From: a virus
Direction: 5' to 3' (one strand)
IMG/VR virus record: IMGVR_UViG_3300028840_002420
Span: 1 to 64,000 of that record
Length of the DNA: 64,000 bases
The translations under genes and the position numbers were made by a program. Positions 1-64,000 of this stretch are shown here, one piece after another. A model generated the notes under the pieces. The model saw only the letters and a list, made by a program, of their open reading frames with translations, was not told the origin of the DNA and ran no database searches. The first letter of the stretch is position 1, and each line of letters starts with the position of its first letter.

Positions 1-783
1 CGTCAGTGGCAGATGATGATTGCGGGGGTTTCCAACGCCGGCAAAACGCCGATGACCAATGTCGATGAAGTGCAGTGGATCGATCTGCACAGCAACAATC
101 GCGACATGGAGTTTTCTGCGTGGATGGACTGGCTGATCAAGATCACGTGCGCTGTGATGCAGTTCGATCCGGCCGAGATGAATTTCTCGTACGGGAACAC
201 GGGCCAGCAAAGCCAGATGTTCGCAACGCCGGTTGAGTCCAAGATCCAGCAAAGTAAGGACAAGGGGCTTAAGCCGCTGCTTGAAGATCTAGCCCTGTGG
301 ATTAACACGCACCTGATCTGGCCGCTCGATCCTGCGATGGAGTTTGCGTTTCTGGGGCTGTCGGCGAAGTCCTCTGACCAGGCCGTGGACCTGGCGAAAA
401 AGCAGGTCACGTACCTCAAGACGGTGGACGAGCTGCGGGCCGAAGAGGATTTGGAGCCGCTGCCTGACGGCGCCGGCGAGGTCATCCTTGATCCGACGTG
501 GCTGCAGAACAAGCAGGCTCAGGAAGCAGCTCAGGCCGGGATGGGGGAGCCTGGTCAGGAGATGGGCGATGTCGCGAGCCTGGTCGGCGAGCAGCAGGAA
601 GAGGAAGAGCTGGACGAAGACGATAGTGGCTTCGGGGACATCTTCGCGGAGGACTCGCCGAGCGAGAAGTCTCTGAAGGCCTTTCACGCGCGGCGTCAAC
701 AGCTCGTTGCTTCGCGCATCCGCTCGCCAGGCGAGCTGCGGAAAAGCAAGGCCAAGGTCAAGGTCTACGAGATCGAGCTGTAA
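1..783 (+). CDS. Portal protein, C-terminal part (5'-truncated by window edge)
   Basis: Frame is open from base 1. The motifs WIDL..NNRDMEF..W..WL.K..CAV.Q.DPAEMNF, SKDKGLKPLL and TVDELRAEEDLEPL are typical of large-myophage portals. First gene of the head module. Confidence 0.8.
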   Translation, partial: RQWQMMIAGVSNAGKTPMTNVDEVQWIDLHSNNRDMEFSAWMDWLIKITCAVMQFDPAEMNFSYGNTGQQSQMFATPVESKIQQSKDKGLKPLLEDLALWINTHLIWPLDPAMEFAFLGLSAKSSDQAVDLAKKQVTYLKTVDELRAEEDLEPLPDGAGEVILDPTWLQNKQAQEAAQAGMGEPGQEMGDVASLVGEQQEEEELDEDDSGFGDIFAEDSPSEKSLKAFHARRQQLVASRIRSPGELRKSKAKVKVYEIEL

Positions 784-795
784 CGGAGGCACGTC

Positions 796-1206
796 ATGTC
801 GATTCGAGTTCGTCACCAGATAATCCTTGTCGCGTCGGAGGTTCCCGATCCGGTCAACACCGACGAGTTGATGTGTCACTTCAAGCGCGAAGCCGAGTCG
901 ATCTCGCAGGTGATCGAGACCGACATGGATCACGAAGAATCGGGCTCATTTCTGGTGACCGCTTCGGGTGGAACGAAGACGCTGCCGATGGGTAACGTGG
1001 TCACGGGCAAGATCCTCTACATCGAGGCGTCGGGTGATTTGGAAGTGCGGCTTGATGGCGAAGGCTCCGGACATTCGCTCAAGGCGAAGGCCTCCGGGGT
1101 GAAACGCAAGCTGTTTCTGTCGTCTGAGTTCACTTCGGCTCCGGTCTTGGTCAATGCGGGCGCTGCCGATATCACGGGCTCGTTCTTTCTAGCCGGCGAT
1201 GTATAG
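796..1206 (+). CDS. Hypothetical virion protein
   Basis: GGAGG RBS, beta-rich 136 aa, head-module position. Confidence 0.6.
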   Translation: MSIRVRHQIILVASEVPDPVNTDELMCHFKREAESISQVIETDMDHEESGSFLVTASGGTKTLPMGNVVTGKILYIEASGDLEVRLDGEGSGHSLKAKASGVKRKLFLSSEFTSAPVLVNAGAADITGSFFLAGDV

Positions 1207-1211
1207 GCCTG

Positions 1212-1481
1212 ATGAAGCTGCGTATCGCAGAGGCGGTACCCGGTGAGCTGCTAAGCCGGGCTGTCGAGGCCGTCCGCGTTATCGAGCGGATAACAGGTCG
1301 CTGTCTGCTCAGAGACGATCTACGGAAGGCATCTTCCAAGTCAGCGCAGCCGTCGAAGACTTCGCCCAGTAAGCCTCAGTTCGAATATCCCGTGCTCGCC
1401 GGAACGGTGAAGCGCGGGGGTAAAGAGATCGAGCGGATCCGGAAGCTGATGCTCGAGCGCATGGGAGAGGTGCTCGACTGA
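1212..1481 (+). CDS. Hypothetical protein
   Basis: 89 aa; TGATG overlap with the next gene. Confidence 0.6.
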   Translation: MKLRIAEAVPGELLSRAVEAVRVIERITGRCLLRDDLRKASSKSAQPSKTSPSKPQFEYPVLAGTVKRGGKEIERIRKLMLERMGEVLD

Positions 1482-3622
1482 TGGCGGCGCTGACCCCAGA
1501 GCAGATCAAGAAGCTGCGCCAGATCATCGCGGATGCGTCGACGGCCGCAGCCGTGGTGACCAGTGGCTACGAGATCCCGGATGAGGATCTGAAGCGGTTG
1601 ATCGATGAAGGGTTCATCGACCCCGAGCAGATCGAAAACTTCGTGTTGGACGGATTCACGTTCGGTCAGCTGATGTCGAAGATCCCGCAGGCTAAGGACT
1701 GGCTTTACTCACGTTTTCAAAAGTTCTTGGGCGCTAATCCCGTCGCGCTGACTTCAGCAGAGCAGCGGGCCTACGATTTTGCGAGCGCTCGAGCGGGGAC
1801 GTACATCGTTGGGCTGGGGAACCGATATAGCCAGGAGTTGGGGACGGTCCTGATTGACGCGGACCAGGCGTTGGCCGATCGGCTGCGGGTGGGGGTGAGA
1901 TCAGCTGTCGCGGAGAAAAAGGCCCGTCGTCAAACTGTTGGCGAGCTGAAGACGAATCTCGGCCGGTTGTCCGAAGATTGGGCGCGCGATTGGGATCGCG
2001 TAGCTGCGACGGAATCGCACAACGCCCATCAGGAGGGCGTGCTGTCGGCGACTGTCGCGCGGCATGGCGGCGGTGCGATGATGGCGAAGATCCCGGAGCC
2101 GGATGCCTGCAAGCATTGCAGGCGGCTTTACCTGGGATCGGATGGGCTGCCGATCGTTAAGCCGGCGAGCTGGTGGCAAGCTCAAGGCACCAATGCGGGG
2201 CTGAAGCCGGCCGATTGGAAACCGGTGCTCGGTGCGATGCACCCGTGGTGTCGGTGTCAGCTGGTTCGTGTTCCGGCCGGGTTTGGCTTCAATGACGACC
2301 TCGAGCTGCTCCCAGAGAGCGATCTCGACAAGTCGGATAGCTTGCCGGAGGGCAGCAAGCTAACGAAGGGCGACAAGCTGCCGGGAGGCAAGGCCGACAA
2401 ACGCAAGCCGGGTGATTTCGACCAGGCCTCGCTGAAAGAGGGGACCGAGCACGAGCTGGAGCACACCAACGATCGGAAGATCGCCCAAGAGATCGCGATG
2501 GACCATCTGGCCGAAGATCCGGACTACTACGTCAAGCTTCGGCGGATTGAGAAAGCTCGCAAGCTGCACGGCCGAAAGCGGTTCGCCGGGTTCAACATCT
2601 CGATCGAAAACCGCAAGGGTTCGGTTCGGCGTTGGTACGATCCGGGCACCAAGACTCACGGCGAAACGAAGATGTTGTGGCCTTATGGCTACATCCGGAT
2701 GACGGAGGGGATGGACGGCGATCACGTGGATGTGTTTCTGGGGCCGGATGAGGCTGCGCCGAATGTCTACGTGGTCCATCAGCTCAAAGCTCCGCATTTC
2801 GAGCGCTACGATGAAGATAAGGTGATGCTCGGGTGGCGATCGGCTAAGGCCGCAAAGCAGGCCTATCTGACGCACTACGATCGGCCGGAGTTCTTCGGCG
2901 GAATGACTACGATGCCGCTGGAGGTGTTCCGCAAAAAGGTCTATTCGCGGAAACGACAGATGATCAAGGCGGCGGAGCGCCGCAAGGCCAACGGACAGAT
3001 CGGGCTACCGTTTGAGGATCCGCTACAGTCGGTCGAGGTTTGGCAAAAGGCTGTCCAGTCCGCGGGTGTTCCGCTGGGGAGCTTCGGGCTGGTCGTGGCT
3101 AAGGCTCGAGCTGGTGATGCGGACGCTCGAGCGCAGCTCGAGACTGTCTACGATGAGCTGGAAAAGGCCAATGCGTTCGAGGTCTATCCGCGGAAAGACC
3201 TGGCGACACTCAACACGATGGGCAACTACGATGGCAAGGCGGCGCGGACAGCGGGCGCGAACGTACGGCCTGGTCCGCAGACGGCCAATCCGGTCGACTG
3301 GCCGCCAGGGCGTGATCCGAAGAAACGGCGCCGGAAGCCGCGCAAGGTCATTTCCGACTATCCAGGGGCGGAGCGGGTCGGAGATACTCCTGATCATCTG
3401 GTAGATCCGAAACGGCGGTTCGATGTGAAGGGGGCCGGGTTCGAGCCGGGCAATCGCACGAGCGGGGATATGGAGTTGGTCGAGCAGTATCAGGAGCCGG
3501 AAAGGCGTGCGGACGCGGCAAACAACAAAGAAGCGCTGATGGCTCAGACAGAGGGGCGGATCGAGCTACGTGGTCCGTTGCCGCTGAACGAGCCGGCCAA
3601 AAGCGGGCGGAGCGACAAATGA
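1481..3622 (+). CDS. MuF-like head morphogenesis protein fused to DUF5661-like and inorganic-pyrophosphatase-like (InPase) domains
   Basis: MuF: DWDRVAATE...AC..C...HPWCRC. DUF5661-like: LPGGKAD...G.EHELEHT....A.EIAMDHL.EDP.YY. PPase-like: ISIEN..GS.R...YGYI..T.G.DGDHVDVFLG...DEDKVMLG. Confidence 0.75.
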   Translation: MAALTPEQIKKLRQIIADASTAAAVVTSGYEIPDEDLKRLIDEGFIDPEQIENFVLDGFTFGQLMSKIPQAKDWLYSRFQKFLGANPVALTSAEQRAYDFASARAGTYIVGLGNRYSQELGTVLIDADQALADRLRVGVRSAVAEKKARRQTVGELKTNLGRLSEDWARDWDRVAATESHNAHQEGVLSATVARHGGGAMMAKIPEPDACKHCRRLYLGSDGLPIVKPASWWQAQGTNAGLKPADWKPVLGAMHPWCRCQLVRVPAGFGFNDDLELLPESDLDKSDSLPEGSKLTKGDKLPGGKADKRKPGDFDQASLKEGTEHELEHTNDRKIAQEIAMDHLAEDPDYYVKLRRIEKARKLHGRKRFAGFNISIENRKGSVRRWYDPGTKTHGETKMLWPYGYIRMTEGMDGDHVDVFLGPDEAAPNVYVVHQLKAPHFERYDEDKVMLGWRSAKAAKQAYLTHYDRPEFFGGMTTMPLEVFRKKVYSRKRQMIKAAERRKANGQIGLPFEDPLQSVEVWQKAVQSAGVPLGSFGLVVAKARAGDADARAQLETVYDELEKANAFEVYPRKDLATLNTMGNYDGKAARTAGANVRPGPQTANPVDWPPGRDPKKRRRKPRKVISDYPGAERVGDTPDHLVDPKRRFDVKGAGFEPGNRTSGDMELVEQYQEPERRADAANNKEALMAQTEGRIELRGPLPLNEPAKSGRSDK

Positions 3623-5550
3623 ATCCTTTGCAGTGGTTAGGAAACCTTATAAAGGCCGAGCAGTTGGGGTTGTTCAACCGACCAGCGAAGCCCAAGAAGG
3701 CGCCGGCCGCGTGGCAGGCGGTACCGCGTAGTAAAGTTCCCGGAGCTCAACGGCGCCGAAAGGGGACGGGCTGGGAGTACCGCTACCCCAAGCCGGGCGG
3801 GGGGTACTCGAGCACGCCTCCAGAAGAGCCGAAAGCGAAGCCAGCCGCGCCGAAGCCATCGGGGCCGGTCGAGGTCCGTAGGACGCAAAGTGGCTGGGTG
3901 GCGGTTCAGGGGGCCAAGATTGTTTACCGAGGCTCAGAGGCAGAGGTGCGGTCGTTTGCGGCTGGAGCGGCTGGAGAGCCTTCGCCGGCCGTGGCAGCGC
4001 TGCGGAAGCCCAAGAAGGGCTCGAAAGAGTGGGTGCAGTGGATCCGGGAGCAGACCCTGAAGTACCGCAAAAAGGGCTTCACAGTCACGCAGCTGCGCCA
4101 GACCCTCAAAGAGGAAGGTGCGGACGCTTCGCAGATTCGGGCGGCTCTGGAGTACGCTCGTGATCGGATGCCGAAGCCGGAGCCGCAATCAGCTCCGCGT
4201 TTGACGATCGCGGCCAAGCCGGTTGCGGAACGTGGAAAGGAGATCGAGGTTTCGGAGGGGCGCTACAAGGGTAAGGTGGCTCAGCTGTCCGCAAAGACGA
4301 GCCATGAAGACGCCAAAAAGCGAGCCGAGGCCATGACTCCGGAGCCTGAGCCGAACGAGGCCGGGCGGATCCATCGGACTCCGGGAAGAACGCCGGCGAC
4401 GGCGCTGGGGCCGGATGGGACCTGGTACGCGGGCAATCTGACGAATATCCGACTGCTCATCCAGGCCAAGCCGGAGACGAAGCTGGTCGGGAAGATTTAT
4501 AGCTCGGGGACAAAGCCGGGCTGGCACGGGGCGACGGCTGGTTGGATGGCGGATGAGGAGCTAGCTCGGGTGCGGGGCTATTTCGACCAGTCCAAAACAA
4601 AGCTGCCCGCTCCGAAGAAGCCGCTCAAGACTGCTCGAGCGCTCGAGAAGGAGTTGGCCAAGCACGGATTTGATGTTGCGGACGGACGGGGCTGGAAGCG
4701 CGGAGACTACGCCGCTGTGACGATTTACAGCGTCAAAGGTAAAGACGAGCGGGAGCAGCAGGGGCGCGCGGAGGCGGCAGCTGAGCAGCTTTGGGGACGT
4801 GGTTCTGTCACGGTGTACGTCTCACGCGATCCGAAGCCTGAGCCGCGTAAGAAGGGGGCGTTGAAGTGGCCTCCGGAGTCTGGAATCCAGGAGCGTCAGG
4901 GCTACGGTCCGAATCCATGGCAGGGGGGCAAGTACGAAGAGACTCAGCGGCTGTCGACGCCGGAGATCGCCAAGCGGATCCGTGAGGATTTGAAAGAGGC
5001 CGTCAAGCTCGGGTATTTGCCGAAGCAGTTCAAGGCCTCGGTAACGACTGAGAGTTTCTCGATGGGCTCGAGCCTCAGTCTGACGGTCAAGGATATGCCG
5101 GCCGATTTCAAGATGTTCGAGCGCGATCCAGATCCGATGCGCGAGCGGTACGGGCATATCACCGATGATCTGGCGATGACTCCGCAAGCCAAGGAGCTGA
5201 TGGACAACCTCAACGCGATGGTCAATCAGTACCGTTATCAGGACAACGACCCGATGACAGACTACTTTTCGACCAATTTCTACAGCCACGTCGAATTCGA
5301 TTCGGATTTGCGGACGTTCCATCAGCTGCTGGCGACGGACAAGGGTAAGGCCAACGCGTTCTATGCGGGAGTCGAGGTGCTGAATTCGAAAAAGCCGGAT
5401 GTCTCGATTGTCGGAGACGCGTTGGTCGGTATCCAGGGCAGCGGCTTGAGCAAGGACTATCCGCACCTGGAGCGGAAGGTGAAGGAGCTGCACGAGAAGC
5501 TGAGCGTCAAGAAGTCCGAAGGTGCGGAATCGGAGGACGCGCTGTCGTGA
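3619..5550 (+). CDS. Polyvalent (probably packaged) protein with LPD29-like domain
   Basis: EIAKRIREDLK...FKASV....FSMGSSL.L.V...NDPMTDYF.TNFY resembles LPD29. N-terminal RRRKG.GWEYRY motif. ATGA overlap with the MuF gene. Confidence 0.6.
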   Translation: MNPLQWLGNLIKAEQLGLFNRPAKPKKAPAAWQAVPRSKVPGAQRRRKGTGWEYRYPKPGGGYSSTPPEEPKAKPAAPKPSGPVEVRRTQSGWVAVQGAKIVYRGSEAEVRSFAAGAAGEPSPAVAALRKPKKGSKEWVQWIREQTLKYRKKGFTVTQLRQTLKEEGADASQIRAALEYARDRMPKPEPQSAPRLTIAAKPVAERGKEIEVSEGRYKGKVAQLSAKTSHEDAKKRAEAMTPEPEPNEAGRIHRTPGRTPATALGPDGTWYAGNLTNIRLLIQAKPETKLVGKIYSSGTKPGWHGATAGWMADEELARVRGYFDQSKTKLPAPKKPLKTARALEKELAKHGFDVADGRGWKRGDYAAVTIYSVKGKDEREQQGRAEAAAEQLWGRGSVTVYVSRDPKPEPRKKGALKWPPESGIQERQGYGPNPWQGGKYEETQRLSTPEIAKRIREDLKEAVKLGYLPKQFKASVTTESFSMGSSLSLTVKDMPADFKMFERDPDPMRERYGHITDDLAMTPQAKELMDNLNAMVNQYRYQDNDPMTDYFSTNFYSHVEFDSDLRTFHQLLATDKGKANAFYAGVEVLNSKKPDVSIVGDALVGIQGSGLSKDYPHLERKVKELHEKLSVKKSEGAESEDALS

Positions 5551-5786
5551 TTCCGCGTTGTCCACACTGTCGGGCTGTTATTCTTCAGAAGTCGCTGGAC
5601 GGAAAGATCAAGATCCGCACGAATATCGTGGTGTTTGACGAAGATCGGGCGATTGTCAAATGCCGGAGATGTAAGACGGATGTCCCGGTGGATGTCCAGC
5701 TCGGTGCGGAATTGCGGAAAGCGTTGAACGGTGGTCCGCGGCTCGTGGTGCGGAATTCCCTTGACGGTTCCGCAACTGACCCGTAG
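5547..5786 (+). CDS. Small Cys4 zinc-ribbon protein (Mu Com-like)
   Basis: RCPHC...VKCRRCK, 79 aa, GTGA overlap. Confidence 0.6.
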   Translation: MIPRCPHCRAVILQKSLDGKIKIRTNIVVFDEDRAIVKCRRCKTDVPVDVQLGAELRKALNGGPRLVVRNSLDGSATDP

Positions 5787-5789
5787 CTT
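5761..5789 (+). promoter_or_regulatory. Sigma70-like promoter for protease-scaffold-capsid genes
   Basis: TTGACG-17 nt-TAGCTT. Confidence 0.45.
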
Positions 5790-5839
5790 TCCATTCAGGA
5801 TCCCCACTAGGCCTAGTCGAGCGGACTGAGAGGCGCGGG

Positions 5840-6604
5840 ATGCGGAAACGCAGCTCGATGCTTCAGTCAGCCGACATTCCTTTCAAGTTCGAGATTCCGT
5901 TTGAGGTCTTTCACAAGGCCGGTGCGGAACCAGGGAAAGCGCGGCGCATCGGTGGGGTCATCTCGACAGAGGACAAGGATCGTCAAGGCGAGGTCGTGCT
6001 CCAGCGCGGCCTGGACTTCAGCGATTTCGTTACCAACGGCTGGTTCAACGACAACCACAGCAAGGCGACAACGGACATCGTTGGTTATCCGGAGATGATC
6101 GAAAAGCGGATCGTCGGCGGAAAGCCCGTCCACTACGTCGAGGGTTATCTGCTCGAAGGTCACGAGCCTGCGGACAAGATCTGGAATCTGGCTCAATCGC
6201 TGGCGCGGACCAATCGCCGGCTGGGCTTTTCGATCGAGGGCTCGGTATCGCGGCGGAGCGGTCACGATGGCTCGACCATCGCCAAGGCGAAGGTTCGCGA
6301 AGTCGCGATCACGAAATGTCCGGTCAACACATCGACAGGGTTGGAGATCCTGGCCAAGAGTCTGATGGCTGCGGAATCCGAAGGAGACGACTGGCGGAGA
6401 GCGCTGGCGGCCGGGCAGGCGGTCAGCAATCCCGGAGTCGCTCCGGGCTGCGGATTTGCTCTGCGGACCGAATCGATGGAGCGGAAACCGAAGAAACTGA
6501 CTCGCGGACAAGCTCGCGAGTTTCTGATGAAGCGATACCGCGGCATGTCGAAGGCGCTCGCGGATAGGATAATCGATAACGTCGTGGCGAGAAGCCTCGC
6601 CTGA
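5840..6604 (+). CDS. Prohead protease (alternative start 5858)
   Basis: IGGVISTED.DRQGEVV.Q.GLDF...GWFNDNH...LGFSIEG...EVAIT.CPVN matches HK97/Herelleviridae-type capsid maturation proteases. Confidence 0.85.
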   Translation: MRKRSSMLQSADIPFKFEIPFEVFHKAGAEPGKARRIGGVISTEDKDRQGEVVLQRGLDFSDFVTNGWFNDNHSKATTDIVGYPEMIEKRIVGGKPVHYVEGYLLEGHEPADKIWNLAQSLARTNRRLGFSIEGSVSRRSGHDGSTIAKAKVREVAITKCPVNTSTGLEILAKSLMAAESEGDDWRRALAAGQAVSNPGVAPGCGFALRTESMERKPKKLTRGQAREFLMKRYRGMSKALADRIIDNVVARSLA

Positions 6605-6620
6605 GTGCAAGGAGAGCAAC

Positions 6621-8084
6621 ATGGACCCTCAAATGAGCCTCGACGAGATGGCTGCCCAGATGGCGGAAAACATGGATCTGGGTCAGGGGCGCGGACGGCC
6701 GATCATGAAACCTGCAGCTGACGAGATGGCGAAAGGTGGCGCTCTGGGCGACATGCCTGGTTCGCGGCCAGGCCGTTCGGGAGCTGAAGGTGGGTTCACG
6801 CCGGACGCGGGCGGCCAGGTCATCGATGCGGCGGCGAAGAGCGGCGGAGCGCCGAGCGCGGCGGAGCTGGTGTCTAAAGCTGGCCCGTACACGGGTAGCC
6901 AGACCACCAAGGAGCCGGGCCGCCAGGGCGGTACACCGAAGGTGACCGACGACACCACGAGCGAGCCGAAAGGTGAAATCGGCGGTGGCGCTGGCGAGGG
7001 CGGCAACGTTGCCACAGCCGGCGACGAGTCCACGCGTGGGCGCAAGCCGGGCAAGGTCGGGATCTCGGGCGGCGGTGGCGAAGGCCAGCCGGGAGAGCCG
7101 GGGCTGCCTCAGAATCAGGACCAGTCCACGCGCGGCCGAAAGTCGGGCAAGGTCGGGATCAGCAAGTCCGAGCTGCGGGCCGAGATTGCCAAGGCGCAAG
7201 CCAATCTCGCCGAGCTGCAGGAGCTGGCCAAGGCCGCGGACGAAGATGACGACTTCGGCGACGAGGCCGAGAAGGGCCGGACCTGCAAGTCGGACGCCGA
7301 AGAGGTCGATCCGGATCAGCTGGTCAAGGCTCTCGATGTGCTGGAGAACCTTGGACAGGGCATTGCCGCGCCGACTCCCCAGGAGCGGAGCGCCGAGCTG
7401 GCCAAGGGTCTTTCGGAAGGAACGCTCACATCGGAAGAGATGATCGAGCTGACCGATCTGATGAAGGCCGAAGCTGAAGCCGACACGTCTGATCCGCTCG
7501 TCAAGAGCGACAGCGATCCCGAGTCTGATCTGGATCTGGAAGGAGAGCCCGAGCCGATGGGCAAGAGCGACAGTTTCCAAGAGCGTTGGGGCTCGGATCC
7601 CGAGAACCAGGAAGACTACGACGTGCAGCCGTTCTTGGAGCGGTTCAGTCAGCAGCATGCGGCCGGGCTCGACGAAGTGCAGGATCGGCTGTCCAAGTCG
7701 ATCGAGCAGCAGCAGTCTGAGCGGCGGGCGTATAACACGCAGCTGGCCAAGTCGCTGAAATTCATGGCTCAGCGCAATCTTCAGCAGGAAGAGCTGATCA
7801 AGTCGCTGACGCAGCGGCTCGAGCGGGTCGAAAACACGCCGATGCCTCGTGCGGGAGCGTCTGGCGCTCAGGCGATGCAGAAATCGATGGACGGCGAGGT
7901 CGGAGCCGGGCAGCAGCTCGATTACGATGTCATCGGCGACACGCTCGTCGACATGTCCATGCGCATGGACAAGGCTCCGTGCGGTGAGGATCTTCGCCGA
8001 GCGATGGCCGATTTCGAAACGTCGGGCAACCTGTCCAAGTCGCTGTATCGCGACGTGGTGAAGTACCGCCAGGAGAACCAGTAA
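6621..8084 (+). CDS. Capsid scaffold protein
   Basis: Acidic, Gly-rich and coiled-coil; lies between protease and MCP; many K|S/A sites; internal duplicated STRGRKxGKVGIS. Confidence 0.7.
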   Translation: MDPQMSLDEMAAQMAENMDLGQGRGRPIMKPAADEMAKGGALGDMPGSRPGRSGAEGGFTPDAGGQVIDAAAKSGGAPSAAELVSKAGPYTGSQTTKEPGRQGGTPKVTDDTTSEPKGEIGGGAGEGGNVATAGDESTRGRKPGKVGISGGGGEGQPGEPGLPQNQDQSTRGRKSGKVGISKSELRAEIAKAQANLAELQELAKAADEDDDFGDEAEKGRTCKSDAEEVDPDQLVKALDVLENLGQGIAAPTPQERSAELAKGLSEGTLTSEEMIELTDLMKAEAEADTSDPLVKSDSDPESDLDLEGEPEPMGKSDSFQERWGSDPENQEDYDVQPFLERFSQQHAAGLDEVQDRLSKSIEQQQSERRAYNTQLAKSLKFMAQRNLQQEELIKSLTQRLERVENTPMPRAGASGAQAMQKSMDGEVGAGQQLDYDVIGDTLVDMSMRMDKAPCGEDLRRAMADFETSGNLSKSLYRDVVKYRQENQ

Positions 8085-8148
8085 CGGCCCTGAAGGGTCG
8101 TCGAGGAACGCGCTGAAAGCGCATTGATAGAGACGCGCTGAAAGCGCA
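8085..8148 (+). promoter_or_regulatory. Three small UGAA(A)-loop hairpins including a 16-nt direct repeat
   Basis: CGGCCC-TGAA-GGGTCG at 8085-8100; ACGCGCTGAAAGCGCA at 8108-8123 and 8133-8148. Confidence 0.55.
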
Positions 8149-8165
8149 GAACAAGGAGATCCAGC

Positions 8166-9602
8166 ATGAACGAAACGGCATTCGTAAGCTGGCGCGACTA
8201 CGAGGGCCTCGACGGATTCGGGGCACGCGGTCAGCAAGACCTTCACGACCTGCGCAAGGCCTTGACGGCAGGTCAGGACGTGGCCAATCCGGGCGTAAGC
8301 GCCGGAGAGGGTTTCCCACTCCGGATCGAGTCGCTCGAGCGCACCCTGAAGGTAGTCACCTACCGGATGGACGATGTTCGCCTGTGGCGCAACATCACGC
8401 GCTTGCCTGCGTTCAACACGGTCGAAGAGTACAACCGTCTGCGGGAGTACGGTTCGGCGCGTGGTACGGCGTTCATCGACGAAGGTGATCTGCCGGCCAG
8501 CGAGGACTCGACCTACAGCCGTGAGTTCACGGTCATCAAGTACGTGGGAACTACGCGGTCGGTGACTCACGTCATGAGCTTGGTCCGACCCGCGCACGGT
8601 CCGGTCATCGCTCAGGAGACCGTCAACGGAACGGCCTGGTTGCTCCGCGAGATCGAGTCCGCGCTGTTCTTCGGCGATTCGACGTTGGTCGCCGAGCAGT
8701 GGGATGGGCTGTACAAGCTCATCACAGATGGTGCTCCGTCGGCCAACATCATCGACCTTCGGGGCCTCCCGCTGGATGAAGACAAGCTCAACGATGGCGC
8801 GCTGACCGTCAAGACCACGCCCAACTTCGGGCGCCCCACGGACCTGTACTGCGCCGATGGTGCGTACAGCGACCTGGCGAAGTCCTTCTATCCGGCCGAG
8901 CGGTACAACATCCCGACCGGTGGCTGGCAGGACGGGATGGTCGGTCTGTCGATCCGTGGCTTCCACAGCATGGTCGGGCCGATCCTTTTCAATCCGGACG
9001 TGTTCATCGAGTTCGGTGGTCCCAAGCCGAGCGCGGCGATTGGTCCCGCTGCGACCAGGCCGGGAACGCCCACCGAAGACGTGGCACCTGCAGCCGCGGG
9101 CACGGGCTCTCAGTTCGATGCCAGCGATGCCGGTGACTACAACTACGCAGTCGTGGCGGTCAACCGCTACGGCAAGAGTGCAGCTCTGGCGCTGACCGGT
9201 CCGGTGACCGTGGCCGCGGGCGAGAATGTGACATTCTCGATCGGCGACGGTTCGCCAGTCGCGACAGCCTACGAGGTCTATCGCAGCACCAAGGATGGCG
9301 CCGCGGCGACCGAGCGCCTGATGGAGACGGTGGCCTGGACCGCAGACCCGACCGTCATCACGGATGATAACTCGGATCTTCCGGGCACGTCCAAGGCGTT
9401 CCTCATCCAGCAGAACGTGGAGTTCTTCAGCTTCAAACAGTTGGCTCCGTTCGTGAAGATCCCGCTCGCGACGATCGACACGAGCATCCGCTGGATGCAG
9501 CTGCTGTACGGCGCTCCGTGCGTATACGCGCCTGGCAAGAGCGTCATCTACAAGAACGTTGGCCGCTCGAGCGGTTCGGTCGGTGGGGGCGGCGCTAGCT
9601 AA
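8166..9602 (+). CDS. Major capsid protein (SPO1/Herelleviridae-like)
   Basis: LRKALTAG...LRIESLE.TLKV.T...NTVEEYN...F.DEG.LP...DS.Y.R...K.VG...SV...IESALFFGD...WDGL; strong AAGGAG RBS. Confidence 0.9.
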   Translation: MNETAFVSWRDYEGLDGFGARGQQDLHDLRKALTAGQDVANPGVSAGEGFPLRIESLERTLKVVTYRMDDVRLWRNITRLPAFNTVEEYNRLREYGSARGTAFIDEGDLPASEDSTYSREFTVIKYVGTTRSVTHVMSLVRPAHGPVIAQETVNGTAWLLREIESALFFGDSTLVAEQWDGLYKLITDGAPSANIIDLRGLPLDEDKLNDGALTVKTTPNFGRPTDLYCADGAYSDLAKSFYPAERYNIPTGGWQDGMVGLSIRGFHSMVGPILFNPDVFIEFGGPKPSAAIGPAATRPGTPTEDVAPAAAGTGSQFDASDAGDYNYAVVAVNRYGKSAALALTGPVTVAAGENVTFSIGDGSPVATAYEVYRSTKDGAAATERLMETVAWTADPTVITDDNSDLPGTSKAFLIQQNVEFFSFKQLAPFVKIPLATIDTSIRWMQLLYGAPCVYAPGKSVIYKNVGRSSGSVGGGGAS

Positions 9603-9612
9603 CCCCTAACCG

Positions 9613-9650
9613 GTCTAGGGGCTAGACACTCCGCAGTTTAGCCCCTAGAC
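9613..9650 (+). terminator. 15-bp stem-loop after MCP (terminator or stabiliser)
   Basis: GTCTAGGGGCTAGAC pairs with GTTTAGCCCCTAGAC; only a weak U-tract follows. Confidence 0.6.
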
Positions 9651-9671
9651 TTCACCCTCCTACTGAGGAGG

Positions 9672-10151
9672 ATGGAGCCGATGCAGAGAGTGCAGCATCA
9701 GACCCGCCGTGAGGGCGGGATCACTGTGGGCGATACCCGTTACGAGCTGGACTCGGAGGGAGTCGTCGAGGTCTCTGACGAGCATGCTGCGAAGCTGCTC
9801 CAGGGGGCTAAGTGGAAGCTCGAAGGCGAATGGAAGGAGTGGCAGCGGAAGGTTGTTGATACCGCGCCTCCGATCGTCGCAGGAGCTCGACGCGCCAGAA
9901 CGCGCGCAGAGCTTCTAGGGCTGGCTGACGCCGAAGGTGTTGCCGGAGCTGCAGAGGCTCTGGAGAAGGAGCACGAGCCGCCAGCGGTGGCTTCTGAGCC
10001 TGATCCAGAAGAGGACGAAGAGGAAGAGGTCGTGGTCAGTATGGACAGGACCAAGGCGGAGCTGGTGGACATCGCCGAGCAGCTCGGGTTGGATGTTCGT
10101 GGCAAGACCAAGCTCCAGATCATTGAGGCGATTGAAGCCTCGCAGGAGTGA
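9672..10151 (+). CDS. Hypothetical head-associated protein with C-terminal Rho-N/HeH-like helix pair (possible start 9681)
   Basis: TKAELVDIAEQLGLDV.GKTK..IIEAI; position after MCP. Confidence 0.6.
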   Translation: MEPMQRVQHQTRREGGITVGDTRYELDSEGVVEVSDEHAAKLLQGAKWKLEGEWKEWQRKVVDTAPPIVAGARRARTRAELLGLADAEGVAGAAEALEKEHEPPAVASEPDPEEDEEEEVVVSMDRTKAELVDIAEQLGLDVRGKTKLQIIEAIEASQE

Positions 10152-10154
10152 CCG

Positions 10155-10472
10155 ATGCAGGGCAGGGAAACACATCGCGAAGGCGAAGCTCTCAAAGGTG
10201 TCAAGGCTCAAGCTGGTGAGAAGTTCGTCAGCTTCAAGCACACGTTGGCGGCAGACCCCGAAGCGATCACGTTCGCAGAGCATGATCTGCCGAACATGAA
10301 GGACGCGGACTACCGCGTTTTCTTGACCGGCGAGTTCGCGACAGCTCAGGGCTTGACGGCCACGGGGACGTATGTCGACGAATCGACGATCACGCCGGAG
10401 GGCTTCTCGATCGTGGGCGGCACGGGTGCGGAAGTCGCGCACATCTTGGTGCACGGGAACGTCGACGAGTAA
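10155..10472 (+). CDS. Hypothetical virion protein
   Basis: RBS, 105 aa, beta-rich. Confidence 0.55.
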   Translation: MQGRETHREGEALKGVKAQAGEKFVSFKHTLAADPEAITFAEHDLPNMKDADYRVFLTGEFATAQGLTATGTYVDESTITPEGFSIVGGTGAEVAHILVHGNVDE

Positions 10473-10475
10473 TCG

Positions 10476-10820
10476 GTGGGGGCCGCTAACGTATACCTCC
10501 GTGGTGGTCAGCCGGCCACCATGCAGGAGTCGGTCGCCGCTGCCACGCCTGAGCAGTGGCATTGGCGGGGTGTGCTCAAGGATGCGCAAGGCGGCGCGGC
10601 CTACGGGACGGCCAATTGGTTCCGATTCGAAAACACGGGCGGCGGCGCCGGCGACGATATCCTGCTGAGCTTCTGTGAAGCGGATTTGTTGGGTGGTATC
10701 GGAGTCACGCTGGCCGCTGGTGAGGTTTTCGAGGGGCCGTTGGAGATTGCTCGGTTCTGGACTGTTTCCACGCTCGGTTCGACGTTCACGGCCTTAGCGG
10801 CGATAAGGAGAGGCGGCTGA
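10476..10820 (+). CDS. Hypothetical virion protein, paralog A
   Basis: Shares ANVY.RGG.PA...QWHWR...YGTANW.RFENTG...LSF.E.D...GIG.T.AA...EIARF...RRGG with the next gene. Confidence 0.65.
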   Translation: MGAANVYLRGGQPATMQESVAAATPEQWHWRGVLKDAQGGAAYGTANWFRFENTGGGAGDDILLSFCEADLLGGIGVTLAAGEVFEGPLEIARFWTVSTLGSTFTALAAIRRGG

Positions 10821-11155
10821 TGTCAGCGAACGTCTACGCCCGCGGAGGTATCCCGGCATTCGTGGCCGGAACGACGGTCAACCCAGCGGCCACACAGCAG
10901 TGGCACTGGCGGAATTCCCCGCTGCCGGATGGACCGGCCAGCGGGTACGGGACAGCGAATTGGCTCCGTTTCGAAAACACGGGAACGGGGCCGATCGTGT
11001 TGTCTTTCTCAGAGGAGGATGCAGACAACGGTATCGGAATCACGGTAGCAGCATCCGCTGTGGTCGAGATGCCGGTGGAGATAGCGAGATTCTTCACCAG
11101 GTCGGCGGCGGCTCAGACCTTCGTCGCACTGGTGGCCTTGAGACGTGGCGGCTAA
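10820..11155 (+). CDS. Hypothetical virion protein, paralog B
   Basis: Tandem paralog of 10476-10820; TGATG overlap. Confidence 0.65.
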   Translation: MSANVYARGGIPAFVAGTTVNPAATQQWHWRNSPLPDGPASGYGTANWLRFENTGTGPIVLSFSEEDADNGIGITVAASAVVEMPVEIARFFTRSAAAQTFVALVALRRGG

Positions 11156-11213
11156 ATGTCGGGGTACCGGCGAGGTAAGCCGATGGCTGCATATACCAGC
11201 GGGGGGTTACTAG

Positions 11214-11615
11214 ATGGCGACTTCCCGGCGACGCGTTCCACCGGAATCGTTCCGGGCCTACTGCTTCAACACAGACGCGGTGGGCGATGTTGTGTACATC
11301 ATGGGACCGAAAGTAGGGCAGCTCTACCAGGTCACAGGGGCGGATATCGATGATATCTCTAAGATGCCTGCCATCGGAGTGCTCACCCAGAAGTCCGCAG
11401 CGACTGAGTGTCTGGTCCAGACTTCTGGGCTTCTAGTCGGACTGTTCTCTGGCCTCACGCCAGGCCGTCCGCTCTTTATCGGAACAGATTCACGCCCCAC
11501 GCACACGGTGCCGGCCCCATTGGTGGGGCGGCGCTGGCAGCAGGGGATTGGTACGGCGCTGAGCGCCACGGACATTTTGATCAACATTGTGATCCCGATA
11601 GGGATCCGACCATGA
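11214..11615 (+). CDS. Capsid decoration/cement-like protein
   Basis: GDVVY...AD.....PAIGV......C.V...G....SGLT.G.P.F resembles the C-terminal domain of 12109-13689. Confidence 0.5.
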   Translation: MATSRRRVPPESFRAYCFNTDAVGDVVYIMGPKVGQLYQVTGADIDDISKMPAIGVLTQKSAATECLVQTSGLLVGLFSGLTPGRPLFIGTDSRPTHTVPAPLVGRRWQQGIGTALSATDILINIVIPIGIRP

Positions 11616-11624
11616 GGTGACACG

Positions 11625-12077
11625 ATGGGTAAGCGGAGACCCCAGTGCACAGTGAAGGGCTGCCGGAAGCTGCAGATGCCGGACAGCGATTTTTGCAAGC
11701 TTCATCAGGAGCAGGCAGCGGCCAAGGGCGGAAACGGCCAGGCGGCCGTGGAGTCGACCGTGATGATGGTCGATGAGATGAAGCGGCTGAAGCTGGTCGC
11801 TGTCGATCTTGAAATCCAAAACTTGCGACAAGCGGCTGAGTTGATCGATCATGAACAACGTCAGTCAGATTACGAATACGAGCAGCTGAAGCGGAAGCGG
11901 AGTCAGCGCAAGCTGCAGACTCTGGACCGCCAGCGAAAGAAGGAGCGCGAGTTGACGGCGCTGCTGCAAGAGATCGCTACGGAATTCAAGCTCGATATCG
12001 ATCAGATGGCTGTCGATGAAACAACAGGGGTGGTCCGTGATTTGGGGGTGGTCACTGAAGCGAACAGTGGGAACTAG
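11625..12077 (+). CDS. Cys3His zinc-finger plus coiled-coil protein
   Basis: CTVKGC...FCKLH followed by a coiled coil. Confidence 0.55.
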   Translation: MGKRRPQCTVKGCRKLQMPDSDFCKLHQEQAAAKGGNGQAAVESTVMMVDEMKRLKLVAVDLEIQNLRQAAELIDHEQRQSDYEYEQLKRKRSQRKLQTLDRQRKKERELTALLQEIATEFKLDIDQMAVDETTGVVRDLGVVTEANSGN

Positions 12078-12108
12078 TCGAAACGACTCAACATAGGGAG
12101 GAAACGTC

Positions 12109-13689
12109 ATGGCAATCAAAGTTCCGCAAATTCGAAACACTGACAGTGGTACCGGTTGGCCCGAGGATCTAGACATTGCCAATGACGGCATGGATCTCGG
12201 CAACGCAGCTCAAATCAGCGGTGATCTGACCTTCGACAGCGGGGGCGAGCCTCGCGGGCTGCCGACAACTCCGGGCGCGTCAGATGCAGGCGCCTCGAAG
12301 GCCTATGTGGACTCTGTGGCGGTCCAATCGCGATCCTGGAAGGAAATCCTGCTCGTGGCCGAGCAGCTCCTTGACGGGGCTTCTGGGGGCGTCCTGCAGG
12401 CGATTCTGATCGCCTTCGATTCCCAGCCGACGGCCAACGACACCTTCATCATCACGGACGGTACGACCACGGAGACCTTCACGTTCAAGGCCAGCGAGTC
12501 TGCGGCGTTCGACGTGGCGATCGGAGCGACGGCCGCGGACACGCTGGCCAACCTCATCCAGGCGATCAATGACGACAGCACGCTTTGGAGCGGTGTCGAC
12601 ACGACCGGGCTGGATGACTACTTCGCTAGCGCGTACGCGAATCAGGGCGTCATCTACCGCACGGCGGTCAGCAGCAATGACGATCGCGTGTACGGCTCGA
12701 GCACGACGGCCACGCAGATCAAGGTGGTCGAGTTCGTGACGGGCGGGATCGACGACTACTCGAGCGGAGCTGGCACGGAAGGCAATCTGCCAGCGGCCGA
12801 TCCATCTGCGAAGCGATTCGGTTTCGCGCGAACGTTCGCGAACCTGGTCACAGTCGAGACGCACCCGATCGCCGAGGACATTTCGACCTGGACGTGGGAT
12901 GAGGATGACAACCTGTGGCGCCAGACTGACAGCAGCGCGATTACGGCTGGTGCTGGTCTGGATCGGTCGGGTTCCACGATATCGGTCGATCTGGACACCA
13001 CAGCGGCCGAGACGGGTGCGGGGACGGGTGGTGGTTCGTCGGGTCTCGAGTTCGACACGTCGGGCAACAGCGGCGAGCTGCGTGCTGCTGTGTCGGCTAC
13101 CGGGGCTATCGGCCGACAAGCCGACGGTTTGGGGATCCGGCTGCCGTCGTCCAACCCCGGATTGCAGATCTCCGGCAACGAGCTGGATGCCAAGTTGGAC
13201 GGGACGCGCGGTCTGGCCAAGGATGCTTCCGGCCAGTACATCAAGATCGACAACTCGTCGATCACGTTCGACGGTTCCGGAAACCTCCAAGCATCTGGGG
13301 CTACCGAGGCGCAGCGCATCGAAAACGAGATGGAGGTCAATGCGGCGGTCGTGGTGGCTGATGCTGTCGAGTGGGACGGCGCCAACGATCGTGTCGAGCC
13401 TTGCGATGCCGATACGGTCGGGGAAGCTCGAGTGGTGGGTATCGCGACTTCGGCGCAGCCGACTCCGGGCAGCGACTGCACGGTGGTTTCGTTGGGTGTG
13501 GCTGCGAGCGTCATCAGTGGTGCGACCGTGGGCGATCCCTACTTCCTCCAGACGGGTGGTGGAATCGGGCCTGGCCTTCCCACGGGCTCGAGCGGAGATT
13601 TCCGCCGTGTCGTTCGCGTTGGTTATGCCAAGAACGCGACCGATTTGTGGGTGGAGATCCAAGACTTTGGTCGACGGCGCATTCCGTAG
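12109..13689 (+). CDS. Head fibre/whisker-like structural protein
   Basis: DAGASKAYVD motif, Gly-rich AGAGL/GL repeats, C-terminal decoration-type domain. Confidence 0.55.
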   Translation: MAIKVPQIRNTDSGTGWPEDLDIANDGMDLGNAAQISGDLTFDSGGEPRGLPTTPGASDAGASKAYVDSVAVQSRSWKEILLVAEQLLDGASGGVLQAILIAFDSQPTANDTFIITDGTTTETFTFKASESAAFDVAIGATAADTLANLIQAINDDSTLWSGVDTTGLDDYFASAYANQGVIYRTAVSSNDDRVYGSSTTATQIKVVEFVTGGIDDYSSGAGTEGNLPAADPSAKRFGFARTFANLVTVETHPIAEDISTWTWDEDDNLWRQTDSSAITAGAGLDRSGSTISVDLDTTAAETGAGTGGGSSGLEFDTSGNSGELRAAVSATGAIGRQADGLGIRLPSSNPGLQISGNELDAKLDGTRGLAKDASGQYIKIDNSSITFDGSGNLQASGATEAQRIENEMEVNAAVVVADAVEWDGANDRVEPCDADTVGEARVVGIATSAQPTPGSDCTVVSLGVAASVISGATVGDPYFLQTGGGIGPGLPTGSSGDFRRVVRVGYAKNATDLWVEIQDFGRRRIP

Positions 13690-13693
13690 GTGA

Positions 13694-13993
13694 TTGGTGC
13701 CATCGACGCCAGATAGCTTTACGTCCTTCATTCTGACCAGGGATGACTCCGGTCAGCCTTGGGATGATCCGATCGATCCGGAAACGGATGCGCCGCGGGT
13801 TCCGGCTGTCTTCTTGGATGAGGACGGCGACGGTTCGAAGGACTTGGCTATCTGGCCCGATGGTAACGATCTCCGATTCCGCGATGTAGCGAATCCCGGT
13901 TCGGGTGGCACGGGGTACACACTCAGCGAGCTTATCGGAGGTGCCGCCGTTGATTCGGGGTGGCGGCGGCACTTCCTATTGATGGGGGCGTAG
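13694..13993 (+). CDS. Hypothetical virion protein
   Basis: GTG start with RBS; ends WRRHFLLMGA. Confidence 0.5.
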   Translation: MVPSTPDSFTSFILTRDDSGQPWDDPIDPETDAPRVPAVFLDEDGDGSKDLAIWPDGNDLRFRDVANPGSGGTGYTLSELIGGAAVDSGWRRHFLLMGA

Positions 13994-14323
13994 ATGGCTG
14001 AAGCGTTCGACGTAGCACAGGCAGCTATTGCGGCTGCGGACACAGAGCAGAGTCTCTATGTGGTGCCTGCTTCGACAGAAGCTATCGTGTCGACGGTCGT
14101 GATCTGCAACCGAAGCTCATCAAAGGTCACCTATCGGTGGGCCGTTGTTCCCAGCGGTGGCGCTGCTGCGGACGCGAATTGGCAGGAGTACGATACCGAG
14201 CTGCTTGGTAACCAGTCCGACTTCAGGACGTTGGGAGTTAGTCTACCGACTGGGGCGGAAATCAGGATTCGGGCTGATTCGACCAGTGTCAGCTTCAGTG
14301 CTTATTACGTTGAGGTGACGTGA
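13994..14323 (+). CDS. Hypothetical virion protein
   Basis: LYVVPAST.AIVST..ICNR...YDT.L...G..L...V.FSA...E.T is a common small phage beta-sandwich family. Confidence 0.6.
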   Translation: MAEAFDVAQAAIAAADTEQSLYVVPASTEAIVSTVVICNRSSSKVTYRWAVVPSGGAAADANWQEYDTELLGNQSDFRTLGVSLPTGAEIRIRADSTSVSFSAYYVEVT

Positions 14324-15180
14324 TGAGCGCCACCAGGTCGATTCAAGCGACGACGCTTCGAGATAAGACAACGCCCGATAACGCGGCTGCTGTCGACAGC
14401 AACGGCCGTGTGGCCCAGCAGGATTTTCCGGGGCTCGGTGAGGTTCAGGACACGCCGACAGCCAACACGCTGTTGGGGCGGCTCAAGGATAACTACACCG
14501 AGCTGACTTCGATTGATTCGTGGCTTGAGCTGATCGATACCACGCTGGATGCGATCAACCTGACGACAGGGATCAAGAAAATCGTTGATGCGCTGCCCAC
14601 GGGTGCGAATTGGATCGGCAAGATCTTGGTTGGCGATGGGACGAACACCGTCGATGTGCCTGCTGATGGCGAATCGCTGGCATCAGGGCGGGGTTTCGCC
14701 ATACTCGGGAAGGATGCTGAAGACTACGGGCGGTTTTTGCTCGCTGAAGAGAATGGGACACTTCGCGTAGCCTCGCAGCCTCCATCTCCGCCTCCAGGGA
14801 CAACAGAGTTTGTTCTTTCGCAGAGCGACACAGTGCTTGAAATCGGTTTAGCCGATAGTCCGCATGATACGGAGTCAGCCGTTATCGGCAACGGGGTGGA
14901 TCTGTACCTACAGTCGTTTTCTTCAGGAGCCGCTGGTGATCCATCCGAAAGGGGATCGCGCGTGGACATCGTGTGGACCGCTTCCTCTGTTGAGCATGTG
15001 GTCGCTCGGCTGTACATTGCCGGGCAGTCGGTTGAGCGGACACTTTCGGATGTGAACAAGGCGCGCGACGGGACGACAATGACGGGCAACGGGACGGATA
15101 CGAAGTTGATCATTCGCCGTTATCGGTTGTCGAATGCGGACCAAGAGGTCGACGCCGAAGTTCGCGGGTACACACAGTAG
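14320..15180 (+). CDS. Hypothetical virion protein
   Basis: LGEVQ.TPTANTLLGRLKD and ALPTG.N.IGK motifs seen in phage structural proteins. Confidence 0.55.
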   Translation: MMSATRSIQATTLRDKTTPDNAAAVDSNGRVAQQDFPGLGEVQDTPTANTLLGRLKDNYTELTSIDSWLELIDTTLDAINLTTGIKKIVDALPTGANWIGKILVGDGTNTVDVPADGESLASGRGFAILGKDAEDYGRFLLAEENGTLRVASQPPSPPPGTTEFVLSQSDTVLEIGLADSPHDTESAVIGNGVDLYLQSFSSGAAGDPSERGSRVDIVWTASSVEHVVARLYIAGQSVERTLSDVNKARDGTTMTGNGTDTKLIIRRYRLSNADQEVDAEVRGYTQ

Positions 15181-15190
15181 GAGCGAAACG

Positions 15191-16030
15191 ATGCCGGTCA
15201 CGGTGGAAGGGACAGTCAATCTCGCGGTCCAGCTCGGCGCCGGCGAGGTGCGGCAGCATCCGGATCCTCTGAAGGTCAACGTTCTACCGTTCAAGTACGA
15301 TATCGGTGGGCTGCGGGGGACCTACGCAGGAGTGTTGGGGCAGTCGTGCACCGACGATGACACGACGTACCTCTATCTCGATGACGAGGGCACGCTTCAG
15401 GTCAACACCACAGGGTTTCCGACCGGGGTGATTTATCTTCCACTGGCTCGAGTGGTTTGTGCGAATGGTGAAATCGCCCAAATCTATGAAGAGCGGATCC
15501 TTCTGGCGGCGACGCCGGCCGCAGTGGGGACGTGCGTTATCACGCTGCCCGTCGATGGGGATGTGCGCGGCGGAGATACATCGGCCAGCTCAAACAACGA
15601 CTGGGCCGCTGTGAAGTACGAGCAGTCCGGGACAGGGGAGGCGCGGAATCGTCTCGTGCGGAAGTGTCCGCGAAACTACGTCGATGACGATGTTACCGTC
15701 CGCGTGGTTTATTCGCTGGCTTCGTCTGCTGTGGCCGGACAGAAGTCGCGGTGGGAGATCCAGCATCAGTGGGCGGATTTGGCCGATGCTCTCGGTACGA
15801 TGGCGACGATCGGCGTAACGCACACGCACACGGGCGAAGCTGCGGACACGCTGTACAGCATCGATTTGACGATCCCCGAGGCCAACGTCGGGATGGATAA
15901 GGAGTTCATGGCGTTCCAGATCAACCGTGACAATAACCACGCTGATGATACGTTGGCCCAAGATATCTATGTCCATAATCTCGAAATTCGTTACAACGGC
16001 CGCTTGTTGGCTGGACAGGCTGGTCAATAG
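15191..16030 (+). CDS. Hypothetical virion protein
   Basis: ATG at 15191 after AGGAG; YLYLD..G.L.....GFP....PLARV motif. Confidence 0.55.
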   Translation: MPVTVEGTVNLAVQLGAGEVRQHPDPLKVNVLPFKYDIGGLRGTYAGVLGQSCTDDDTTYLYLDDEGTLQVNTTGFPTGVIYLPLARVVCANGEIAQIYEERILLAATPAAVGTCVITLPVDGDVRGGDTSASSNNDWAAVKYEQSGTGEARNRLVRKCPRNYVDDDVTVRVVYSLASSAVAGQKSRWEIQHQWADLADALGTMATIGVTHTHTGEAADTLYSIDLTIPEANVGMDKEFMAFQINRDNNHADDTLAQDIYVHNLEIRYNGRLLAGQAGQ

Positions 16031-16055
16031 GATCGGCTGCAACAGGAGACGACAG

Positions 16056-16949
16056 ATGAGTAAGCAGATCGACGTTTTGAAGGCCAAAACCGAACAGCTC
16101 GCGTTTCTCACGAGCGAAAACTGTTGCATCGATCCGGAGCTGCGGAGCGGTCAGAGCTTCGTGCTCGGCCAGCAGGTCAAGGTGACGGTCAAGTCCGACA
16201 CGGACAAGTACGGCCTGGTCACGCTGCACAGCGACTACCAGGACGGCACTGACAACGATGACATCCGCATGCGGCTCAGCGGCCGTCAGCGTTTCGATCA
16301 GTCGGATTCCTTCGACGCCTATCTTGATGACGCGGGCGTCGAGCAGAGCAAGACCAAGGCTCAGTTGGAGGCAGACAATCTGCTTGGGGAGTTTCTCGAT
16401 GAGCTGAACAGCACGCACACAGGCGTGGTCTGTTGCGCTCCACACGGCGGCGTGATCGAAAACTACACCGATGAGCAGGCCGAGAGGATGCACGATCGGT
16501 TGGTCAACTATCACGGCTCCAAGCCGTCTAGCTGTTGGCGCTGCTGTGGTTGGCAGGACGAGATCGGGGCGTTCGACGCGTGGCACATCACGAGCACGGA
16601 CATCTCGCGGGACAGCTTTCCGAAGCTAGACAGCATCGGCGATCGGGGCTTCGAATATGCCGTGTCGTTCCACGGCTGGAGCAACGACGGCATTCTGATT
16701 GGCGGCAACGCACCGGCCGACCTGAAATGCACGCTGCGCAAGGCGATCGAAGACGCCTGTGAGGGCAATGTGGAAGTCGCTATCACCACGAGCGGTGACT
16801 ACAGCGGCACCGATCCGGACAACTTCGTCAACTGGCTGACGAGCGGTGGTTCGGGGGGCATCCAGATCGAACAGTCGTATTACGCGCGGCAGAATTACGG
16901 TCAGGACATCGCGGATGCCGTCGCGGCCGTGTTTGCGGATCTGCTATAA
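16056..16949 (+). CDS. Poly-gamma-glutamate hydrolase (PghP-like Zn peptidase)
   Basis: APHGG.IE..T, HITST, AVSFHG, ILIGG, G..P.NFVN and GIQIEQS are the PghP family motifs; AGGAG RBS before ATG 16056. Confidence 0.8.
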   Translation: MSKQIDVLKAKTEQLAFLTSENCCIDPELRSGQSFVLGQQVKVTVKSDTDKYGLVTLHSDYQDGTDNDDIRMRLSGRQRFDQSDSFDAYLDDAGVEQSKTKAQLEADNLLGEFLDELNSTHTGVVCCAPHGGVIENYTDEQAERMHDRLVNYHGSKPSSCWRCCGWQDEIGAFDAWHITSTDISRDSFPKLDSIGDRGFEYAVSFHGWSNDGILIGGNAPADLKCTLRKAIEDACEGNVEVAITTSGDYSGTDPDNFVNWLTSGGSGGIQIEQSYYARQNYGQDIADAVAAVFADLL

Positions 16950-16955
16950 GAGAGC

Positions 16956-17498
16956 ATGTCCTTCTATGCTCCGGGTGAAACGGTCCCTTTGACCCTGCAA
17001 CTTGACGACGGGGCGGAGACCTTTTACCCGCGAGCATTTGTCTACCGCGGCTCTACCCAGGAAACAGCGATTTCGTTGGCCCATGTCGCTCGGGGGCATT
17101 ACCGGGGGGTGTGGGCGCCGGCGACGGATGAGGACTACACGGTGGTCTTCATCGTCTACGTGGACGCGGCTCGCACCGTCGAGGCTGTGGAGTATTCTCG
17201 CGAGTCGGAAGGCTGGCGGCCGGTTCCGGCTGTCAGTCCTCCGATCGCAGATGCGGTTTGGGATGAGCTGTTGTCCGGCCATCTGACGGCGGGCAGTACT
17301 GGCGAGGCGCTGCAGCGGACGTACCTCATCGAGGCCATTTTACGGAATCGGCTCGAGTTGGAGGAGGGGGATACCAACAACTGGGTGCTCCGTGACGAAA
17401 ATGACAACATCTTGCTGCGGTGGTCGGTCACGGATAAGGACGGCGACGGGATCCTGATGGACAAGTTCATTCCAGCTCGACGGACGCGCGGTGTATGA
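16956..17498 (+). CDS. Hypothetical virion protein
   Basis: IADAVWDE.L.GH..AGS.G.AL motif common in phage structural proteins. Confidence 0.55.
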   Translation: MSFYAPGETVPLTLQLDDGAETFYPRAFVYRGSTQETAISLAHVARGHYRGVWAPATDEDYTVVFIVYVDAARTVEAVEYSRESEGWRPVPAVSPPIADAVWDELLSGHLTAGSTGEALQRTYLIEAILRNRLELEEGDTNNWVLRDENDNILLRWSVTDKDGDGILMDKFIPARRTRGV

Positions 17499-17962
17499 GC
17501 GGAATCACCACACGGGGCTGGGGTGTCCGCGCGGGCTTGATTACCACGCTGGGCTGGGGCGGCAGTGCTGGGGCGCCGGCGCAGCAGCCGTACCTTCCGC
17601 CTCCTGAGATTGTCGAGTCGCTCGAGCTGCGGCCGGAGATCATCTCTGAACGGGACGAAGATTTGCCGTCTCTGGACGCGCTGCAGCTCCGTCCGGAGCT
17701 TGGCGGCTGTCGAGATGAATTGGTGCCGGAAGTTTCCGCAGACGAGCTAGTACCTCAACTGGCTTCGTCTGAGGACGCTTTGCGGCCGGGGACTGCGGCG
17801 AAGGAGCTGCGGCCGGAGCTTGTTGCGGAAGAGGACAGCCCGGTTCCGCAGACGAGTGCAAAGGAATTGGTGCCGGCTGCGGAGTCCGATCGTTCCGATC
17901 TGGCGCCGCGGATGGTAAGTTCTGGGGAGTTGGTGCCCGAGACCGACACGGGAGATGACTGA
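17495..17962 (+). CDS. Acidic repeat protein (about 8 x EL[R/V]P)
   Basis: ITTRGWG/ITTLGWG N-terminus followed by periodic ELxP units. Confidence 0.55.
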   Translation: MSGITTRGWGVRAGLITTLGWGGSAGAPAQQPYLPPPEIVESLELRPEIISERDEDLPSLDALQLRPELGGCRDELVPEVSADELVPQLASSEDALRPGTAAKELRPELVAEEDSPVPQTSAKELVPAAESDRSDLAPRMVSSGELVPETDTGDD

Positions 17963-18987
17963 TGGCCACAGTGATCAAGCTCAAAATCGCGGTCGATGAG
18001 CTCGACAACGTTCTCAAAAGCTTCAATAGAATCAAGGTCTATCGAAGCACGACGGGCATCAATGGGACGTACACGGAGCTGACGACGGTTGCAACGCGGA
18101 TCGTTCTCACGTCGGGTGTCGAGCTGTACGAGTTCGACGATACCGCTGGGGAAATCACCTATTATTATAAGACTTCTTACTACGACGCGGATTCCGGGCT
18201 CGAGTCGAACCTATCCGATCCGCGGCTCGGTGATGATCCATCGCTGGGCAACATCCTGACGATCAGCGAGCTGAAGCAGGTCTTTCTGTTTGGGCTGGAC
18301 CTGACGGATGATGCCGGCAATCCGTTTCCTGATGCGATGTTCGAGTGGGGGATCCGGTCGGCTATCGCATGGCTCGAGCGGCGGCTGGACATTCTGATCC
18401 GCCCGACGGTGTTCACCGATGAGCGTTACGACTACTACCGGGGCGATTATCTGACCTGGACGATTATCAATCTGCGAGAAAGTCCAGTGATCTCGGTCGA
18501 GGCGGTCAAGGTGATGTGGCCGAGTAACACGGCCGTGATCGAGTTTCCGGCCGATTGGATCCAGCTGCGGCCGGACGCGGGGCAAGTCAACATCGTGCCG
18601 TCCAGCGGGACGCTTTCGCAGGTGCTGCTGACCGCGGGGGGTTCGTTCCTTTCGCTCGTTGCCAGCGGGCGCGATTTTGTCCCCAACATCCTGTCAGTGG
18701 ATTTCACGGCCGGCTTTGCGGAGGGGCAGGTTCCGCAGGATATTCGCGATGCGATCGGCAAGCTGGCTGCGTTTGCTCCGCTCAATGTCGCCGGCGACCT
18801 GATCGTGGGTGCAGGCATCGCATCGACGAGTATCGGCATCGACGGGCTGAGCCAGTCGATCAACACGACCAGTTCGGCGACCAACGCCGGTTATGGGGCG
18901 AGGCTGACGCAGTACGAAAAAGAGCTGAAGATGGTCATGCCTGTACTCGAGAAGTATTACAAGGGCCTACGGTTAACGGCGTTGTAG
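17962..18987 (+). CDS. Head-tail adaptor/neck protein
   Basis: LFGLDL.D..G.PF.D......I..AI...E..L...GAGIAS.SI.IDGLSQS..TT.SA...GYGAR...Y matches Herelleviridae-like neck proteins. Confidence 0.7.
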   Translation: MATVIKLKIAVDELDNVLKSFNRIKVYRSTTGINGTYTELTTVATRIVLTSGVELYEFDDTAGEITYYYKTSYYDADSGLESNLSDPRLGDDPSLGNILTISELKQVFLFGLDLTDDAGNPFPDAMFEWGIRSAIAWLERRLDILIRPTVFTDERYDYYRGDYLTWTIINLRESPVISVEAVKVMWPSNTAVIEFPADWIQLRPDAGQVNIVPSSGTLSQVLLTAGGSFLSLVASGRDFVPNILSVDFTAGFAEGQVPQDIRDAIGKLAAFAPLNVAGDLIVGAGIASTSIGIDGLSQSINTTSSATNAGYGARLTQYEKELKMVMPVLEKYYKGLRLTAL

Positions 18988-19000
18988 GAGAGGCGAGGCG

Positions 19001-19834
19001 ATGACTCTGACACCCAGGATCATCACGGGGCTGCCCAGCGGTATCAAGCCGCGGCCTCGTGCGGATTTCCGTCCGACCGAGTTTGACAAGGCGATTGCGA
19101 CCAAGGGCTACCGGGTGTATTGGAGCCGCGCGGCGGTCTGCCCCTGCCGGAACAACGAGCAGACCGATCAGCCGGATCCGACGTGCTCGCTGTGTCGGGG
19201 CTACGGGTATCTGTATTTCCTACCTGATCCCGCGCTGTCCGCGTCTTCGCAGGATGCGGAAGGCAATCCGATCATCCTCAACGAGGCACAGGACGGGGTG
19301 CTCATCTGGGTGCTGATGACGCAGCTCACCCAGGACGTGCAGGTGTTCGAGAAGTTCGGTGAGTGGGTGTTCGGGATGGCCCGATGTTCCGCCCAGCCTC
19401 AAAATCGGCTTGGGTATCGCGATCGGCTTGTGGCCGTTGATTCGGAAATGGTGTGGGCTCAGCTGATCGAAGCGGACGGCACGAACCAGATCCAGGTGGT
19501 CGGAGCCTACAAAGGCGGGGGGCCGATCAGCAAAGGCCTCCGATATGGGCTGTTGGTGGTCAATCTGCTCCGCAGTGCGTCCACAACCTACCAGCAGGGG
19601 GTCGACTTCACGCTGTCAGAAGTGGGCGGAATTAACTGGATGGCGACTCCTCCCGACGAAGGGACACTGCTGACAGTGCACGGCTACATCCATCCGCAGT
19701 GGGTGGTGATGGACCACGTGCACTCGGTCCGGGATACCGTCATCGCGGGCTCGACGCCATCCGTCCACACGCAAGAATTCCGCAAGCTGCCCGTCCAGGT
19801 GGTCGCAACGCTCGACTTCCTTGCAGACGCTTGA
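19001..19834 (+). CDS. Head closure/neck protein with zinc finger
   Basis: W.RA..CPC......P...C..C.G.G..Y. Confidence 0.65.
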   Translation: MTLTPRIITGLPSGIKPRPRADFRPTEFDKAIATKGYRVYWSRAAVCPCRNNEQTDQPDPTCSLCRGYGYLYFLPDPALSASSQDAEGNPIILNEAQDGVLIWVLMTQLTQDVQVFEKFGEWVFGMARCSAQPQNRLGYRDRLVAVDSEMVWAQLIEADGTNQIQVVGAYKGGGPISKGLRYGLLVVNLLRSASTTYQQGVDFTLSEVGGINWMATPPDEGTLLTVHGYIHPQWVVMDHVHSVRDTVIAGSTPSVHTQEFRKLPVQVVATLDFLADA

Positions 19835-19852
19835 TAGATTGCGGACGTTCAT

Positions 19853-20650
19853 ATGATCACGGTCGACTTTCAGGCGCTTATTCCGCAATCACTCCTAGCC
19901 CTGATTGGCGGTAATGCCTTCCTTCAGCAAGTCCTGGATGATATTGCGTCTTCTGCTCGAGCAAAGTGGATTCGGTTGGCTCAGCAGAGCTTGCGGAGCA
20001 GCAAGCGGGACTATATCGAGGGGATACAGGACATCGAGGGTGCGGGTGCGGAACGGTCGATCGCGCTGGTTGGGTGGTTAGCCAACGCTGTTGAGTCCGG
20101 GATGCCGTCGAGGGACTTGCGGACGACGCTGCTGCAGAACACCCGATCGGGAACGCGGGGAGGTGTCCGGATCTCCAAGGATGGCTCGCGGTACCGTTCG
20201 ATCCCGTTTCGACATGGTACGCCAGGCTCGAGCGGGCAGGCTGGACAGCCGATGGGCCGGCGCTACGGTCCGCAAGGTGCCGCTAGCTTCGCGCATGCTG
20301 CGGAAGGCTCGATGGACAAAGGCCAGGCCGCGCAGCTCGGGAAGCGGATTTATTCGCTGGCCAAGCAGCTCCGGCCGGGTCAACGGTTGGCGGCCGGGCA
20401 CGCTCCGCGGTTGGCGCCGTGGCATCAGACGGATGTGTTCGCGGGGATGCAGCGGACGCGGAAGACCTACGGCCGGTCCACGCAGTCGCATTACTCGACT
20501 TTCCGCACGATCAGCGAGGCCAATCCAACAGGCTGGATTCACCCAGGGATTCAAGGGCGCCATTTGATCCCACAGGTTGAGGAGCACGTCCGGAAGATCA
20601 TTCCGGCGACGATCGGGGCCGCAATCAAGGCGGCATTGGGGGATCTCTGA
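19853..20650 (+). CDS. Neck/tail completion protein
   Basis: Y..IPFRH.TP...Y.TFRT.S......WIHPG. Confidence 0.6.
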   Translation: MITVDFQALIPQSLLALIGGNAFLQQVLDDIASSARAKWIRLAQQSLRSSKRDYIEGIQDIEGAGAERSIALVGWLANAVESGMPSRDLRTTLLQNTRSGTRGGVRISKDGSRYRSIPFRHGTPGSSGQAGQPMGRRYGPQGAASFAHAAEGSMDKGQAAQLGKRIYSLAKQLRPGQRLAAGHAPRLAPWHQTDVFAGMQRTRKTYGRSTQSHYSTFRTISEANPTGWIHPGIQGRHLIPQVEEHVRKIIPATIGAAIKAALGDL

Positions 20651-21381
20651 TGTCGATGGCCGAGCGCCGAATTTACGAGGTGATCGAGGACGGCTTGCAG
20701 GTCTTCAAAGACGATCCGGCTGCGCTCGAGCTGTGGGCTTTGGAGTCGCTCGAGCTCGATGCTACGGAAGCGGCCAAGCTCCGGTTGTATTTCGCTGGAG
20801 GGACAAACGCGGACGGTGACACGATCGAGGCGAGGCCTCCAATCTTGGTCCACGGCTACCCCAGAGTAGACGGGCCGTTTCCATGCTGGGCTATGACGCT
20901 GGGTGCGGAAGCGATTGAGCAGGATTACCTGGGTAAAGACGCGCCGTTTCTCGATTCGGACGGTGAGAAGTACTACGACAGCCGGTCCGGGGAGGTCGTC
21001 GATCCGAAGGCTCGAAGACTGCAGTATCGGTACGAACTCCTGGTAATCACAGACCATCCCGACATCACGGTGTACTACTACCACCTTCTGAAGCTGATCC
21101 TGATGGCCAATCAGAGCACGCTGGAGGAGAAGGATGTCGAGGACATGGGCTTTTCTGGGGCCGATGTTGCTCCAGACCCACGGTATTTGCCACCCGACGT
21201 GTTCACGCGGGTGCTGTCGATAACCGTTTCCGGGGATGAGGTTTGGTGCGAGAATCTCCGGGAAACGTACGCGAACCGGGTTTCCGGAATCGCGCTTGAT
21301 GACACCGGCGAAGGGGTCACTGCTGGCGATGAAGATGCTGCTGTCACGGCCAAGATGACCGTTTCGATCGAGGGGAGCTGA
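20650..21381 (+). CDS. Tail terminator-like protein
   Basis: GYPR....P......L..E...LG and SG.D..P...Y.P...F.R.L motifs; position before the sheath. Confidence 0.55.
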   Translation: MSMAERRIYEVIEDGLQVFKDDPAALELWALESLELDATEAAKLRLYFAGGTNADGDTIEARPPILVHGYPRVDGPFPCWAMTLGAEAIEQDYLGKDAPFLDSDGEKYYDSRSGEVVDPKARRLQYRYELLVITDHPDITVYYYHLLKLILMANQSTLEEKDVEDMGFSGADVAPDPRYLPPDVFTRVLSITVSGDEVWCENLRETYANRVSGIALDDTGEGVTAGDEDAAVTAKMTVSIEGS

Positions 21382-21382
21382 C

Positions 21383-22057
21383 ATGGCGAAGCCAAAGACG
21401 CGCAGGCCACCCAAGAAATCGCCCGATAATGGGGTTGTCACGTCCGCGGAGCCGCTCGAGAGCGCTTCGGAGGCCGAAGTCTCCCCAGAAGAGGGCTCGA
21501 AGGAAAAAACCGCAGAGGAGAAGCCAGCGGCTCTTCCAGAGGGCGACATCCGGGTCATTTGCCAGGATGAGGGCGCGGTTATCTCGGACGCGGACGGTAA
21601 GCCGGTCGGGAAGTTCCCGCAGAAGCTGCCGCGGCCAAAGAAGCCGACGTTGTACTGGGTGGACGGACCGCAATGTAAGCGGCGCCAGTTGGTGCTTCGT
21701 GCGGACTCGCCATCCGAGCTGGAGGTGGCGTTGCGGCGGGTGTCGTTGCGGACAATGCCTGCACCGGTCGCCAAGGAAGCCAAAGCTGCTGCCAAAAAGC
21801 ATGCGGACGCGATCGAGAAGGCTATCGCTGCTGCGGAAGCGAACCGAGGCAAGCCGGGGTTCCGCAAGCCGCCAAAGCAGGAAGTTCCCGATATCAAGAT
21901 CACAGCCCGACAGTACGTGCGTTCTCGCGGATTCCGCTGGGAGCAGTGTGCGGGCTTTCTGCACGACATGAAGGTTCAGCACGGAGCTGGAGCAAAGAAA
22001 ACCCGCCCCGAGTGGCTGCAGCTCTGGGAGGCTTTCAAAACCAGGCCGGTCAAGTAA
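21383..22057 (+). CDS. Hypothetical protein
   Basis: Tightly packed ORF; C-terminal W..LWE.F..RPV. Confidence 0.55.
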   Translation: MAKPKTRRPPKKSPDNGVVTSAEPLESASEAEVSPEEGSKEKTAEEKPAALPEGDIRVICQDEGAVISDADGKPVGKFPQKLPRPKKPTLYWVDGPQCKRRQLVLRADSPSELEVALRRVSLRTMPAPVAKEAKAAAKKHADAIEKAIAAAEANRGKPGFRKPPKQEVPDIKITARQYVRSRGFRWEQCAGFLHDMKVQHGAGAKKTRPEWLQLWEAFKTRPVK

Positions 22058-22069
22058 GGAGAGCATCCA

Positions 22070-24409
22070 ATGGCGCCAACCTCGATATTTTTCAATGGAA
22101 GGCTCATCTCGGTTCCGGGCTCGTACACCGAAGTCGATGCCAGCGGGCTCGAAGTCGTCGGCCTGGGTGCTTCCGGAATCGTAGCCCTGTTGGGTACGAG
22201 CTACGGAGGCAAACCGTACAGCGCGGTCGACGTGAGCGACGCGAAGGGCAACAGCCAGGTCGCGACGAGTCCACGGCAGCCGTTCAACTTCTTCCGAGAG
22301 GGCGATCTGCGCGAAGCCGCTCCGCTGTGCTTCGGCCCGAGTCTCGATCCGGACATCACGGGCGGCGCTCAGGAAATCGTTTTCGTCAAGATCAACGACG
22401 CCACGCAAAGTTCGGCGACGTTCGATAACGTCGACGGGGCGGCTCTGGTTCTCACATCGGAGGACTGGGGCTACTTCACGACGCAGATCAACGTGGAGAT
22501 CGCCGCTGGCACGAGCCAAGGCAAGCTCATCACGATCGTCTTCGAGGACCTGGAAGAGGAATTCGACGACGTGGGTGGAGATACCATCTTCACGCTGCAG
22601 TACCTGGCGACAACGCCGGCCGATGGCTTCACGACCATCACGTGCACGATCGACTCGGCGCGGTTGGATGCGGACTTCACGCGCACCCAGACGGGCCTTG
22701 ACGGCGAGGTCTCCAATCAGGTCACAGCCGGTCAAGCGATCGAGCTGCTGTCCAGCTCCGGATCGGACACGGCCGTGCAGGTGCGGCTGTACGGTACGGA
22801 CGCAAGCAACCAGGCTCAGGTAGCGACCTACACGTTGACCGGGGTGACCGTGGTCACGACCACCGAGACGTGGAACAGCTTCCATGGTGCGGAAGTCGTG
22901 GTGGGGACGCTGGTCGGTACCTGCACGATCCAGAACGTGTCAGCGGCTTCGACCATCGCGACCATCGCGCCGGCCGGTACTGAAGCGGCGGTGGAGTTCA
23001 CCAGCGATACGCCGGTCAGCGGTTCCGTAATCACGGTGGTTGCGGACGCTGCGGATACGTCGCGGATCACGATCACTGGGCTCAGCTCGACCGGGACATT
23101 CCAGACCGAGATGCTGCAGCTCAACGGGACAACTCCCGTGCCGGGCACGGCGCTTTGGTCTCGAATAGATGGGCTGGCGCTCGGAGAGCTGGCGGCTGCT
23201 CGAACGGTGACGGTCAGTGGCGTGGCGATCGACCTGCCCTACACCAGTTATCCGACCATCCAAAAGATGGCCGACAAGCTCAACAGCACGTTGGGCTTCA
23301 CGATGACTGTGAGCGTGTCCAATCCGTCGACGCATCCGAGCGACGAGCTGGATCACTTTACGGCGGTCGATATCAAGTCGGCGGCTATCCTGACGGTAAC
23401 CGCGGACCTGAAGGCGATCGTGGACAAGCTCAATGCCGAGTCCGAGCTGGTTACGGCCGCGTTCGGTTCGGTGGCCAGCGGGCCGCCCGACAACACGACG
23501 GCCGCGGTGTTCCTCGCAGGCGGTCACGAGGGCGATTCGACGCCGGGCAGCGAGGGTGTCCCGTACACCGAAGCTGCGGACTGGCAGGCAGGCTTCGACC
23601 TGCTCAACAAGATCCGCGTCAATACCGTGGTTCCGTTGACGGGTGATCCAGCCGTGCACGCGATGGCGCTGGCACATTGTCAGTACAACGCTGGGTACGG
23701 CCGGAGCGAGCGCGATTGCTTCGTCGGGCTGCGCGGAGTGGTGGATACGACCGACGTTCCGACCAAGACCGAAGCCAAAAGCGCGATCACGTCGCTCAAC
23801 AGCCGTCACATCCGGGCGTGTGCTCAGACGGTCGAGCGCTACAACACGTCCGGGGACCTGGAAGAGTTCCAAGCTCCATTCCAGGCGGTCATCGGCGCGG
23901 GGATGCAAGCCGGGTCTCCAGTCGGGACCAGCCTGACGCACAAGGTCGCCAACGTCGTCAAGATCCGCCAGGACAGCTCGTGGAATCCGTCCGACGATGC
24001 GGAAGAGATGATCAAGGCGGGCCTCTGGTTCATGGAGGTCGTTGACGAGACGGGAGTTCGTCGCGTCAAGCGCAACGTCACAACGCATTTGTCGACGAGC
24101 AACATCGCTTACACCGAGGGTTCGGTAAACGAGGCGGTCAACTACTCCGTCTACAACTTCCGGACCACGATGGAGGCCTTCGTTGGCAAGAGCGGCTTCG
24201 CTGGGACGGTCAACGCGGCCAAGGGCAAAGCGGTCAACGTGCTGGGCTTGCTCATCGGTGTGTCTCTGACCGCGTGGAGGTCGCTGGACATCCAGCTGAT
24301 CCTCGACGTGCTGGAGATTGCTGTCGAGATCAGCCCAGTGATTCCGATCAACTTCGTGCAGAGCACGATTCACCTGGTCGCCATCCCGCAGAGCGCGGCA
24401 GCGGCATAA
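22070..24409 (+). CDS. Tail sheath protein
   Basis: FNG.....PG.Y..VD.SGL...A..G...GG.P N-terminus and sheath-type C-terminus (P..PINFV); 779 aa. Confidence 0.9.
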   Translation: MAPTSIFFNGRLISVPGSYTEVDASGLEVVGLGASGIVALLGTSYGGKPYSAVDVSDAKGNSQVATSPRQPFNFFREGDLREAAPLCFGPSLDPDITGGAQEIVFVKINDATQSSATFDNVDGAALVLTSEDWGYFTTQINVEIAAGTSQGKLITIVFEDLEEEFDDVGGDTIFTLQYLATTPADGFTTITCTIDSARLDADFTRTQTGLDGEVSNQVTAGQAIELLSSSGSDTAVQVRLYGTDASNQAQVATYTLTGVTVVTTTETWNSFHGAEVVVGTLVGTCTIQNVSAASTIATIAPAGTEAAVEFTSDTPVSGSVITVVADAADTSRITITGLSSTGTFQTEMLQLNGTTPVPGTALWSRIDGLALGELAAARTVTVSGVAIDLPYTSYPTIQKMADKLNSTLGFTMTVSVSNPSTHPSDELDHFTAVDIKSAAILTVTADLKAIVDKLNAESELVTAAFGSVASGPPDNTTAAVFLAGGHEGDSTPGSEGVPYTEAADWQAGFDLLNKIRVNTVVPLTGDPAVHAMALAHCQYNAGYGRSERDCFVGLRGVVDTTDVPTKTEAKSAITSLNSRHIRACAQTVERYNTSGDLEEFQAPFQAVIGAGMQAGSPVGTSLTHKVANVVKIRQDSSWNPSDDAEEMIKAGLWFMEVVDETGVRRVKRNVTTHLSTSNIAYTEGSVNEAVNYSVYNFRTTMEAFVGKSGFAGTVNAAKGKAVNVLGLLIGVSLTAWRSLDIQLILDVLEIAVEISPVIPINFVQSTIHLVAIPQSAAAA

Positions 24410-24441
24410 ACCGGGCCAGCGGGTCCGCATAGGAGCGAACG

Positions 24442-24894
24442 ATGCCAGGAGAGAAAGGCCGAGTATTCACCGGCGCGCGTGCCCGCTTCTCGATCGAAGG
24501 GAGCCGAGTGGGCTTCGCCACCAACTGTGCCGGGTCTGAGGAGATCCAATACGATCCGGTCGAGGTGCTCGATAACATCGAGGTCGACGAGTTCGTACCG
24601 GTCGCATATCGCGTCACCTTCACCAGCTCGCAGATCCGCGTGGTCGGTGAGACGATCAAGAGCCAAGGGTTCTTCCCCACGGCGGGAACCACGACCGAAG
24701 AGCACTTGCAGAATATCTTGCTGCAGGGCGACCTAGTGGCCACCATCGAGGACACCAAAACGCAGAAATTGGTGATGACGCTCGAGCAGATGAAGGTTGC
24801 GAGCCGCAACTTCACGATCAACGCGCGGGGCATCGTCGGTAAGGATGTGACCTACGTTGCCGTGCGGATGAAGGATGAGAGCGAAGTTTCCTAA
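24442..24894 (+). CDS. Tail tube protein
   Basis: VFTGARARF.I.G..VGFA......EEI...PVEVL....V.E.VPV.Y; follows the sheath. Confidence 0.85.
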   Translation: MPGEKGRVFTGARARFSIEGSRVGFATNCAGSEEIQYDPVEVLDNIEVDEFVPVAYRVTFTSSQIRVVGETIKSQGFFPTAGTTTEEHLQNILLQGDLVATIEDTKTQKLVMTLEQMKVASRNFTINARGIVGKDVTYVAVRMKDESEVS

Positions 24895-24977
24895 CCTCGT
24901 AGGAGGTGATTGACGCTGTAGGCGCTGGCGCATAGGGCGTCCGCCGTTCAGCGGAGGCTCCTAGCCAGGAGCTGAAC

Positions 24978-25439
24978 ATGTCGACCGACACGGCCGCCAT
25001 TCCTGAGCTGCCGCGTGCTTCCGAGGCCGCGGCCAAGCTCGAGGGCAAATCGCCCGACGAATCTATCCCGAACGACAACCCAAAGGACCGGAAGGAATAC
25101 ACCTTCCAGTTCGATTGGACCGATGCGCGCGGACATCGCTGGCTCGGGGAGTTCACGAACCGGATCTTGTCCATCCGAGAGCGTCAGCGTCAGAAGGTGC
25201 TGAAGGCTCAGATGAGCGGCAATGTTCCGGTGCAGGCGTTGGACGCCGATGCTTGGACGCTCAATGAGATGATCAGTCACATGACCATCTCGCTGATCAA
25301 ACGGCCGGACTGGGCGAAGCATCTAGATGACTTACTCGATGAGGTGCTGATCGAGCAGCTGTATGAGGAGGTAGCCTCGCACGAGGCGACCTTTCATCGA
25401 CGGGGAGAGGATTCGGGCAAGGGCGAGAAGGCTCCATAA
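24978..25439 (+). CDS. Tail assembly chaperone (G-like)
   Basis: Between tube and tape measure; L..SL..RP.W...L..LY.EV...E..F. Confidence 0.7.
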   Translation: MSTDTAAIPELPRASEAAAKLEGKSPDESIPNDNPKDRKEYTFQFDWTDARGHRWLGEFTNRILSIRERQRQKVLKAQMSGNVPVQALDADAWTLNEMISHMTISLIKRPDWAKHLDDLLDEVLIEQLYEEVASHEATFHRRGEDSGKGEKAP

Positions 25440-25911
25440 AGCACCACACGGCTCGCTGCGCCTTTGGCACATGAGCCGATACAAGCCCTATGGCCAGGTC
25501 CCGTTCGAAGACAGGACGCTGGGAGGGCTGTTAGAGGAGTACTATTTTGCGATTGCTCTGGAGGTCGAAAATCTTCGGGGGCAGTCAGGAGAGCTGGATG
25601 CGGATGACTTGGATCGTCTCGGGCGCTTGGAGGAAGAGCTACGGCCGAAGGTCGGGGAGCGAAGCTCGTTGCGCGGACTGTCCGAGCACCAATCACTCGA
25701 AGTGTGGAATACGCCGCACTACACGGGCGATCCGCTCACCGATTACTGGGAGTACCGAATCAGCCATGACCTGCTCGATCCAGAGGAGCTTGATTTGAAG
25801 GCGCCACCAGACCGTGGGATGTGGAATGAGCCTTGGTCGTTGATTCGGCCACAGGTCAAGCTGCTGCCGAAGCGTCGTCTGCAGGCGGCTGATTTCGTGG
25901 AGGCTGCCTAA
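25393..25911 (+). CDS. Tail assembly chaperone extension (T-like), probably reached by +1 frameshift
   Basis: The +1 frame is open 25375-25911; ACC-TTT-CAT-C at 25389-25398; TAATG overlap with the tape measure gene. Confidence 0.55.
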   Translation, partial: FIDGERIRARARRLHKAPHGSLRLWHMSRYKPYGQVPFEDRTLGGLLEEYYFAIALEVENLRGQSGELDADDLDRLGRLEEELRPKVGERSSLRGLSEHQSLEVWNTPHYTGDPLTDYWEYRISHDLLDPEELDLKAPPDRGMWNEPWSLIRPQVKLLPKRRLQAADFVEAA

Positions 25912-28037
25912 TGCCGACGACAACCACCGAGGTCGGAGTAAAAATCAGTGCGGACGATCGTGAGCTAAAGAAGCTCGCGCAGACGATTCCACAGGCCTTC
26001 GATAAGCGGTCCGTCAAAGAGTTTCAGCAGGCCAGCAAGGATGTTGAAGGCCAGCTGGCTTCGTTGGTCCGCAAGCAGGCGGAGCTGACCCGTCAACTCG
26101 AACGTGTGGACCGGGGAACGAAGGCCTACAAAGATCTGAACAAGGAGCTGCGCGGTGTCCGCCGAGAAGCGGACATGGTGTCGAAGTCTCTGGGGCAGAT
26201 CGACAGGCTGCTGCAGCGCCAGGAGCAGCAGCAGCGGCGGGCGCGGGGTCCGGGTTTTGTCGCCGGCATGGGGCAGGGCCTGGGCGTAGCGCAGTACATC
26301 CCTACGGGGCCGCAGATGGTTCCGCGGATGGCTGGGGCCATGGTGGGCGGAGCGCTGAGACGGGGCGCTGGGGCTGCTGCAGCGCCTTTTGCGATGCCAG
26401 GGATCGGCGGAGTCGCTCAGGGTTTGTCTGGGATCCCGATCGTCGGTGGATTTCTCGGCGGCGCGTTGCAGCAGGCGGCCGGGGCTTATCAGGCGGCCGT
26501 GGGCTATGACCGGGCGGTGCTTGAGGCCTTGCCGTTTGCCGGGGCTCCGCCTACAGCTGCAGCGCAGCAGGCTGCTCGGGCGCGGCAGATTGCTCGAGCA
26601 ACGGGCAAAGTTCAAGCTCAATTCGGTCCAGGGCTAACGGCGGCTAGGACGCAACGAGCGGCGGCGGTGCAGGCGGCAGCGGGTGCTGGTGGCCTTACAT
26701 TTACGGGCGGGGCCGTCCCTAGCGAAGCTGCCGGTGCTCGTGAACGAATGGCTGCACAAGGCGCCGGGGGCTGGTTCCTGTCTAAGTTCATGGCGGAAAC
26801 CGAGCGCGAGCAGACCAAGCGCGAAACACGTGATCGTTCTTCGGGGGCGTTGTCCGCAGCCGCTGAGCGTGTAAAAAACCTGGAAGAGCGCAAGCGCAAG
26901 GCGATGACAGCCGCTCGAGCGTCAGCCAGGGGGCTTCCACGGACGGGGCTGCCGACGCTTTCTGAGGGTGCGGAATTCGGGCTTGGTCCGCAGCAGATGA
27001 TCGGGTTCTTTTCCCAGATGATGCAGGCTCGCGGAGAGGCTCGGGATGATGTTTCTCGATCGGCGTTCCGCGAAGCTATGGCGGCCAAGACGCGGTTCGG
27101 TGTATCCGCACAGTTGGCGGGAGCGTTCGGCCGGATGGGGATCGCTGGCGGTGGTGGGCAGATGGGCGGGATGGATCTGTCGACGGCGTTGCAGACTGCG
27201 GTTGCTCAGGGGCTCAAGGGCAGCCAGGTCACCGAGTTTCTTCAGGAGCTGATCAGCTTAGGCCAGCGTGCGGAAAAGATGGGGGTCAAGTTCGATGTCC
27301 GCGAGTTTACGCGGATGACGGCGGGCCTTCGCGTTGCTGGGATGCAAGGGCTGCAGGCTCAGAGGATCGCTGGAGGTCTGCAGCAGGCAGCGATGGGAGT
27401 TGGTCAGCGTGGGGTCCAGGGGCCGCTGGATGTGATCATGGCCCGAGCTGCAGGCTTTGATCCAAGTCAGGGAGCCGAAGGCTACGCTCGCGCAATGAAC
27501 AAGCTCGCTGGGGGGATGTCCAGCGAGATGATGAATAACCTGCTCGGGATGATCACGCAGGGTGCCGGTGCTGGTGGTTTTGGGCCTGAGATGCAGCGGC
27601 TGATGTTCCGTCGAGCGATGGGCAAGATGGGTGTGCAGGTTGGTCCGGGACAGGCTTCGGATTTGATCGAGTCTTACAGACGGGGTGTCCGGCCGGACAT
27701 CTCGGAGCTGATCGAGCGCGGAGAACGCAAGGGAGCTCGGGGACGGCTCGAGCGCGAAGCGCTGCAGCTCGTCGGTCGAGAAGCGCCAACGGCTCGTGGA
27801 GCAGCGCGGTTGGAGGCCGGACGTATTGGCCTTGGCCGGGCAGCGGCTCCGTGGGTGCAGGCCTTCGAACGGAATGCTCAACAGTCGGGGCAGATCATCA
27901 ATCAGTTCGGCAAAGACCTGCAAAATCTGTCTGGTTACGTGACTCAGGCGATGTCCGCAGTCAAGCGAATCACCGAAGGCGGCTTGGAGGGGATCGTTGA
28001 GAAGATCGTTGCGAAAGTGCTGGGACTAGGAGGATAG
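25911..28037 (+). CDS. Tape measure protein
   Basis: Ala/Gly/Met/Gln-rich helical 708 aa after the chaperones. Confidence 0.8.
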   Translation: MPTTTTEVGVKISADDRELKKLAQTIPQAFDKRSVKEFQQASKDVEGQLASLVRKQAELTRQLERVDRGTKAYKDLNKELRGVRREADMVSKSLGQIDRLLQRQEQQQRRARGPGFVAGMGQGLGVAQYIPTGPQMVPRMAGAMVGGALRRGAGAAAAPFAMPGIGGVAQGLSGIPIVGGFLGGALQQAAGAYQAAVGYDRAVLEALPFAGAPPTAAAQQAARARQIARATGKVQAQFGPGLTAARTQRAAAVQAAAGAGGLTFTGGAVPSEAAGARERMAAQGAGGWFLSKFMAETEREQTKRETRDRSSGALSAAAERVKNLEERKRKAMTAARASARGLPRTGLPTLSEGAEFGLGPQQMIGFFSQMMQARGEARDDVSRSAFREAMAAKTRFGVSAQLAGAFGRMGIAGGGGQMGGMDLSTALQTAVAQGLKGSQVTEFLQELISLGQRAEKMGVKFDVREFTRMTAGLRVAGMQGLQAQRIAGGLQQAAMGVGQRGVQGPLDVIMARAAGFDPSQGAEGYARAMNKLAGGMSSEMMNNLLGMITQGAGAGGFGPEMQRLMFRRAMGKMGVQVGPGQASDLIESYRRGVRPDISELIERGERKGARGRLEREALQLVGREAPTARGAARLEAGRIGLGRAAAPWVQAFERNAQQSGQIINQFGKDLQNLSGYVTQAMSAVKRITEGGLEGIVEKIVAKVLGLGG

Positions 28038-28038
28038 G

Positions 28039-29700
28039 ATGCCGCCGATTCCAGCGCTGCAGTACTTTCCGGGGCTGCCAAATAATCAGTGGGCGTTTTT
28101 GGCGCCGCATCTGCGGATCAATATGCGGTTCTATCCGCTTGCAGGCTTGGCCCCAGACGCTTTCATGCCGTTCCGGGACGGTCGGGCCAAGATCATCAGT
28201 TCGGACGCTTCAGAGACGACAGCAAGCCTCACGGCGTTCAAATGGAACAAGGTGATGGGCCAGCCCAGCGGGCACTGGGAGGCGACGGTCAAGCGGCGTG
28301 TGGAGTCTTACGGACAGCACGAGTTTCAGGAGTTCGCTGTCGATGGAGACTGGGTGGACATCGAGATCGTCCGCAATGGCCTTCCGATCCCGCTATGCCG
28401 CGGAGTCGTGGATACTGTCCGGGAGCGGACGGTATCGGCCAAGGGCGCTACGATCGAGACGTGGTATATCACGGGGCGTGATCACGGGGCGTTCTTCGAA
28501 TATCCGATCACGTGGACCAATCTGTGGGTGCAGACGCTGGGCGAGCTTTCTCAGGGGCTGTTTACCGAGCGGGTCAAGGGCAAGATCGGCGGCCGTCCGG
28601 ATGAGATGTTCAAGATCCTGCTGGAGGCCACGTTCGCCAGCGGCAAGGATGCGGGGCAATGGGAGCTACCGCGGGCTCTGAGCGACGTGACGGGCATCGA
28701 CAAGGGCCTGTGGAAGTTGCTCAAGGTCATCACGTTCAACGCGTCACAGAGCGGCGCCGAAGGCCTCAGAGGGGCCTACTACAACGAGCCGCAGCTGTGG
28801 AGTACGGGCGGACAGACTCTCCATCAGACGCTCCATCAGTGGTGTAATCCGCTGCTTAATGAGATCTGGTACGACCTGATGCTACCCGCGGCCTATTTGC
28901 CTAAGCACGGGCTCGACGGCTTTTTGACCAGCAAGGTAATCGAGCGTGGCAAACTGCCGGCGACGGTCGACGAGCTGACGTTCACCGAGGACGGGATCGG
29001 CATCGGCCGGGACACAGGGACGACGGTCACGCAATCGTTAGCCTCGGAGGGCGACAAGTTCGCGACGATGGGAGCTTTCATCCGCGAGCGCCCATTCTTC
29101 AACACGATTGAAGGCCGCTCGGGCTCGATGTGGCCGAATCTGCCCACCTGGTATCTGCCGACGTGGATGCTCGAGCAGGCCGATCTGGGCCGGTCCGGGG
29201 CTGAGCGATACAACCTGTTCGAGCTGCTCGCCGAAGTGGGCTTTGTCGCCAGCAATGAGCAGGCAGCTCAGGCAAAGCCGGTCTGGCACAAGCAGGACAT
29301 TCGGGCGCACGGGCTGCGCACGATGTCGCAGTCGACGAAGTATCTTGCCCAGTTCCGCAAGGGGATCGGCGACTGGTTCAAGACCGAGCGCGTGACCTGG
29401 CAGCAGCTGATGGTCGACTGGTACGCGTCGATGCCTTATCTCCGTTCGGGAGTGCTCAACGCCAAAACGCTGCTCCCTGAGATCCGAATCGGTCAAAAGA
29501 TCGTGACCGATCCGGGCAATCCGGAAGGGCGGGAACAGCTCTATTGCGAGGGCGTGCAGATGGACTTTGAAGGCCCGACTCAAGCGGCGGGCGCGAAAGG
29601 GACAACGACGTTCACGGTCACCCATGGATTCCGCGGCGACGATGACGCCTATTATAGGGCGATCGAAGGACAGTCCGCGTTGTTTACGGAGACGTTCTGA
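28039..29700 (+). CDS. Baseplate hub protein
   Basis: K.M..PSG.W.......DWV.I.....G.VD.V......W.ITGRD.G; LLPEIRIGQK...YCEGV. Confidence 0.65.
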   Translation: MPPIPALQYFPGLPNNQWAFLAPHLRINMRFYPLAGLAPDAFMPFRDGRAKIISSDASETTASLTAFKWNKVMGQPSGHWEATVKRRVESYGQHEFQEFAVDGDWVDIEIVRNGLPIPLCRGVVDTVRERTVSAKGATIETWYITGRDHGAFFEYPITWTNLWVQTLGELSQGLFTERVKGKIGGRPDEMFKILLEATFASGKDAGQWELPRALSDVTGIDKGLWKLLKVITFNASQSGAEGLRGAYYNEPQLWSTGGQTLHQTLHQWCNPLLNEIWYDLMLPAAYLPKHGLDGFLTSKVIERGKLPATVDELTFTEDGIGIGRDTGTTVTQSLASEGDKFATMGAFIRERPFFNTIEGRSGSMWPNLPTWYLPTWMLEQADLGRSGAERYNLFELLAEVGFVASNEQAAQAKPVWHKQDIRAHGLRTMSQSTKYLAQFRKGIGDWFKTERVTWQQLMVDWYASMPYLRSGVLNAKTLLPEIRIGQKIVTDPGNPEGREQLYCEGVQMDFEGPTQAAGAKGTTTFTVTHGFRGDDDAYYRAIEGQSALFTETF

Positions 29701-30671
29701 TGACTCGGCGGGCTGCCAACGTAGTTCACGCGACGGGCTATGAGACGATGCGATCGGCCGATGGGCTGGTGCTGCAGGCTGGGATCCCGAGTCGGTCGAT
29801 CGCGATGCACAAGGACGTGTTCAGTGCGTCCGGATGGATTACGCGGGCTGTGGTGATCAAGACCTACTACACCGAGGAAGACAAGCGGTGCGGCTGGACG
29901 AAGGGACTGCAGCGAAACGTTTTGTGTGATGTGCGGACGTACGGCCGCTACAGCCGGCCGCTGGCGAAAGTACCCGTGCTGCAGCGCACCCAGGGACTGC
30001 ACGATCGGGACATCTACATTCCGCGAGACAGCCGTCAGAACCTGGAAGGCGGCGAGCTGGTGACTGGGGGCAGCAAGAGCACGTCCGTTCCGACAGCTGC
30101 GGAAAACATGGACGGGGACCATGTGCTCATCGGCTTTTTGGACAACGATCCGAGCCAACCGGTGATCTTGCCGTTTCAGTTCAGCCATCCGAAAAGCTCG
30201 TTTCAGCCGGAGTTGGCCGACGGCCGGGTGCGGGAGATCCGCCACCAGGGGACGTTGCTCGCTTGGGATAAGGACGGCAACTTTACGATCGATGCGACGG
30301 GGGTCGCCGAAGAGATCTTGGAGGCTGGCGGTACGGAGAAAGCGGCCGTCGGTAAAGGGACGCTGACGTTCGTCAACCAGGACGCGGGCGGCGCCAAGCT
30401 GAGCGTGGTGCTGGATGCAAGCAGCTCGCCGGGTGCGGTGCTGCTCGGGTCCGATCCGGCCTCGCCGGCGACCGAGCCGTTCGTGTGCGGAAACCTGCTG
30501 AAGTCGCTGCTCGAAGACATCTTGGATACGCTTGCGTCGCACAAGCACACTGGGGTGACGACGGGAAGCGGAGTATCTGGGATCGCCGATGTCGCGGCAG
30601 ATTGGACGGCGCAGAAGGGCCAGATCCCAGGGACACTATCTGACTTCATACGCGGCAAGAAGGCGCAGTAA
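29700..30671 (+). CDS. Baseplate central spike (gpV/gp5-OB-like)
   Basis: GDHVLIGFL..D...PVI and a C-terminal HKHTGVTTG metal-binding apex motif. Confidence 0.75.
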   Translation: MTRRAANVVHATGYETMRSADGLVLQAGIPSRSIAMHKDVFSASGWITRAVVIKTYYTEEDKRCGWTKGLQRNVLCDVRTYGRYSRPLAKVPVLQRTQGLHDRDIYIPRDSRQNLEGGELVTGGSKSTSVPTAAENMDGDHVLIGFLDNDPSQPVILPFQFSHPKSSFQPELADGRVREIRHQGTLLAWDKDGNFTIDATGVAEEILEAGGTEKAAVGKGTLTFVNQDAGGAKLSVVLDASSSPGAVLLGSDPASPATEPFVCGNLLKSLLEDILDTLASHKHTGVTTGSGVSGIADVAADWTAQKGQIPGTLSDFIRGKKAQ

Positions 30672-30680
30672 GGAGGCAAC

Positions 30681-32570
30681 GTGGCTGCGAGCATCATCGA
30701 CATCCTTTCTGAGGAAGCCCGACAGTCCAGAACCGGCGATAAGCTGTATTACAAGTCGCTGCCTTACGCGTTTGTGATGCGAGGCAAGCCGATGTCAGGT
30801 CCGATCGGGCCATCTGGTCAAGCGGTGTTTCCGCTGCCGATGAATCCGGAATCCTTCGAATACAGCATGCCGTTTGCGGCGGAGATCACGGCGTTGCAGG
30901 AGGGCGGAGTTATCTCGGAGGAGGCCGGGATCACTATCGGTGAAATCAACCTGACTGCAACGACAGGATGGCGGCTACGGACAAACTTTGACACGACGTG
31001 GGGACCAGGTGACGGCGAATTCACGGGGCTACTGGGTGCGGAAGGGGGGTACTTCGAGGATATCTCAGGCCAGCTCGCGTTTTGGCGGCTGGCCAATCGT
31101 TGTTTCGATGCGTACTCGTCATTCAAAAAGGATCCGCAGACGGCCGCTCAGACCGTTTTGGAATTCCACAGCCTCAAAGACGATCTGCATCTGACCGTGA
31201 TACCGCGCGAGTTTTCGTTACGTCGCGAAGTCGCTCGGGAGCGCGTGACCTATCGATACACAGCGAGGCTCGCGGTAGTTGGACCAGCGTCTGCGGATAT
31301 CGTGGTGCTCTCGCCGGATGCGAGTTTGCTCGATGGTTTCAAGAACGCGATCAGCAAGATTCGATCGACGATTCAGAGCATCTCGGCTGCGGTTGACGAT
31401 CTCACAGCAGCCATTGATGATCTGCGACGTTCGATTACCAGTATCGCGAGCATCCTGGACGACGTGGCGAGTATCGTCGACTCGTTCACCGATTTAGTAA
31501 ACGGCGTGAAGGCCTTCGCTGATATTCCTCGGGCGTTTATTACGGCTACAGCCAATTTGTTGGAGTCGACAGCTGATTACGCGGTGACTGTGGGAAATTT
31601 CCCAGCGGACGTAGCTCAGTCATTCCGTACTATCTCCGATGACTGCGATCGGCTCAATGTCGCGGCGACCAATCTGTTTCGGGAGACCTATGATGAAGCA
31701 GCTCGGAAGTACGAAAAGCGGACCACGCCTCCCAGGCTGGGCGACGATCCAACGCGCGATTCGCAATCTCAGGCGCTGGCTGACAAGGCAGCTGCAGGTT
31801 CGCTGAAGGTCCGGGAGGTCTTTGGCGGCGCGGTCAAGCCTGGCGATGTCGGACGGGCTCAGGTGAAGCCGTGGCGGGATTACGCACGGCTCCGCGAGCA
31901 GAAATACCAAGGCTTCGAAGAGCGCGTGGTGGGCCAAGGGGACACGTTGCAGAGCCTGGCGGCGAAGCACCTTGGCAATGCTCGCGACTGGTTGATCCTC
32001 GCCAAGCTCAATCAGCTGCAAGCTCCGTACATCACGAACGGAGCCAAGATGCCTCACACGCTGCAGCCAGGCAGCAAGTTCATTATTCCGATTGCCGATC
32101 CGAGCAACTCGCCAGACGTGATCACGACAGGAGCGGCGGCCGTGGGGGAGTCTCAGGCGGATAAGCACCTGGGGACAGACTTCGAGCTGGTCCAGCTCAA
32201 AACGGCGACAGGAGCGAAGTCCGGGACGTTCGGGTGGGCTATCGACACGGCCGGGGGTTCGACGGATGTTCGACGGATCAGCGGCTTTAAGAACATGGCT
32301 CAGGCGATCGAGTCACGGTTCCGTACGGAGCGCGGAACGAACATCCTCTATCCGGCGATCGGGCTGCCTCGATTGATCGGAATCAAGGGCTTCGGTGAAA
32401 CGATTGTGGAGGCGCGTTACGAGGCGCGGCGTCAGTTGTTGGCCGATCCACGCGTGTCCCGAATCGGAAAGTTCGCTTTCCGTCAAGAAAACGATGTGCT
32501 GACGCTCGAGGCCGATGTTCAGCCGAAGGGGTTCAACACGACGCGTCCGATCAGTCGGACGCTCACATAG
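30681..32570 (+). CDS. Baseplate protein: tube-initiator-like, LysM and gp25-like domains fused
   Basis: FPLPMNPES N-terminus; GDTLQSLAAKHLG....W..LA.LN.L (LysM); G..N..QAI..R..TE.G....P..G...LLADPRV (gp25/gpW). Confidence 0.7.
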   Translation: MAASIIDILSEEARQSRTGDKLYYKSLPYAFVMRGKPMSGPIGPSGQAVFPLPMNPESFEYSMPFAAEITALQEGGVISEEAGITIGEINLTATTGWRLRTNFDTTWGPGDGEFTGLLGAEGGYFEDISGQLAFWRLANRCFDAYSSFKKDPQTAAQTVLEFHSLKDDLHLTVIPREFSLRREVARERVTYRYTARLAVVGPASADIVVLSPDASLLDGFKNAISKIRSTIQSISAAVDDLTAAIDDLRRSITSIASILDDVASIVDSFTDLVNGVKAFADIPRAFITATANLLESTADYAVTVGNFPADVAQSFRTISDDCDRLNVAATNLFRETYDEAARKYEKRTTPPRLGDDPTRDSQSQALADKAAAGSLKVREVFGGAVKPGDVGRAQVKPWRDYARLREQKYQGFEERVVGQGDTLQSLAAKHLGNARDWLILAKLNQLQAPYITNGAKMPHTLQPGSKFIIPIADPSNSPDVITTGAAAVGESQADKHLGTDFELVQLKTATGAKSGTFGWAIDTAGGSTDVRRISGFKNMAQAIESRFRTERGTNILYPAIGLPRLIGIKGFGETIVEARYEARRQLLADPRVSRIGKFAFRQENDVLTLEADVQPKGFNTTRPISRTLT

Positions 32571-32582
32571 CAGGAGGCCGCG

Positions 32583-33974
32583 ATGGGCCAATTCGCGCCG
32601 AGACAGTTCGACGATATTTTGGAGCGGATGATCAACCGGGTGGTCGCGCGGTCGGATCTGAACGACATCAATGACGGCTCGAGCGTCAAGCAGGTGCTCG
32701 CTGCAGCTGCCCGAGAAGATGACGATCAGTACTACCAGATGATCAACCTGCTCGATCTGTTCGACATCGCCAAGGTGATCGGCGTCGACCTGGACGAACG
32801 AGCGAAGGAATTCAATCCGTCACTGATCACGCGCAACCAGGCACAGAAAGCGACTGGTGAGGTTCAGTTCAGCCGAACGGGAACCGTGGGAACGGTGACG
32901 ATCCCGATCGGGACTGAGGTCGAGGTGCCGGCGACGGGAGCCGCAGATCCGATCACGTTCGTTACCACGGAGGAGGGGACGATCTCGGGCGGCTCGACTA
33001 CCTCCAACCTGGTCGACGTGGTGGCGGCCAAGGCTGGTGTGGCCGGTAATGTGGCTTTGGGGACGGTGACCGGATTCGTGTCCAAACCGAGCGGTGTGGA
33101 CTTCGTGACCAACCCGGCAGCTTTCACCAACGGGCTCGACCTGGAAAGTGATGACGCTTTCCGCGAACGGCTGCTCAACCAGATCAAGGGGCTCGCTCGA
33201 GCGCACGTGGATGGACTCGAGTCAGCAGCTCTGACGGCCGAGGATACAGCTTCGGGAAAGCGAGTGGTGTTCGCCGAAGTGGTCGAGGATACGGTCAACC
33301 TGGGGAACGTGACGGTCTATATCGACGACGGGTCCGGGACCGCGGAAAGCTCGACGGTTGTTCCGCAGTGGACCACGATTCCGCCGGGGACCGCGGTTGG
33401 TGGCGAAACGATCCTGTGGGTGCCCAACAAGCCGATTGATACGTCGGCGGCTTTCGGTCTCCGGATCAACTCGGTGCTTCAGACGGAAGGGACGGACTAC
33501 ACGCTCAATCCGGCCAACGGTCAGATCAATCTGCTACCAGCCAGCTACCCTACGGGTCTGACGGCCGGCGACGTGATCGACGGAGAGTGGACCTATTTCG
33601 ATGGGCTGATCGCGGAGTGTCAGAAGATCATCGACGGGGACGCGGCTGATCGGGTCAACTATCCGGGCTATCGCGCCGCGGGCGTACTCGTGCGGGTGCT
33701 GGCTCCGACGACTTCACAGCAGGTCGTGACAGCCAACATCACGGTGTTGCAGGGCTACGACCAGACCACCGTGGCTACCGAGGTCGCTGCCGAGATCAGC
33801 GCCTACATCAATGCTCTGGGAATCGGCGAGGACGTGATCCTCAACGAGCTGCGCGAGCGTTCGATGTCGGTACCAGGGATGTACGATATCGAATTCACGG
33901 CGCCGACCGAAAACGTGGTCATTCTGGAGAACCGGCTAGCTCGGATTTTGGCAAGCAACCTTTCGATCAACTAG
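32583..33974 (+). CDS. Baseplate J-like wedge protein
   Basis: LDERA.E....R..A.KATG.V.F...IP.GT...G..GNV...VTNP.AF.NG.D.ESD..FRER. Confidence 0.9.
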   Translation: MGQFAPRQFDDILERMINRVVARSDLNDINDGSSVKQVLAAAAREDDDQYYQMINLLDLFDIAKVIGVDLDERAKEFNPSLITRNQAQKATGEVQFSRTGTVGTVTIPIGTEVEVPATGAADPITFVTTEEGTISGGSTTSNLVDVVAAKAGVAGNVALGTVTGFVSKPSGVDFVTNPAAFTNGLDLESDDAFRERLLNQIKGLARAHVDGLESAALTAEDTASGKRVVFAEVVEDTVNLGNVTVYIDDGSGTAESSTVVPQWTTIPPGTAVGGETILWVPNKPIDTSAAFGLRINSVLQTEGTDYTLNPANGQINLLPASYPTGLTAGDVIDGEWTYFDGLIAECQKIIDGDAADRVNYPGYRAAGVLVRVLAPTTSQQVVTANITVLQGYDQTTVATEVAAEISAYINALGIGEDVILNELRERSMSVPGMYDIEFTAPTENVVILENRLARILASNLSIN

Positions 33975-34358
33975 ATGGCGAGCTTGGGCAACATAAGCGA
34001 AGTCGGCGGCCACCAGCTCGAGCTGACCGGTACGTTTCCCGCGGGGACCGATTTGGAGGTGTACATAGGTCCAAGCGGGGACGAAACGGATCCCCCAGCG
34101 TATGGCGGCGAGGATCGCGGATATCGACCGGTATCCGAAGACGGCTCGAGCGTGGCTGTGGTAACGCCTCCGTTGGCGCCAGGGACGCATTCTGTCTCGT
34201 GGAGGACTGCGGGGTCCGGGAGCCCTCCGGCCGTTCTGGGGACGCTCCAGGTGCTCGAGCGTAACTGGCCGGCGAAGCTGTACATCCAGCGCAACAACTT
34301 CCCCCCGTGGACGGGCGTCGGTAGGCGGCGGCTCGAGATCGAAGGGGGCCGCTGGTGA
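33975..34358 (+). CDS. Baseplate-associated protein, single copy of a ~125-aa repeated domain
   Basis: Domain shared with the next two genes. Confidence 0.6.
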   Translation: MASLGNISEVGGHQLELTGTFPAGTDLEVYIGPSGDETDPPAYGGEDRGYRPVSEDGSSVAVVTPPLAPGTHSVSWRTAGSGSPPAVLGTLQVLERNWPAKLYIQRNNFPPWTGVGRRRLEIEGGRW

Positions 34359-35794
34359 GCAACCTTGGGATCTATGTCGCGGCGGCCGTCGTTGATGGAG
34401 GGGTCGGGGACAACTTCGGGGTTGTCCTGTTTCGAGAGCCGGGAACCAGCAACTGGGTAGAGGTCCACCGAAACACGGTGGCGCACACCAGCACGGCCGG
34501 GACAGGCTTTTGCGGAATCAGCGGACTGCCTAACGGCTCGTTTATCGTGGCTGTCGGTCAAGGGCTGTACAAAGCGTCGGTCACTCCGACGGCTGGCTGT
34601 TTGTCGTGGTTCGATGGCTTTCAGTGGCATGAAGTGACGGTGCCGGCGACGTACCGATTCACGGACGTGTACGTGCCTCAGAGAAACCTCGCCTACGTCA
34701 CAGGCTACGATACGGGCTCTCAGGGAACGGGCCGGATTTGGCGCTGGGAGGCGACCAACCCAACGGTCTTCACCGAGGTGCATTCTCGTTACGACGGTGG
34801 GGGGCCGTGGCCGAACACTTATTATCACATCAGTGGATCGGGGCTGGACAACATCTGGGTGTCGCTGGTCGTCAACAGTAACTCTGTCTACAACAAGCCG
34901 TGGGTTTCTCATTACGATGGGGTCTCATGGACCGATTACTCGATGACCCCCTACTCGAATGCGAATCTGCCGTTCATCGTGTCAGAGGATCACGGCTGGA
35001 TGCAGGGCGGCAACTTTTCTGGAGGAGACGCAGTTGTTCGACGATGGGAGCCGCCACCTGTAAGCAACTGGCCGATCATCCACAGCCACAATCCAAGCGG
35101 CAGTGAAGTCGCCTATTCGACTGTGGGGACCGACGACTACGCGCTGATCGCTGGATTCCGTGACGGGGCGAATCGCATCTATAAGTGGACGCAAGGCGGC
35201 GGGTTGGTGTCCAAGTGGGCGCAGTCCGCGTGGCGGCTTCAACGGATCGCTTTGGACCGCGATGGTCAACACGCGTTTGCGGTGGCCAACAACATCTTCA
35301 GCAACTTAGATGCTGTGTTCACCGAGTCGCTTGACGCTGGCGAGACGTGGACAGCGCTCGCCTATTTCCAGCAGTACGTCTATCGGTGGGCTGGCGGGAT
35401 CTTGTTTGCCAGCGGCTACAGTGACCTGGGTGTCGTTGCGGAAGACGGCGGCTACGAAGTCGAAATTGAGGGGACGTTTCCGATTGGGGCTCCGCTCGAA
35501 GTTTTCATGGGTCAGGATGCCGCGGATACCGATAGTCCATGCTACGGCGGTTCCGGTCGGGGCTACCAGCCGATATCGCTCGATGGGGCCACGCTGCGGG
35601 TGATCACTCCGCCGAGCTCGCTCGGGAGCCAAATTCTGAGCTGGCGTCAAGCCGGTGGTGGCGATCCGTCCCCAGTCGGAGAGCTGACGGTTATCGAGCG
35701 GAATTGGGCGCACAAACAGTTGAGCACACGGGTTTGTTATCCGCCGTGGGCTGGTGTTGGACGGAGGCGGCTTGAGATTGAGGAGCAACGCTGA
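34355..35794 (+). CDS. Beta-propeller-like putative receptor-binding protein with C-terminal ~125-aa shared domain
   Basis: W/Y-rich repeats (FDG..W, YDG..W, S.D.G.TW) followed by the shared domain. Confidence 0.55.
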   Translation: MSNLGIYVAAAVVDGGVGDNFGVVLFREPGTSNWVEVHRNTVAHTSTAGTGFCGISGLPNGSFIVAVGQGLYKASVTPTAGCLSWFDGFQWHEVTVPATYRFTDVYVPQRNLAYVTGYDTGSQGTGRIWRWEATNPTVFTEVHSRYDGGGPWPNTYYHISGSGLDNIWVSLVVNSNSVYNKPWVSHYDGVSWTDYSMTPYSNANLPFIVSEDHGWMQGGNFSGGDAVVRRWEPPPVSNWPIIHSHNPSGSEVAYSTVGTDDYALIAGFRDGANRIYKWTQGGGLVSKWAQSAWRLQRIALDRDGQHAFAVANNIFSNLDAVFTESLDAGETWTALAYFQQYVYRWAGGILFASGYSDLGVVAEDGGYEVEIEGTFPIGAPLEVFMGQDAADTDSPCYGGSGRGYQPISLDGATLRVITPPSSLGSQILSWRQAGGGDPSPVGELTVIERNWAHKQLSTRVCYPPWAGVGRRRLEIEEQR

Positions 35795-36261
35795 TGGCGG
35801 CAGTCGACGCGGGCATCATCGAGGAAGTCGGAGGCGAGCTGCTGACGATCGTGAATCCGTCCGTGACCTATCCGTTGGATACACCGCTGGAGGTGTTTTT
35901 GGGACCGAACGGCAACGCGACAGATCCGCAGTGTTACGGTGGGCAGGGTTACGGATATCTGCCTGAAGCGGACAACGTGACAACGCTGACGATCGTAACT
36001 CCGCCAGTTGGTGCAGGCTCACCGAGGTACGTCAGCTGGCGCGAAGAGGGCGGCGGTTCGATAGAAGTTGTTGCGGTGCTGGTCGTGCTCGAGCGTAATT
36101 GGCCTTCAAAAGGGCACGTCGCGCGGAAGTCCTATCCGCCGTGGGTGGGCATAGGAGCGCGGAGGTTGGACCTGGAGGGGCTTTCGGAAGGCGAGGAAGC
36201 CGCGGAAGCGGAACACACGTACGGCACGATTACGTACGGTACAGACACATACGGAGGCTGA
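35794..36261 (+). CDS. Third copy of the shared domain with YG-repeat tail
   Basis: Ends TYGTITYGTDTYGG. Confidence 0.6.
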   Translation: MAAVDAGIIEEVGGELLTIVNPSVTYPLDTPLEVFLGPNGNATDPQCYGGQGYGYLPEADNVTTLTIVTPPVGAGSPRYVSWREEGGGSIEVVAVLVVLERNWPSKGHVARKSYPPWVGIGARRLDLEGLSEGEEAAEAEHTYGTITYGTDTYGG

Positions 36262-36265
36262 GAGG

Positions 36266-39200
36266 ATGGCCCCTAAAAATACCCCATGGTCCACGAAACG
36301 ACCGACTGCTGACGACACGCCGGGCGTCGAGCAGCCGACACTGACTGACGATACTGTGCCGGGAGCGCTTGACGGTGATCGGGCGTTGGTTTCTCACGCG
36401 AACACGCTGCGGGACAAGATCGCTTACCTGGACACCAAGATCGAAAACTCGACGGTGCTTCCCACAGGAACGCTCGGTAGCCACGCATCTCGACACCAGA
36501 ACGGCGGCGGAGACGAGATCAGCGTTGCGGGGCTCAGTGGCGAGCTGGCCGATCCGCAGCCTCCGAAGTCTCACAGCCACACAGCATCCGATGTGACGGA
36601 CTTTGATACCGAGGTATCCAACAACGCGGACGTGGACGCCAACACGACTCACCGCGGAGCTGCGGCGCCACACAGCGGGCATGCGGCCACCAGCCATACC
36701 CACAACGAGGTCGACATTCTCGACCTGGACCACGATGATCCGACGGCCGTCCACACTGACCAGGCAAGCGAGCTGTCCGGTCTGACGGCCGAAGCTTCTC
36801 CAGCGGACACTGATCTGTTCCTGATGGAGCGGGCGAGCGATGGAGCCAAGCGGAAGGTCGAGGCTCAGAATCTGCCAGGTAGCGGAGGCGGCGGTGGAAC
36901 GTTGGCTCTGGGCGGGACGGCGGCCGAAACCATCGACATGATCGTCAAGCTGGCGACCACAACGCAGTCACACGGATCTGCGACGTGGGTAGATATCGAA
37001 TCGGGAGTGCTGACCGATACGTTCGAAGTCGAGACAGAGGGGGCGTACGACATCTTTGTCCGGCCGAATGCTTATCCAGCCAGCTCGTGGGTGGCTGGCT
37101 ACATCGGTTTGATCGTTGATGAGAGCGGATACAACGGCCATCCTGAGCAGTTGATGCGTTCAACGGACGCTTCGAACAAGCTGCTTTTAGCGACGGCTGG
37201 GCGGCCGGGCGGTACGATCAAGCTGGGAACGATCACGCTGGCAGCAGGGACGCACAAATCCGAGCTGCAGTGGTATCGGGAATCGGGCGGCGGCAACATC
37301 AATACCAACAGCGGCTCGCCGTGGCACGTGTGGGCCGTCTTTCGGCCAGCGGCACTGCCAGCGGCCGTCACAGCTCCTGGAGATCTTGATCAGCAGTCGG
37401 AACAACGAACGGCCGACCTAAATCTGTCATCCGCTTACCAGCAAGCCGCACCGTCATCGGGATCGTGGGCTTTCAATAATCTGCAGGCTGGGAGGCACAA
37501 AGTTAAAGTCAAGGTCCCGATCTACAATAGTAGTGGCGGGGCTTCAGTGCAGGTTAAGGTGGTATTCGATGCAACAGCTTCGTTAACACTTGGGGATAGT
37601 GCGGATGGGCCTGGTGAGGATTGGATCTGCCGTGCTGATGCCGGTACGAGCCAGTATGTTATTTTTGACGGTGAGCTGACTTTAGAGGCGGGAAATCATA
37701 CTGCGATCGTGTACGCCAAAGAAGTCGATGGCAGTAATGCTTATGTTTCGGGCACGTCTTCTGTCGAGGTTCCGCATTGCGTGGTTATCGTCGAACCGAT
37801 CACGGGCAGCGGTGCCCAAGGCCTGCTGCTCAGTCAAAAATCGATGGCCTCGGATGTATCGGGCATTGATGCAACGACCGTCCTTTCTGATCTTACTCAG
37901 ACTGTCCACGTAGGAAACGAAAAGATCGAGCTGACGGTTCGAATGATCGGCGATTTGCAGACTGCGCCGAACACACTGAACCTCCGTTATCGCATTGATG
38001 GAGGCAGCTGGGTATTTTTCACGAAAGAGAGCGTTGGTTCGACAGGGTATGCTCTGAGCTTGACGGCTTCTACCGTTTTGACAATGACAGTGGGGTCTTA
38101 TCTGTTCGAGTTTGGCGCGGATGTCGACGGATCTGGACCAACAGGAACGGTGCGATCTGGTTCGGAAGCGTACATAAAGCAATTTCGGGGGGGCGTGGTA
38201 GAAGTCCGCGAAGACGGAGTGCCCCAGGGTAACGCATACGGTGCGATCGATGTCCATCGGCCGCTGCGAGCTTCGCTACAAAACGACATCTTGCACCTGC
38301 GATCTGAGGGAACGGCCGAAGGAATGGCGGTCGAAACAGCGCAGCTCGCGTCAGACGTGACTATCACAGGAACGCTGACATCGCTTGCCGCGGTTACCGG
38401 CCTGGAGAAGACGATCAGCTGCGTGCCCGGTGAGCAGATCATGTTGACGTTTTCGGGTGTGCTGAAGACCGGGACCGATGCCCACACAGCGGCCGTTGGA
38501 TTCTCGGTGGATGGGACGGTTATCGACAAAATCCAAGATCCGACCTACGAAGGCCTTGTTGGGGCCGGGGAACACAGCATCAATTTTTGGAATGTCTTTT
38601 CGGCAACGCGCTGGTTCACAGCGACAGCTTCGTCGCACACAATTCGTGTGGCTGCCGGAGATAATGCGACGGCTAAGGGATCGCTGCTCGAAGGTTTCCG
38701 GATGGACGTGGCACAGTATCAAGGGGGCTACGTCGTTCCGGAAAACGTCCCGTTCCTGCAGTACAACGACGCCGACACTGTTGATGTGGTCAAGAATCCA
38801 GGAGCCAGCGATCGGTTGTGGCTGGAGCTGAGCGACGGCAAGCGCTACTACTTCGATCTTGGGACGTTGCAGGTGGATTTCACATCCAGCGGGCTTGGTG
38901 GCCTCATCGGCACGCGGACAGCCAGCAAGTGGTATCCGATTTTTGCCGTGGACAACGGCAATCAGTTTGGTGTCGTCGCCGAAGACGTTTCGCCAACTAC
39001 GTGCCCGACTGGGTACAGCGCTTTCAAGTTCCTGGGTTGGGTGTACAACGATGCCTCCGACGATATCCGCAAGTTCCATTACGTCGGAGACATGCACATC
39101 ACGACCAACGACGGGGCCACGCAGTCTCCGACGGAAGTTCTCAATACCGCGAGCCCGACCCTCGACAGCTGGACGGCTTTGACCATTAGTCACTGTGCTC

Positions 39201-40282
39201 CAAGCGGTGGCTACGATGCGTTGCTGGTTGATGGGTTCTGCCTGGGAGCCAGCGGCAAATACGCCTGGCTCGCCGTTGAAGCTACAGGCCATTCATGGGG
39301 GGCGACGCCGGGCGATAATGCGTCTGAGGCTGGCAGGGCGCTTCTGTTCCATCAGTCACTGGAGAGCGTGCACAACTCACGGCTGATTCCAGCCACGGGT
39401 GGAATTGAGTACTACTGCAAAAATCGAGGCGGCGGTAACCCGATCTATTCACAGCTTTGTCTTAGGGTGACGGGGTTCCGGGACAAGCACCTTCGGGGAA
39501 ACTACAGCCAGGCTCAGGCTAAGTTTATTCCAGATTCGCGGCTGCCAAATGGGACGTGGCAGGCTGGAGCGGCTTCTGTTGTCTTTGACGCTAAATCCGG
39601 GCAGCCGTCGACGCTGCGAGCTACGGCGCCTCAGAGTGGCACGCAGCGGACGATGAGTTTGCCGGCAACGTGGGCTATCGCAAACGGAGTCGGAAACCTC
39701 GGCTATGACGAGGCCGGCAGTCAAGGCAACAGCAAGTGGCTGTATGGTTACCTGGTAGACGACGGAAGCGGGAATTGGACGATCAAGTTTTCGGACAATC
39801 CGCCGTCGGTCGGACCTGCCGGTCACACGGATTTCATCCCGATCTACGAGACGTACATTGATGGGAGTGGGAACCTGCTGCACGTCTTCCAAAACGGGCC
39901 TAATTTCCGTCACGAAGAGCGTAAGGCGCCGTCTGCATCAAGTGGTTACGGGACGACGTTTCAGGCGCAGGCCGACCTTTCGATTTCGGATCTGGTACCA
40001 GCGACGGCTGAAGAGGCTCAGATGGCCTTGGAGATCCAAAGGGGGTCTTCCGGTCTTGGAGAAGTTGTCTATCAGCGACTGTACGTCGACGGCGAATCCA
40101 ACCCGTTTGTCGAAATCAGACAGCCGGGGCAAGCTGGATATACAACCGAGATCAGCTGTTCGATTCCATTAGCGACAGTTCAGACCGTTGAGTATGAGTC
40201 TGCGCGAAGTGGAGGAACGGCTGATTTGAGTGCACAGAAGGTGTTTGTTACTGGCTGGACATCGGGAGCGATCAAAGACTGA
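36266..40282 (+). CDS. Long tail fibre / receptor-binding protein
   Basis: 1338 aa; HxH-rich N-terminal repeats followed by tandem beta-sandwich modules. Confidence 0.7.
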   Translation: MAPKNTPWSTKRPTADDTPGVEQPTLTDDTVPGALDGDRALVSHANTLRDKIAYLDTKIENSTVLPTGTLGSHASRHQNGGGDEISVAGLSGELADPQPPKSHSHTASDVTDFDTEVSNNADVDANTTHRGAAAPHSGHAATSHTHNEVDILDLDHDDPTAVHTDQASELSGLTAEASPADTDLFLMERASDGAKRKVEAQNLPGSGGGGGTLALGGTAAETIDMIVKLATTTQSHGSATWVDIESGVLTDTFEVETEGAYDIFVRPNAYPASSWVAGYIGLIVDESGYNGHPEQLMRSTDASNKLLLATAGRPGGTIKLGTITLAAGTHKSELQWYRESGGGNINTNSGSPWHVWAVFRPAALPAAVTAPGDLDQQSEQRTADLNLSSAYQQAAPSSGSWAFNNLQAGRHKVKVKVPIYNSSGGASVQVKVVFDATASLTLGDSADGPGEDWICRADAGTSQYVIFDGELTLEAGNHTAIVYAKEVDGSNAYVSGTSSVEVPHCVVIVEPITGSGAQGLLLSQKSMASDVSGIDATTVLSDLTQTVHVGNEKIELTVRMIGDLQTAPNTLNLRYRIDGGSWVFFTKESVGSTGYALSLTASTVLTMTVGSYLFEFGADVDGSGPTGTVRSGSEAYIKQFRGGVVEVREDGVPQGNAYGAIDVHRPLRASLQNDILHLRSEGTAEGMAVETAQLASDVTITGTLTSLAAVTGLEKTISCVPGEQIMLTFSGVLKTGTDAHTAAVGFSVDGTVIDKIQDPTYEGLVGAGEHSINFWNVFSATRWFTATASSHTIRVAAGDNATAKGSLLEGFRMDVAQYQGGYVVPENVPFLQYNDADTVDVVKNPGASDRLWLELSDGKRYYFDLGTLQVDFTSSGLGGLIGTRTASKWYPIFAVDNGNQFGVVAEDVSPTTCPTGYSAFKFLGWVYNDASDDIRKFHYVGDMHITTNDGATQSPTEVLNTASPTLDSWTALTISHCAPSGGYDALLVDGFCLGASGKYAWLAVEATGHSWGATPGDNASEAGRALLFHQSLESVHNSRLIPATGGIEYYCKNRGGGNPIYSQLCLRVTGFRDKHLRGNYSQAQAKFIPDSRLPNGTWQAGAASVVFDAKSGQPSTLRATAPQSGTQRTMSLPATWAIANGVGNLGYDEAGSQGNSKWLYGYLVDDGSGNWTIKFSDNPPSVGPAGHTDFIPIYETYIDGSGNLLHVFQNGPNFRHEERKAPSASSGYGTTFQAQADLSISDLVPATAEEAQMALEIQRGSSGLGEVVYQRLYVDGESNPFVEIRQPGQAGYTTEISCSIPLATVQTVEYESARSGGTADLSAQKVFVTGWTSGAIKD

Positions 40283-40536
40283 TGCCGCCTTCGTTAGATA
40301 AAAAAGAAAAGCCGGCCAACGAGAAGCCAGGCAAGAAGAACAAGCCCTACAAATGTCACCATCCTCAGTGTCCGGAAACGTTCGATGCGCTGCCTGATGA
40401 GAATGAGGGCTATCTAACTGAGATGGGGCACACAGCGATTCTGGTAGAATGTCCGGGCTGCCAGAGGACGATCGCGTTGGACATTGCCGACGAAGCGACG
40501 TTGCTCGACGGTGGACAGAACGACGTAGGAGAATGA
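40282..40536 (+). CDS. Small zinc-ribbon protein
   Basis: CHHPQC...CPGC; TGATG overlap. Confidence 0.5.
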   Translation: MPPSLDKKEKPANEKPGKKNKPYKCHHPQCPETFDALPDENEGYLTEMGHTAILVECPGCQRTIALDIADEATLLDGGQNDVGE

Positions 40537-40539
40537 GAG

Positions 40540-43362
40540 ATGTCCGATAACGTGCACAAGGCGGTCGTCGATGCCATCGCGGAGGAAGACAACGATATCG
40601 GTGGGCAGCTGATCACGCGGCTCCGAGAAGCGACTGAGTTCGGCCGGGATAACGGCTCAGTCTTGGCGTCCGCTCCGACTGTCCTGACAAGCCCTGTAGA
40701 CGTTTTCGTTGCGGGTGATGCTGGAAGGGGCATCGACATCATCGAGCCTATCTCAGGCGTCGCCAGCGGCAACGAGGGCAGCTATATCATCGATACGGTC
40801 ACCGACTCCAAGAACGTGGTGCTGACCAAAATCGATGCTTCGGCTCCATCATTTACCGATCAGGATCCGGTCCGCTGGAGGTTTACCACGATCCGCGTGG
40901 AGACCACGTGGGAGTTTCCCGATAACGATCGGCTGATGCAGTTGTGGATCGGCGACGAGCCGGACGCTTGTCCGTATGCCGAGCTGGACAACTCGCCGGG
41001 CGCTCAAGAGATCCGCGGGCTGGGCGGTCACCGGCTGATCATGGACGGAGTGATCGACAGTGGGGCCACCACGACGTTGACCACGGTTGATGATCGGTTT
41101 ACGTCGGCCGATGTTGGGAAAGCGGCCTGGGTGCTGCCGAAGGACACGGCCAACGGCAACGAGGGTCCGCAGCTGATCACGGCGTTCGTCGACTCTAAAA
41201 ACGTGACTGTGAGTCCGGGAGGCCTGTCTGCGGATGAGACTTCCGCACGGATCGTGATCAAGTCCTACGAGGGCGATGGCTATATGACGGACCGCAGTCC
41301 GCGAGCTGCGCCGCTGTCAAAGTCCTACCATCGGCTGTTGACGGAGGTCATCGACGCAAGCGGCAGCTACAGCGCGTTGGACAGGCTGCGCCGGGCGATG
41401 CTCGTGGACTATGCGACAGAAGAGGAGCTCGATCGCGTCGGCCGTAACCTGGCGGTCATCCGGCCGCGGGGCCTGGACGATGAGCACTTCCGATGCCTGA
41501 TCAAAAACATGGCCTATCTGCCCAAGGCGACCAACTACGGGATAGAGCTGGTGCTCGAGTGCCTGTTTCCAGGGGGCGGTTGGGAGCTGTACGAAGATCT
41601 GGTCAACTTCCCGAACAACGTCTTTATCATCCTGCCTGAGATGGCCGGCGACTCGGAGGTGTACGAAGGTAAGACCTTCTTTTCGCCGAGCGGAAACACG
41701 ACGGCTCCGGCCGTCATTGATCCACCTGGCCGCGGCGGGCGGGAGCAGCAAACTTCCAGTTCCGCAACCTCGGTGACGGTGACGCACGACATTATCACGG
41801 TCGTCGATGTGCTGCTTGCGGACAAAGACGACACGCTGGATATGGACGTGCTGCCCAGTGCGGACACGCCGGCTTGGACGTTCAATGCGGAATCCGCTGG
41901 AGCCGAGGGCAACACGTTCGCGGTCGTCAATATCTCGGGCTCGCACAACGTGCTGCAGCACACGCCGGACACTCCGCCGTCGGCCGCTGGCGGCCATTAC
42001 AGCCGGGTGATCAACGCGATGGATGTTCCGGAAGGCTCGGTTGTCCGCATCGGAAGCTGGTTCCGCAGAACAGCACAGTCGGTGATCAACGGGCGGCCGT
42101 GGATGCTGGCGATCAAGCACAACGGGATCGACAAAGAGGTCTATCTGCGTTGGAGCGATACGGACATCGCGTTGACCAACAGTACCGGATCTATTCCGGC
42201 TGGGGCTCCGGCTGCGGAAACGATCAGCCTTCCGCTTGGGGAGTGGCATTATCTCGAGCTGGCCGTGTGCGTTGCGGAAAAGGGCGATTTCGCTCGAGCG
42301 AAGCTCGACGGCCACGATCTGTTCGGCGCGGTCAATCTGTATCCGTTCAGTTCCGCAACAGCCAACGAATGTGCGTTTGGCTACGAAGATCTGGGCTCCG
42401 GAAACCAAAACTGGACCGTGCAGTGGGATGAGCTGCGGACGTACGTGCGGAATCAGCGGAATCACTTCAATCGGCTGTCCAATGCCGCGTTGACGGGAGG
42501 CGGTTCCGCAAACCTGGTCGATTCGACAGCTCCGTTTGTCGCCGGCGATGCAGGCAAGCTGATCCGAGTCAGCGGTTACGAGCGGGTTGCGGACACGTTC
42601 GTTCACCGCAACAGCGGGATCTGGAAGATCGGCACGTACATCAGCACAACCACGGTGGCGCTCACTGGTGTCCAGCGCGGACCGAACGGAACAGGCGCCG
42701 GCGACGATATCGCCACCCAAGGCGCTACAGTATCCGGGGCCAATGCGGACGTGACTTCCGCAGACCGTCCGGGCTCGGGCGAGGGGGCGATCATCGAGAT
42801 TCCGGAAGGCGATGCTGGGATCTTCCGCAAAGAGGACGGGCCGACTGTGCTGGACAACAGTATCGGCGGCTACAATCCGCTTTCTGGCGGCTCGGGCGAC
42901 GGTAAGACGATCGTCATCAGCAACTCGGGCTCGGGCAACGATGGGGATTTTCCGATCATCGAGGTGCTCGACGATCGGCGGGTCCGGGTAGACGCATCAG
43001 CGCTCGGAGCTGGGGGCTTTACCTCAGAGACCGGGTTGAGCTGGAAGTTCAAAGAGACGCTGTTTGCGGCGACGGTGGGCAACACCGATTACGAGATTAT
43101 CGACAAGGGTAGCTTTGCGGCTAAGGTGTTGACGTTGGGCGACAGCTTGCCGTCCGCAACCGAGGACGTGGAGATCTGGTACACATCGGTGCTGTCCGCA
43201 CAGATCCTCCGCAATGAATTCGTGGTCAACGATGGTTCGGGCGGTTCGGAGCCGAACATCTATTATCCGGCCTACATATTTGACGTGGATCGCGCCACCA
43301 GGCAGATTCTGGACGATATCACCGCAGCGGGCGTGATCCCTGAATACGCACGCGTGTTCTAA
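40540..43362 (+). CDS. Baseplate wedge (gpI-like) protein with inserted repeats and a LamG-like domain
   Basis: ELDRVG.NL...RP.GL.DE.FR..I......K.T..GIE..L; repeated GN.G...I....D; WHYLEL...LDG...W..DE; C-terminal L..I.AAGV. Confidence 0.65.
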   Translation: MSDNVHKAVVDAIAEEDNDIGGQLITRLREATEFGRDNGSVLASAPTVLTSPVDVFVAGDAGRGIDIIEPISGVASGNEGSYIIDTVTDSKNVVLTKIDASAPSFTDQDPVRWRFTTIRVETTWEFPDNDRLMQLWIGDEPDACPYAELDNSPGAQEIRGLGGHRLIMDGVIDSGATTTLTTVDDRFTSADVGKAAWVLPKDTANGNEGPQLITAFVDSKNVTVSPGGLSADETSARIVIKSYEGDGYMTDRSPRAAPLSKSYHRLLTEVIDASGSYSALDRLRRAMLVDYATEEELDRVGRNLAVIRPRGLDDEHFRCLIKNMAYLPKATNYGIELVLECLFPGGGWELYEDLVNFPNNVFIILPEMAGDSEVYEGKTFFSPSGNTTAPAVIDPPGRGGREQQTSSSATSVTVTHDIITVVDVLLADKDDTLDMDVLPSADTPAWTFNAESAGAEGNTFAVVNISGSHNVLQHTPDTPPSAAGGHYSRVINAMDVPEGSVVRIGSWFRRTAQSVINGRPWMLAIKHNGIDKEVYLRWSDTDIALTNSTGSIPAGAPAAETISLPLGEWHYLELAVCVAEKGDFARAKLDGHDLFGAVNLYPFSSATANECAFGYEDLGSGNQNWTVQWDELRTYVRNQRNHFNRLSNAALTGGGSANLVDSTAPFVAGDAGKLIRVSGYERVADTFVHRNSGIWKIGTYISTTTVALTGVQRGPNGTGAGDDIATQGATVSGANADVTSADRPGSGEGAIIEIPEGDAGIFRKEDGPTVLDNSIGGYNPLSGGSGDGKTIVISNSGSGNDGDFPIIEVLDDRRVRVDASALGAGGFTSETGLSWKFKETLFAATVGNTDYEIIDKGSFAAKVLTLGDSLPSATEDVEIWYTSVLSAQILRNEFVVNDGSGGSEPNIYYPAYIFDVDRATRQILDDITAAGVIPEYARVF

Positions 43363-43372
43363 GGAGCTTCAG

Positions 43373-45004
43373 ATGGACCGACTCAAGATTTACCCGAACG
43401 AGCGCCTTGGTTTGCCAGACGCGGAGGATGCTCTGGGAGGTAAGCTCGTTCTGGACGAGAACATTCGACGTGGCGAGGTCCTGTGGCTACCGACGGGGCG
43501 TACCACGGGGCAGGCAGCCGCTTCGGCTCGTATCTTCGGAGGGTTCGATTTCGCATCGAGTCCGGTGGGCAATGCGACGGCCACGCTCAACGCGGGGACA
43601 GGGATCTTTCCGTATCTCGACGGCAGCGATCTGAAGTTCGGGGTTCTCAACGGCGAGCAGGATCCAGCGAGTCAGATCCTCGATTACAGCTCGGAGCCGG
43701 ATGACACCTACGCGGTCTATGTCCGCGCGGTCTACAATCCCGCGGAAGTCCAAAACCGCGTGTTCTGGAATCCGAGCGGCTCTCCAGCTGCGGAGTACGT
43801 CGACAACATCTCGACGAGGGATGTGGCCACCTGGGAGGTGATCTCGCAGGATGCGGATGCGTCTCCGCCAGGTAACGGCGAGTGGGTGAAGATCTACGAG
43901 ATAACCGTGGTCTCCAACCTCATCACGGCGGTCACCGAATTCCGCCATTTCTTCTTCGAGGGATCGGCGCACGCGACTGATGCCTACGCTCAAGAGTGGG
44001 GGGACGGCGCGAACGATCGAAGCAATGATCGGACGCTGGCTCCGATCACGGACATGCACCGATTCGTGCAGTTCGTGCGGCGCCAATTTTCGGACATGAT
44101 CGACGGAGCGAATCACTGGAAGGATCCATTGAAGCGGCACGCGACGGCTCTGCACGTCGCGGGCAACGCTCAGCATTCCGCAGCTCCGACGAACGCTCGA
44201 AACCTCGTGGTAGACGCAAGCGGTCTGACCTATCCGGTATCGATCGAACAGAACCTGTTCACGGTGGTCGATGGCTGGGGCCGGCGCTGTTACGCTTGGG
44301 AAACCAGCGGCCGGTTGGCACGGCCTCCACGATTCTTTGATGATTTCACGCAATATGGATCGGCGTGGGCTGACCATACAACAGAGCCTTATGGCTACAC
44401 AGCGACACGGACCAACACAGGGGATGTATTCATCGCGCTATCAACAGCGCAGCAGGCTGAAAATGGGTGCGTTCGGCTAACTTGCAATGGAGGGGATACG
44501 GCGGATCTTGTCGGGCCCTATCCAGGGTTTTTCGTAGATCCAGCCAAAGGACGTTGGCGTTTTGCCGCTCGAGCGAAGGTCGATTGGGGCACGATTGGAG
44601 CCACAATATTCCGCATTGGTCTGACTTCCGCAGCGTGGGGTTTGTACTTTGACGTAGATCCGGCGACGTACGGCGATAACGATTGGAGGATCGCTGGTAC
44701 CGATGCAGCTTTGCCAGTCAATACTAGCTTCGGAGTGGATGATACGGGGCCTCCAACGAATTGGTTCCTATTCTATCTGTGGGTGGTCGATGCGACCACG
44801 ATCGGCTGGGCAATTCATATCGAAGACGCTCCGACGTATGAAGCCAAAGGAACAATTACGGTAGCGTCGCTGACAGGCAATGCGAATTCGTTACAATGCC
44901 TTGCGGTCGTTCAATCGAGCAGTGGTATCAGCACGATGAATATCGATTGGTGGGAAATGTGGGGCGACAAAGCATCGGGCATGGGGATCAACGTTCTTCC
45001 GTAG
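43373..45004 (+). CDS. Baseplate/tail fibre-associated protein with C-terminal lectin-like domain
   Basis: PNERL.LPD N-terminus, R.FW.P...EY, FFDDF...IDW. Confidence 0.55.
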   Translation: MDRLKIYPNERLGLPDAEDALGGKLVLDENIRRGEVLWLPTGRTTGQAAASARIFGGFDFASSPVGNATATLNAGTGIFPYLDGSDLKFGVLNGEQDPASQILDYSSEPDDTYAVYVRAVYNPAEVQNRVFWNPSGSPAAEYVDNISTRDVATWEVISQDADASPPGNGEWVKIYEITVVSNLITAVTEFRHFFFEGSAHATDAYAQEWGDGANDRSNDRTLAPITDMHRFVQFVRRQFSDMIDGANHWKDPLKRHATALHVAGNAQHSAAPTNARNLVVDASGLTYPVSIEQNLFTVVDGWGRRCYAWETSGRLARPPRFFDDFTQYGSAWADHTTEPYGYTATRTNTGDVFIALSTAQQAENGCVRLTCNGGDTADLVGPYPGFFVDPAKGRWRFAARAKVDWGTIGATIFRIGLTSAAWGLYFDVDPATYGDNDWRIAGTDAALPVNTSFGVDDTGPPTNWFLFYLWVVDATTIGWAIHIEDAPTYEAKGTITVASLTGNANSLQCLAVVQSSSGISTMNIDWWEMWGDKASGMGINVLP

Positions 45005-45013
45005 GAGAGTTCG

Positions 45014-45460
45014 ATGGACAGCAAAAATATGACCAAAGTGGGGGATGTCGGAAATTTCGGGGTCCTGATTGACGGGCCTTCTCGCGACTTCATCATCGCG
45101 TTGGAGACAGATTTGGGGACTGTCGCGGGGGCGTTGAGCCCGGAAGATGCACTGCGGCTCGGAATTCTCCTGATCCGTGAGACCGGAAAAAGGCGTATAT
45201 TCCATCCGAACGCTCAAGAAAAGCCGGCAATGACCAGGCCACAGCCTGGAAAGGAGAAGACCGATGCGAGCAATCTTGACGACCACAGTGGTGCTGCTGA
45301 TCCTGACAGCGCTGGCGATGGGGCCGACCCTCGCACAGAACGACGCGAGCCCGAATCCAGTAGACCAATCGATCTCAGTGAAGGACTCGGGGGCGGCAAC
45401 GGACGCGAAGCCAGCTGGAGACCCCCCGTTACCGCCGAAGGATCTCAAGGGGGCGGCTGA
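45014..45460 (+). CDS. Hypothetical protein overlapping the next gene by 197 nt
   Basis: AGGAG RBS; folded-looking N-terminal ~70 aa; low-complexity tail inside the overlap. Confidence 0.45.
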   Translation: MDSKNMTKVGDVGNFGVLIDGPSRDFIIALETDLGTVAGALSPEDALRLGILLIRETGKRRIFHPNAQEKPAMTRPQPGKEKTDASNLDDHSGAADPDSAGDGADPRTERREPESSRPIDLSEGLGGGNGREASWRPPVTAEGSQGGG

Positions 45461-45773
45461 GCAGGCCAAAGCCGCGATTGCCGCAGCCAAAGAAGGCCGG
45501 TGGTGGTATTTCTCTGCGTTGATCGTGATGCTGGTGATGTTCCTGCTCAAGTTCGCCGGGACGAAGATCGGATCGTGGTGGCCGAAGCTCGGAAGGTGGC
45601 GCTACGTCATTGCACCTGTGCTATCTCTGGCGGGCGCGCTACTGGCGGCTTTCCAGGGAGGGGTGAGTATCGACACGGCGATCACGGTGTTCACCAGCTC
45701 GTACGCAACGCCAGCGTTACAGGAATTGTACGAGCATGGGATCCTCGGTAAGCCGCACAGCGGCGGCGGCTGA
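45264..45773 (+). CDS. Holin-like membrane protein
   Basis: AAGGAG RBS; signal/TM segment plus 2-3 further hydrophobic helices. Confidence 0.5.
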   Translation: MRAILTTTVVLLILTALAMGPTLAQNDASPNPVDQSISVKDSGAATDAKPAGDPPLPPKDLKGAAEQAKAAIAAAKEGRWWYFSALIVMLVMFLLKFAGTKIGSWWPKLGRWRYVIAPVLSLAGALLAAFQGGVSIDTAITVFTSSYATPALQELYEHGILGKPHSGGG

Positions 45774-46297
45774 TGGGCTCTGAGGATGTGACACCCGTCG
45801 AGGTTCCGCAGCCGTCTGAGAGGCCTCCAGCTCCTCCTAAAAACGGCCGCTGGAAACACTGGGGCGCCAAGGTTACCAAGCTGGTTGCGGCGGCTGCTAC
45901 GGCGGCTGCTGCAGCCTACGGGGCCACCAAGCCGGAAGCCGAAGGCCAGCGGGCGCAGATCCAGGTTGAGGCGAGCTATCGTGAGCTGACGCAGCAGGTC
46001 GCGCGGCTGCAGCGGTGGGCTCGAGCCAATCGGGACCGGGCCAAGGCTGCGGAAGCCGCTTGCCGGGCGGAAGTGGCCTCGCTGCAGGCCTTCACCAGCG
46101 GGTTCCTTCTGGGGCAAGCTGGCGGCCGTAGGAGCGCTCGAGCGAGCCGGGGTAGTAACGGCGGTCCGGAGGCTGTTGAAGCGCTGGTCAAGGCTCTGCG
46201 GGCTCAGCAGAAGGCAGCAGCGGCCAAGGTGTCGCGGACCAAGCTGCCGCGGCTCAAGCCGTCCGCGAAGAACGTTAAACAACTTCTCGACAAGTAG
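45773..46297 (+). CDS. Membrane-anchored coiled-coil protein (lysis region)
   Basis: Ala-rich anchor plus coiled coil. Confidence 0.45.
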   Translation: MGSEDVTPVEVPQPSERPPAPPKNGRWKHWGAKVTKLVAAAATAAAAAYGATKPEAEGQRAQIQVEASYRELTQQVARLQRWARANRDRAKAAEAACRAEVASLQAFTSGFLLGQAGGRRSARASRGSNGGPEAVEALVKALRAQQKAAAAKVSRTKLPRLKPSAKNVKQLLDK

Positions 46298-46306
46298 AGG
46301 TATTTC

Positions 46307-46627
46307 ATGGGCATTGCGATATCCGCGGGTGCCGGGCTTCTGCTCGGGCTCGGTCTGTTGATTTGGGGTCTGAGAGAGCGCAGTAAGCGCCACGCGGCCG
46401 AGCGGGCTGTTGACGCGGCTGAAAGGCTGAGAGATCAGGCAGTTGAAACGGCGAATCACAATGCGGTACACGCTGCGGAGATGGAAGATTACGCCGGCCG
46501 GTTGAACAAAGCGGTCGAGCTCCATCGGACGCGGCTCGCGGAAGTTCGAGAGCTGCTCGCCAAACACGCCTCGATCAAGACCATTCGCGAGCTGCTTGCT
46601 ACGGAGGGGGAGGAGGAAGAGATATGA
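46307..46627 (+). CDS. i-spanin-like protein
   Basis: N-terminal TM plus coiled coil; overlaps the lipoprotein gene. Confidence 0.55.
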   Translation: MGIAISAGAGLLLGLGLLIWGLRERSKRHAAERAVDAAERLRDQAVETANHNAVHAAEMEDYAGRLNKAVELHRTRLAEVRELLAKHASIKTIRELLATEGEEEEI

Positions 46628-46962
46628 AAGCTAGTATTTTTGTACTAGTAGCACTGCTATCTGGCTGCTGCTGGCTGTCAAAGCGGAGCTGCTTTCCGAA
46701 GTGCCCACCACAGCTGGCCGCGGAGGTGGTCAAGATCGAAAAGCCGTGCGAGCTGCCGCGGCTGAAGCTACCCGCGTTCAAGGAAACGGTGGAAGGCTGC
46801 CCGGAAGACCGGGTGTGCTTTGATCGGGCCAATTCCGGGGCGCTCTATACGCGGTTGGCGCGGCTGAAGGACTTCGCCAAGATAGCTCGAACGCGCTGTG
46901 CAAAGCCGTTACCCACAAGCCAGCCGGCCAGCAAACCTGCGACATCACAGCCGACGCAGTAA
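46624..46962 (+). CDS. o-spanin-like lipoprotein
   Basis: Lipobox LLSG-C; Pro/Cys-rich. Confidence 0.6.
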   Translation: MKASIFVLVALLSGCCWLSKRSCFPKCPPQLAAEVVKIEKPCELPRLKLPAFKETVEGCPEDRVCFDRANSGALYTRLARLKDFAKIARTRCAKPLPTSQPASKPATSQPTQ

Positions 46963-47256
46963 CGGTCCCCAGGCTGTCCCCAGCTGTGGATAGAATGGCG
47001 GTACGCAGCAAGCTATACGCGCCTATACGCGGTCTATCTGCGGCTGGTTGTCACGTCTTTGGGTGTGCCGCTGCGGCTACACTCGAACGCCCGTGATTTT
47101 GGGGTGTTCGGCGCGCGTGACAGGGCCGCTGCGGTTTGGGTGTCACGGTTCCGCGTATAGAGAGTAGGAGCACGCTGCGGGTGCGGCTACCGAGGCAATC
47201 CCAAGGTAGGCCACAAACCATGCCCCAGATGGCCGCTGGAGTGGCGTGCTCCGCTA

Positions 47257-47285
47257 TTGACATCCGAGGTCAATCCGATCATGGT
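47257..47285 (+). promoter_or_regulatory. Candidate promoter for leader peptide and tRNA operon
   Basis: Perfect TTGACA at 47257-47262, 17 nt, then a weak -10 CATGGT; +1 would fall near ATG 47293. Confidence 0.4.
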
Positions 47286-47292
47286 GGTGGGC

Positions 47293-47334
47293 ATGAGATC
47301 GCGAATTCGACGACTCTTGTATCTCCTGCGCTAG
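47293..47334 (+). CDS. Candidate leader peptide MRSRIRRLLYLLR
   Basis: ATG AGA TCG CGA ATT CGA CGA CTC TTG TAT CTC CTG CGC TAG; a hairpin at 47331-47355 follows; tRNAs start 37 nt after the stop. Confidence 0.45.
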   Translation: MRSRIRRLLYLLR

Positions 47335-47371
47335 CTGCCCGGTCGGGGCGGCCAGAATCCATGTACAATTT

Positions 47372-47445
47372 GCTGCGGTAGGCTAATTGGCAAAGCCAAC
47401 AGGTTTAGGCCCTGTGTACTGAGGGTTCGAGTCCCTCCCGCAGTA
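47372..47445 (+). tRNA. tRNA-Leu(TAG), short variable loop
   Basis: Acceptor GCTGCGG/CCGCAGT+A; anticodon arm ACAGG-TTTAGGC-CCTGT; T arm GAGGG-TTCGAGT-CCCTC. Confidence 0.85.
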
Positions 47446-47447
47446 AA

Positions 47448-47532
47448 GGGAGTGTGCGCGAATGGCTAAGCGTCCCGACTGTAAATCGGTGGACGGCTCA
47501 GATCCGTGGAGGTTCGAATCCTTCCGCTCCCA
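47448..47532 (+). tRNA. tRNA-Tyr(GTA)
   Basis: Acceptor GGGAGTG/CGCTCCC+A; loop CTGTAAA; long variable arm; T arm GGAGG-TTCGAAT-CCTTC. Confidence 0.9.
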
Positions 47533-47534
47533 AA

Positions 47535-47609
47535 GGCTGGGTAGCCCAACTGGAAGATGGCTACGGCTTCAAACGCCGTGAGATGAGGGTTCGAATCCCT
47601 CCCCAGCTA
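47535..47609 (+). tRNA. tRNA-Leu(CAA), short variable loop
   Basis: Acceptor GGCTGGG/CCCAGCT+A; ACGGC-TTCAAAC-GCCGT; GAGGG-TTCGAAT-CCCTC. Confidence 0.8.
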
Positions 47610-47682
47610 GAGCCCGTAGGCTAACAGGAAACGCCGGCCGGCTTAAACCCGGTGGTTCTGGGTTCGACTCCCAGCGGGCTTA
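47610..47682 (+). tRNA. tRNA-Leu(TAA), short variable loop
   Basis: Acceptor GAGCCCG/CGGGCTT+A; GCCGG-CTTAAAC-CCGGT; CTGGG-TTCGACT-CCCAG. Confidence 0.85.
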
Positions 47683-48258
47683 TCCAGTGAAGGTGGCGAA
47701 GTCCGTATCGACAGTCACGCCAAGGATCGGCCGCTTGCCGTTGTCCTGAGCTTCGTCGACCGTGGTATCGCCGGTGCGGTCCAGCGTGCACTCGCCGATT
47801 TTGATCCATTCGTTGCCGGCGCCGACGGCCGTCTGGATCTCGGTATCGGTCGGGGCGACTTCGCTGCCGGTGAGCGCGGGGGTGCCTTTTACGATGACCT
47901 GGGACACAGTGCCGGCGACGTTTTTCAGCACGATGGCAGCTTTGCAGCTGTTGCCGTCCGCAAGGCCTGTGAGGAATGATCCGCTGTGGATCGCCACATC
48001 GGCTTGAGCTGCGGATTCGAACGCGACCCCATTGACGATGGCGGCGAGCGCTTCGATGTCCACATTCCACGTGGTGTTACCCGTACCGGTGAGCTGGCTG
48101 CTGCCCGTGGTCGGGTCTTTGAGAAGCCCCCCAGCTAGGATCTTGTTGGCCTCGTGGGTTTTGATCTGGTTGAAGTACTTCGCGACGGCGTGAGTCTGGT
48201 GAGCGAGATCGCTCGGGTCCAGATCGACATCGGTCGGGGTTGCGCTTCGTCCGCTCAT
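47680..48258 (-). CDS. Hypothetical protein with virion-protein-like composition
   Basis: GGAGG RBS on the minus strand; T/G/A/D-rich 192 aa; GC3-biased codons. Confidence 0.7.
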   Translation of the reverse strand: MSGRSATPTDVDLDPSDLAHQTHAVAKYFNQIKTHEANKILAGGLLKDPTTGSSQLTGTGNTTWNVDIEALAAIVNGVAFESAAQADVAIHSGSFLTGLADGNSCKAAIVLKNVAGTVSQVIVKGTPALTGSEVAPTDTEIQTAVGAGNEWIKIGECTLDRTGDTTVDEAQDNGKRPILGVTVDTDFATFTG

Positions 48259-48308
48259 TAGAATCCTCCGTGTGTTGGAATGCGAGCAGAAAGGTACTAG
48301 GCGTGGAC

Positions 48309-48335
48309 CTTGACTGTCCAGCTTTGCCGGTCAAG
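48309..48335. promoter_or_regulatory. Inverted repeat of TTGAC between divergent genes (operator or overlapping -35 boxes)
   Basis: CTTGAC...GTCAAG between 48258(-) and 48344(+). Confidence 0.4.
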
Positions 48336-48343
48336 ATGGCTGA

Positions 48344-48595
48344 ATGCAGATCGAACAGCAGATGACAGAGACGGTGAATTGGCGGAGCTTGCTCGCGAAA
48401 GCAAAGGCCGTTCAGGCTCGATACGAGGGCGGATTGTCAATGAGCGCGGCGATGATGGCGTTGCAGCGGGGGGATATCGTGGGCCACGCGTTGAACCTTC
48501 ACGCGAGCTTGCTGCACTATCAGGCGGCGGCGAAGTTCGAGGAGTGTGCTGCGGTACCCAGTGCCCGGAGCCGGCCGGCCGAAACAGCGAGCTGA
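48344..48595 (+). CDS. Hypothetical protein
   Basis: 83-aa helical ORF filling the gap. Confidence 0.4.
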   Translation: MQIEQQMTETVNWRSLLAKAKAVQARYEGGLSMSAAMMALQRGDIVGHALNLHASLLHYQAAAKFEECAAVPSARSRPAETAS

Positions 48596-48661
48596 ACGCC
48601 TATCAAGCCGGCCAGTCTCCGAGCCGCGATCAGCTACCCGCCCTGGGCACGCGGGTCCTTT

Positions 48662-48901
48662 CTATCCTCCGTCTCCGGAGTCGATTGCGGAATCATCATC
48701 GGTTGCGGAATCGGGACTACTGTCCGCACTTGCGGAATCCCCAGTAGCGGTGTCCGCACTGGTGTCGGCAGACGCTTCGGGTCCTGCTTCAACGGCTGTG
48801 GTTTCGGCGGCAGCATCTGCGGGTCCTTCGGGATCGTCTGTCGGACATGCTGACAGCCCGAAGGCACAAAGCAACAGCAGAACGGTCAGATAGAAGCGCA
48901 T
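48662..48901 (-). CDS. Small acidic lipoprotein
   Basis: MRFYLTVLLLLCAFGLSA-C lipobox; D/S/A-rich tail; AGGAG/AAGG upstream. Confidence 0.65.
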   Translation of the reverse strand: MRFYLTVLLLLCAFGLSACPTDDPEGPADAAAETTAVEAGPEASADTSADTATGDSASADSSPDSATDDDSAIDSGDGG

Positions 48902-48929
48902 CCTTGACTCCTATTGGCAGCCAGGCGAT

Positions 48930-48968
48930 AAGAAAAAGCCCCAGCACCGGGCTGAATCGATGCTGGGG
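48930..48968 (-). terminator. Intrinsic terminator on the minus strand
   Basis: Minus strand reads CCCCAGCATCG-loop-CGGTGCTGGGG-CTTTTTCTT. Confidence 0.7.
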
Positions 48969-49007
48969 TGAGGAAGGCGTTCCCATCGGCGGAAAGGAAG
49001 CAACCTG

Positions 49008-49583
49008 ATGAGCCAATCTGACAGTTCTCGCTCTCCAAAGTCAACCCCCGTCATCCAATACTCTGCCGAAGTTCAGAAAGTCATTGATCTTACAGTCGAG
49101 CGGAATCAGCGCCGAGCTGCGGAAAAGGCGGAACGTCGGCGGAAATGGGGGCGGCGCCAATCCTATCCGCACATGGCTTTCCAGGAGTGGAAGCGGCAGT
49201 TTGACGGCCTCCACTTGATCGACATTCTGGCGAGGCTGGGCAATCAACAGCCAAGTGATGACCCGTACAACTTCAAAACGGGGGGTGTCGGGCTGACCGT
49301 CAGGGAGCATCGGGTGATGCTGGCGGCGATCTCGTGGCACATGCGTCCGCAAGCGGGAAGGGGGGCACTCAATTCCGCAAAGCTGGCCCGAAAGACCGCG
49401 ATCTCTCCAAAGAAGATTCCGCAAGTCGTCAATGCGCTGGGCGAAGCCGGGCTGATCGTCAACCTAGCCGGTGATTCGGCGCCGAATTTGGCCCCCAATC
49501 CGATCTTGGGTTTTTGGGATCTTCGGAAATTAAAGGAGCTGCGGAAGGTCCGAACGGGCGCCGGGTCGCTGTGGAAACCATAG
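49008..49583 (+). CDS. Winged-HTH protein, putative replication initiator
   Basis: LT.RE..V...I...LNSAKLARKTAISPKKI..VVNAL.EAGLI; followed by a repeat-rich non-coding region. Confidence 0.55.
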   Translation: MSQSDSSRSPKSTPVIQYSAEVQKVIDLTVERNQRRAAEKAERRRKWGRRQSYPHMAFQEWKRQFDGLHLIDILARLGNQQPSDDPYNFKTGGVGLTVREHRVMLAAISWHMRPQAGRGALNSAKLARKTAISPKKIPQVVNALGEAGLIVNLAGDSAPNLAPNPILGFWDLRKLKELRKVRTGAGSLWKP

Positions 49584-49729
49584 CCACCCACGGCGGTGGG
49601 TATGAAGCCACCCACGGCGGTGGCTCTAGGAGGTAGGAGTATGTGAAAACACATACTTACAGTTACCTTGTTTATACGGAGCGAAGCTCCGGGGATTCCG
49701 CAAATGAAATACCGATCGATTCCGCAAAT
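49582..49729. repeat. Origin-like region: two pairs of direct repeats with 24-bp period, hairpins and an AT-rich tract
   Basis: AGCCACCCACGGCGGTGG at 49582 and 49606; GATTCCGCAAAT at 49694 and 49718; AGTATGTG-AAAA-CACATACT; CGGAGC-GAA-GCTCCG. Confidence 0.65.
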
Positions 49730-49857
49730 CTGCCTGCTACAGATCGGCTGGTCAGAGCATAGTAGAGAAGGAAGCGGCTGCATCTGTTGACCAGGCTTCG
49801 CCTGGTCCAGATGCGGGCACTTGTTCGATAGAGAACAACCAAAAAAGGAGACTCAAC

Positions 49858-50358
49858 GTGGAGACACCGAAGGACGCTCACAAGTACCTGGTCACCTACC
49901 AGCTCAAGCACCACCCGAACGGGATCGAGGCTCAGGACGTTCCAGCGATGCACGGGGCCAGTGACGCGTTGATCGTGATTAGCCAGCTCTATCTGGAGGA
50001 CGGATCCTATTCCCAGTGCACCAGCGGACTGGATGGCCGCACGGGCGGCGACATCGAGCCGGGAGAGATGTGGAAGGCGTGGATGATACTCGCGCGGAGT
50101 TTGGCGGTAGAGCATCCCAATCTGTCTCCAGGGCAGCGGCTCAGTGCGTGGACCGCGTTCAGCCTGGCTTCCCAGATGGTACACGGTAAGCAGCCGGAGC
50201 CGCCGCCAGACCTGCAGGCGCTTTTGGGGAAGCTGGACGGCCTGGTCGGCTACCAGCGGAATCCGGATGGACCGCAGGTCCAGGATACGCCGGTACCGGA
50301 AGCTCCAAAGCAAGGTCTGCGAGTGGTGGCAGATCCGACAGAGGATGGAGAGAGCTGA
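49858..50358 (+). CDS. Hypothetical protein
   Basis: AAGGAG RBS, GTG start. Confidence 0.65.
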   Translation: METPKDAHKYLVTYQLKHHPNGIEAQDVPAMHGASDALIVISQLYLEDGSYSQCTSGLDGRTGGDIEPGEMWKAWMILARSLAVEHPNLSPGQRLSAWTAFSLASQMVHGKQPEPPPDLQALLGKLDGLVGYQRNPDGPQVQDTPVPEAPKQGLRVVADPTEDGES

Positions 50359-50873
50359 TGCGCGATAACTGCGATCTTTGCGGAAAGGTGATTTCGACCA
50401 CGGCCGATCCGAACAACGTCGAAGGTTGGTTCGTCAGCCTGGAGCACGCCGAGCAGCTCGAAAGCGAGATCGCGCAGGGCCTGGATTATCCGCGCGGCTG
50501 GCTCAAGGAACGCTGCATGCAGTTGATCGTGTGCGCGGACTGTCAGGTTGAAAAGCCGAAGGCTGCACCACACGCGGTCCGATTGAACGTGGAAGGGACG
50601 CCGTTGTGCGTGATCGGTCCGGGAGCAGATGAGGCGGTTCAGGTGATGGCGGCCAGAAAGGCGTTCGTCGATCAGTACGCCGAGCGCAGAGGCTGGGATA
50701 TGTCCGCGGGTCCGACGATGGAGCAGATCGCGGAAATCCGACAGCAGCCCGAGTGGCAGCAGATTGGTTCGACTCCGATGGCTCAGATTGATCCGAACGA
50801 GCAGATCGATCCAGCGGCCGGTGAGCAGGGAGCGCCAAGCGGAATTGCTCAGCCGGGGGATGAGGACTATTGA
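50358..50873 (+). CDS. Hypothetical zinc-binding protein
   Basis: CDLC...CADC; TGATG overlap. Confidence 0.6.
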   Translation: MRDNCDLCGKVISTTADPNNVEGWFVSLEHAEQLESEIAQGLDYPRGWLKERCMQLIVCADCQVEKPKAAPHAVRLNVEGTPLCVIGPGADEAVQVMAARKAFVDQYAERRGWDMSAGPTMEQIAEIRQQPEWQQIGSTPMAQIDPNEQIDPAAGEQGAPSGIAQPGDEDY

Positions 50874-51181
50874 GCACGACAGAAGAACAGATCGCTAAAT
50901 GGGCTGAGACGTATCGAGAGCGCGGCTGGCCGGTACCTTGTGCGGGCGAGGGCGATGCGGAGGGCTGTGATCGTTGTTGGTGCGCTGGAGGCGGAGACGC
51001 CGGGCCGTACTGTGCTGGAGGAGAGTACAAAATCCTTCGAGCGCAGTGGGTGATCGAGCATGGGCGTGAGTGGCTGTCGTGGTGCGGGTTATGGCTCTAT
51101 GGCCCGTTCCCGCCAGACTATCGCCAAAGGTGCATTGTTCGACACGATGCCTGGCAGCTGAAGATCCGAGGTAAAGCCTGA
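50870..51181 (+). CDS. Hypothetical Cys/Trp-rich protein
   Basis: Overlaps both neighbours. Confidence 0.5.
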   Translation: MSTTEEQIAKWAETYRERGWPVPCAGEGDAEGCDRCWCAGGGDAGPYCAGGEYKILRAQWVIEHGREWLSWCGLWLYGPFPPDYRQRCIVRHDAWQLKIRGKA

Positions 51182-52659
51182 TGGGCCGGAAGGCTCAGAT
51201 ACATATCAACAACGCGCGCAGCCGCCTCGAGAACGTGCGTCCGGAGATCTTCAAGCTGCTGCGTCACGAGCTGTCATTTATGACGGGAGAGCCGGGCTGG
51301 CGGCGCCACATGCAGGCTGACGGCTCCGTCAAGACGCATTGGTGGGACGGCTATCGCCGGCTGCTGCAGAAGAACGGATCGTTTCCGAGCGGGCTGCTGC
51401 CGCGGTTGTCGCGGCTGATGCACAAGTGGTCGGTGGGCTACGAGGTTAACGATCATCGCCGAAGGCCTCCTGAGAATGTTCCGCTGTGGCGGTTCCGCGA
51501 TGATTTCGAGCTGCGGGATTACCAGATTGCGGACTGTGACGCGGCCGAGCGTTGGACCAGGGGTGTTATCGACTCGCCTCCCAGGACGGGCAAGACGGTG
51601 ATGATCGCCGAGCTGCTGCGTCGGATCAGCTCGTCACGGGCGGTCGTGACAGCTCCGACCAGGCCGATTGCAGAGCAGACCTATGAAAAGCTGCTCGAGC
51701 TGTTTTGCGATTGGGCCGGGATGCTGCCAGATCTCCACGGAGACTTCTTTTTGCTGGTTGGTGGGGCTCCAAAGAGCGCCAAAGCAAATCGGGCGCTCGA
51801 TCGAGCTCGAGTGGTTGTAGCGACGGCCGATAGCGCCGTGGGGATGCCAGATGCGTTCTGGGAGAAGACCGAGGCGCTGATTGTCGACGAGCGTCATCAT
51901 CAGGCGGCCAAGACCTACCACAAGCTGTCCGACAAGGCGGTCAACGCGTACTGGCGTTGGGGATTCACTGGGACCAACTACCGGAGCAAAGGCGGAGAGC
52001 AGATAGCGTTGGAGGCATGCTTGGGCCGGACGGTCGCCAGCCACAGTATCCAGGAGATGACTGAGCGTGGTGTGTTGGTGCCGGCAGAGGTGGAGTTTTG
52101 GCCGGTCGACTACGATGGACTGCGGACGGTCAAGTACCAGCGGGCTTATCCCAAGGGCGTGGTGCAGAGTGAAGTCCGCAACGAGCTGGTCGCGCTGGCT
52201 GCGTCCAATCTGCTCAACGAGGGGCGTAAGGTACTGGTGTTGGTCTATCGGCTCGAGCACGGCGAGCGACTTTCGCAGATGATCGCGGGCAGCCAGTTTG
52301 TCAAAGGCGAAGACGGCGACGAAGTGCGCCGGGCGGTGGCCAAGCTCGATTCGGGAAAGCTGCGGTGTTTGATCGGGTCACCGGTAGTCGGCGAAGGTCT
52401 GGATTGTCCGAGCGCCGACGGCCTGGTCTACGCCAAGGGCAACCAGGCTAAGGTGACGCACGTGCAGGACGTGTTTCGCGTGATGACGGGTCATCCAGGC
52501 AAGGTCAATGCAAAAATTATTGACTTCGCGGATCGGCACAACGCGAGCCTGATCGAGCATAGTGTCGCGAGGATGCAGCATTACCAAGATATGGGCATGA
52601 AGATCAGCGTTGTCCCGAAAGAGGCCCTTGACACGCGGCAGCTGGATCTGCCAGGGTAG
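51181..52659 (+). CDS. SF2 DEAD/DEAH-like helicase (UvsW-like)
   Basis: LRDYQ, PRTGKT, IVDERHH, GFTGT, VGEGLD.P, Q...R..., IIDF.D. Confidence 0.85.
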   Translation: MGRKAQIHINNARSRLENVRPEIFKLLRHELSFMTGEPGWRRHMQADGSVKTHWWDGYRRLLQKNGSFPSGLLPRLSRLMHKWSVGYEVNDHRRRPPENVPLWRFRDDFELRDYQIADCDAAERWTRGVIDSPPRTGKTVMIAELLRRISSSRAVVTAPTRPIAEQTYEKLLELFCDWAGMLPDLHGDFFLLVGGAPKSAKANRALDRARVVVATADSAVGMPDAFWEKTEALIVDERHHQAAKTYHKLSDKAVNAYWRWGFTGTNYRSKGGEQIALEACLGRTVASHSIQEMTERGVLVPAEVEFWPVDYDGLRTVKYQRAYPKGVVQSEVRNELVALAASNLLNEGRKVLVLVYRLEHGERLSQMIAGSQFVKGEDGDEVRRAVAKLDSGKLRCLIGSPVVGEGLDCPSADGLVYAKGNQAKVTHVQDVFRVMTGHPGKVNAKIIDFADRHNASLIEHSVARMQHYQDMGMKISVVPKEALDTRQLDLPG

Positions 52660-52693
52660 ATATACGGCTTCGGCCGGTAATCCAGGAGGCTCG

Positions 52694-52890
52694 ATGACTG
52701 ATATCGACTGACAACAACGATTGGGCGCAGCAGAGCGATTTGAGGGCGGCCATCGGCATCTTGCAGATGCACCTTCCGGCAGGATGACCATTCCGATGTT
52801 CACGCCCAAGAGTCTCCAACCTCTGCTGATTGCCCTTGTTATGCAACGCAGCTTTCGGTGTTGGCCCGTGCCGGGGCACATGACGCGTGA
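52694..52890 (+). pseudogene. Probable decayed small gene
   Basis: Strong AGGAGG RBS, then MTDID-stop and protein-like fragments in shifting frames. Confidence 0.3.
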
Positions 52891-52918
52891 TAACGGGCCT
52901 TCGTTTCAGGAGTAACGG

Positions 52919-53119
52919 ATGGACGCGATAACGATCACGGTGCCCGTCGAATACGCGCAAAAGTGGGTGCGCGGAGATGCCGATCATGACGTGCTGCAGG
53001 ACGCAATAGAGCGTGCGCTGAAGTGCACAAAGCCGACGCGACAAGATGCGGAAGCAGCTATCAAAGTGCTGCACGCGGCTGGTTGGATCGACGACTGCGG
53101 GTGCATTTCCAAGAAGTGA
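52919..53119 (+). CDS. Hypothetical protein
   Basis: AGGAG RBS, 66 aa. Confidence 0.55.
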   Translation: MDAITITVPVEYAQKWVRGDADHDVLQDAIERALKCTKPTRQDAEAAIKVLHAAGWIDDCGCISKK

Positions 53120-53126
53120 GGACGCG

Positions 53127-53630
53127 ATGTCACCTATCTACAGAACCGGGGCGATCGGCGACAAGCGGAAGCTGATCAAGTTTTTCGCAGCCAAGGAGCA
53201 CCAAAATCTCGTGCTGCGGATCGCTGATGTGCTCGATCTGAGAAATGATCAGCAGGACTGGCTGATCGGTTTGGTCGAGATCGTGAAGTCGGTCCCGCAG
53301 CCACCCGTCCGGAAGGAAGCGACAGGCTGGCGGAAACGCTGGCTGCTGCAGACGTGCCCGAACGGCTATATCGTGCTGCCGTTCGAGGATCTTCTGGGGC
53401 CGATGGACATGAAGGCCGTCATGCGTCTCCAGGAGGTCTGTTACGCCTACTACAACGTCCGGATGGGCAAGGGCGAGCCGAGCCGGGTCGACAAGTGCGA
53501 CAAGTGTGGGGGCAGCAAGCAGGTCGACGGTGCCAAGTGCAAGCAGTGCGACGGCACGGGGATCACGATTACGTTTCTCGAGATGTCCGACGAAGAGCGG
53601 CGGTTGGCGCGGGGCGAGGATGCTGATTAG
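53127..53630 (+). CDS. Hypothetical protein with DnaJ-type zinc finger
   Basis: CDKCGGS...CKQCDGTG; GAGG RBS before ATG 53127. Confidence 0.65.
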   Translation: MSPIYRTGAIGDKRKLIKFFAAKEHQNLVLRIADVLDLRNDQQDWLIGLVEIVKSVPQPPVRKEATGWRKRWLLQTCPNGYIVLPFEDLLGPMDMKAVMRLQEVCYAYYNVRMGKGEPSRVDKCDKCGGSKQVDGAKCKQCDGTGITITFLEMSDEERRLARGEDAD

Positions 53631-53814
53631 CGATAGGCCGCATGGACTTGTCGATGCGTTCTGGCAATTGATCTGCAAGCGGTGCGGATGGTCTCCAGGA
53701 CCACGGACCGCGTGCAAATCGATCTGTGCCGAGTGTCGGGAGCCTTTGACGGTCGTTCACGGGACTGAAGATGAGGTCAAAGGCAGACTCGCAGAGATCA
53801 GAGGTGAAGCATGA
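53620..53814 (+). CDS. Small zinc-ribbon protein
   Basis: CKRCG...CAEC. Confidence 0.5.
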   Translation: MLISDRPHGLVDAFWQLICKRCGWSPGPRTACKSICAECREPLTVVHGTEDEVKGRLAEIRGEA

Positions 53815-54071
53815 GTGGTAAAGCGGGAGCTGCGACGGTGAAGGCTAATCGCGAGCAGAAACACGAGCTGGGCAAAAGCGCCAACGCGTGCGCGAACAAG
53901 TGGTTGGCGATGCACCGAGGTGAGACGGTCGCAGTCAGTTATCGCGGGCGTGAGATCGCGCGGGGAGTGCTTGAGGAGTTCGATCTGTACGCGATGATCA
54001 TCGTGCGCGAAGAAATTGAACATCCCGCGTTGGTGTTCAAGGGTCCGGGTGTGGTTATCGAGCCGGCCTGA
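53811..54071 (+). CDS. Hfq/Sm-like fold protein
   Basis: V.V...G....G.L..FD.Y..I......LVFK matches the Sm1/Sm2 pattern of Hfq. Confidence 0.5.
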   Translation: MSGKAGAATVKANREQKHELGKSANACANKWLAMHRGETVAVSYRGREIARGVLEEFDLYAMIIVREEIEHPALVFKGPGVVIEPA

Positions 54072-54559
54072 TGAGTCTCGAGCTGATCTATACCTACAAT
54101 CGCCTATCGGTGCGTGTAGTCCAAGCGCGGGTAAAGGTGATTCTGCCATCGGCGATCGTGAGGGCAGTCGCTCAAGATCTGCAGGACTGGCTTGAAGAGA
54201 ACGAGTTTCCGGCCGGGCCGTATATTGCGAGCTGTTTCGCGAAACACAGTTGGGCGTACGTGCCTGCGTTCGAGGCGTTGGCCCGGCCAAAGTACGCGAA
54301 GCACTACCGCGACAACGCGGAAGAGGCGGCGATGTGGTGGCGGCAGCACGAGATCGATCGCGAAGCTCACACGCCGCTCGAGTTGTCTCCAGGCAAGGAA
54401 ATCGTCAAGTCGCGGTTTCGTTATGACGGGCGGGAAAAGGCCTGTAGGGCTCAGCCCGAGCTGAGCGGTGGGTTCAACCAACTATCGAGGCACTGTCAGA
54501 CGTGCCCAGAGAAGGAGGAATGTCGTGCGGGAAGAAACAATGCAAGTGCTCGCCAGTAA
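54071..54559 (+). CDS. Hypothetical protein with C-terminal Cys4 motif
   Basis: C.......GF...S..CQTC....C. Confidence 0.6.
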   Translation: MSLELIYTYNRLSVRVVQARVKVILPSAIVRAVAQDLQDWLEENEFPAGPYIASCFAKHSWAYVPAFEALARPKYAKHYRDNAEEAAMWWRQHEIDREAHTPLELSPGKEIVKSRFRYDGREKACRAQPELSGGFNQLSRHCQTCPEKEECRAGRNNASARQ

Positions 54560-54836
54560 CGAGCTGGATCTGGGAGCTAGTCAAGCAGCGGGCGGCTTCA
54601 AGGGAGAGGCTCGATATGCTGGGGGGCCGCACGCCGGCGAGCTGATTATCCGAACCAAGAATGTCTATCCCACGACATTCGCGGCGATCAACGCGGTGGG
54701 CGCGGTAGCCGACGCTGCTAAGGAAGTGATCAGGCGCTCGGGCGCTGGTTTGGTCAAGATCGATCCGCTCGAGGATCATGAATACGCCGAGGAGCTCAAG
54801 CGGCAATTTCGCGAAGAGCAGCAGAAGGCCAAATAG
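54540..54836 (+). CDS. Hypothetical protein
   Basis: ATG 54540; packed in the operon. Confidence 0.5.
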   Translation: MQVLASNELDLGASQAAGGFKGEARYAGGPHAGELIIRTKNVYPTTFAAINAVGAVADAAKEVIRRSGAGLVKIDPLEDHEYAEELKRQFREEQQKAK

Positions 54837-54856
54837 CGATCGAAGAGGAGGGCGCC

Positions 54857-55081
54857 GTGTTGAAGCGTTTCAAAGAGCTGCTGCCGAACCTGTTGTACTA
54901 CGTCTGCATCGTCGGTTTCGTGTGGGGCGTGTCCTATCTCACCCGGTCGTGTAATGAAGATACGGCACGGTGGGTGTACCGCAAGGATCCGCGTACGGGG
55001 GTTTGCTACGTGCTCAATTGGTGGCGAACGAGCTTCGCGTATATCCCGTGTGAGAAGGTGCCGCGGGGCCAGCTGAAGTGA
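54857..55081 (+). CDS. Small membrane protein
   Basis: TM segment followed by Y.KDPRTG.CY...IPC. Confidence 0.55.
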   Translation: MLKRFKELLPNLLYYVCIVGFVWGVSYLTRSCNEDTARWVYRKDPRTGVCYVLNWWRTSFAYIPCEKVPRGQLK

Positions 55082-56547
55082 TCGCGTTTCCGTTCAATAG
55101 CGAGTTTCAGCGGAAGATCATCCGGCTTGCGCTGACTGATGATGGCTTCGCCACGATGGGGCTGAAGTACCTGCAGGCGTCGATGTTCGAGAGCGACGCG
55201 ATGCGGTGGGTGTGGAGGCAGGTCGAGCACGAGCGCAACGAAGGGCGCCGGGCGACGCTATTGGTCGTGCGCGATCGGCTGCGGGACATCGACGAAGTTC
55301 TGAGGCCGCGGTACCAGGCTGTCGTCGACGCGATCGAGCAAGAGGTGGTGCGGGAAGAGGCCTTCATCAAAGAGAGGCTCGCCGAGTTCATCAAGCGGAA
55401 CATGTTCGTTGCGGCCTACAACGACTCGCAGTCGATCTACAACAGCGGTCGTCCAGAACAGGCGATGCAGGCGATGTATGAGGCCTCGCAGAGCATTCAG
55501 CAGGTCTCGTTTGCTCCGCCCGATCGTGGTTGGTTTTACGATGAGCTGGATACGAGGCAGCGGGCCTATTTGGACTTCGGCCATCGTGAATTCGATTCGA
55601 TGTTTGCCACAGGGATCGATGGCGTCGACAAGGTGTTGGATGGGGGACTGTCGCGGGGCGAGCTGGGGGTGTGGATAGCGGACTCCAAGGGCGGCAAGTC
55701 GATGATGCTGCGGTTTCTGGCAGCTCACACGTGTCGGGCGCTTCAGCGTAACGTGCTGCTGATCATCCTTGAAGGTCGGCGGCAGCAGACAGAGGCTCAG
55801 CTTGACACGCTGCATGCCGGGATCCTGTACACGAACCTGAAGCGGGGCATTATCGATCGGGAGACTTATCAGCAGCTGCAGTCCGAGTATATGGCGCTTC
55901 GGCGCCGGCTGGTGATCCGGGCGATGGTCAAGGACTGGAGCTATACCGCTGCGGACATTCGTGCCGAGCTGGATGAGCTGCGATCGATTCACGGCTGGAT
56001 CCCGGATATGGTCGTGGTGGACTATGGCGACCTACTCCGAAGCCAGACGAAGGCGTTTTCCGAGGAAGAGCACCAGCGTAATGCCTTCGGTGATCTGAAG
56101 AGCCTGACTACCCAGGATTTCGGGTATGCGGTGTGGACCGCTAGCCAGGCTCAGCGGCCATCGAAGGAGATGTGGAAAAAGAAAAAGAAGGAGGAGGGCG
56201 ACGAGGGCGGCGATTTCAAGGTCTGGGGCAAGCCGGTCATTCGGGCACGAGACATCGCGGACAGCTACAACAAGATCCGTCGAGCGGACTTCATTGGCTC
56301 GATCAATCAGGACGAAAAGGACAAGCAGGAAAACATCGCGCGGCTGTGGTTGGACCGGTACCGCGACAATGCGGCCGGGCGCCTGGTCCAGGTGAGGCAA
56401 CATCTCGACCGGATGATGTTTGTTGATTTGCTTGATCCGTTGAACCGTCCCGATTCGCCAGACAGGGTGCAGGCCGATATTGAAAAGCGGCTCAAAAAGC
56501 AGCAGGAAGCCGCGAATAAGAAGCAGGAGGCGGCGAACAATGGCTGA
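55078..56547 (+). CDS. dnaB: Replicative DNA helicase (DnaB-like)
   Basis: TGI..VD..L.GGL..GEL...ADSKGGKS, LE, VVVDY.DLL, VWTASQ, IADSY.K...AD. Confidence 0.9.
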   Translation: MIAFPFNSEFQRKIIRLALTDDGFATMGLKYLQASMFESDAMRWVWRQVEHERNEGRRATLLVVRDRLRDIDEVLRPRYQAVVDAIEQEVVREEAFIKERLAEFIKRNMFVAAYNDSQSIYNSGRPEQAMQAMYEASQSIQQVSFAPPDRGWFYDELDTRQRAYLDFGHREFDSMFATGIDGVDKVLDGGLSRGELGVWIADSKGGKSMMLRFLAAHTCRALQRNVLLIILEGRRQQTEAQLDTLHAGILYTNLKRGIIDRETYQQLQSEYMALRRRLVIRAMVKDWSYTAADIRAELDELRSIHGWIPDMVVVDYGDLLRSQTKAFSEEEHQRNAFGDLKSLTTQDFGYAVWTASQAQRPSKEMWKKKKKEEGDEGGDFKVWGKPVIRARDIADSYNKIRRADFIGSINQDEKDKQENIARLWLDRYRDNAAGRLVQVRQHLDRMMFVDLLDPLNRPDSPDRVQADIEKRLKKQQEAANKKQEAANNG

Positions 56548-57136
56548 AGCTTTTCCTTTGTATTGGCCAGAAGGCTGGGATCGGACGAAACGACGGCGGC
56601 CGGGGCCGTACAAGGTGACGTTCGGTGCGGCGCTGAATGATCTGCGTGATGAGCTGAAGCGGTTCAACGCCCGATATCCGGTCATCAGCGCGAATGTCCC
56701 GTTGCGGAATGATGGGCTGCCCAAGGTTTCGTCGGTTGGGGATGGGACGCGATTCAGCGGTGATCCGGGGGTCGCGGTCTATTTTCGGCGGCGGGATCAG
56801 GAATTCGTGTTCGCGTGCGACAAGTACCTCCATCCGCGGGACAACATGCGGGCGGTCTTCCAGACGATCAACGCATTGCGGACGATCGAGCGCTGTGGGG
56901 TCACCGAGCTGACACAGCGGGCGTTCGCGGGATTCAAGGCGCTGCCTCCGCCAGAGAAGCCAAAACGCCCGTGGTGGGACGTATTTGGGCTGCGGCGTGA
57001 AGATGCCACGATCGAGGTGGTCCAGGCGGTGTATAAAGCTCGTTCACGGAAAGCACACCCGGATTTTGCCAAAGACGATGGCGAGGCCATGAAAGAGCTG
57101 AATGAGGCGTTGACGGAGGCGAAGAAAGATCTCTGA
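56540..57136 (+). CDS. Phage J-domain protein
   Basis: PLYWP.GW.RT...DPGVAVYF...ACD.Y; C-terminal WW.V.G...AHPD...M.ELN.A. Confidence 0.85.
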   Translation: MAEAFPLYWPEGWDRTKRRRPGPYKVTFGAALNDLRDELKRFNARYPVISANVPLRNDGLPKVSSVGDGTRFSGDPGVAVYFRRRDQEFVFACDKYLHPRDNMRAVFQTINALRTIERCGVTELTQRAFAGFKALPPPEKPKRPWWDVFGLRREDATIEVVQAVYKARSRKAHPDFAKDDGEAMKELNEALTEAKKDL

Positions 57137-58179
57137 TGGCTGGCTCGAGCGCGTACTGGCGGGCGGAAGCCCGCTTTGACTGGCAGCGCTATGTGATTGA
57201 CGCGGGGGGTGTGCGCGCGGTCCATAGTCGGCCGGAAGAGTATGTGCTGACGTGTCCGGACTGCTTCAAAGCTAAGTTGGCGGTCAATGTTGAGCGGCGG
57301 GCGTGGCAGTGCTGGACGTGCGGTGACGGCGGCCGGGACGCGTCGAGTCTGATTTCAAAGATCGAGCGCGTGATGTTCCACGAGGCGTTGGACCGGGTGA
57401 TGACCGGACACCAGCAGGCCGTGGGGCGGATCGATGTGCTGGATAAGCGGCTTGCTGGTCACCAGGATCGGCCGCGGGTTGAAGTCCCGAATGCGATGGT
57501 TTGGCCAGATGGATTTCATACACTGGCGCAGCCACCGACAGCGCGTGAGATGGTCGACTGGTGGGTGCAGGCGATCGGCTACTGTCGGTTTCGTGGAATT
57601 GAAGAGTACGTGGTCCAAGAGATGCAGCTCGGGTTTTGCACCAAGGGGCGGTATCGACGGCGGCTTATCTTCCCGGTGTTCGATTACGGCGGCCGGCTGG
57701 TTTTTTACCAGGGGCGTGCGATGTGGCCGAGAGTGACGCACAAGCGGTATATCAAGACGCTCAGTCCGAAGCTGGAGGAAGGCTACGCCGGCGCTTCGGA
57801 TGTGCTGCTCAATCTGGCCTATCTGGTGGCGCGCGGCATACCAGAGCGGTTGTTGGTTGTTGAGGGGCCGATTGATTGTGCCCATGGCTGGCCGGACTGT
57901 GTGGCGACGTTCGGCAAGCGGCTGTCCGATCGGCAGATGCAGTTGTTGGTCCGGGCTGGCGTCAAGCAGATCGATCTGGGTTGGGATCCAGAAGAGATGA
58001 AGACGACAGAGAAGCAAGCCGCGATGCTGACCGATCTGTTCGAAGTGCGGATTGTGCAGTGGCCTTCGGGGAAGGATCCGGGGGACCTTTCGAAAGAAGA
58101 GATTGAAGGGTTTCGCCGACAAGCGCGGGTGTGGGGGAGTGGTGATCGGCTTAGCCGTTTGACTAATGTGCTCAGGTAG
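57136..58179 (+). CDS. dnaG: DNA primase (zinc finger plus TOPRIM)
   Basis: CPDC...WQCWTC; R.IFP.......YQGR; VVEGPID; WD; KDPGD. Confidence 0.85.
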   Translation: MAGSSAYWRAEARFDWQRYVIDAGGVRAVHSRPEEYVLTCPDCFKAKLAVNVERRAWQCWTCGDGGRDASSLISKIERVMFHEALDRVMTGHQQAVGRIDVLDKRLAGHQDRPRVEVPNAMVWPDGFHTLAQPPTAREMVDWWVQAIGYCRFRGIEEYVVQEMQLGFCTKGRYRRRLIFPVFDYGGRLVFYQGRAMWPRVTHKRYIKTLSPKLEEGYAGASDVLLNLAYLVARGIPERLLVVEGPIDCAHGWPDCVATFGKRLSDRQMQLLVRAGVKQIDLGWDPEEMKTTEKQAAMLTDLFEVRIVQWPSGKDPGDLSKEEIEGFRRQARVWGSGDRLSRLTNVLR

Positions 58180-58206
58180 GCCTTTTGGGGCCTGAAAGGA
58201 GGCTCG

Positions 58207-58677
58207 ATGATGTACCAGTGGGATCGGATTGTTGGCCAGATCGTGTGGGCTCGGGCTCGAGCTGCGAGGATCTTCGGCCTCCCTCCAGAAGAGTTGATGG
58301 CTGTCGGGCGAGCTGCAGCGGTGGAGGCTGAGCAGTCGTGGCAGTCATCGGGCGGCCGGTCGATGAGCAGTTGGGTGTATCTCAGCGTACAGATCGCGGT
58401 GCAGCGCGCCATGGTGGCCGCTGGTCGTTACGCTGCGGAAGAGGAAGAGGTCGGAGTCGATCCGGAGCCCGAAGCTCAGTATTTTATCCGGGAGGCGCTC
58501 GAGTACCTGGAAGCACGGTTACCCAGCGAGGACTGGGTGCTGTTGTGGCTATATCACGCGGAAGGTCGAAATTGCGTTGAGTTAGCTGAGCGTTGGGGGA
58601 TCGCGCATCAGTCGATGAGGCGGAAGATCAGCAAGGCGCGAAAAAAGGCGGCTACACTTTGCGCGCTGTACGCATAG
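58207..58677 (+). CDS. Sigma-factor-like protein
   Basis: EELM..G..A...A...W......SSW (region 2) and L.....L.L...EG....ELA..WG......R....A (region 4). Confidence 0.65.
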   Translation: MMYQWDRIVGQIVWARARAARIFGLPPEELMAVGRAAAVEAEQSWQSSGGRSMSSWVYLSVQIAVQRAMVAAGRYAAEEEEVGVDPEPEAQYFIREALEYLEARLPSEDWVLLWLYHAEGRNCVELAERWGIAHQSMRRKISKARKKAATLCALYA

Positions 58678-58695
58678 TAGAGATAGGAGCGAGAA

Positions 58696-59715
58696 ATGTC
58701 GGACGAAGAACTGCCTGAAATCTCTGATGCTGACTTCGCGGCGATGACGGCTCAGGCTCACGAGCTGGGCATTCATTACACGGGGGTCGATCCGCTCGAG
58801 CTGCAGGCGTTTATCGCGATGGCTCAAGCGGATCGCGGACCAGAGCATCCTGTGCCGTGCTTTGGACTGAGCTACGATCCGAGTCATCGGCCGTGCAGGA
58901 TTTGTCAGATGCGGAATCCGTGCGCCGATGCTGACAAAAAGCCGCGGGTTGAGGTGGCGGATGTGCGGCGGCTCGAGCCAGTTCCGTGTGAAGCCTGCAG
59001 GAGGGGAGAGCTGAACATCGAGCTGCAGGATGTCGAGACGCACGAGATTCGGGACTACGGATGCTCGACCCATGGGTGTCAGAATACGCTGGGCATCCAG
59101 GTCGGGTGGGAAAGTGGCAGCCGTCCGACCGAGATTGTGCTGGGTGAGGCTGACGCCGATGAGGAAGCAGCAAAGGTAGAGACGGAGGCTGAAGCGGAGC
59201 CAGAGAAGCCCGCTCTTGAAGTGATCGATGGGGGAAAGTCCAAGCCCAAAAAGAAGGTCACGGTCAAAAAGCCTTCGGCGAAGAAAGCTCCGGCGAAGAA
59301 AGCTGCGAAGGCCCCAGCGAAGAAGGCCCCAGAGAAGAAGGCTCCAGCGAAGAAGGCTCCAGCGAAGAAGGCCCCAGCGAAGAAGGCCCCAGCGAAGAAG
59401 GCCCCAGCGAAGAAGGCCCCAACGAAGGCCGCGAAGAAGGCTCCAGCGAAGGCCGCGAAGAAGGCTCCAGCGAAGAAAATTACAGTCAAGCGAGCTCCGC
59501 CCAAGAAACCGCGAGCTGGGGCGGATCTGAGCTTCGTTTGGGATGGGCGTACTTACGATTCGCTAACGGCGATTGCGGAAGCAATCACCAAGACGCGGAA
59601 TTGGAGCGGGCCGAAGTTTTTCAAAATCCGGTCAGCTGATCTGCAGCCAGGGATCACGCTGAGCCGAGTTTTCGAGGGCGATGAGTACGTCGTCTCAGTG
59701 GAGAAGCGCAAATGA
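58696..59715 (+). CDS. Zinc-binding, histone H1-like PAKKA repeat and C-terminal DUF2924/RAMA-like domain protein
   Basis: PCFG...C..C....C and a second Cys cluster; more than 10 (P)AKKA units; F.WDG..Y.SL.AIA..IT...WSG..FF. Confidence 0.7.
   Translation: MSDEELPEISDADFAAMTAQAHELGIHYTGVDPLELQAFIAMAQADRGPEHPVPCFGLSYDPSHRPCRICQMRNPCADADKKPRVEVADVRRLEPVPCEACRRGELNIELQDVETHEIRDYGCSTHGCQNTLGIQVGWESGSRPTEIVLGEADADEEAAKVETEAEAEPEKPALEVIDGGKSKPKKKVTVKKPSAKKAPAKKAAKAPAKKAPEKKAPAKKAPAKKAPAKKAPAKKAPAKKAPTKAAKKAPAKAAKKAPAKKITVKRAPPKKPRAGADLSFVWDGRTYDSLTAIAEAITKTRNWSGPKFFKIRSADLQPGITLSRVFEGDEYVVSVEKRK
59281..59480 (+). repeat. 15-bp tandem repeats encoding PAKKA
   Basis: Repeated CCAGCGAAGAAGGC(C/T). 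Confidence 0.9.
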
Positions 59716-60266
59716 ACGGACATACAATCATCCGCGTCAAGAGCTTCGAGGACCTGATCCACAAGGTGATGGCGTTCAGCTCGTTTCGTATTCAGGATCG
59801 GCTTTACAGCGCGGAGTTATTGGTTCCGCAGCTGGTGATCGACAACAAGGATCTGCTCACCGAGTCGGCGATGTGTGCGGCTTTCGTGTTGTATTGGGGC
59901 CGAGAAGCTGCAGCGGCTCGACGGGCAAAGGCTCGGGTCGAGTCAGCCTATCGGACGTGGCGGGACCGGACGTGGCTGGAGATCAAGCACACGCCGTTGC
60001 CTGATACAGAAGGCAAGCCGAAGTATCCAACGGATGCTCACGTGGAGCGGCTGCTACACCAGCACCCAGAATACGGGGAATGGCGCGGCCGTCAGGACGA
60101 CGCTCAGGAAGCGGCCGAGAACGCCGAAGCGGTGCACCTGGCATTTCAGACCAAAGCTGAGCTGATCAAAAATCAACAGCGTCTGCTGCATGATGAGGCA
60201 GGCGGTCCTTACCAGATCGCGGAGGAGCCGCGACAGACTCAGGCTAGAGAGCCCAAAGTCAGCTAG
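59712..60266 (+). CDS. UvsY-like recombination mediator
   Basis: L.ID...L..E.......YW...PT...VE......EY...AF..K...; upstream of SSB and RecA. Confidence 0.55.
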
Positions 60267-60276
60267 GAGGAAATCG

Positions 60277-61791
60277 ATGTCTGGCGATCAACGTTACCCA
60301 CAGTACCCATTGCCTGGGCAGGGCGCTGTTCACGGGGCGGTAGCGCCTCATGGGCATCCCGAGCAGGCTCCACAGGGCCAGCCTCCACAGGGCCAGCCTC
60401 CACAGGGCCAGCCTCCACAGGGCCAGCCTCCACAGGGCCAGCCTCCACAGCAGGCTCCGCAGCAGGGTTATCCGCAGCAGTTTTCTCCAGAGGCCGCAGT
60501 TGCCGAGGGAGTGCTGGCTGGTGCCGGTTATCCGCAGCAGTCGCCGCAGCAGTCGCCGCAGCAGTCGCCGCAGCAAGCGCCGGGACAGCCGTGGAATCAA
60601 TCGGCTGACTTGCCTCCAGAGATGGCGGCAGCGATGGCCGATGCTGTGGATCAGTCCCGTGTCGGCGGGTCCGATGCGGATTTCTGGCGACCGAACAAGC
60701 CGAAGAACGTCGGAGAGACGGCGGAGTCGGTTGTCCGGGTGTTCCCGAGCTGGACGGGGGATCCGCGTATGCCGTTCTGGCATATGTCGTGGCGGCATTT
60801 TTGCATGGTCCAGCTAGAGGACGGCAGCAAGCGGCGCCAGCCGCGGAATTGCCCAGCCAAGAACGTACCGCCAGGCAGTCCACCGGGTCGTTGTGCTATC
60901 TGCGACCGACGCGAGCGGGCGTTGGCGGCCGGCGACGAAAAGACGGCGAAGACGCTCGAGCCGAAACCGCGGTTCTACATGAACGTGATCGACGCCAATG
61001 ACCAGGACGCTCATTGGAAGGTCGATCCGCAGACCGGGCAGAATGTGCCTGTCGCTAAGGTGTGGGATTGCACGCCGGGGCTGTTCAAGAAGCTGACGAA
61101 CGTCATTTCTGCTAAGGGCGCGATTTACGATATGCAGGTCGGGCGCTATCTCAAGGTATTCGCAGCGAAGCACGGCAGCGAGGACCGAGATGTGCGGTTC
61201 GATTGCACCGACGCGACGGATCCATGTCCGGTTCCGGCTGGATTCGAGCAGACAGTGTTGGTCGCGTTGGACAAGCTCGATTCGGCTCGCTCGTATGAAG
61301 AGCTGGCGAACGATATCGCGGCGACCTATCCCGATCCCCAGGGAATGCCCGTTGGAGGCGCGCAGCAGCCGCCGCAGCAGCCGCCGCAAGCTCAGCCCCC
61401 TTATGGGCCACCAGCGGGTTACGGACAGCCACAGGCGCAGCAGGGCTATCCGCAGCAGGGCTATCCGCAGCAGGGCTATCCGCAGCAGGGCTATCCGCAG
61501 CAGGGCTATCCGCAGCAGGGCTATCCGCAGCAGGGCTATCCGCAGCAGGGCGCTCCGCAAGGTCCTCCGCAAGGTCCTCCACAGGGCTACCCGCAGCAGG
61601 CCGCTCCGCAGCAGGGCTATCCGCAGCAGGGCGCTCCGCAAGGTCCTCCACAGGGCTACCCGCAGCAGGGCGCTCCGCAAGGCGCTCCACAGGGCTACCC
61701 GCAGCAGGGCGCTCCGCAAGGCGCTCCGCAAGGTCCTCCGCAGCAGGGCGCTCCGCAAGGTGCACCGGGAGGTGATGATGTCCCTTTCTAG
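60277..61791 (+). CDS. gp32-like single-stranded DNA-binding protein with Q/P/G/Y low-complexity arms
   Basis: FW.P......VR.FP...H...C......C.IC...RFYMNV.D...G..L.....G...VR; acidic DDVPF terminus; AGGAGG RBS. Confidence 0.75.
60370..60450 (+). repeat. 5 x 15-bp repeat (PQGQP)
   Basis: CCACAGGGCCAGCCT x5. Confidence 0.9.
61441..61545 (+). repeat. 7 x 15-bp perfect repeat (QGYPQ)
   Basis: CAGGGCTATCCGCAG x7, with degenerate copies to about 61760. Confidence 0.95.
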
Positions 61792-62003
61792 GGGATGGGA
61801 GCAGCACGCAGGCGCCGAAGCCCCCGGTTGATGGCCGGGGGATTCCGCGCTGCTGGGGCCGTTGGTGGGCCGACGATCGGACGTGTCGAGCTTGCTGGGT
61901 GGCTGAAGCATGCGAGCAGCAATCGCCGGGTGACAAGCCGCTCGAACCAGTCACTGGTGATCCCGCAGATCCTGAAGAATTGGAGCGGCAATTGCGGGGT
62001 TGA
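61782..62003 (+). CDS. Start-less Cys4 ORF, probable -1 frameshift extension of SSB
   Basis: Frame is open 61779-62003 and reads ...[23 protein letters not shown]...EELERQLRG; slippery C CCT TTC at 61782-61788; TGATG overlap with recA. Confidence 0.6.
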
Positions 62004-63169
62004 TGATGCCGAAACCTTCCAAAACGACCACCAAGAAAGCTACTAAGAAGGCTACCAAGAAGGTCTCGCCGAAGCGTAAATCGTCGGGCTCAAAAGCCAA
62101 GCAGGCGACACAGCTGCAGGTGCTCACTGAGGTTCACGATTACTTTTCGAATCACAAGCAATTCGCTGGCCAGCTGATCAAGATGGATTCGCTGGACAAT
62201 ACTGTGCCCGGCTACGTTTCGAGTCAGAGTCTGGCGCTGGATTGGATAGCGGGCAACGGTGGCTTTCCGATGTCGCGGGTGATCGATGTCAGCGGTGACG
62301 AAGGCACGGGCAAGAGTACGCTGGGTGATCACATCATGGCGGAAGTCCAGCGGCTTGGGGGTCACGCTTATTTGTGGGATCCGGAGAACGCTCGAGACAA
62401 CCGCTACCAGAAGCAGCTCGGAATCGCTCGGTCGCGAGCGGCTCAGATCGTCAGCCACACGATGGAGGATGGTTTCGAGCTGATGATCGAGATACTGCAG
62501 CAGCACCTGATGAAAGATCCTTTACGGCCTGGGATCATTCTTTGGGATACACCGGCCGGGACGCCAACACGTAACGAGGCCGATCCAGAAAAGACTGACG
62601 AGCGGATGGGGCCGGCGAAAATTATCCGGGGATACCTGCGTAAGCTGAATCAGATTCTGATGCAGACGCGTTGGGTCCTCTGCGTGATCAATCAGACCTA
62701 TCGCGGGCACATGCAGTCCGGACAGACCTACAAAGCTGTGTACGGGGGCGGTGGGATCCCGTTCTATTCGAGTTGTCGGCTGGAGATCAGTCACGTCAGT
62801 CGGTTTTGGCGCAGCTCTACGGACAAGTCGCGGGGAATGCCCCCGTTGGGGCAGACTGCGTGGGTGCGGAATATCAAAAATCGCTGCGGGATGCCGTGGC
62901 GGTCGCGTCAGATCTGCATCGAGTTCGGTCAGGGGATCGATAACTACTGGACGATGTTCGATACGCTCAAGGGCTACGGGGCGCTTGAAGTTAGCTCGAA
63001 CGGCTGGGCTGCTTTCGATCCGGACTGTTATCCGGAGCTGGCCAAGGCCGTACCAAAGAAGTGGCAGACCGGGTACCAGGGGCTCAAGCATTTCGTGGCT
63101 GAAGATCCGAATCTGTGGCCGCTGCTGATCGAGGTATATAAGTCGATTGAGGAGAGCTGGAATGTCTGA
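62003..63169 (+). CDS. recA: RecA/UvsX recombinase
   Basis: SLALD...G.GG.P..R...V.G.E.TGKSTL, D.E.A.D, INQ, GG....FYSS.RL, KNR...P......I.FG.GID. Confidence 0.92.
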   Translation: MMPKPSKTTTKKATKKATKKVSPKRKSSGSKAKQATQLQVLTEVHDYFSNHKQFAGQLIKMDSLDNTVPGYVSSQSLALDWIAGNGGFPMSRVIDVSGDEGTGKSTLGDHIMAEVQRLGGHAYLWDPENARDNRYQKQLGIARSRAAQIVSHTMEDGFELMIEILQQHLMKDPLRPGIILWDTPAGTPTRNEADPEKTDERMGPAKIIRGYLRKLNQILMQTRWVLCVINQTYRGHMQSGQTYKAVYGGGGIPFYSSCRLEISHVSRFWRSSTDKSRGMPPLGQTAWVRNIKNRCGMPWRSRQICIEFGQGIDNYWTMFDTLKGYGALEVSSNGWAAFDPDCYPELAKAVPKKWQTGYQGLKHFVAEDPNLWPLLIEVYKSIEESWNV

Positions 63170-63485
63170 CAGGGATGTTGTTGGCGAGCCGCGGATTATC
63201 GGTCTTGACAGTCCGGAGTCGATTGTCCGGGTTTGTGAGACGAAGATCGACGAGCTGCAGAAGCACTTGGACGCGTTCCCAGGACCGTACGAGCCGCTGA
63301 ACGGGACCGAGTACATTGTCTGGGAACGTCGGGCGATGATGAAGATGGGGATCGCTCAGGGCTGGGTAGCGGCATTGGCTGCGATCAAGGTGCTGCCGTT
63401 CGAGATCGGAGAGCGGCTCAAGCATCGAGCTGTCGGTGTGATCAATCGGGCCGCGGCCAAAGTGCAGATGGGAGAGCGCCGCTGA
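63162..63485 (+). CDS. Hypothetical protein
   Basis: GAGGAG RBS; overlaps the end of recA. Confidence 0.6.
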   Translation: MSDRDVVGEPRIIGLDSPESIVRVCETKIDELQKHLDAFPGPYEPLNGTEYIVWERRAMMKMGIAQGWVAALAAIKVLPFEIGERLKHRAVGVINRAAAKVQMGERR

Positions 63486-63940
63486 TGGTCTGCGTGCAGT
63501 GCGGGGCGCCGATGCCACAAGGTTATTGTCCCCACGGGCACAACCGTGGTGGGTTCGCAGCTCCGCTATCCGTCGAAGGGCAGAAGATCCGCGGGACGCT
63601 GCCGCCACCTGGACAGTGGCTCGGGTGGTCGATCAATCTGACGCTGCCAGAGCCAGAGCACGTGTTCGAGGTGACGTTTCCTGTACCTCCGATGTTCGAC
63701 ATCTCGACGGGGCCGGTGATGGAGGTGGTGTTCTGGTCGGATCTGGTCGCGAGATGGATTCACGGGGTGAGCTATCACTTCGATCAGGGGTTACCAGACG
63801 GCCATGTGCAGGTCGCTGTCGGTGATTTGGAGTGGGTTGGCCAGTGCGCTGATATCGGTGGGCGCGATGGCTTGATTCACGTGGTTCAGCAGCTGGAGGC
63901 TTATCAGCGTGGGATCCCCAGTCCTATCCCAGAGCATTAG
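63485..63940 (+). CDS. Hypothetical protein
   Basis: CVQCG......CPHGH N-terminus; TGATG overlap. Confidence 0.55.
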   Translation: MVCVQCGAPMPQGYCPHGHNRGGFAAPLSVEGQKIRGTLPPPGQWLGWSINLTLPEPEHVFEVTFPVPPMFDISTGPVMEVVFWSDLVARWIHGVSYHFDQGLPDGHVQVAVGDLEWVGQCADIGGRDGLIHVVQQLEAYQRGIPSPIPEH

Positions 63941-64000
63941 CGCGGCCAACGTTCCGTTGGAGAAGTCCGGGATTGACTGGACTGTCTGCCGAACCGTTGA

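Follow-up and report, generated by a model that had tools for sequence, protein, structure and literature searches.

A probable −1 frameshift site at the 3′ end of a phage gp32-type SSB gene upstream of recA

The gene lying 5′ of recA in the window, by which we mean the whole 64,000-nt stretch of viral DNA analysed here, encodes a gp32-type single-stranded DNA-binding protein (SSB), and a programmed −1 ribosomal frameshift at its last two sense codons probably gives rise to two SSB isoforms. The original prediction, of one isoform with a free DDVPF tail and another carrying a Cys4 extension, is strongly supported by comparison with relatives, with the site, the frame, and the peptide retained in all six of the diverged loci compared. 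The slip itself, its efficiency, and an accompanying switch of interaction partners are what we infer from these sequences. On balance, and with less assurance, we lean towards a switch common to the family of phage gp32-type SSBs, in which a fixed fraction of the protein would exchange its free PF tip for a Cys4 module. Such a switch appears undescribed, as our literature search found no report of SSB frameshifting, nor of a recoded alternative C-terminus for gp32 or bacterial SSB. Recoding exactly at the SSB tip would provide one gene with two modes of interaction in a set ratio, and gene callers miss the conserved 71-residue module in these phages.

The comparison comprises six loci, the window and five relatives (L006–L010), with RecA proteins 48–67% identical. 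In GenBank phages, blastn with the region returned no relatives and tblastn with the peptide gave matches at chance level only. Nor did relatives emerge from a single-sequence scan of viral contigs, or from scans of genome contigs with the peptide alignment and with a RecA alignment. Scans of viral contigs with the peptide and SSB alignments recovered no further loci, with two extra contigs ending before the SSB end, and a degenerate DNA pattern for CWG..DD..C..C produced nine chance matches in viral contigs. The more distant RecA loci (L012–L022) have no Cys motif upstream.

The SSB gene and its C-terminal tip

The SSB gene occupies positions 60277–61791 of the + strand and encodes a short isoform of 504 residues, terminating DDVPF-TAG. 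Its ATG at 60277 is positioned behind AGGAGG, and the start is backed by both this Shine-Dalgarno (SD) sequence and alignment to the relatives. The protein has long arms of low complexity, rich in Pro, Gln, Gly, and Tyr, the C-terminal one being devoid of Lys and Arg over ~150 residues, and matches the phrog_1192 family ‘single strand DNA binding protein’ with an E-value of 9.8e-8; it has no Pfam match at an E-value of 0.1, the gp32 family included, and no match among PDB sequences. The AF2 model of the core (pLDDT 65–90) retrieves RB69 gp32 in a Foldseek search (2a1k; E-value 3.6e-8, TM 0.58), together with T4 gp32 (1gpc) and 8gme, and by this predicted fold the gene 5′ of recA is a gp32-type SSB. 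Residues His174, Cys192, Cys206, and Cys209 are invariant across the five loci aligned, and we take these His/Cys3 positions to be zinc ligands by reference to T4 gp32.

The 3′ end of the gene (61774–61791) reads GAT GAT GTC CCT TTC TAG, as first described. The C-terminal tips of the six loci are DDVPF, GDGIPF, DSGIPF, SDDIPF, GGGVPF, and DPDVPF, conforming to the bacterial type of SSB tip, in which acidic residues precede [IV]-P-F at a free C-terminus. In E. coli, the C-terminal tip of SSB is a hub recruiting repair and replication partners, which recognise its free carboxyl end. Free DDVPF is the kind of tip with which bacterial SSBs dock their partners, and by analogy a partner role is predicted for it here.

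The slippery heptamer and the predicted −1 frame extension

The Pro-Phe pair formed by the final two SSB codons lies within an in-phase slippery heptamer, C_CCT_TTC, at 61782–61788 of the + strand, re-reading of the sequence bearing out both the position and the phase first assigned to it. No other in-phase C_CCT_TTY is found among ~110 long + strand ORFs picked across the whole 113-kb genome of this uncultured phage, and the string CCCTTTC has a single copy on the + strand of the window (four on both strands, against 9.3 expected). The penultimate SSB codon, encoding proline, is CCT in every one of the six loci, a codon accounting for 9–19% of Pro codons. A single codon is used in every compared locus at only two of the 29 invariant SSB Pro columns, one being CCG throughout and the other the CCT of the heptamer; synonymous sites are saturated in recA, with none of 31 invariant fourfold columns showing an identical codon in all six loci.

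Conservation of CCCTTT among homologs, on which the original prediction was to be judged, holds in part, with CCT present in all loci and five of the six following the X_XXY_YYZ rule, whereas L008 reads A_CCT_TTT. For the P-site tRNA this sequence departs from the X_XXY rule, and it counts against the −1 frameshift reading. To our knowledge, C_CCU_UUC is also absent from the well-studied efficient bacterial slip sites, which likewise counts against it. The SSB stop codon TAG (61789–61791, + strand) abuts the heptamer and is TAG in six of six loci, compared with ~24% of stops genome-wide. The placement of UAG, always directly after the slippery codons, points to slow termination as an aid to the slip.

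Just 5′ of the heptamer the −1 frame is shut by TGA TGA (61773–61778, + strand), after which it is open across 61779–62003. The extension proper (61788–62003, + strand) comprises 71 post-slip codons, running from Leu-Gly-Asp-Gly to Leu-Arg-Gly, followed by TGA, and would give a long isoform of 575 residues. Both this frame and its lack of a start codon 5′ of the Cys motif agree with the original prediction, the first ATG, GTG, or TTG being the GTG at 61899, with only an ATT, at 61842, further upstream. The Cys4 motif (61851–61913, + strand) consists of four invariant cysteines arranged as C-x10-C-x2-C-x5-C (CWG...DDRTC..C.....C); the spacings of seven and four residues given for it at first were in error, and the actual pattern is C-W-G-x8-C-x2-C-x5-C. 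The module is a putative metal-binding one, and its C-x2-C-x5-C spacing raises the prospect that it might hold an Fe-S cluster. Near the end of the extension, the peptide DPE-LER-LRG (61968–62000, + strand), in which D, P, E, L, E, R, R, and G are invariant, is predicted to be helical, with the AF2 model of the extension placing a helix at residues 65–73, although the overall pLDDT of 55 is too low for a fold search.

The Cys4 module has no match in Pfam, PHROG, or PDB sequences, and an atlas search gave unnamed clusters only. Word-indexed protein searches with the peptide alignment, at both ‘near’ and ‘longer’ lengths, returned neither a separate counterpart nor an in-frame SSB-Cys4 fusion, and an exhaustive phmmer search with the peptide returned one homologous protein only, P0058. 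This protein, which carries three in-frame copies of the module, was considered as an SSB-Cys4 fusion and dropped, the relation of its N-terminus to SSB being weak and its locus not having been found. A paralogous Cys motif is present at 58858–58923, on an H1-like DNA binder in the same operon.

In all five relatives a homologue of the Cys4 peptide is encoded in the −1 frame relative to SSB, and that frame is open from the SSB stop onwards. Over the six loci the peptide is 45–52% identical, with 21 invariant residues including the four cysteines, and variability is highest at third codon positions over the whole extension, the spacer included; this conservation and third-position variability indicate that the extension is coding. 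Between the slip and the first cysteine lie 16, 17, 17, 18, 20, or 21 codons, and indels have therefore occurred within the spacer, every one of them frame-preserving. The −1 frame is shut one to seven codons 5′ of the site in the window, L006, L007, and L009 (two to seven in those three relatives), and is open upstream of the site in L008 and L010. The zero frame is likewise open past the SSB stop in four of the six loci, and GC3 by frame is uninformative.

It is conceivable, if rather unlikely, that the Cys4 peptide is instead the product of a separate small gene, translated by non-canonical initiation or by 70S reinitiation after the SSB UAG. Lying so soon after the SSB stop, the peptide would be well placed for reinitiation, an in-frame ATG in L006 and TTG in L009 share an aligned position, and a CTG in L010 and one in L006 follow G-rich SD-like tracts (−9.6 and −8.6 kcal/mol respectively). 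However, no candidate start is common to the loci: in the window, L007, L008, and L010 the Cys motif is reached from the site without an intervening ATG, GTG, or TTG, and L008 lacks any candidate ahead of the first cysteine. The ATT at 61842 of the window has no usable SD, and neither the L006 ATG nor the L009 TTG has an SD (−1.5 and −2.2 kcal/mol respectively), whilst ~70% of the genes of this phage carry GGAG or GAGG. Furthermore, conserved residues lie 5′ of every candidate start, with the conserved P-x-P-P residues lying 5′ of the L006 ATG and L009 TTG, and a separate gene leaves the constant −1 frame, the stop-free spacer, and the fixed CCT and TAG unexplained. Homologs with a separate gene, its own start, and no slippery site, named in the original prediction as evidence that would tell against it, are not what the comparison returned: four of the six loci are start-less, the starts of L006 and L009 are those lacking an SD, and CCT is present throughout.

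An assembly or sequencing indel in the window, the true sequence giving the Cys ORF an ATG of its own, is highly improbable. An extra G in the G5 run at 61837–61841 would bring the ATG at 61831 into use and yield M-A-G-G-I-P-R-C-W-G, resembling M-R-P-D-G-V-P-R-C-Y-G of L006; however, the same ATG, likewise out of frame, recurs in L010 within GAT GGT, which reads Asp-Gly in the Cys frame, and this Cys-frame D-G is kept in five of six loci and displaced in the window. The case of an assembly indel, which the original prediction had also allowed could undo it, is excluded by the recurrence of the −1 arrangement in six loci assembled independently from different samples. We attach equally little weight to the suggestion that a structured non-coding RNA, for example a leader controlling recA translation, occupies the SSB-recA gap, with the open −1 frame a by-product of high G+C content. 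GC-rich hairpins do occur in most loci and the zero frame too is open past the stop in four of six, but a peptide with this identity, 21 invariant residues, and third positions the most variable is hard to reconcile with such an RNA, as is the lack of a consensus structure and of any Rfam match. Transcriptional slippage on the C3/T3 run, which would change the frame in the RNA itself, is no more credible. Slippage of this kind is known for Thermus dnaX on long A runs, and two relatives have a T5 run (CCTTTTT); against this, such slippage usually needs runs of seven to nine bases or more and the runs here are of three to five, and the codon phase of the heptamer is conserved, a property relevant to tRNA re-pairing and not to polymerase. 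Stop-codon reassignment or readthrough was considered and rejected, with the conserved peptide lying in the −1 frame rather than the zero frame and a search for suppressor tRNAs returning none.

Under programmed −1 frameshifting, the reading that we prefer, most ribosomes would stop at UAG and release the 504-residue SSB with a free DDVPF, and a fraction would slip back one base on C_CCU_UUC. Either tRNA-Pro would re-pair from CCU to CCC together with tRNA-Phe from UUC to UUU, or the P-site tRNA-Phe alone would slip, with UAG waiting in the A site. Post-slip ribosomes would read CUA (Leu) and 70 further codons, giving the 575-residue isoform, in which the PF tip becomes internal and the C-terminus is formed by the putative metal-binding Cys4 module followed by the conserved DPE-LER-LRG helix. 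The likeliest stimulators would be the stop codon adjoining the heptamer and, further 5′, the SD-like GGGAGGUGA, to which the downstream hairpin may add. Ribosomes finishing the long form would terminate on the recA AUG (UGAUG) and could reinitiate there, with the SD of recA itself also present.

Candidate stimulatory elements and the link to recA

The upstream part of the proposed signal is an internal SD-like element, GGGAGGTGA, which lies at 61767–61775 of the + strand with its GGAGG ending 9 nt 5′ of the heptamer, as the original prediction had it. The duplex of GGGAGGTGA with the anti-SD (−14.3 kcal/mol) is the strongest of ~8000 positions sampled. The corresponding elements of L010, L006, and L008 fall within the top 2% of their own backgrounds, those of L007 and L009 being ordinary, and a strong SD-like element is present 5′ of the site in four of the six loci, at a distance of 3 to 14 nt from the heptamer.

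The downstream part fares less well. The strong stem-loop that had been proposed exists at 61821–61841, with a 9-bp GC-rich core, and extends into an imperfect long hairpin at 61794–61863 of the + strand (MFE −39.7 kcal/mol, z −1.6), but the fold is no better than that of shuffled sequences (z −1.0 to −1.6). Across the loci, fold z-scores range from −3.3 to +0.1, with two loci no better than shuffles. Hairpins are found in four to five loci, their cores lying 17–32 nt 3′ of the site where the stem is strong (32 nt 3′ of the heptamer in the window), and only weak outer helices start at 5–7 nt; the cores are probably too distant for the classical role. No consensus RNA fold is obtained over the six loci (−6.9 kcal/mol), the position and sequence of the hairpin differing, and the SSB-recA gap contains no Rfam match, promoter, or terminator. 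The claim of a dnaX-type signal is upheld in its heptamer and in its SD-like element, strong in four of six loci, and is weaker in its hairpins, which are unconserved and whose cores are probably too far away. The adjacent UAG may matter more than the hairpin as a stimulator.

The recA gene (62003–63169, + strand) encodes a RecA/UvsX-like recombinase (PF00154, E-value 4.5e-28; phrog_97, E-value 4.9e-37) with ~38 metagenomic relatives, and the TGA of the extension overlaps its ATG within TGATG (62001–62005, + strand), an overlap that was read correctly at the outset. The stop of the extension and the recA start share one base (TGATG or TAATG) in four of six loci, whilst in L007 they overlap by 8 nt and in L009 they are 3 nt apart. 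recA was thought to lack a strong SD of its own, which is not so, with CGGGGT pairing with the anti-SD at −5.9 kcal/mol as a moderate SD, and GAGG, serving as the recA SD, lies within the final extension codons of L006, L007, L008, and L010. The proposal that recA is translated in proportion to frameshifting is unlikely, because in most relatives recA is served by an SD of its own, GAGG in four of them, and in the window by a moderate one. The stop-start overlap allows for some coupling between the SSB extension and recA.

Comparison with known recoding systems and SSBs

The tail chaperones are the textbook case of programmed −1 frameshifting in tailed phages. Like the tail assembly chaperone G/GT of lambda and many tailed phages, the arrangement described here would place a −1 shift near the 3′ end of a gene, with a start-less ORF supplying the extension, and is positionally conserved across very diverged phages. 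In contrast to G/GT, SSB belongs to a recombination operon and not to tail morphogenesis, the site falls on the final two codons of the gene, and what would be added is a small Cys4 module.

In E. coli dnaX, which encodes tau and gamma, the slippery sequence A_AAA_AAG is flanked by an SD-like element ~10 nt upstream and a stem-loop ~6 nt downstream. The SSB gene resembles dnaX in being a replication gene with two predicted isoforms that share an N-terminal body, and in its in-phase X_XXY_YYZ heptamer, to which the window adds a strong SD-like element within the gene, 9 nt upstream, and a hairpin downstream. Whilst the dnaX shift shortens the protein, yielding gamma, the SSB shift would add 71 residues, and the SSB heptamer, C_CCU_UUC, abuts the stop codon, with a hairpin that is unconserved and off the classical spacing.

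The position of the stop codon recalls the ‘shifty stop’ of prfB, where a +1 shift occurs at CUU_UGA with the stop adjoining the slippery codon (PMC10885494). As in that case, the zero-frame stop lies directly 3′ of the slippery codons, here always UAG, although the direction is −1 and not +1, and there is no evident autoregulation by a release factor.

The SSB itself is comparable to gp32 of T4 and RB69 in its core fold and in the invariant His/Cys3 positions, but differs from these proteins in having no Pfam gp32 match and in its very long low-complexity arms. Its D-D-V-P-F terminus resembles the tip of bacterial SSBs (…DDDIPF).

The SSB gene and its recombination operon

The source record is a complete genome of 113,207 bp with direct terminal repeats, the window being its first 64 kb (G+C ~60%), with all gene-like long ORFs of the window lying on the + strand. 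Four genes form a recombination operon, encoding in order an H1-like/DUF2924 protein (58696–59715, +), a 184-aa protein (59712–60266, +), an SSB whose true start is the ATG at 60277, just preceded by AGGAGG, and a RecA/UvsX-like recombinase (62003–63169, +; PF00154, E = 4.5e-28; phrog_97, E = 4.9e-37). Roughly 70% of the phage genes are preceded by GGAG or GAGG.

By its modelled fold the SSB is of the gp32 type, since the AlphaFold model of its core (pLDDT 65–90) matches RB69 and T4 gp32 (2a1k, E = 3.6e-8; 1gpc) and the protein matches phrog_1192 (E = 9.8e-8). Its arms are long and rich in P/Q/G/Y, and its DDVPF tip is of bacterial style. The arms hold (QGYPQ)n repeats where relatives have another repeat, with the disordered SSB arms of three related loci (L006 2359–3735, L009 2103–3695, and L010 2317–3741) carrying 2–4 copies of S-P-D-G-[KR]-x-x-L-x-N-N-Q-W-V-P, on either side of the core. 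The closest cultured relatives, at 25% identity, are Pseudomonas phage nickie (NC_042091.1, 56557–63081; the nearest to the SSB core) and its kin. The nickie genome is likewise ~112 kb, with the gene order SSB, exonuclease, RecA; its SSB tail, LDDLLED, is acidic, and beyond it lie a terminator hairpin and no Cys ORF, and the SSBs of its kin also have an acidic tail and no Cys ORF like that described below.

A constrained, putative slip site and a conserved −1 frame

The SSB of the window ends GTC CCT TTC TAG and, as originally predicted, contains an in-phase heptamer, C_CCT_TTC (61782–61788), with the SD-like GGGAGGTGA at 61767–61775. The −1 frame has TGA TGA at 61773–61778, then runs for 71 codons post-slip with no ATG, GTG, or TTG ahead of its Cys motif, and terminates in TGATG on the recA start; the Cys spacing first proposed was wrong, and is in fact C-x10-C-x2-C-x5-C. 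The putative slip site is unusual in its own genome, being the only in-phase C_CCT_TTY among ~110 long + strand ORFs picked, with CCCTTTC present in 4 copies on both strands of the window (one on the + strand) against 9.3 expected. An 83-codon ATG ORF in the SSB frame (61795–62046), which starts right past the TAG and reaches into recA, is probably spurious, its peptide lacking conservation.

The recombinase has ~38 metagenomic relatives, and profile scans yielded DNA for five loci, two from viral contigs (L006, L007) and three from metagenomes (L008, L009, L010), with RecA proteins 48–67% identical to that of the window. Each of the five SSBs ends [IV]-P-F-TAG, and a peptide homologous to the extension lies in the −1 frame of the SSB, open from the SSB stop. 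These peptides are 45–52% identical to that of the window, with 21 residues invariant across the six-locus alignment, among them the four Cys, D-R-T-C, and a C-terminal D-P-E-x-L-E-R-x-x-R-G. Third codon positions are about twice as variable as first and second positions over the whole length, spacer included, in a comparison made on the amino-acid alignment and thus biased toward third-position variability; this bias notwithstanding, the stretch is coding and is no non-coding leader.

The penultimate Pro codon of the SSB is CCT at all six loci, where CCT makes up 9–19% of Pro codons (naive product of frequencies ~3e-6), and the stop is always TAG, compared with ~24% of stops genome-wide. Across the five alignable SSBs, only 2 of 29 invariant Pro columns use a single codon throughout, one all-CCG and the other the all-CCT slip site. 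None of the 31 invariant fourfold-degenerate columns of recA keeps one codon in all six loci, and pairwise identity at such sites is 26–55%, synonymous sites therefore being saturated. The T of CCT would allow tRNA-Phe, first paired with UUC or UUU, to re-pair with UUU when the ribosome slips back by one base, the only reason we see for this constraint.

Routes to the extension and stimulation of the proposed slip

A programmed −1 frameshift yielding two SSB isoforms, one with a free DDVPF tip and one carrying the extension, is probably the best explanation, with the −1 frame, CCT, and TAG shared by every locus; in four of them (window, L007, L008, and L010) that frame lacks ATG, GTG, and TTG all the way from the SSB stop to the first Cys. 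In the window, L006, L007, and L009, a −1 frame stop located 1–7 codons before the heptamer precludes entry from further upstream. Additionally, the distance from slip codon to first Cys varies (21, 16, 18, 20, 17, and 17 codons), implying several indels that each kept the −1 relation and added no stop. A small gene of its own, translated by unusual initiation, is conceivable for the peptide at some loci and unlikely overall: an ATG in L006 aligns with a TTG in L009, however both lack a Shine-Dalgarno sequence (−1.5 and −2.2 kcal/mol) and are preceded by the conserved P-x-P-P residues, and such a gene accounts for none of the frame, CCT, and TAG constraints. Separately, a CTG six codons past the slip site in L010 (3759) and L006 (3753) lies behind a G-rich tract following the TAG, with anti-SD pairing of −9.6 and −8.6 kcal/mol respectively, and might serve as a minor internal start, in this pair of loci only.

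An assembly indel, the outcome that the original prediction had named as refuting it, is excluded, as the −1 arrangement is common to six independent assemblies, with L010 having the same out-of-frame ATG within Asp-Gly codons, which five of the six loci conserve. A non-coding RNA is unlikely given the peptide conservation with most variable third positions, and neither a fold common to the six loci nor an Rfam match in the SSB–recA interval was found. Transcriptional slippage is likewise unlikely.

The frameshift signal had been likened to the dnaX triad, which holds only in part. Upstream anti-SD pairing in the window (−14.3 kcal/mol) is the strongest of ~8000 positions sampled, and an SD-like element within 22 nt ranks in the top 2% of local background at four loci, a score confounded by Gly-rich coding near the SSB tail; in L007 and L009 it is ordinary. 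Four loci have strong downstream hairpins, namely the window, L010 (13 bp), L007 (12 bp), and L009 (z −3.3); in all of these but L009 the core begins 17–32 nt past the site, with nothing beyond weak outer helices starting at 5–7 nt. The hairpin predicted at 61821–61841 exists, however its fold is no more stable than those of shuffled sequences (z −1.0 to −1.6), and the same is true of the downstream regions of L006 and L008. The UAG immediately after the heptamer, acting as a “shifty stop”, is suspected as a main contributor to the slip. The L008 heptamer, A_CCT_TTT, is more compatible with tRNA-Phe slipping in the P site at U_UUU_UAG than with a tandem slip. Slipped ribosomes would first read CUA (4% of Leu codons) or, in two relatives, UUA. 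The phage tRNA cluster (47371–47682) comprises Leu(UAG), Tyr(GUA), Leu(CAA), and Leu(UAA), of which Leu(UAG) and Leu(UAA) serve exactly these rare codons; no role is claimed for them.

Possible coupling to recA, and the Cys4 module

The extension stop overlaps or adjoins the recA start at all loci, making some termination-reinitiation coupling plausible. The further proposal that recA is translated in proportion to frameshifting appears unlikely, as recA has its own SD, with GAGG inside the last Arg-Gly codons of the extension in four relatives and CGGGGT (−5.9 kcal/mol) in the window, and a search of the SSB–recA interval found neither promoter nor terminator.

The Cys4 module matched no family in Pfam, PHROG, or PDB, and the extension peptide models poorly (pLDDT 55). 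A paralogous C-[FY]-G-...-C-x2-C-x5-C motif lies in the H1-like/DUF2924 protein two genes upstream, so the module is common to two proteins of one operon. This motif, P-C-[FY]-G-L-S-Y-D-...-C-R-[IV]-C-Q-[LM]-R-..-C, is kept in the window (58858–58923) and the four relatives whose loci extend far enough upstream (L006 1000–1065; L007 808–873; L009 619–684; L010 936–1001). P0058, a metagenomic protein of 460 aa, carries the Cys4 module three times in tandem and in frame, in copies of the CWGEHEADDEGC..C.....C type (hhalign probability 90.7%); its N-terminal part ahead of these matches phrog_1192 only weakly, a relation too weak for use as a link to SSB, and a search for its locus did not find it. 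The C-x2-C-x5-C spacing is reminiscent of Fe-S cluster sites in DNA enzymes.

A literature search found no report of frameshifting at the C-terminal tip of an SSB. The mechanism proposed here would nevertheless be of an already known kind, that of dnaX and the tail chaperone G/GT.
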